A DNA stretch of 63,936 nt, filler included, from Reclinomonas americana ATCC 50394 (GCA_048213135.1; 22 parts of 22 records of this genome joined end to end with filler, not necessarily neighbours in it), one strand, 5' to 3'. Positions 1 to 63,936 are shown, numbered from the whole stretch's first letter. Notes: a model not told the origin generated them from the letters alone. Made by a program: numbers and translations.

Positions 1-12810: not shown

Positions 12811-14954
12811 NNNNNNNNNNNNNNNNNNNNNNNNNNNNNNNNNNNNNNNNNNNNTTAATTAATTAANNNNNNNNNNNNNNNNNNNNNNNNNNNNNNNNNN
12901 NNNNNNNNNNTGCCAATCGACGGGAAGTCGGCAAGAGTGCTCTTGTAGAACGTCTGGCCAGTGCAAATGGTGATGTTGTCGTTGCACTGATTGACATTCG
13001 AGGCACCACCACCAGCGTCACCAATGCCCAAATGAATGCGAGCGTCCTTGCCGCCGAGCACCAGAGTCTTGTTGCCGTTGGTCAAGCCAGCCACAGCTGC
13101 GGAGTAAGCAGTCAGCGTGAGCACCAGAACACGGGATGAAAATGCACGCTGCAAGCTGTGAAGTGGGAGTCAACGAACGCAACTGAAGGACACGTCCTTG
13201 TTCAGCGTCACGGCCGGGTTGTTGCCGTCAGACACAGCGCCCGTGATCGTGAGCACACCACGAATGAGATCGTCGTCGAGGATCTGGTTGACGGTGACCA
13301 CACCAGCGCTGGAGATCGCAAAGCGACCGTTCTGGCTGTTGGAAAGCGACCACGTCAGCGTGTCGTTCTCAGCGTCGGTGGCCGAGAAGGTACCGACAAC
13401 GGTGCCGATGGCGACCGGAGTCTTCTTCGACGACCAGTTGGCATCGAACGTGAACGTCAGGTTCGTCGGCTGGCGATCTACGAGTGGCAAAGACGTCAGC
13501 GCAACCAACAAGCATGCAGCTATAATTTGTTGGCGTTCCGAAAAGAGGGGTACGAAACTCAGGTAGTACACCTCAATCGCATTGATCGAGGCGTAGTTGT
13601 TGGCGCAGCCAGAACCGGAGAAAACCTGCACGGGAAAACGAGAGCGTATGTGAGAAGAGAAGGAGGATCAATTCTTGTTTCCCGTGCACAGCAACACACC
13701 TTGATATTCAGGTTTCCACCGGCGGCGACCGTGGCAGCATGGTTGTTCGAGTCGATCGGCGGCCACACAAACGAAGCAGCACGCTGCACGCCACCGGCGA
13801 GAGCAACGGTGTCTTGTTGCTACGACATGTAGAAACAAAGTTAATGGCCATGGATGGGACGGACGATGACAAGCAGCTGAACGGAAGAGATGATCGACGC
13901 AACAGTGGACTGGTTGCCGTTGACGTTGAAGATCTCGCAACGTGAAGCAGACGGCGGGCGATCGCTGTTCTCCGCAAAGTAGAAACGGACCTGGTAGTCG
14001 CCGGCCGGCACTGCAGACAATTAAATTGATTTTGCAGTGAGCAGACTAGATGGTGGGAGTGCGTGTGCAAACGGCCGAGAAGGACGCAACGGTTGTTGAG
14101 CTGCCACTCCATGTTGTCACCAGGGTTGGCATAGCGAGCACACCGGAAGATGCGCTGCGAAGGCAACAGTGTGAGACGGATATCGAAACGAAGGAAGTTG
14201 CAGAGAGAAGGAATGCGCGCCTCCGAGTTGCCGATGGCGTTGGCACCGCAGCCCAAGGTGGTCTGCACCGAACCGTCATTGACGTTGATGACACTCGTAG
14301 CCGCGTCCAGCGACGTGTAAAGCGCATCGCTGTTTGGATAGGAACTGTGCCGAAGTGAAAATGTGAGCAATGGAAATGTGAAGCACAAGAGAAAGCAAGC
14401 TGAGAACGACAGGGAGTACATACTGCGACCTCTCTGAACGCAGCAGTCTAAAGAGACCGTGAACAACGTAAAAACGAGCCAGATGAAGAACAAACCAAAC
14501 ACAAACCGAGAGAACGACAGACAAGAAAACGACCGAATAAGGCAAACGTGAAACACTAAACACTCACAACAGAACAAGCAGAGTGCTGTTCTACCTCAAG
14601 GCTCTCTCTCTCTCTCTCTCTCCCTCTCCCTCTCTCTGCATCCGTGCCACTCAACTTGCCAAGCTTGGTAGCCGTCCACCTGCCCGCGGGGAAGTCGACA
14701 AACGAATCGGGATAGAAAATGGTTCCGGCGCACGTGGTAATGGCAAAATCGCACTCATTGTTCTGCGACGCGCCGCCGCGGCTGGCACCAGAGCCCAGGT
14801 TGAGACGGATGAAACGACCGTCCAGCTGCGTAATCACCGGAGTGCCCGGGGTGGCAACGGGAGTGACTGCCGACACACTCACGGCCAGTGTGGCCACAAT
14901 GGCCAGCAGCGCCACAACAACGGCCTGCACCATCATCATCGTGGTACGCGACAT
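11720..14954 (-). CDS. Secreted malectin-like + cadherin-like repeat protein, copy C (3' partial)
   Basis: ATG 14954 with signal peptide MSRTTMMMVQAVVVALLAIVATLAVSVSA. Malectin-like motif IFRCARY...WQL..LPAGDYQVRFYFAE...IFNVNG; cadherin-like GTVVGTFSATDAENDTLTWSL...RFAISSAGVVTV...GAVSDG; second malectin-like (LFKCQRY...YRVRFFFAD) and second cadherin-like (ATDPENDQITYSL...IDR...VRATD). Confidence 0.8.
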
Positions 14955-15513
14955 GTTGCTTTTTCACTGCACGCGCGCGAAAAAATCAATGAGTGTAACG
15001 GTCACCGCATATTCGTAACGGGAAAAAGACAAGCGCTGCCCCACAAGCACACACCAGGACTGTGCACGAGTGTGCGCGAGAACCAGAGAGAGAAAGGGAG
15101 GGTGATCGTGCAATGGTTTGAGCGACGAGACACGAAATGAACAACACGCGCGCGAAAATGGAAAGCATGCAAAAAAAGACCGTTACGACGCGTGCACAGC
15201 AACAAACGAACGCGTGTGCGACAGTGCACCACTTGCTGCTCTGACGCAACCACACGCACGCACGAGTGAGAAAGAGAACGAGTGTGACAGCAGGAAGCGC
15301 ACGAGAAAACAAGCAAACTGAGTGCGCGCGAAAAAATACAGCGCTCAAGATTGAGCGCACGAAGGCCAAGCGTGGACAGAGAGTGGAGACCTCAACAGAC
15401 ATGCGATCCTCGCNNNNNNNNNNNNNNNNNNNNNNNNNNNNNNNNNNNNNNNNNNNNTTAATTAATTAANNNNNNNNNNNNNNNNNNNNNNNNNNNNNNN
15501 NNNNNNNNNNNNN

Positions 15514-17483
15514 TGCCAATCGACGGGAAGTCGGCAAGAGTGCTCTTGTAGAACGTGAGACCACCGCAGATGGTGATGTTGTTGTTGCACTGGTTGACAT
15601 TCGAGGCACCACCACCAGCATCACCAATGCCCAAGTGGATGCGAGCGTCCTTGCCGCCGAGCACCAGAGTCTTGTTGCCGTTGGTCAAGCCAGCCACAGC
15701 TGCGGAGTAAGCAGTCAGCGTGAGCACCAGAACACGGGATGAAAATGCACGCTGCAAGCTGTGAAGTGGGAGTCAACGAACGCAACTGAAGGACACGTCC
15801 TTGTTCAGCGTCACGGCCGGGTTGTTGCCGTCAGACACAGCGCCCGTGATCGTGAGCACACCACGAATGAGATCGTCGTCGAGGATCTGGTTGACGGTAA
15901 CCACACCAGCGCTGGAGATCGCAAAGCGACCGTTCTGGCTGTTGGAAAGCGACCACGTCAGCGTGTCGTTCTCAGCGTCGGTGGCCGAGAAGGTACCGAC
16001 AACGGTGCCGATGGCGACCGGAGTCTTCTTCGACGACCAGTTGGCATCGAACGTGAAGGTCAGGTTCGTCGGCTGGCGATCTACGAGTAGCAAAGACGTC
16101 AGCGCAACCAACAAGCATGCAGCTATAATTTGTTGGCGTTCCGAAAAGAGGGGCACGAAACTCAGGTAGTACACCTCAATCGCATTGACTGCGGCGGCAT
16201 TCGTAACACAGCCAGTACCAGAGAAAACCTGCACGGAGAGAGGGTCAACAGAGGAGCATTGTTCTTGTTTTCTAGAATAACAACACACCTTGATATTCAG
16301 GTTTCCACCGGCGGCGACGGTGGCAGCATGGTTGTTCGAGTCGATCGGTGGCCACACAAACGAAGCAGCGCGCTGTGCCCCACCGGCAAGTGTAACGGTG
16401 TTTTGTTGCTAGACATGATAGAAACACGAACGAAGTCAATGAATGCGTGGAAGGCGATGACAAGTAGCTGGCCGGAATGTGTGAATGACGCAACAGTAGA
16501 CTGGTTGCCGTTGACGTTGAAGATCGCACAGCGCGATGCTGTCGGGGGGCGGTCATTGTTCTCCGCAAAGTAGAAGCGGACCTGGTAGTCGCCGGCCGGC
16601 ACTACAGATTGATTTTACAGTGAGCAGACTAGATGGTGGGAGTGCGTGTGCAAACGGCCGAGAAGGACGCAACGGTTGTTGAGCTGCCACTCCATGTTGT
16701 CACCAGGGTTGGCGTAGCGAGTGCACCGGAAGATGCGCTGCGAAGGCAACAGTGTGAGACGGATATCGAAACGAAGGAAGTTGCAGAGAGAAGGAATGCG
16801 CACCTCCGAGTTGCCGATGGCGTTGGCACCGCAGCCCAAGGTGGTCTGCACCGAACCGTCATTGACGTTGATGACACTTGTAGCCGCGTCCAGCGACGCG
16901 TACGAAGCGTCGCTCGGCGGATATGCGCTGCAAGGATAACGCGTGCGATTAGCATGTGGCCGATTCAGTCACAAAGGATGGCCATGGTACGGAGGAACGG
17001 AGAGGGGTGAAATAGCAGCAGGAGAGTGGATGCCAAGGAACGCTGACAGGAGTCAGGACACGGCTTCAGCAACACATACAAAGCAAGAGAAGACGTGATG
17101 CGAAAGAGAAACCAACATCAAAGATTATAGATTCTGCCCCACTGCTTCCAAGGAAAAGTGTGCGTGTATCTGTCTGGATGGACGCACATTCCAGGCTTGG
17201 TAGCCGTCCACCTGCCCGCGGGGAAGTCGACAAACGAATCGGGATAGAAGGTGGTTCCGGCACACGTGTTAATGGCCAGATCGCACTCGTTGTTCTGCGA
17301 GGCGGCGCCGCGGCTGGCACCAGCACCCAGGTTGAGACGGATGAAACGACCGTCCAGCTGCAAAGTCACCGGAGAACCCGGAGTGGCTGCGGTGACTGCC
17401 GAGACGCTCACGGCCAGTGTGGCCACAATGGCCAGCAGCGCCACAACAACGGCCTGTACCATCATCATTGTGGTACGCGACAT
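15514..17483 (-). CDS. Secreted malectin-like + cadherin-like repeat protein, copy B (3' part lost in gap)
   Basis: ATG 17483; same signal peptide, exon structure and domains as copy C; truncated by the gap 15414-15513 at the start of the second malectin-like domain. Confidence 0.8.
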
Positions 17484-18571
17484 GTTGTCTTTTTCTCTCC
17501 TCTGTGCGCGCGAAAATAGATGAGCGCGACACGCATATTTTTTGTAACGGGCAAAACACGCGCCCACGGCAAGACACAACAATGGAAAAAAAAAAAAAAA
17601 GGCAGTGTGGCACCACAACAACTGTCGTGTGCAAGCGTCGTGGGAGAGAATGTGCACAGTCAATAAAGCAAGAAACGCGCGAAGATAGAAAGAAAAAGAC
17701 CGTTACAACGCGTGTGCTGAAGATATCGATGACCGTTGCGTGTGTGCGTGAGTGACGTGCTTGACAGTATCACTCCCCGAGTGAGTGAGTTGACGACAAT
17801 CAGAGCGCGCATGAGAGAGCCATGGGGCAAGAGAGAGAGAGAGAGATAGCAACTGCGAACGAAGACGAGCGAACAACCACATGCGCGCGAAAACCAAAAA
17901 TGGCAAGATAAAGAGTGCACGACTGCCACGCAAACATGCACACAACGCGCTGAAGAGAGCAACTGAGCAAGAGAGAAAGAGAGAAGCACTGAAACACACA
18001 AGCAATGCACTGTGCAACATAGAAGCAAAAGAAGGAAATCACGTAGAAAGACAGAAAAAAACCAACGCCAATAACGAGAGTGCTTGTGCAAACCTTGGCT
18101 TGGGAGTTCTGTGTTTTTGTTCCAGCGCGTGAGTGCGTGCGCGAGCGAGCTCTCCACCGACGCGCAAAAAAAAAACAATCGGTGGGACAACCAAACGACG
18201 AAACACGAAGGCGCTCCCGTCACATCCATCGACATTCGCGAAGGCAGAATCAAATTGCAGTCTCGAAAAACTTAGTCGTTGACCACAGCATTATGACAAC
18301 TGCATTACTCATGGAAAAGTGGAGACAGCAGAGTTGACAAAGAGCCGGAAGCAGAGCGCACAGAGTATCCAGTAGCGCTACAGAAAAGCAAGTGAGTGCG
18401 ACATCCGCCGCAGTGCAGTGTAAACAATCAATCACACCTTCGCCGGTTGTCGGTGGGCTTACGTCTGTNNNNNNNNNNNNNNNNNNNNNNNNNNNNNNNN
18501 NNNNNNNNNNNNTTAATTAATTAANNNNNNNNNNNNNNNNNNNNNNNNNNNNNNNNNNNNNNNNNNNNCTC

Positions 18572-20503
18572 TCACATGATGGCGCTGACGCAACTCTCGA
18601 GCATCAAGACAAAGAAATAAGTCTTCGTGTCGTCGCCAAACGCAGAGTTGCGAGCCGACAAGCACACGGGCTGTGTCTCGGTCAAGCCCTGCAGCTTCAG
18701 CAGCCAGCCCTCTGATGTGATCGCCACCGGCGGCAAAAATGTAAGAGAAGCCTCATCGCCATTGCTCGGCGCATCAGTATACGGCCCAGACACCGTAGCA
18801 GCAGGCGGGAAGTTGTCGGGAAGCACATCCGGCGCATCGTCCGACAGGTCGAGACCGTCCTGGTTGGGAGTCGGGCACGGATCGTCCTCGTCCTTCACAG
18901 GCTCATCCACAAACTCAGTCGCCGACTGCGTCTTGAACGGCAACAGGCCCACAAGCGCGCAAATCAGCGGGTTGTCCAGCTGGTACACAGACTCGTTGTT
19001 GTCCACAATCAGAGACGACACCACACCCACAGGAGTGAACGTCGGATCGTACGGGTGGAACGGGAACAGACGAATGTCAGGCAGGCTCGGCTTGTTGGCC
19101 ACTGCGTGGGAGTGAACGACGACATCAGGAAATGCTACACGACGATGACGAGGAGAAACATGGACGCAACGAGGGAAGGTGACATCCTTCGTCACATAGC
19201 GGCCGTACTTATCAGTGGCACGCACAGTGAACTTCAGCTCCAGCTTGCAGCCAGAGCGGTCAATCGCCTTGTTGGTGCGCACTTGACCAGTCGAAGAGAT
19301 CTTCACCAGGCCACCGTCGTTGTCGTCCAGCGAGTAGGTGATCTGATCGTTCTCCGGATCAGTGGCCGACACCGTTCCCAGGCTCGTGTTCGAGAAGGCC
19401 GGCAGCACCAGGTACGACTTGGAGGCCGTGAACTGCAAGTTCTTCGGCGGCAGGTCTGACGGTGGGTAAGAGGGAGGAGGAGGAGAGAGAGTGAGAATCT
19501 TGCCAAGAGTGGAGTGGGAGGAGCTGAGACGACTAGTGAGAATCAGAAAGACGCAACTGACGTTGATGATCTCGAACGAGTTGACCGAGATGGCGTTCAG
19601 CTGCAGCAGCACACAAAATCAAACACAAATGTCAGCTCAACGTCAGCGTCCTGCATGGTCACCAAGAAACACACCTCGCCAGAGCCAGTGCAGCTCGAGC
19701 CAGCAAGAATCTTAATGTCCAGGATGCCAGAGGATGTCAACAGGGCCGGGCTCGAACCGAGCGGCCAAGCGTACTCGGATGCGCGTCCCGACTTGGCGGC
19801 CAGGAAGCTGACCTGCTCAATTTCCGGCGACTGCACACCGTTGACGCTGAACAGACCGCACCGCTTGTTCTGACCAGCCGCAGTGTCGGCAAAGAAGAAG
19901 CGCACACGGTAGCGGCCAGCCGGCACGTTGAACTTGTACTCCATGGCGCTAGGAGAGATCACGAAGCGCTGGCACTTGAACAGATCGCGCAGAGGCTGAT
20001 CCACGCAGCCGAACAGCGCGCTCAGATCAGAGTCGGAGATCGGGTCGTTGCGGTCGCCGTTGCTCGACGGGTAAGGACTGCCACCGCAAGTCGAGTGAGA
20101 CGAGAAGATAACGACAGATGGAAGGAGAGGGAGGGAGAGAGAGAGAGAGAAAGAGAGAGTGGAAGTCAACGCAACACTCCGTTGGTCACCACAGTGCCAA
20201 TCGACGGGAAGTCGGCAAGAGTGCTCTTGTAGAACGTCTGGCCAGTGCAAATGGTGATGTTGTCGTTGCACTGGTTGACATTCGAGGCACCGCCACCAGC
20301 ATCGCCAATGCCCAAGTGGATGCGAGCGTCCTTGCCGCCGAGCACCAGAGTCTTGTTGCCGTTGTCCAAGTTAGCCACAGCTGTGGAAGATGATGCAATG
20401 AAGAGGCAGTAAGCTCACAGTCCACGATAGGCAACGGCGCTCTTGGAGCGCGAGAGGCCGACAGAGAGTACAATGAAACAAATGAGAAGCACAACAGTGA
20501 AAA

Positions 20504-20555
<52 letters not shown>

Positions 20556-20613
20556 AATGAAGTGGAGGAGGAGGAGTAGCGAGAATAACAAGAGAGAGAA
20601 ACGAGTGAACAGT

Positions 20614-20645
<32 letters not shown>

Positions 20646-22351
20646 ACACACACAAACACGAACACGCATGCGGTACGCCCAGGGAACGCAACTGAATGAC
20701 ACGTCCTTGCTCAGCGTCACGGCGGGATTGGTGCCATCAGACACAGCGCCCGTGATCGTGAGCACGCCACGGATAAGATCGTCGTTGAGAATCTGGTTGA
20801 CCGTGACAACACCAGTGCACGAGATCGCAAAGCGACCGTTCTGGCTGTTGGGCAGCGACCACGTCAGCGTGTCGTTCTCAGTGTCGGTGGCCGAGAAGGT
20901 ACCGACAACGGTGCCGACGGCGACCGGAGTCTTCTTCGACGACCAGTTGGGATCGAAAGTGAAGGCCATGTTCGTCGGCTGGCGATCTGTGAGTGGCACA
21001 TACGACGTCAGCGCAACCAACATGCATGCAGTTCGTCGCTGGTGTTACGACAATAGCGGCACGTAACTCAAGTAGTACACCTCAATCGCATTGATCGAGG
21101 CGTAGTTGTTGGCGCAGCCAGAACCAGAGATGACCTGCATGGGATCGGATCCGGAAATGAGGGTGCAAGTGAGAATCGAGATCAACAGAGGAGCAGCAAT
21201 CATTGTTTCTACACACCTTGATATTCAGGTTGCCATTGGCGGCGACCGTGGCAGCATGGTTGTTCGAGTCGATCGGCGGCCACACAAACGAGCCAGCGCG
21301 CTGCACGCCAGCGGCGAGAGCCACGGTGTCTTGTTGCTAAACATGACAGAAACATGAACAATGTCAATGAATGCGTGGAAGGCGATGACAAGTAGCTGGA
21401 CTGAAGAGATGATCGACGCAACAGTGGACTGGTTGCCGTTGACGTTGAAGATCTCACAGCGAGTGGCAGACGGCGGACGGTCACCGTTCTCCGCAAAGTA
21501 GAAGCGGACCTGGTAGTCACCGGCCGCCACTGCACGTGAGGAGATTGGAACACGCCGTCAGCAGACAAGCACAATCCAGCAGAAGATAGCCAGGAACACG
21601 TGTACGCAACGGCCGTTGAGCTGCCATTCCATGTTGTCACCAGGGACGGCGAAACGAGCACACCGGAAGATGCGCTGCGAAGGCAACAGTGTGAGACAAA
21701 TATCGATATCGAAACCAAAAAAGTAAGGAGTACTCACCTCGGAGACGCCGATGGCGTTGGCACCGCAGCCCAGAATGGTCTGCACCGAGCCGTCGTTGAC
21801 GTTGATGACACTCTCCGGGTTGAGGGCGTCCAGCGATGTGTACAGAGCGTCGCTGTTTGGATAGGCGCTGAAGGAGGAGAAGACGGAGTCAGTAACAGCG
21901 ATACTTGAAGAAGGCAAGAGTGAGAGTGAGAAAAGTTAGAGACAGTGAGAAGAAGGACTGCCAGAACAACACGACAGCCACCAGGAGAGTAAGAGGAGTC
22001 GAGAGCAAAGCACGCATGCAACATCTGCAGACAGTGAAGAGTCTTCTGAACTCACTTTCCAAGCTTGGGAGCAGTCCACTTGCCACCGGGGAAATCGGCA
22101 AACGTGTCGGGATAGAAGACGGTTCCAGCGCACGTGGTAATCGGCGCCTCGCACTCATTGTTCTGCGAGGCGCCACCGCGGGCGGCGCCAGCGCCCAGGT
22201 TGATACGAGCATAGAGGCTGCCCAGCTTCAGGATCTTCGCCGTGCCCGGGGGCGGAGGCGGGAGGGGAGTGGCCGAGATGCTCACGGCCAGTGTGACCAC
22301 AATGAGCAGCAAGGCCGCAACAACAGCCTGTGTCATCAGTGCGCGAGACAT
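18572..22351 (-). CDS. Secreted malectin-like + cadherin-like repeat protein, copy A (most complete)
   Basis: ATG 22351 (MSRALMTQAVVAALLLIVVTLAVSISA). Order: signal peptide, malectin-like, cadherin-like, malectin-like, cadherin-like, then an acidic unrecognised region (18572-19100). The TGA at 18572 could instead overlap a GTGAGA donor, so the 3' end is uncertain. Confidence 0.8.
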
Positions 22352-23279
22352 TTGTATTGCTGCGTGTCTGCGAGGGAAAACGCGTCAGAAAAAGCAGCAT
22401 GCCACGTCCCAAAGAAACCCGGGCGTGAATGAAAGGTGCACGACACAAGCGAAAAGAGGGAGAGAAAAAGAACGAACAGTTTTGCGCGCGAAAAACTAAG
22501 ATGACCGTTACAACACGTGCACGACCGTTGCGCGCGCGTGCGTCGCTCATGCAAGCACACGCGCACAAAGAAAGAGAGAGAGAGTGACAGGCAGACACAG
22601 AGACAGAGAAAGTGAGAGAGCAGGGAGGAGAGTGAGAGAGCGCNNNNNNNNNNNNNNNNNNNNNNNNNNNNNNNNNNNNNNNNNNNNTTAATTAATTAAN
22701 NNNNNNNNNNNNNNNNNNNNNNNNNNNNNNNNNNNNNNNNNNNACACTAAAACGAACAAGACGAAGAATGCGCGCGAAACCCCAAAAAGCACAAACGAAG
22801 AGTGCACGACTGCCACAGACGTTGCGCACTGCAGAGAGTGAGCGAGAGAGAGACAGAGAGACAGCGAGACACTCGCTGGCTCTGTGCGCACAAACACAGA
22901 CACGCACTCGACGAAAAGCAGAACACACAGAAAAAACCATGCTGGTTGCGCGCGCGCAGCGTACCTTGGTTTCGGTTTGTTCTTGTCTCTGTGTTCAAAC
23001 AGTGCTTATTCAAGCACGTGTGAGTGAGCGCGCGTGCGTGTGTGTGTGTGTGTGTTGGGGCGAGCGCGCTCTCCACCAACGTGCGCAATTGGAATTGTGG
23101 CGAGTACGTGGACAAACGTGTCACTGTCACCCATGCCTCCCGCACCAGCAACATGTCAACCCATATGGACAGAGAATTGCATTACTCATGTGGTGGTGGT
23201 GGTGGTGGTGGTGGAGGCTGTGCAGTGCATCCACTGCCTGCTGCGCACAGAGTCTCCAGCATGTCGAGCTGCAGCCAGT

Positions 23280-24158
23280 TGTCCCACTGGCGGAGTTGAT
23301 GTTAGTCAAATCTGCCGACTGCAGTTGTGTGTTGTGTGCCAAGACTCGGCTTCTCACCCAATCAAGCTCCGCCTGCCAGCTGCCGGCTGTCTCCGATCGC
23401 TGCTGGCGGAGAGCCGAGTGCAGCACGTCCATTCGTGCCTGGCAAAGAGTGGCTCTCGCGGTTGGTGAGAGCGTGGTGGCGGTAAGTCCGTCCAGCGCGG
23501 CAGCCCATCTGTGGAGAAACAGGAGGGAAGGTGCATGTCAGCGACGAGAAAGAGAGGGATAGCAGCGAAGAAGAAGAAGAAGGAAAGAAAGAGGAGGTTG
23601 AGATCAGAGATAGCAAGAGAGGGAACAGGGGACGCTCGCGTGAGAGGGATGAAGACTGAGACACAGCAAGGCACACTCGGAGATTGGCGACGAATGAGAG
23701 AGAGTGGGGAAAGAACGAGAGTGTGCACGAAAGGGATGGAAACTGAGGGACTGAGAGGCGGACATGCGGATTGGCGAAGAGTGAAGAGAGAGAAGGAGAA
23801 GAAAGAGGGAGTCGAGATCAAGGGACTGTGCAGTGTGTGTGTGTGTGAGAGAGAGAGGGGGAAATGGGGAGAGAGAGAGGGAGAAAGGGGGAGGGAGGGA
23901 GAAGGAGAAGAAAGAGGAGAGGGAGATCAGAGAAAGCAAGAGAGGGAGCGCGCACGAGAGGAACGGAGACTGAGGGACTGTGAGGCAGTGTGTGTGTGTA
24001 AGCGAGAGAGAGAGAGAGGAGGAGAGAGTGGACGAAGGAAGAAAGAAAGGAGGAGAGTNNNNNNNNNNNNNNNNNNNNNNNNNNNNNNNNNNNNNNNNNN
24101 NNTTAATTAATTAANNNNNNNNNNNNNNNNNNNNNNNNNNNNNNNNNNNNNNNNNNNN

Positions 24159-24196
<38 letters not shown>

Positions 24197-27119
24197 TGAG
24201 AGACTGTTGTCGAAACTGATCGACAGGCAGGCCTCGCTCGGTCTCCGTAGCATCGCGAACAGCCGTGCGACACAGAGCCCCGACCGCGGAGAGCCACTGG
24301 CCGGGCACGTCGCGCGGCAAGTGTGCGGCCACAGTTGCCACCTCCTCAGTCGTGGGCACAGGTCGTGCACTCTCAAACCGTCGGTCATACATGACGGCTG
24401 GAGAGCACTCGAACGATGAGTGGTGTGGCAGAGAAGGAGCAGAGAGCATGTGAGCACGAACCTCGGTCTGCAACACAACAAAATGGACTGCACTTGAAGA
24501 GGCGCGCAGGTCCACTGCGTGCCGAGCATGCACACGGAGCGGGAGGCACATCGTCGATGCCGGGCCGAGCAGGAGGCATGCGGGACAACACTTGTTGCAG
24601 CTGGCGCGTGAAATCTGCCTCGCTAGAGGCGGACGCTGAAAAAGAGGAGGGTTGAGGAGAAGGAGGAGAAGGAGGAGGAGGGCATTGAAATAATACTGCG
24701 CACCGCTGACAACTTGTGTCCACGGTGCCGGTGTCTGCGTTATCATGCAGCTGGTGGCGCCGGAGCGGCGTTTCTCGGGGGCTGTGTAAGGCGGAAGGGG
24801 GGTGAGGAAAAGGATGAGGAGGAGAGAGGGGAGGAGGAGGAGGAGGAGGAGGAGAGGGGGAGGAAAAGGAAAACAGGTGGATGGAAGAGGACGAGTTGAT
24901 GAGAGCGTGAAAGAGAGTGAGTGATGCAGGCAAGCAAATAAAAGAGAGATGAGAGAGAGAGAGAGGAGGAGAGAGAGAGATCGAAGACAAGAGCGGAGAG
25001 TGAAAATCGACGAGGGCGAGGGAGAAGGAACGAGGAAGGGTTGAGTGATGGAGACAAACAGACCGAGGAGAGAGGAAACAAGAGGGAGAAGCGAGCGACT
25101 GCAAGTTACCAAGACAAGAGCGGAGGGTGAAAGCGGACGAGGACGAGGGACATGGATTGATGATTGAGCGAGGAAGGCTAGAAAGAGCAGATGGAAGACA
25201 GGAGGAAGAGGAGACCGTGGAGAGAGAAAGAGAGCGACTGCGAGCAAGCAAGAAAACGGATAAGCGTGGAAGAAAGCAGGAAGGATTTACAATTCAGCAA
25301 GGAAGAGCTGAGTGATTCAGAACGAAGAGAGATGGAAGAGGAGGAAGAAGAGAGAACGACAATCAAAAGGAGAGTGAACAGAGAGTGAGCGATGCAGCCA
25401 ATCTGAAAGAGAGCAAAAAGAGAGAGAAAGAACGAAAAAACATAACGCGAGGAAGGGTTGAGCGATGCAGACAAAGGGAAGGAAGGAAAGAGAGAAAAAA
25501 CAATGACCAGGCTGCAGAGAAAGACCAAACGACAAAAGAGGGCGAGTATGGCAGCCTGCATGGAAGTACGCACGTTCCTCAACGCCAAGGTCACCGGCCG
25601 CTGCGTCCCGTATTCGTTTCCTGCTTGCGGTTTGTGACGGTAATGCACCACCGCCGTGTTCCGCGAGCTCGGTGAAGTGTGGCACCAGCACGCCCAGTAC
25701 TCTGTCAGCCAAGCAGATAATGTGAGAGTGCAGCGTGATTTGCGTTGAGACGCACACCCGTTCCTCGGAGCACAAACCTCTTGTTGACATCGGCAGAGAG
25801 TGCCTTGTCCTCCACCGCACTCGCAGCTGAGAGCTGCATTCGCAAACCGCCCTCGAAGTCCAACGCCACGGCGGGTATCGAAACTGCAGCGGGGTACCGG
25901 TGAGTCAAACAGCACGATTGAATGAGAGAATGATCCACAAACCAGCGCCAACGCGCCGCGTGACAAGCTTCACGAGAGGCGGCCGATTGAGATGCATGGC
26001 GTACCACGACCGCTCCAGACGGAGGTACACGCCACTGTGCGGACTGGAGATGTGAGCGTTCAGTGCGACAAGCGCAGCAGTGGAAGGAAAAAGGCCACGC
26101 AACGAATCCGGAACCGAGGCGAGTTCGGCGGCCTGTGTAGTGGAGAGAGTGAGAGGGCAAGGCAAGTCGATGGTTCAGCAACCGCCCCTCTCTCCCCGTT
26201 GTTCTTCATATCAGCATCTCTTTTCATGCCCGCAGTCTCTCCTATCAGCGCTCTCTGTTCTCTGCCAAGGTGCCCCTGACTCGCCAAGAACTCACCCTTC
26301 ACTTCTCCACGCTCCTCACTGTTCGATTCTCAGTGGCGGTGCCCTTGCATTCCCTTCTACTCGTCAAAAGTACTGCCACTACACCGACGAAACATGACTG
26401 CCCGTCTTTCCCCTCTCTTCTCCACACAATCATCCCGTTTCCTGCCCTTCTTGTGCCTCCCGCTCTCTTTCCCCTTGCCGCCCATCGCACTCACCAAGTA
26501 CTGCGGCGACGCCGACTGCTCGCCTCTCCCCATTCTTCTCCACCTCAGAATCCTTTTCCTGCCCTTCTTTCGTCTCTCTCTCTCTCTCTCTCTCACTCTC
26601 TCTTTCCCCTTCCCCTCCTTCCCTCTTTTGCCCTCCCTTCCCCTCCTTCGCACTCACCAAGTACTGCGACGACACCGACGAAAACATGACCGCCCGTCTC
26701 TCCCCATTCTTCTCCACCTCAGTATCCCTTTTCCTGCCCTTCTTGTGCCTCCCACTTGAGCTCTCCAGTCGCACCACCTTGGTCACCGTCATCATTGTCG
26801 TCGTCATTGTCGTCGTCGTCATCTCCTCCCCTTCTTCTTCGTCTTCCTCTTTCGCCCCTTCCTCCTCCATTTCATCATCATCATCATCATCATCCTCCGC
26901 CTGCGAGTGTGACTGCTGACTGGTGCGGATCACATACGACAGCGATTCGACTTGCTCACACGCAGCAGAAGCAGCTGCGCGTGACGAGTCCTCTTCCACA
27001 AAGAAGGCGCAGTGGAGAGGACTTATACAAGAGGAGGCGAGGGTGTGAGGGTCGTCAGAGGTGGGTGTCAGCCATGGAGCGTGTGTGTGCAGGAAGGCCG
27101 AGAGGTCTTCGGCAAGCAT
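23280..27119 (-). CDS. Hypothetical multi-exon protein
   Basis: Protein-like exons between CT-rich (sense) introns: ~26658-27119 (MLAEDLSAFLHTHAPWL...), ~25960-26132, ~25755-25900, ~25572-25700, ~24210-24400, ~23358-23508 (...MDVLHSALRQQRSETAGSWQAELDW). No family recognised. Confidence 0.5.
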
Positions 27120-28240
27120 CAAGAAGAAAGAGTGAGTGAGTGTGGTTGGGCGGGAAAATTGGTCGAGTGGAATTGGTGGAAGTGGGGTGGAGAAGGCAGC
27201 TGGTGGGGCGAGGTGGTGTCGCCTTCTGTTCTAGTGTAGGACGTGTGTGAGGCGAAGTGAGTGGATCCGGAGGAGAAATCGGAATTCAAATTGCAGGGCA
27301 ACTGCAAATGCACATACATGCGAATCCGGACTACAACAGCGCTAGCGTCCACCTTGCCTATCTGAAGAGCGTGATGGTCACCATCTAGAGCACCTGGAAC
27401 TGAGGCATCTCAGAATCAGTACGAGAATCCAGGAAGTCGAATGTAAATGTCTCCTGGAAATCCACGTGCACGCTGCGTCCAGCTGCACAGGGCTGAAGAA
27501 TTCGCTTCCTGTGCCAGCTGTGAGCAGCAATGGGATTCCGCAGTATTGCTGACTTCCAAGAGTCGTGTTTGTTCTTTGGGAAAGGCCCGGAGAACTTCAT
27601 GAATTCAGCTATTTTGAATTCGATTTCGAAACCGAAGCGTTCGAACTCGAGTCAATTTCGTCTGCAGTTTTCCACGGAGGTCTGCCTGTATTACGATGCT
27701 TCTGCAGACGGCATTTCCATGAAGCAGATAGAAGTATTCATGATTCGAACTCGTGCTTCGAATTCGAATTCGCGAGCTCGCCAGCTGACACGCAGCTTCC
27801 GGAGCCTGACTACTGACCTCATGATCCCTTCTCCAATGCACTGTGCTTGTCAAGAGCCGTGGTTTCTCTTGCAGAAACGCCAGCATTAGCCATCTCGACT
27901 TTTTCTCGCTTTTTTTCGTGATGTCTGAGTTTCTGGTGCTCACTCGAGATGGTGATCATCATGCAGCTGTGTTGCTGTTTGGATTAGTAAAGTTGTTGTT
28001 GTTGTTGCTGTGCTCCAAGTAATAGCACCACTTTCCGCGCTGGGCATGCAGAGCTTCCACCACCTCGAACGTCGACATCGACTTCGCAAGGCTGTCTCTC
28101 TCTCTCGCACCATCAATTCTGTTGGCCCTCATCTCCCCCGCTCACTGACACACCACGACACACCCACCTCCACCACTCCACGTCCTCTTTTTTGTCATGT
28201 GCCACTTGTCCCATTTTTATTTTCGATCACAGTCATCACC

Positions 28241-29016
28241 ATGCAAGCCCTCGGCCTCTCCTTCCCCAGCGACCTCTGGCTCCTCGTGTGCAAATACCTC
28301 CCCATCAACGACCTCACTCGTCTGCGCATTCTCAGCAGAGAATACAAAGGTCACACACACACACGCGTCTCCAGTGTGATTTTTTCGCGCGCGATCACTC
28401 ACCGCACCTCTCACCACAGACGTGATCGACACCAACGCCGACCTCTGGCGCGAGCTCCTCCTCCACACAAACCCCATGCTAGTCGCCCGCCACCTCGCCT
28501 CTCTCACCAGTGGCGCACGCGTGACTGTGGACCTCTCGCGCGCTCACGCAGAAGACGACACTCGACGACTGCTGCGCGAGTGGAGCACGCAGCGAGAGGC
28601 AGACAATGGCAGAGGTGATGACGTGCCATGTTTGTCTGTGCCAGTCGCCTGGCCGCAGCTGGGATGCGCGGTGCTGCAGAGGGCGATTGGACGGCGAAGG
28701 GCGATTATGTGGGAGGCCGATCCGCGCTTTGCCAAGCCGGATCCGCCTCCCGTGGATCAGCAGGGAGTGGCGGGGAGGCAGGTGGTGGTGCCGGTGCAGC
28801 AGGTGCCGGAGTCGTTGAGTAAGAGGGGTGGAAGGGAGGGGGAAGGGAAGGGGAAGGGAAAGGGGAAGGGAAAGAGGAAGGGAGAAGAGGAAAGGGAGGA
28901 GTGTTAGGGTTCTGTAGAGAGTAAGTGATCACTGCGCAGAAAGCTCTGCTTCCATGCTGCTGAGCACGGGTAACTTGATCTTGGGGTTTGGTAAGATCTG
29001 TTGTTCAGCTTGCGTG

Positions 29017-29065
<49 letters not shown>

Positions 29066-31162
29066 GGAGGAATTTAGGGGTTCTGTCGACAGGAGGGGCA
29101 GTGCGGATAGATATCTCCTTTTATGCTTGTGAGAACACAGGCTTCGTCGGGATTGGTGCGCTCTGAAGTTGATCGTGTGTGGTTCTGTCTCTCCCTCGTA
29201 CGAGGATTGTTGGGGTATCGAGAACAGTTCGCATAAGGTCTTCATTTTTCTCCATGTCCTTTTTTTCGTGAGATTGATGCGCTCTTCAGTTGCTCGTGCG
29301 CGTCTCTCTCTCACATTCTGACACACGATGTGTGTCGGGGTTTGTCGGCAGAGCTGTGCTCTCCGTTCTTTCTCTCTATTCTGGCGAGCAGAGGCTCTCA
29401 CAGCCAAGGTGCACTGGACAGTTGATCTTGTTACCTCTCTCTCTCTCTCCGATTGTGGGGGGTTCCGGCCAGCCCGCTTGGGAATGGTAGACTGTGTTGC
29501 GCTCTGCTGTTGATCATGCTTGCGAGGATTCTGGTGTATGAAGAATGCAGGTCACGAAAGGTCTTCTTTCTCTATTTTTTGTTCTGGTGAGCGAGGCCAG
29601 TGTGCTCTCGTGGGTCTTCTCTGTCTCTCGTTCTCTCATGTTTATGAGGATCGTTGGGGTATGAAGTTAGCAGTTTGAATGCTCTTCTTTCGCCCTCTGT
29701 GCTCTCGGGATTTGTACTCTCTCCTGTTGATCTTACGAGCCTCTCTCTCTTGCACGAGGCGTACAAAAAAGCAGGTCACGAAGCATATCTTTATTTCTCT
29801 CTGTGCTGGCGATCAAAGGCAGTGTGCTCTCGTGGTCTTCTCTCTCTCTCTCTCTCTCTCTTTGTATGCAGCGTATTCTCATGGACCATTACCCCCCTCC
29901 CCCCCTTCGCCCTCCTCTCCTCCCCCCCTCCCCACACAGCACCATCCCCACTCAACACCTCTTCGCCGAGGCCCGCACATGGTCGGTCCTCTGCCGCGCC
30001 GCACACATTGCCGACACGCGCATGGTGCCGGGTGGCGGCCGCGTGCTCGCCACCGACAGTCTCATTCGGCAGCGGCAGGAGATGGCCGCACACATCTCCA
30101 CTGTGGCGCTGTCGCCTGTCGCCGACCGAGTGGCCGTGTGCGGCAACGATCGGCGCATTCGCGTCTTTGATTTGTTCACTGCCGAGGCGCCGGAGCAGGT
30201 GTTGCTGTTTGGTGGACACAGGGTGAGTGTCATCCAGTCCAGTTTCCCCAGCTTTTTTTCTTTCGCCTCCTCCTCACCCCCTCCCCACCACCTGCAGGGC
30301 GGCCTCAACGACGCCACATTCTCCCCCGACGGAAGCATGCTGCTGACGGCCGGCGCCGACCGCACTGTGCGCATGTGGAGTGTCGGCGGCCAGCTGGCTT
30401 CCTTTGCGTGCGCCGCCGAAGGTAACCACGCGCTCATCATCCCTTACTCCCCTTTGCTTTTCATTCAACACCCTCCTCCTCCTCCTCCCACAGGCCGCCC
30501 CGCCTCCTCGGTGCGCTCCGAAGGCGTGTCAGCCGTGGCGGCGGTCGGCCGCTCGGTGATGCTGTGGGATCTCGACACGGAGACGCTGACGCAAGAGCTG
30601 CCGGTGATCCCCGACGACTTTTTGTACACGGTGCGCTACGCACTGCCGCACTGCGTGGTGACTGCGTCGAGGTCGCGACTGGTCACCCTCAGCGATCTGC
30701 GTGCCAACTGCAATGTGCGTGTGTTTGGCGCCGGCGCCTACCGCGGCACCGTGTTTTCGTGCGACGTGATTGGCAATGTGGCGGTGACGGCCTGTGCCGA
30801 CAACATACTGCGCGTGTTTGATTTGCGTCGCGCCGACAGCACCATCCAGTGGACCGAGGTTCCGGACCTGGCCACAGTGACGGTGCGTGCGGGAGAGTCC
30901 ACAAAAAAGAAAAGGGCGATCACTTACCGCCTCCCACTTGCGCGCACAGATTGATGAAGTCAAGATCCTGGCCGGCACCATGACCGGCGGCGTCTATCGC
31001 GTCGACCCTGGCGTGCGCGGCTCCGAGCCCGTGCTGCTCCTGCAGGACGATTCGCGCTTGCCGATTTACAGTGTGGCGGCGTCCAGTGACGTACTAGTAG
31101 CCGGCGGCGGCAGCTCTCTCTTGCATGTGATTGACTATAGCGGCACTCGACGAGCACAGTGA
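28241..31162 (+). CDS. F-box/WD40 repeat protein
   Basis: N-terminal F-box-like LSFPSDLWLLVCKYLPINDLTRLRILSREYK..LWR. WD repeats in 29940-31162 (GGHRGGLNDATFSPDGSMLLTAGADRTVRMWS; TACADNILRVFDLR); GT-AG introns; stop at 31160-31162. Confidence 0.85.
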
Positions 31163-31246
31163 CAATGAATGACAAAATCACTTTTTGCAGATTGCAGTTC
31201 TCTTTCATTCACGGCATGCTGCGCGGTTCCCCTACTCATTCCACCC

Positions 31247-35879
<4,633 letters not shown>

Positions 35880-36579
35880 TGATGACGGAGGAGAAGATGA
35901 AGATAGGGACCGCGAAGTTCGACAAGAGAGAGAGAGAGAGAGTGTGTGTGCTCTTTGTTATGTCTTCTGTTGCGTACGAGGAAAGTGGTGGAAGTGTGAG
36001 TGCAGGATCGCGCGAGATTGAACGCTTGCAAAGTTATCGTCGACGTCGACGTATGCTCGTCTATTCTGCTGTTGCTCGCTGTTGTGTGTGGTGGAGAAGG
36101 TGTGCATATAGCGCTGCCATCAATCTCTCACTCGCGCGACTGGTGGGCGGCAGCAGAGTGGGTGCAGCGACGCGCACGGAACTTTGAATTTGCGACGTCG
36201 ATCGCGATTTCTTTGTTTGAGCAGCGCCAGGCCGTTTCGCTTGAGTAGGACGCAAATGGAGAGAAGCACACGCTCAGCGTTATTCCTGCAGTGCAGTGGG
36301 GGCCCGCGGTTTTGAGCGTCAGTCGCGAAGTTGTCCACATACTGCGAGCCAGTCCTGCGTGCACAGGAATCGTAAGTGACGGAGCGGTGAGTTGTGGCAT
36401 GATCGTGTGAGATCGCTGACCCGTTGAACCACCACGTGAGCAGCATGCGCAAGTGGTGGAGTGTGACGGGACTTGCGCCGGATTGCCGGGTTTGTTTTCC
36501 ACAAGACACCAATTGAATTTTCCAGTGCGTCTCTGCTCATCGCACAAACATACTGACAGGTACGTGTGTGTTGTATGTA

Positions 36580-36613
<34 letters not shown>

Positions 36614-36948
36614 GAGGGAGAGGAGGGAGAGAGAGAGAGTGCGTAGATGTGTGGTGAGTGTGCGTGTAGTTAGTACGGTGTACAACTCGCCATGTCTACA
36701 ATCTACTTTCCGCTCCACAAGTAATGTCAGTGACTATCTCTGTCAACGATGTGCNNNNNNNNNNNNNNNNNNNNNNNNNNNNNNNNNNNNNNNNNNNNTT
36801 AATTAATTAANNNNNNNNNNNNNNNNNNNNNNNNNNNNNNNNNNNNNNNNNNNNAAGGGAGAGAGAGAGAGTGCGTGAATGTGTGGTGAGTGTGCGTGAG
36901 TTATAACGGTGTCAACTGCCATGTCTCAATCATTTTCCCGCTCCACAG

Positions 36949-37992
36949 AAATGTCAGTGACTATCTCTGTCAACGATGTGCTGGAGTCGCTTGTGGACGC
37001 TAGCACAGCTGGTGAGTCGTGGCGCATCGTTATCATGATCGTCAAGTTTTACTTTGATGTCAAAAAATGGTCTCACTCGCACAAATACACACTCGCACAT
37101 ACACACACACACTCTCTCTCACTCACGCACTCACTCACTCACTCACGCACACACATACGCACACACACACACACACTCACGTACACACGATCGCCGTCCA
37201 CGTGGTTTTCTGAGCCCTTGTGAGAAAACCAAACTCCGGTTTTTCGAGCTTCTGCTCTCGCTTTCTCCCTCTCTCTTTGCGTCCTCCCTCCCTCTCTATC
37301 TCACCTCCTCCCTCGCTCTCTCTCTCTCTCTCTCTTCCGCTCTCCGTGCGTGTACTTTTTGGACACACTCGTTTCGCACGCACTTCAAAACGTGTCATGT
37401 TCGCGTAAAAAAAAGTACTCATTGCAGCACTGTCTCTTGTAGCGCGCGAACGAGTACATAGCTGGCCAGATCCGGACTGCCATACAGCGCTTGCGTTGAT
37501 TGGGGAAATCACCACCAAGCTGACGCAAGCCATTGGTGATGAGTTTGTGCTCTGCCGCTGCTGCTTTTGTTTCTCGTGCCCATCGCTCCGTGTGCACACA
37601 CAGGCAAGCACTGGCTCGAGCAAACTGTCTCCATCACAGCAGTACGAGACAAGACCGAATCCAGGTCCGAATTCAACTTCATTCTCTTCGAGGCTGTGAC
37701 TGACTATCGCCGAGAACTGCTGTTTGTGACTACCGTGAAAGCACCCCGTCTGTGGAGGAGACTGCTGGAGGGTGAAGGAGTCCAACTGGCTTTCGAGGCC
37801 GAGCGTATCGGGTGTGTTGAGGCGCTGGAGCGCTTCCTCACTGTTCGATGGCCGCGTATTGAAGAAATGTTTCGGCGACTGGCTGGAGAATTAGTGCTCA
37901 CCGACAGTGTGTCACCGACATCGCCGACTTGCGGACTTGATCATGTTCGGTTTCGCCACGTAGACACACCGGCGGCGAGCCTGGTTGAATGA
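36949..37992 (+). CDS. Hypothetical protein (5' part unresolved)
   Basis: Exons ~36949-37011, ~37443-37535 and ~37604-37992 (KHWLEQTVSITAVRDKTESRSEFNFILFEAVTDYRRELLFV...). Confidence 0.45.
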
Positions 37993-38436
37993 TGACGGGT
38001 CACGTGAGATGATCGAGTAGCCGCTTGCATCAAAATCCAATGGCCGCCGCCTTGCTCATCTTTCTCTCGCCTCTCTCTCTCTCTCCCTCACTTTTTGTAC
38101 TCAGTTTTGAATCCACAAACGCACTTTCTCTAAGACTGATCTCACTCTCTTACTGCTCCATTGTTGCATCTCTTCAACTTTGCAGAGTGCTTGTCGTCAA
38201 CGGTCAACAGTACACATGTTATAATGCTTTTAATCTTGCCCTAATCGGCCACCGTTGCAGTACGCATGATAAAGGACTGGCGCAGATCACGGTGGGTACA
38301 GATGGCCTGAGTTGTGGCTTTCGGCAGGTTGTCTCGAGTGGACCATGACTGATGTTCAAAGAGCACACGACATGAGAAATCGCGTGACACGATACGTGCT
38401 GAACTCGAACGAAACTACGCACCTGATATCTCCAAG

Positions 38437-39700
38437 TTAGGGTTGATCCTGCGGCAGAACTATCGGGTATGCGGCCAGTTCCTGTCCACGGAGCACTCGG
38501 GCCTTGTTGTTGTTGAGAAACTTTCTGATGTTCTTCCGCAACTCGACCGCAATCTGATCCACGGATTCGAATCGCCGCGTGGCATCAGTCTGTTCCAGCC
38601 GGCACCAATCATACGGGGTTCCTTCTGGCAACGCTGACTTGATGGCTTCCAGGGTGCTGTCGATCCGCGATCGCTGAAGGCTGCCGCAGCCTAGGAAGAA
38701 CGAAATCCACCAGTAGCGGTACCCAACACAGGCAAGTGCACGTCTCATCACGCTCGCGAAGTGGTAGCACTCTTGAAACAGGGGTTCGCCGTCGTAGCGC
38801 TCGCGTCGGCCGTTCACCACCCGGAAGAAACGAACAGCCTTGTTGTCGCAAAAATGGTCGAGCACTAGAACATCGCATTTTGGTTATATTAGTGGTTATT
38901 CAACACACACGAGAGTTGTCATGTACACACGGCCCCTCACTTCGCGAAACGCAACTTGCAAGACAGTCGTAACCTCGCTGAAGGATAAAGTTCTCTATGG
39001 CCTGCTTTCGGACCTTTGATTCTTGTTGCAGTGTTGTGACTTTGCCTGGAATCATGATGATGACGCATGCGCAAATGAGTTCACACAGGTACAGCAATGT
39101 GTTGATGTGCGTGCAGGTATGCTAGTGTCTGTCTGTCTGACTGTCTGTCTGTCTGTCTCTCTCTCTCTGTGCGTGTCTGTGTGTGCGTGTGCGTGATGTC
39201 ACGCACACCACACAATCCAGAAAAAGACCACCAGGCACATGACGACAATAACCATGTGCTCATTGGCAACCTCGAACAGCTTGCCAAAAGTCCACTGTGA
39301 TACGCTATCTTCTGCAGCAATGCTCATTGTTGACAAGAAACGCTTGCAAGTATGAAAACGCAAATTCGCAGGAAGCCGAAATTTCAATGCTGCAGCGACA
39401 TCACATCCGCGGAACGAGCAAACGATACTTGTCGACTCCCTTTGATCTGTGACTGCGTGAGACATTGACTCTTTCTCGTGCTCTGTCGAAGCGCCAGCTT
39501 CTTCTGGATGATGATCGAAGTGCTGGTGAAGTTGTCGTTTCAGGTTATTTTCGAATTTCCTTGACCCTTGGCCCTTGCGCTTCACCTCTCGACGCTTTAC
39601 TCTTGCGCCCGACAATGAGGAGGTCACTTGGAAACCGTGCAACTTGACATGTCCCGCATTTGTCCCGCAACGGTCATTCACCAAGAGCACGCGCGCAGAC
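38437..39700 (-). CDS. Hypothetical protein
   Basis: Protein-like ORFs 38437-38865 (after a TAG acceptor), ~38975-39050 and ~39255-39650 in a spliceable arrangement; no family recognised. Confidence 0.45.
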
Positions 39701-40010
39701 TCAACAGCGCGCGACAGACGAGCAAGCAAGCAAGCACGCAAGCGAGCGAGAGAGACAGACGACAACCTCCTCCTCCTCTCCTCCTCCATGCAGCGCGAAA
39801 NNNNNNNNNNNNNNNNNNNNNNNNNNNNNNNNNNNNNNNNNNNNTTAATTAATTAANNNNNNNNNNNNNNNNNNNNNNNNNNNNNNNNNNNNNNNNNNNN
39901 CCCCCTCTCTGCTTCTTTCTTCTTCTTTCCTTAAATTTCTTTCCTCACCAATCGTCCTTCTTTTCTCCCCCCTCAATTCATCTACTCCTCACTTCCCACA
40001 CCCAATACAG

Positions 40011-43000
40011 CGTCGCGAGGTCTCTCTGCGATCAGAGAACGAGCTGGTACAGGGACTTCGCATCCTGCGCAGCCGCCTGCTGTCATCGCGCGGTTTGTCC
40101 GTCATCCATAGCTTTACCTCTGCTGTGCACACTCACTCCTTCTCGCTTGTGCAGAATGGCGATCCATCCCCCTGTTGGAGCTCCTGCAACCATTCCTGGC
40201 CGTGGTGCGCTCGAACATCACTTCGGGACCTGTGACGGGCGTGAGCTTGTCGGCGATTCACCGCTTTGTGTCGCATCCGCTCCTGCTGGTACCGCCGCAG
40301 CCACGATGTTGCGTTTCATAGCACAGCTGGATTCTTGGGCAATCTGCTTCGAGGAATCACGGCAGCTCTGTACTCGTGCAGCTTCCGCTCCTTCTTCTTC
40401 GTGTTTACCAGAGTAGCTTCCCCTTTCTGCCTTACTTGCATCACACTATCCCCCTCTCTCTTTCCTCGCTTCCCTTGTCCCCCTTTTCTATCCTCTCCTC
40501 TCCCATGTCCCTCTCGCCCTCTCCCCTCACCCTTCCTCCTCGTTCCGACCTTACACCTCACTCTCACCTTCACATTCTCTATCTTACTCGTCCTCCCTCG
40601 GTTCCCGCCATTCTCTCCTCCCACTTACCCCTTGCCCTACTGTGACCTTGCATTCTCCCTCCCCCTCACCCATCCTCACTTTTTCCCCTCATACTCATCC
40701 TTCCCCCGTTCCCCTTCACCCTCCCCACAGGCGACGACCCCTCCCTCCGCCAACGCCGCCGGCTCCTCCGCGAAGCCGCCAACGCCATTGGCGACGCCGT
40801 CACGCACTGCCAGTTCGAGATGGCCGACTACGAATCCGACGAGATCGTGCTGATGAAGATCCTCCAAGTGCTCAACTCCCTCGTGCGCTCCGACCTCGGC
40901 GCCCTGCTCGACAGCGACTACCTCTTTGACGTCGTGCACACGTCGTACAAGATCGGGCGCCACAGTCGCGCCACGGATCTGCTGAAGCGCACCTCGGACA
41001 TGTTCCTGCTGGAGATGATTTCGTCGATCTTCCGCCGCGTGCAATGCGACGGCAGCGACGACGAGGAAGTGGTGTGTGTGTGTCGACCTCTCTCGCTTCG
41101 TCTCTCCTAGTTTTCTCACGTATTGCCCCCGGTCGCAGGATGTACCATCCACCTCGGAGACGGCGGCCTACGTGCTGGAGTTTGTGGCGTCGCTGTGCGA
41201 CCCCGACTCGGCCGACGGCAACTCCACCGTCACACGCGCACTCGGCCTCTCGCTGGCCAACACGGCGCTGGAGGCCATTGCATCGTCGGCGGCGCTGGCC
41301 CCCGACCCAACCACACTGCGTCTGCCGAAAACCATTCAGCAGGTGATTGCCGATCGCCTCTGTCTCGGCGTGATGAAGGACGTGGAGGAGTTGGCGCAAC
41401 TGGGCCTGCTGTGGCTGGCGCTGCGCACCGCGCACTTGATCGTCACCGTCCCGGTGCTCAACCAGTCGCTCCAGCCGCAAGTCGAGGCCATTATGGTCAA
41501 CACGTATCTGGGAGGCGGTGACTTGCCGATCTTCACGCAGTTGTCGCGCGATGCCGTCAATTCGAGTGATCTGGGTGGCAAGGTTTGTGGGGCAACAGAG
41601 GACAACTCGTTGTTTGTGCTGGTTGCCATCATTTGTTGTTTCTCTCCAGCGTGCTGTACGCATGCATCCTTCATTCCTTTCTCCTTCTGTTGCTTGTGGT
41701 TCTCTCCGTTAATCTGTTATTCTTGTTCGTCACCTTCGTTCTTCTTCGCACGAGCTCTCGTCTGCCAATGCTTCTTCTCTCGCCCGAATTCCTTGCATCC
41801 AACTTATGTTCATACCATTTGTTGTTTTGGTCCTCTCAGTATTCTTTCACTCTTGCTCATTCGTCATCGCTTTTGTGCACGTCTGTCAGTGCTTTGCTCG
41901 AATCCATACTTCTCTTCCTCCTCCCTCGTGTTGCCTTCGTTCCTGTTTCCTGCCCTCTCACCCCACCAAATGCACAAATTTCGGTCTGGTTCGCCCGTAC
42001 AGTCCTCCGATTATCACTGACTTCTGTTGGTTTTCCCACCCTCGTTCTTCTTCATTTGTGCTCACATTTGTCCTTCCCCTTTATTCCCCTTTCCTCCCTT
42101 TCCCTTCGCAGAGCTCCAACCCAGTCTCCGGCATCGGAGTCCGCTCACCCGAAGCCGCCGAACTCTTCATCGACGCCGTCGGCGACTTGCTCTCCCACCC
42201 GCTGGTGCCCGCCTACCTGTACGCCCAGTTCGACTGCGCACTGCGCTCCGAGTCGGTGCTCGAACTGCTCATGCGCGATCTCTTCAAGGTGCGCTGCCTG
42301 ATTGTTATTCTCCTTCACCTCGACCGCTAACCTGCGCCCGTGTTATACAGGTCGTTGTCCCAACACATCAGCAGCTGACCTCCCTCAATCTGTCGGCTCT
42401 CGATGCACTGTTGAAGCTGGTCGAAAATATTGACGAGCACCGCCCGCTGGTCGACACGGCTGTGGATCGTGAGGTGTGATGCACATCATGTTCGCTCTTT
42501 GTGCATGTGCTATTGCTGACTGTGTACACTGGGACGCTACAGGCCTCGGATCACCTGACTGCCGCCAGTCATCGCAAGGCCATGATCAAGGCCGCCGTGC
42601 AAGAATTCAACCGCGAACCGCGCAAGCCCGAGTATGGCGTGGCGTACATGCAGGAGCACCGGCTCATCAGCACCCCGCCGCTTCCCTCTGAGGTCACGCA
42701 ATTCCTCCTGCAAGCGCGCGGTCTCAATCCGCACTTGGTGGGCGAGTACATTTCGCGACCTGGCGACTTTAATGTGTCGGTACTGGAGGAGTACCTCAAG
42801 TCGTTCAACTTTGCCAACCTGCGCATCGACGAGGCGCTGCGCAAGTTCATCACCAGGTAGACGTAATCATCGCCCTTTCTTTATCACACCCTCTCTCCTT
42901 GACACTTTCCCCATTGACGCAGCTTCTTCTGCCCGGGCGAGGCACAGCGCGTGGACCACGTGGTCACCTCATTCGCTCGCATGTACGTGCAGCAGAATGG

Positions 43001-46000
43001 CGGCGGCGCCGGTGTCACCTGCTCCGCCTTCTCGCCCAACTCGTCGCTCATCGTGTCGGGATCCGTGGACAACACACTGCGCGTGTGGTCTCTGACGGGA
43101 GTGGTGGGTGGTGGCGGCGCCTCCTCGAGCAGTCTCTCCGATGTGGAGTTGCTGGAGGTGCCGACGTGCCTGCGCACGCTGTCGGGTCACACTGATTGCG
43201 TGACATCGGTGGCGTACTCGCCCGACGGACGGTGCGTCGCATCCGGCAGCCGCGATCGCACTATTCGTGTGTGGGCAGCGGCGGGAGCCACCGAGTGTGC
43301 GGCCGTGCTGGAGGGTCACGGCGATCGCGTCACGGCTGTGGTGTTTGTGCGCGGTGTGCCAGAGGAGGATGCCTCGGTGGCCGCTGCTCCCAACTCCAAG
43401 AACTACTGGCTCGCCTCGGCCAGCAGCGACAGCTCGGTGCGCCTGTGGTGTGTGCGGCTGCGTGACGACGGTGGTGTGGCGGACACGGAGTGTGTGCGCA
43501 TCGTCACCGGCCACACCAATGACATTACGTCGTTGGCCACTGCGGGTACGGTGGCCGTCACGGGCGGTGTCGACAAGAGTGTGCGGCTGTGGGACTTGCT
43601 GACGGGGGAGTCATTGGCGATTCTGCGTGGCCACACGGCGAGTGTCACGAGGTGAGAGGGGGGAGGCGAAGAGTGACAGGCAGAGGGATAAGTGGGCAAG
43701 AGAATACGCTGTTCCCGTTTTCACTTTCTTGTTCCCTCTCGTCTTGTGTCAAGAGGGCATCGACCCGCGAGGTCGACGAGAAATCTCGTCCGTTTCTCAC
43801 CATTCCAAGTCATCTCAGCTCGCATTCCTTCGCCTTTCTTGTTTCTCCTTCTACTTTTTCTCTCCTTTTCCTCCCCTCCCCTCCCTTTACTTCCCGCGTT
43901 TCACATTTCCTTTCTCTCTTTCCCTTTCTTTTCATTCCCTTACTCTCCTTCCCTTTCTCTCCTTCCCTTTCTCTCTCCTCTTCCTCTCCTCCCACTCTCT
44001 CCTTCCTTCGTTTCTCCTTTCCCTCATCCTTCCCCCTGTTCTCCTTCCCCTTCCACCTTTCGCTCAATCTTCCCCCTTTCTCCCCCTTCTCCAGTGTGTG
44101 CATCACGGTGGACGGCCGCCGCGTCATCTCCGGCTCCCTCGACTCCTCGGCCAAACTGTGGGACGTGGAGTCGCAGACGTGCCTGCAGACCTTCAACTGT
44201 GGCCCCGCTGGCAGCCGGACAACCTGCGTCTCCATCGCCTCCGACGGCCGCATGTGCTGCGCCGGCTCCTCCGACGAGGCCGTGCGTGTCTGGCGGTGCG
44301 CCGACGAGACGGCGGCCAAGGCGGCTCCCGAGGAGCCCGTGGCAGCGCTGGCTTTTACGCTGAAGGGCCACACGGATCGTGTGACGAGTGCCACCTTCTC
44401 GCGCGATCATCGCTTCCTGGTGACCACGAGTCTCGACAAGACCATTCGCGTGTGGGATGCGGGCAGTGGGAAGCAGTTGCTGCACTTTGAGGGGNNNNNN
44501 NNNNNNNNNNNNNNNNNNNNNNNNNNNNNNNNNNNNNNTTAATTAATTAANNNNNNNNNNNNNNNNNNNNNNNNNNNNNNNNNNNNNNNNNNNNGCCGCC
44601 AGCGCTGGCGGCAGTGGTGCTGCCGGTGGTGCTGGTGGTGCTGGTGCAGCAGGGGGAGTTGCACAGGGAGGTGGAGGTGCCGGTGGCGTTGCAGGAACAG
44701 CACGCCCGCCACATCTCATTCACCACCACGGCGAGAAGGAGGTTTTCGCCGAAGATGAGACGTTCGGTCACGTGTTCACGTCCACCGACACGACAGTGGT
44801 GATGGCCTTTTCCATTATGATGTTGCAGACGGATCAGCACAATCCGTCAGTGCGGGTGCGTTGCGCGTGATTTGTACAAGAGAGAAGAAGCTCGTTCTTA
44901 GGAGTGTGTGCATGCGCAGAAACGCATGACGGCCGACGAGTTCGTGTCAAACAATCGCGGCGTGAACAAGGGTGTGGATCTGCCGGAGACGCTGTTGCGC
45001 CGCATCTTTGAGTCGGTGTCGGCTCGTGCGTTTGCCAACGAGGATCGCATCGTGAATTGCCATCGCAACGCCTCGCGCTGGGCCGAGTTGGTGGAGGAGG
45101 CGTGTTGCCACGCTGGCAATTTTACGCACAGCGACCCGGTGGTGGAGGCCGCCATGCGTCATGTTGCGTTTACTGGTGAAGCTGATTGGAGGAGTTTTTT
45201 GGTTGTGCGCTTACAATGTGTGTTCATGCAGGCTTCTGAGAATGGGTACTTGCCGTTTGCTCGCAATTTGTTCTCCCAAGCCTGGCGACCGGCCGTCAGC
45301 TCGCTCACGTATGGTGAGTGGTGGTGGAAGGGAGGGAGGGAGAGATATAGAAAGAGAGAGAGGGAGGGAGAGAAATAGAGAAGGAGAGGGGTTGAGTGAG
45401 AGGGAGAGGGCGAGTGAGGAGAGAGTGACCGTCGATGGAACAGAGAGACATGAGCAAGGTTGAAAGAGTGAGTGGGTGAATGTGAGAGAGAGAGAGAGTG
45501 AGAGTGACGAGTGAAAGAGGAGGGGCAATGTGCTTGCTTGACTCCTACTTATTCTTTCGTTCTCTCATGCGCACACTCTTCTTCTTCTATCATGCTTTTC
45601 TCATCCTCCGTTGACACAGTTTCCACTTGTTAATTTTCCCCTCTCTTTTCTTTTTGCGTCTCTGTGCTCCTGTGTCTTTTGATGACTCACTGACATCATT
45701 GCAGTGCTCGAGCACACCCACGATGTCGACGTTCTGCGCACATGCATGCGTGGTTTGGTGTTGTGCGCCAAGGTCGCGGCCAGTTTTGGGATGTCAACCA
45801 TTGTCAATCACATGGAGGTGCGTGTGTTGTGATGACTCGCTTCAGCCCCCTCGAGTGTCTCACGGAATGGGTGTTTCCCCCCAACGCAGGTCACCTTGTG
45901 CAAGTTTGTTATGCACGGCTTTGCGGATGGCTCGCGGACACGTATCGTGATGCCGTCGACTGCATCGCAAGTTGCTGCAAGAGATCTCACAAGAAGGTAT

Positions 46001-49000
46001 GGAGATGCTGGGAGACATTCATTTGTCGCTTCTTTCCATGTCTTGCGTTATCTCCAACTCTTTGGCTCATCCCCCCGCCTGTTTCATCACNNNNNNNNNN
46101 NNNNNNNNNNNNNNNNNNNNNNNNNNNNNNNNNNTTAATTAATTAANNNNNNNNNNNNNNNNNNNNNNNNNNNNNNNNNNNNNNNNNNNNCAATGTAACT
46201 CTCTCATCTCTTCATCTGCTGCCTGCTGACAGTGGAGCGCGACGCAGGTGCTGGAAATCATTCTCCGCCTCCACCGTCTCGGCGTGCTGCCGGTGGAGTT
46301 GCTCGAGTGTCGCGATGTCAGTGCTGACGACAGTCGCCGTGTGATGCGACCATGTGCGTACCTCTCGATTCCTGCCTCTGTTATCGCATCACCTCACTCA
46401 CTCACTCGCCATCCTCAGTCGTGATTCGGCCGATTCGCGATGACTCGTCTTCCGGCATCGGTTCGTTCTTCTCGTTCTTCAGCAGCGCCCGAGCTGCCGA
46501 CACGGAGGAACATCGAATTGCATACGATCGCTCGTACTCGCGTCTCGAGGCCTTTGTGCGCGAATGTGCCTTGCAGAATTGGCTCGAGAACACACAGTTT
46601 CGTGGGGATGTCAAGTCCACACTGAATGGATTGGGGTAGTGTTACTTACCGCCCTCGTTCATTTCACAGCATGCTCTCCGACGACAGTCTGGTGTTCCTA
46701 GTCAAGTCGATGCTCATGTCACTACAGCCAGAGAAGGACGGCGCGCGCCCGACCGTGCACACGGTTGTGTTTGGCGTGGAACTGCTGACGCGCATTGTGC
46801 TGGAGAACGAGCACCGCATCCTCACCGTGTGGGAGATGGTGTTTGACTTTTTGGCGTCGACGGTGGTGCGGGCCATTGGCTTGCGCCCCGAGCAGCTGGT
46901 CACCACCCCGGCCACGTCGTATTTGGTGATTGTGCACTCGAATGTCTCCTATGCTCCTCATGTCGCACTCACCATTTGTGTGCGTATCAAAGGAGGTCTG
47001 CGAACACCGTGTGACGATTGTGGGCGGCACATTGGAGGAAACATCTGTGCCATTTGTGCTGGTGGAGCGAGTGGCTATCAGTCTGTTGCGACTGTGCACA
47101 CGCGTCTTGCGACTCGTGTCGCCGCTGCGCGTGAATCCGGGTGGTATGTGTGAATTGCAGTTCGTCCTTGTCAACAACGGTTTTCCATTCCTCATCGTTT
47201 GCGTGTGTGTGCTTGCAGAATCCGCGGCGGCATTGCAACTGCATCCGAGTTTGCGCGACAGTGTCCGTGCCTCACTGGCCCTGGTGGCCTGTGCCTCCTT
47301 GTCGCGTGCCTTTGCGGTGATGGACAAAGCCGGTATGTTTGCGTCGACATTCCCCACTTCGCCTGTCCTTCTATTTCTCACCCTGTCCCTACGGCAGAGG
47401 GCGAGCCTGGCAGATCGTCGGGTGACTTTGCGGCTCAGCAGGTGGCTCCGACCAGCGCGCGAGGCGTTCCCGGCAACGTGTACTCGGAGGTGTATCAGAG
47501 TCAGCCGGACACCACCTATGCTGCTGGGCGATTGGCCGTGGCGTTCCGCGAGCTGGCCTCCACCCTCTGCTTGTTGGGCGAAAAGTTTCGTCTTCAAGCA
47601 TCTGTGTGCATCTGGCGTAACCCGTGCTCACACTTCATCGCCCTCCCAGTGCGCACCCGAGCGAGTGGCGCTGTGTGTTGCGGTGCTGGAAGAATCTGTC
47701 CATGTACCCGGCGGCACAGCAGGCGGCGTTGGAGGTGGTCGGCCTGATTGTGGAGCGTGGCCACTTGCTGCGCTGCGTGGAAAAGTATCCGATGATGGCG
47801 GTGGCGGCTGGTGCACCGACCAACACGGCCGAGACGCTGGCCAGCGACTGTTTGGACACGCTGGTCAAGTTTGCGTGCCGCATGCATGGCGTGCCGGACG
47901 CCGTGCGCAAATGCCTCGCCCTCATGCTCGACATTGCCGAGCGTTGCGTAGCACGGCACCACACCCACTCCTTTCCTTGCACTGAGACCCCGTTCTTCCT
48001 CCCCGTAGGCGTCAAGTCGGTCTACACGTGGATGTGCGTGCTGCGTGGCCTGCGCATCGTGTGCACCATTCGCAACCGCAACGCCAGACATCACGGCCTC
48101 ATTGCGCTGTCGAATGCGCTGCAACCGATGCACCTGAAGATTGTGCCACCCAGCGCCGCCGACTGGATGTCGGTGTTCCAGCAGACTCTGTTCCCGCTGA
48201 TGGAGGACTTTTTGGATAGCCCGCTGTTTGACAAGGCGGCTGGGACGGCCGATGATGAGCGGCTGCGTGCTGTCAGTGTCATTTCCAAGACGTTTTTGCA
48301 GTTGCGCCGGTGGGGGGAGGAGGGGGGAAGGGGGTAAAGAGGGAAGGGGGAGGGGGATAGAGACGCGCGCGTGTTTGTGACAGAGAGGGTGAGACTGCGT
48401 CCACAGGCAGCACGTTTGATACGCCACGATGCTAGTGAGTGCGAGGAAGCGGTGATGGAGGAAGAGGTGGAACAGAAAGGGAAATGGGAGGGAAGGAGAG
48501 GCAGAGGAGAAGGAAACTGGAGAGCGACAGGGAGATATGAAAATAGTTGCAGAGGAAGGTTGGAGCGAGACTTCTTCCGTGTGAAATGGGCGACGGATGC
48601 TGTGCGTTTGTGCAAGCAAGAGGAGGAGAAGAAAAAAGACAGGAACGATGAATGGGATAGAAACCGTGATTGTGTAGACGTAGCACGTGAGATCTGCCGT
48701 GGATGTTCGTCGTTTGTGTGCATGAGTAGGAGCAGGAGAAGAAGAAGAGAGAGATAAGGAACAGAGGAAGAGGTGGAAAAGACTGTTGGTGAGGGAGGTA
48801 TTTTGTGCGGATGCCTCTGTGTTGTTTGCAGGAGGAGAAGGAGATGAAGAAGAATAGAAAAAAGAAGAAAGAGAATTGAGCAGAAGCGAACGGGTGAGAG
48901 TTGGCAGAAAAGAGCAGAGGTAGAATGAGCCGTATGGTATCGAAGATTTCTGCACGAGTCTGATCTCTGCGGCAGTGTACGACGACTTGACTTCCATACA

Positions 49001-49749
49001 TTCTCACTCTCTCCTCACTCCCTTCTCCCCCTTTCCCCTTGCAGTCAATTGTCGGTTCTGGCGCACAGTCGCGACTTCCACGTGCTGTGGACACAGCTGT
49101 TGCGCTTCATGGAAAAGTACACGCGCGGCAGCTGCACCGAGATGCTGGTCGACGGTGTGCGGGAGACGCTGAAGAACATTTTGCGTGTGATGGACGCGCA
49201 GAATATCTACAGCATCATTGGCGAGGTGTGTGAGAGAGAAAATGCGACGCAGCTGCGAGAGGGAAAACAAGCTGGCTGACTCTCCCCTCTCCACCGCAGG
49301 AAATCCGCGATCTTACCTGGGGCATTCTCGACCGCTGCGAGCCACTGGCCGAGCTGCGCGCCGAGTTGGCTCCTCCACCACCGCCGCCGCCTCCACCACC
49401 AGCGGCACCAGTTGCGGCTCCGTCGCACGCCCAGTCGTCCGCTGCGGCCGCTGCCGCCGCAGCATCGGCATTGGATCAAGATGCTGCGCTGAGTGCTGCA
49501 GCCGGAGACGAGGAGGAGCGTGGCGGCGGCAGAGAAGGCACGCCGCATGAGCAGGACGAGGATGCGGTGAAACCGGTGCGGGCGCCTGCGGCCATGTCGC
49601 CGTCGTCACTCACCGCCGACGACATTCCCATGCTCTCGGAGGAGGTGCCGAGCTCCGGTCTGCGCATCACCTCGTGGACCATGGTGACGGACGACGAACT
49701 GCGCGATGAGCAACTAGAATCCGACCTGGGCGAGGTCGACCTTAGATGA
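40011..49749 (+). CDS. GBF1: Large ARF guanine-nucleotide exchange factor of the GBF1/Gea/GNOM family, with a WD40 propeller inserted in its Sec7 domain (5' partial)
   Basis: DCB region PFLAVVRSNITSGPVTG..., DAVTHCQF...SDEIVLMKILQVL; HUS-box-like YLYAQFDC; Sec7 VGEYIS...VLEEYLKSFNFANLRIDEALRKF-SFFCPGEAQRVDHV, FTSTDTTVVMAFSIMMLQTDQHNPSV, KRMTADEFVSNNRGVNKGVDLP; HDS-like C-terminal regions (ELLTRIVLENEHRILTVWEMV; ETLKNILRVM); stop at 49747-49749. Confidence 0.92.
42999..44494 (+). other. Seven-repeat WD40 beta-propeller domain within the GBF1-like gene
   Basis: Seven WD units ending LRVWS, IRVWA, VRLWC, VRLWD, AKLWD, VRVWR, IRVWD, plus a closing strand KQLLHFEG; one phase-2 intron at 43652-44094. 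Confidence 0.9.
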
Positions 49750-49837
49750 CGACGGGAGCAAAGGAAAAAAGAGGAGGGAGAGGAAAAAAACAGCACAGTC
49801 AACAACAAAGTGTAATCAAATCCTTATCGTATGAGAG

Positions 49838-52092
49838 CTATGAGGGCGGTGAACAGGGACTGCTGGCTGCGTCTTCGGTGCCCGGTGCCGCGGCGAATTT
49901 ACGCGTCAGCGGCGGTGGCGGCGGCACCTTGACGTGCACCTCTCCAGCGGCTCCGTAGTGAGGTGCCCACCACGAGTCCGGCAGTGGCGAGCCGTCGGCT
50001 ACAGGCGGGTGGAGAGCGCGCATGGCACGTTCACACAGCGACGGCACAAAGGGTTGCAGAAGGGAGAGGGACACGCGCACGGCCTCGAATGTGATATAGA
50101 CAATGTCGTCCACGCGTTGCTGCGACGCTTCGTCCTTCTGCGAACAGCGCAGTGAGTAAAGAAAGAAGGAGAGAGAGACGATGATTTGAGAGCGAGACCT
50201 CTTTGCGCAGTCGCCACGGCTCGAGAGCGGAAAAGTAGCCATTGGCGGCGGCGAGAGTGCACATGATGCTGCGCAGTGCGAACGACGGCTCAAACTGGTT
50301 CATGCTGTGGAGCACTTCGCCGTCGAGGCCGTTGATGGTGCGAATGAGCTCGTGGTCGCGCGGTGTCAGTCGTGAGTCGGGTGGTCGTCGCACGGACGAG
50401 GCCGTGAAGATGCGCGGCGCGGTGATGCGACTGAGCAGGTTGCCGAGGGAGTCGGCCAGGTCGCCATTGTTCGCAGAGATGAGGGCGTGCTCGGAAAAGT
50501 CGCCGTCGTTGGAGAGGCTGCTGTTGCGCAGGAGGTAGTAGCGAAGAGCCTCGATTCCTGGAATGTGTGAGGTGAGGAGGTGAGGGAGAGAGGAGAGGGT
50601 GAGGTGAGTGATAAGAGACGCACCGAATTTGTCAATCATGGCGTGCGGGTCCACGACATTGCCGCGGCTCTTGCTCATCTTGACGTTGCCGACGGTCCAG
50701 TGGCCGTGCGTCACCACGCGGTAGGGGAGTGGGAGGCCCGAGGCGAGCAGGAAGGCGGGCCAGTAGACCTGGGGATGGGGAGGGGAGAAGGGAGGGAAAG
50801 GGAGAAGGGAGGGGAAGGGAGAGGGGAAAGGATGAGATAGAGAGCGTGTGGAAGAAGAGGAAGACAGAATGAGTGCGAGAGAAAAGGGCTGAAGGGAGAA
50901 AGACCGAAGAGGCACGAGAGAGATGTCGACACGAGAAGAGAAGAAGTGAGAGGAGGGAGATGGGAAAGAGTGAGAGGATGAGAGAGGATGAGAGAGAGGG
51001 AACGGGGGGCAATGAGAGATAGAGAGCGATGAAGAGGAAGAGAGAGGATGAGGGAAAAGTGAGACATGGGAAAGAGACAGGCAGGATGAGCGTGAGAGAG
51101 AGATGTAGACAAGAGAATGGAGGAAGAGAGAGGATGAGGGAAAAGTGAGACATGGGAAGTGATAGGCAGAACGAGCGTGAGAGGGACTGGCACAAGAAAA
51201 CAGGTAGAGACGAGAGATAAAGAGGTAGAAGAAGATGGGAGACGTACATCAACAAAGAGAGATCGAGAGACGGAGAGGACATGCGTGAGAGAAGGTGAGA
51301 AAGAGTTGGGTGTGCGTGAGAGTGGCGGAAGAGAGACCTCCAGGGAGAGAGAGAGAGGAAAAGAGACCAAGAGAGAAAGAGAAGGGAGACAGAGAGGAGA
51401 CGCAGAATCAGAAACAAGAAGTCAATGCAAGGCTAAAAGAAGCAAGCGCAGCAAGACACCGCCGCATTGCGAAGAGTAAAGAACACAACTGCGCGCGAAA
51501 ATGCAGATAGAGAGACAAAGAGAGAGAGAGAAGAAACGCAACAGTGTGGAACTTGAGAATGTCCTTGCCGACCACGTGAATCATTGGCGGCATTTCGTCT
51601 GGTGTCAGGTCATTGAGCGAGCGTGGTCGTCCACTTTCGCGCTCCGCACTGCGACAACAAATCAGCTTGCCAAAATCAAGGAGAAGGAAGAAATCATGCA
51701 AACGAAACATGCGCACAGCAGCCGTCAAGTAATTCGCCAGCGCATCGAGCCACACGTAAAACACCTGCGGCTCCTCAATTAACTCATCGTCCGGAACCGG
51801 GATACCCCACGGCAGTCGTGCTGCAGGGAGACTGTCAGCTCCTGCGCAGATCGATCAAGAGCTCTCTCTCTCTCTCTCTCACACGCGTACGCACCCAGCG
51901 GTCTCGACACGGACAGGTCTTCCAGGCCGCGCGAAACCATGGCCAGCGTCTCGTTGGCGCGCACCTCTGGTCGAATCGGATGCCGCACTTGGATCCACTC
52001 CTCGACGGCGTGTTTGAAGGACGACAGCGCAAAGACGAGGTTCTGTTCCGTCATGCGTTCGACGGGGCTGCCGGTCTCGCAGCTCACCATGA
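49838..52092 (-). CDS. MARS2: Methionyl-tRNA synthetase, mitochondrial/bacterial type (5' part in gap)
   Basis: DLSVSRP..LPWGIPVP, FYVWLDALANYLT, HVVGKDILKFH-VYWPAFL, HGHWTV..KMSKSRGNVVDP, LRYYLLR...LADSLGNLLSR. These motifs are the organellar type, not the cytosolic YVWFDAPIGY/KFSKS type. Confidence 0.92.
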
Positions 52093-52554
52093 CTGTGCGC
52101 CGGAGGAGGGGAAGGGGGGATGTGAGGGGAAGAATGGGGCGAAAGGAGAAGAGTGAGGGAAATGGTAAGAAGAATGGACACCGAATGAAAGAACGTGGAC
52201 GGGCCGCGAGAGAGAGAGAGAGAGAGAATACAAGAGTGGGAGCTGGAAAGACTGAGAAGGAGAGAGGAAGCGACGGCAAAAGAGCGCCGTACTGCAGAGA
52301 CGGAGAACAGGACGAACACAACGCGGAGGAGAGAGAGCATGAGCGAACACGAGGGAAAAAGTGTGTCTCAGCAAAGAGTGCCCATGGAAGAAAGATCAAT
52401 AAACGATGAAAGGAGTGAGAGACAGAGCACAAATAGAGAGGGGCTGCATCGAGAGAGACAAGGAAACAAGCCGTCCCACTCTCTCTCTCTCTCTCTCTCA
52501 CGGTGCACATATTAGAGATAACACTGCGTCGCGTGAGACTGCGAGACGCATGAC

Positions 52555-52830
52555 ACAAAGAGAATGCTTCAAACGAAACGAGAGAGAAAAAAGAGCAAGC
52601 GTGAGAGACACAGAGCACAAGAAGAAAGGGAGGACACTGCAACATGAGAGACAATGGAATTCAGAGAGAGAGAGAGAGAAAAGAGGGAGCAAGCGTGAGA
52701 GACACAGAGCACAAGAAGAAAGGGAGGACACTGCAACGTGAGAGACAATGAAATTCAGAGAGAGAGAGAGCGAAAAAAGAGGGAGAGGGAGACGGAGCAA
52801 GTGCAAGAGACACAGAGCACTACAACGTGA
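52555..52830. repeat. ~100 bp intronic tandem repeat
   Basis: agcaagcgtgagagacacagagcacaagaagaaagggaggacactgcaac..gagagacaatg occurs at ~52593 and ~52688, with a degenerate third copy. Confidence 0.7.
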
Positions 52831-53065
52831 GGGACAATGATACACAGAGAGAGACGAGGACAAGAAAGGGCACAGTAGAAGCGAGGAGAGCGAGTGAGAC
52901 AAAGAGAGTTGATCATCTCCCTCCCTACCCCATCCCTCCCTCTCTCCACCCCTTCCCCCTCACTCNNNNNNNNNNNNNNNNNNNNNNNNNNNNNNNNNNN
53001 NNNNNNNNNTTAATTAATTAANNNNNNNNNNNNNNNNNNNNNNNNNNNNNNNNNNNNNNNNNNNN

Positions 53066-53138
<73 letters not shown>

Positions 53139-53380
53139 TCTCACTCATCTCTCCCACTCTCCATCTCTCTCTCTCTCGTCAGCCTGCCACTCATTACTCA
53201 CTCACTCTGTCGCACCCTATCTCATCTCTCCCACTCTCTCCTGTCGCTCATCACTCTCTATTCACCCAGCCACTCCTCTCTCCCTCTCTATCTCCCCCTT
53301 TCCCTTCCCCTTCCCCTCTTCCCTCTCCCTCACTCCCCCTCTCCTTCTCCCTCCCCAGTCACTCTCTCCTACACATCGGC

Positions 53381-63936: not shown

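Follow-up and report, generated by a model that had tools for sequence, protein, structure and literature searches.

Whether a complete WD40 propeller can be carried inside the catalytic Sec7 domain of a large ARF-GEF is the question raised by a locus of Reclinomonas americana ATCC 50394. Few GEF modules are understood as well as the Sec7 domain, which is regarded as a compact unit of ten helices; in the large Golgi GEFs, regulation is generally attributed to the flanking DCB, HUS and HDS domains. A first-pass annotation of the locus had proposed such an insertion in a GBF1/GNOM-type protein. The stretch of DNA that was analyzed (hereafter, the window) is 63,936 nucleotides long and consists of 22 small contigs in 64 kb, joined by 21 identical 100-nt spacers. 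The reading we favor, with moderate confidence, is that the locus encodes a GBF1-type ARF-GEF in which a complete seven-bladed WD40 propeller lies in frame between Sec7 motif 1 and motif 2. Features of the locus are collected in Table 1.

Table 1. Coordinates of features of the GBF1-like gene and its WD40 insert, numbered from the first nucleotide of the window.
Feature	Position	Strand	Evidence or remark
N-terminal (DCB-like) exons	40181..41041	+	tblastn with GBF1 P0143 residues 66-198, E 8e-5 and 8e-10
Exon, N-terminal half of Sec7 domain	42543..42856	+	Pfam Sec7 profile 1-89, 81 bits, E 1.1e-22
66-nt GT..AG intron	42857..42922	+	Reading frame and splice dinucleotides
Sec7 motif 1 and helix G	42923..42998	+	Pfam Sec7 profile 91-116; helix predicted at exon residues 7-24
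GGGAG junction, Sec7 helix G to blade 1	42999..43013	+	Continuous open frame; conserved in P0121 read in the +1 frame
WD40 blades 1-4 and start of blade 5	43014..43651	+	PF00400, 133.4 bits, E 1.3e-39
443-nt GT..AG intron, TC-rich, within WD repeat 5	43652..44094	+	Repeat restored across intron
WD40 blades 5-7, to strand d of blade 7 at contig end	44095..44494	+	PF00400, 77.4 bits, E 7e-22
Assembly break filled by a contig spacer of nominal length (44 N + TTAATTAATTAA + 44 N)	44495..44594	.	One of 21 identical spacers
Low-complexity stretch rich in G and T, giving Gly/Ala when read in the Sec7 frame	44595..44702	+	Codon log-odds; may be intron or mis-read
Exon part, Sec7 motif 2 and helix H	44703..44855	+	Pfam Sec7 profile 117-144 at 44769-44852; coding-like in the Sec7 frame
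64-nt GT..AG intron	44856..44919	+	Splice dinucleotides; Sec7 profile resumes after it
End of Sec7 domain	44920..45027	+	Pfam Sec7 profile 146-181
Downstream (HDS-type) exons, third contig	46683..49213	+	tblastn with GBF1 P0143 residues 1167-1231, 1593-1680 and 1691-1736

The gene spans approximately 40181-49213 and is spread over three small contigs. Animal GBF1 was found by tblastn to be collinear with it over three successive contigs, with order and orientation kept, and near Sec7 the alignment begins at GBF1 residue 668 (position 42375). The DCB-like exons were also matched by P0129 (E 2.5e-12). Pfam DCB scored 19.8 bits at these N-terminal exons (cut-off 25.6), and the Pfam 'GBF1-like TPR' family scored 24.3 bits for the downstream exons (cut-off 27). 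GBF1/garz proteins, at approximately 42-44% identity, were the top named relatives of the N-terminal Sec7 half, whose named relatives are animals at about 42%. Ten of the top long matches were looked up and seven were named: two GBF1/garz, four animal SEC7 or unnamed proteins, and one Monocercomonoides BIG1-like protein. Designation of the gene as a GBF1-like large ARF-GEF is thus supported by sequence similarity, with the choice of GBF1 over BIG/Sec7p made by match ranking.

The match to the Pfam Sec7 profile breaks off after position 116 and is taken up again at 117, with neither overlap nor loss. Positions 1-181 are covered except for 90 and 145, which are exon-junction positions outside the piecewise scans. 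On the 5' side, positions 91-116 are matched by the first 26 residues of the exon (E 2.9e-4 for a 30-residue piece alone), and the catalytic Glu of PGE is encoded by GAG at 42939-42941, exactly where the first-pass annotation had placed it. On the 3' side, the resumption of Sec7 with motif 2 that it had described is found in the following contig (44595-46090). The profile search that it had suggested as a check was run and returned a split Sec7 match, the two parts of which flank the WD40 matches. Both halves do appear conserved, as had been claimed, with the catalytic Glu and motif 2 kept and the profile continuous across the cut. A second copy of either half was not found within the window. 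The insert occupies what we take to be the loop between Sec7 helices G and H, which carry motif 1 and motif 2. Upstream of the cut, the match to P0122 ends at the codon position of the 42857-42922 intron, after FMTR (FITR in the window on read-through).

The exon that carries motif 1 (42923-43651) is one open frame with its first full codon at 42924. It runs without a gap from Sec7 through the GGGAG junction and in the same frame into WD40 repeats that score far above the PF00400 gathering cut-off of 27 bits, in agreement with the original description of this junction. AlphaFold2 modeling of this exon (exon 2) placed a helix at residues 7-24 followed directly by blades, with a mean pLDDT of 85 and most of the WD part above 90. 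The 16 predicted strands form four a-b-c-d sets, and blades 1-4 are confident sheets. The insert has its own intron, as had been noted, and joining the exons across it yields a regular WD repeat 5. This intron is of the same kind as introns elsewhere in the gene. The strand-c signature D-x(3-5)-[LIV]-W occurs seven times and the GH dipeptide five times, and all seven repeats retain the Asp and Trp signatures. Exactly seven repeats had been claimed; seven are visible, but the sequence stops at the contig end and more could lie in the break. The contig (39901-44494) terminates in KQLLHFEG, which had been called a closing strand. In the exon 2 model the blades are contiguous a-b-c-d units from right after the junction, which implies a propeller without 'velcro' strand exchange between its N- and C-termini, and KQLLHFEG is better read as strand d of blade 7.

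The WD part has the codon usage of the Sec7 part. Blades 1-5 contain no Met, and the WD40 part therefore has no independent start; an independent WD40 gene nested in an intron was rejected on this basis and on the continuity of its frame with Sec7. Two other WD40-coding stretches of the window were rejected as the source of the insert, one being only 33% identical (58552-59043, minus strand) and the other giving no tblastn match (29731-30951, plus strand). A scan for bacterial promoters and terminators at the junction found nothing and is irrelevant here.

A counterpart of the junction was found in P0121, the closest Sec7 relative, a protein of 162 aa that had been predicted on an ENA metagenome contig of 899 nt. 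This protein is 58-61% identical to the N-terminal Sec7 half of the window and then continues in the +1 frame, having been mis-called. When its tail was treated as +1-frame codons, 64 of 71 were compatible with the true-frame residues of the window across the junction (mean 20.5 and maximum 35 in 2000 shuffles; at most 30 at other offsets). P0121 reaches only 18 codons into the insert, and 17 of these are compatible, where each compatible set holds 1-8 residues (mostly 4-8) and true identity is therefore lower than 17/18; the best of 460 other offsets gave 12 and the best of 20000 shuffles 15. The two sequences also differ in their introns, with one present in P0121 but not in the window and that at 42857-42922 present in the window but not in P0121, which indicates that P0121 comes from a different genome. 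Its sharing of the junction in an independent assembly largely removes the worry that the exon is chimeric. The comparison supports a Sec7-to-WD40 junction that is real and conserved in another species. It also illustrates how a metagenome gene call in the wrong frame can confirm a doubtful junction of a poor assembly.

The 3' side of the insert rests on contig order and not on continuous sequence. A gap had been reported at 44495-44594; it is present, but it is one of the 21 identical spacers between contigs. The Gly/Ala linker described beyond it is indeed open in the Sec7 frame, but its codon usage is not coding-like. Codon log-odds over 44595-44702 come to -0.73 bits per codon when the stretch is read in the Sec7 frame, against +0.43 in the +1 frame, and GC3 over 44595-44771 is 0.44 versus approximately 0.8 in exons. 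A candidate CAG acceptor ends at 44700, and codon usage becomes coding-like in the Sec7 frame directly after 44702. Judged from composition, the Gly/Ala stretch may be partly intron.

These observations bear on the strongest alternative, which we nevertheless regard as unlikely: that the propeller exons are facultative, with WD40 present in some transcripts only or with the WD40 transcript ending after the propeller, and that a working GEF is produced by a splice that skips 43010-44700. A donor at 43009|43010 (CCG|GTGTCA) and the CAG at 44700 would join in frame and remove the whole propeller just ahead of the point where coding-like usage begins, and the 3' side falls in the unsequenced contig break. 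Against this, any one donor/acceptor pair has a one-in-three chance of being in frame, most of the eleven other donors have G at +5 where the candidate donor has C, and a pyrimidine tract is absent from the candidate acceptor. Conservation in P0121 also extends to the codons that directly follow the candidate donor, where most differences fall on third positions of the Sec7 frame, which means that these codons are translated in at least some transcripts.

It is less probable still that the insert is a passenger, real and translated in a loop that tolerates large insertions, in which the propeller has no role in GEF function. If the Sec7 domain of a Plasmodium falciparum ARF-GEF is likewise interrupted, as has been reported, the site would be permissive. 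Neutral loop expansion does not usually yield a folded seven-bladed domain, however; the canonical WD signatures have been kept in all seven repeats, and the comparable part of the insert is conserved between two species whose N-terminal Sec7 halves are only about 60% identical. The least probable account, that 39901-44494 is chimeric through GGC-rich low complexity or is a paralogue (GBF1 N-terminal half plus a WD40 gene) misplaced before the motif 2 contig, draws on the very fragmented assembly, the presumed contig order and the GC-rich low complexity found both at the junction (GGCGGCGGCGCCGG) and where the next contig begins, but a chimera cannot explain the same junction in another species' assembly, and the exact restart of the Sec7 profile, the single copy of each half in the window and the collinearity of the three GBF1 contigs also oppose it.

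The first-pass annotation had held the architecture to be undescribed, and our searches agree in their scope. Comparable WD40 inserts were absent from the 150 best related Sec7 proteins, and WD40 inside Sec7 was not found in the literature searched. The annotation's proposal to look for the insert in relatives thus returned none among these 150 proteins, but the junction itself was matched in P0121. In 84 of the 93 related proteins with enough sequence, the distance from PGE to motif 2 is 29-62 residues by pattern match, whereas here the two are separated by at least 370 residues of WD40; of the other relatives, six show motif 2 by eye and three are broken fragments. Protein searches with the junction exon (at least 120 matches in the 'longer' class, at least 120 in 'near' and 19 in 'shorter') recovered only generic WD40 proteins, none with Sec7, among the matches listed. 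In the JGI metagenomes, alignment to the N-terminal Sec7 half confirmed none of 267 pattern matches, and a clade-specific Sec7 pattern gave no matches. Neither the junction pattern nor the Sec7 pattern had a match in GTDB genomes, nor did the junction pattern in viral contigs. ESM Atlas look-alikes of residues 1-90 were WD40 clusters only, with none containing Sec7.

Taken as a GBF1-type protein with a propeller in its Sec7 loop, the gene product is probably a real, conserved nested-domain variant of GBF1, with any function predicted from its architecture. Such a protein would still work as an ARF-GEF. The propeller could move with the mobile catalytic domain, serve as a docking platform and bring a partner (a coat, cargo tail, Rab, receptor or lipid-bound factor) close to where ARF is activated. 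Another possibility is that it acts as a steric gate, either on the ARF-binding groove or on the open/closed swing of the GEF domain. The gating idea draws on yeast Gea2, the GEF domain of which is described as sterically constrained in its changes between a closed and an open state (PMC9469209). We tentatively suggest, as a possibility well short of an even chance, that a protist clade built a regulatory or cargo/coat-sensing WD40 platform into the Sec7 domain of an essential Golgi ARF-GEF, such that partner binding gates ARF activation. If true, a folded domain nested in a Sec7 domain would be seen here for the first time, and the protein would provide a natural example of a GEF that acquired an allosteric switch through domain insertion. 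A conserved propeller on the loop by the ARF-binding groove would represent a different regulatory solution from the flanking domains, would mean that a fold of roughly 40 kDa can be accommodated in the loop between motifs 1 and 2, and would offer a natural handle on which factors are brought to the place where ARF is activated, be it coat, cargo, Rab or receptor.

Among known systems, the gene most resembles GBF1, Gea1/Gea2 and GNOM/GNL1, with which it shares a Sec7 domain with catalytic Glu and motif 2, an apparently matching order of regions (a putative DCB-like N-terminus before Sec7 and putative HDS-type regions after it) and, for animal GBF1, collinear tblastn matches. It differs in carrying WD40 sequence between PGE and motif 2. 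The Sec7 domain of a Plasmodium falciparum ARF-GEF is reportedly interrupted by a long insertion between conserved halves, with no recognisable folded domain. The separation of conserved Sec7 halves by extra sequence would be common to both proteins, but the R. americana insert is predicted to be a canonical seven-bladed propeller. The Plasmodium protein is described as having an 'unusual' Sec7 domain and as still mediating brefeldin A sensitivity (Baumgartner et al. 2001, cited in PMC7061341). Lineage-specific Sec7 fusions have been described as TBS (Sec7-PH-TBC) and ARCC (Ank-Sec7-PH) (Pipaliya et al. 2019, PMC6727740). The words 'WD40', 'insert' and 'beta-propeller' do not occur in the main text of this survey. 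These fusions likewise add an interaction or regulatory domain to an ARF-GEF in a particular protist lineage, but their extra domains sit beside a cytohesin-type Sec7, whereas the propeller sits inside a GBF1-type Sec7. The insert itself resembles canonical WD40 propellers in its consensus-like GH/WD repeats, and its best solved-structure matches by sequence are Nostoc 2YMU, PkwA, WDR5, Lis1 and Notchless. It shows no orthology to named WD40 proteins, with best local identities of 28-41% among the matches listed, apart from two short matches at 48% and 55% over 18-26% of the query. Unlike canonical propellers, it is built of contiguous a-b-c-d blades and, in the favored reading, would have both ends tied to its host domain.

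A tblastn search with an animal GBF1 (P0143, 1900 aa) as the query returned colinear matches on the plus strand, which fall in the correct order and orientation on three successive contigs (39901-44494, 44595-46090 and 46191-52965); these contigs are therefore scaffold-ordered and not a random string. The window (63936 bases) is not continuous sequence: it was put together from 22 small contigs (about 1-8 kb each), with 21 identical 100-nt spacers (44 N, TTAATTAATTAA, 44 N) between them, so any feature that crosses a spacer hinges on contig order. Pfam identified Sec7 clearly, while DCB (19.8 bits) and "GBF1-like TPR" (24.3 bits) were both slightly below the Pfam cut-offs. A library of 1.84 billion representatives yielded 776 Sec7 relatives; in the best 150 of these the top identity was 61%, in a fragment, and the long named relatives were animal GBF1/garz at about 42-44%, indicating a divergent eukaryote. 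The genome has a GC3 of about 0.8, a preference for G-ending codons and low-complexity introns. A second copy of either Sec7 half was not found within the window.

The first-pass annotation had described Sec7 motif 1 running through GGGAG into WD40 repeats within one exon, with Sec7 resuming afterwards, and this observation was confirmed. Exon 2 holds a stop-free frame from Sec7, including the catalytic Glu of PGE (codon 42939-42941, within the piece matching profile positions 91-116), through GGGAG to WD40 (PF00400, 133.4 bits). The split Sec7 hit flanking WD40 that had been predicted was found with Pfam: the profile stops at 116 and restarts at 117 across the insert, and positions 146-181 follow after a 64-nt intron. 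No part of the Sec7 domain around the insert is missing and none is doubled.

Features of the GBF1-like gene and its WD40 insert
Feature	Position	Strand	Basis or remark
GBF1 residues 66-198	40181-41041	+	tblastn of P0143
GBF1 residues 668-850	42375-43001	+	tblastn of P0143
Sec7 N-half exon	42543-42856	+	Sec7 profile 1-89
Intron, 66 nt	42857-42922	+	precedes exon 2
Motif 1 exon (exon 2)	42923-43651	+	first 26 residues match Sec7 profile 91-116
GT..AG intron, 443 nt	43652-44094	+	inside WD repeat 5
Second WD40 exon	44095-44494	+	remaining repeats, PF00400 77.4 bits
Sec7 profile resumes at 117	44769-44852	+	next contig
GBF1 residues 1167-1231	46683-46874	+	tblastn of P0143
GBF1 residues 1593-1736	48029-49213	+	tblastn of P0143

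Seven WD repeats were tabulated; all seven keep the strand-c Asp and Trp, and five have GH. An AlphaFold2 model of exon 2 (mean pLDDT 85) has a helix at residues 7-24 followed by 4 x 4 strands, the first beginning six residues past the helix; the blades are therefore contiguous a-b-c-d units. The contig stops exactly at KQLLHFEG, which forms strand d of blade 7. In blade 1, a Gly/Ser-rich loop of 24 residues (43092-43163; exon 2 residues 57-80), modelled at low confidence (pLDDT about 53-63), connects strand c to strand d; another long loop, of a-b type, occurs in blade 3.

Codon usage is the same in the Sec7 portion as in the WD40 portion, and Met is absent throughout blades 1-5, leaving the propeller no independent start. 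We consider it fairly probable that the gene encodes one GBF1 polypeptide in which a WD40 propeller is nested, and whose 3' link to motif 2 crosses a spacer. The gap previously noted at 44495-44594 is present, but it is one of the 21 identical contig spacers, and the 3' side of the insert thus depends on contig order. The stretch that follows had been read as a Gly/Ala linker. Scored against the gene's own codon table, 44595-44702 gave -0.73 bits per codon in the Sec7 frame versus +0.43 in the +1 frame, making this part of the linker doubtful as read, whereas the Sec7 frame is coding-like from 44703 (+0.30); across the longer interval 44595-44771, GC3 is 0.44. The 44595-44702 segment is a G/T-rich, hexamer-like repeat with atypical codon usage in the Sec7-continuous frame, and its +1 frame uses the genome's favorite codons GTG, CTG, GCG and CCG. 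Intron, microsatellite and local frame error are all possible readings: a CAG ends at 44700, so some of the segment may be intronic, and a (GGTGCT)n-type microsatellite whose +1 score is accidental is just as conceivable. Splicing from the GT at 43010-43011 to that CAG would be in frame and would excise the propeller, so that its inclusion would be isoform-specific. We regard this as unlikely, as the usual G at +5 is missing from the candidate donor and the candidate acceptor has no pyrimidine tract; moreover, codons past the donor are conserved as coding, which places the propeller in at least some transcripts.

It is quite improbable that the insert is real but a passenger without function. 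Exchange activity is probably retained, because neither the catalytic Glu nor motifs 1 and 2 are disrupted. The insert lies in the loop connecting two helices that, together with helix F, line the ARF-binding groove. During exchange by yeast Gea2, the GEF domain moves back and forth between a closed and an open state, with steric clashes driving the switch (PMC9469209). A propeller of roughly 40 kDa at this loop would move along with the GEF domain, and two roles seem most plausible for it: it may dock a partner next to the site of ARF activation, or it may control entry to the groove or the change between closed and open states. In sequence, the insert is a consensus-like WD40 (closest solved structures 2YMU, PkwA, WDR5, Lis1 and Notchless) and no orthology to a named protein was found, so its sequence gives no pointer to a partner.

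The best Sec7 match, P0121 (162 residues), was predicted from an ENA metagenome contig of 899 nt. Over its first 75 residues it shares 58-61% identity with the Sec7 N-half of the window; the prediction then runs on through a short intron and proceeds in an incorrect frame. A BLASTP comparison of P0121 with the +1 translation of the spliced CDS from the window aligned 65 columns (41.5% identity, E 2e-6) and extended beyond the Sec7/WD40 junction. A codon-level test asked whether each window residue could be encoded given the +1-frame residues of P0121. Over the whole tail, 64 of 71 residues were compatible (2000 shuffles: mean 20.5, sd 3.4, maximum 35; other offsets at most 30). Past the junction 17 of 18 codons were compatible, where none of 460 other offsets gave more than 12 and none of 20000 shuffles more than 15, in a comparison with broad compatible sets that spans just these 18 insert codons and rests on protein, not DNA. 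Mismatches mostly hit the central position of the +1 codon, equivalent to position three of the true codon, which is the pattern that would be expected from purifying selection on the Sec7/WD40 frame. The P0121 genome carries an intron at a site that is uninterrupted in the window and lacks the intron at 42857-42922; it therefore represents a different species and an independent assembly, and a chimeric contig cannot explain the junction. The Sec7-to-WD40 junction is, on this sequence evidence, real and conserved, and the +1-frame match counters the earlier worry over a chimera at 42999. An assembly artefact, suggested by the poor assembly and by GC-rich low complexity at the junction and again where the following contig begins, is highly improbable given the recurrence in P0121. 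Over the Sec7 N-half, identity to the window is 61% for P0121 and 52% for P0122, a second ENA metagenome relative, encoded on a 1512-nt contig. An intron following "F(I/M)T" is common to P0122 and the window; P0121 has none there and carries a different one 24 codons earlier.

Other coding stretches and open frames were observed. On the minus strand at 50034-52660, a methionyl-tRNA synthetase gene (Pfam tRNA-synt_1g, reaching 78.7 bits) spans three or more exon-bearing ORFs and faces the GBF1-like gene convergently at the latter's 3' end. A canonical WD40 coding stretch (58552-59043, minus strand; PF00400, 128.5 bits) runs into a contig end at 59044; it was ruled out as the insert's source, with identity of just about 33%. 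A 407-aa open frame with WD40 matches (29731-30951, plus strand; 53.6 bits) adjoins a TPR-containing frame (31250-31681, minus strand). An unbroken 1262-aa open frame with exon-like GC3 (3184-6969, minus strand) had no Pfam match at E <=0.001.

Motif 2 lies within 29-62 residues of PGE[AS] by pattern match in 84 of the 93 relatives that have PGE[AS] and at least 80 residues behind it; six more were recognized by eye, and three are broken fragments. The proposed check of GBF1 relatives for the same insert, made with the insert as the query, detected no WD40 in the best 150 of 776. The junction exon, searched against 5.8 billion proteins, matched generic WD40 proteins with no Sec7 among the matches listed, and look-alikes in the ESM Atlas were WD40-only clusters. 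As far as these searches reach, the nested WD40/Sec7 architecture is not seen elsewhere. The earlier interpretation is partly supported: it stands for a junction that is real and conserved and an architecture unseen among the relatives searched; an unbroken polypeptide into motif 2, presence of the insert in every transcript and a functional role are putative. Baumgartner et al. reportedly described, in 2001, a Plasmodium falciparum ARF-GEF with an interrupted Sec7 domain. Literature searches found no WD40 nested in a Sec7 domain, and the terms "WD40", "insert" and "beta-propeller" are absent from the main text of a eukaryote-wide ARF-GEF survey (PMC6727740). The nearest precedent for the insert is the Sec7 domain of the P. 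falciparum ARF-GEF, mentioned as "unusual" in PMC7061341.
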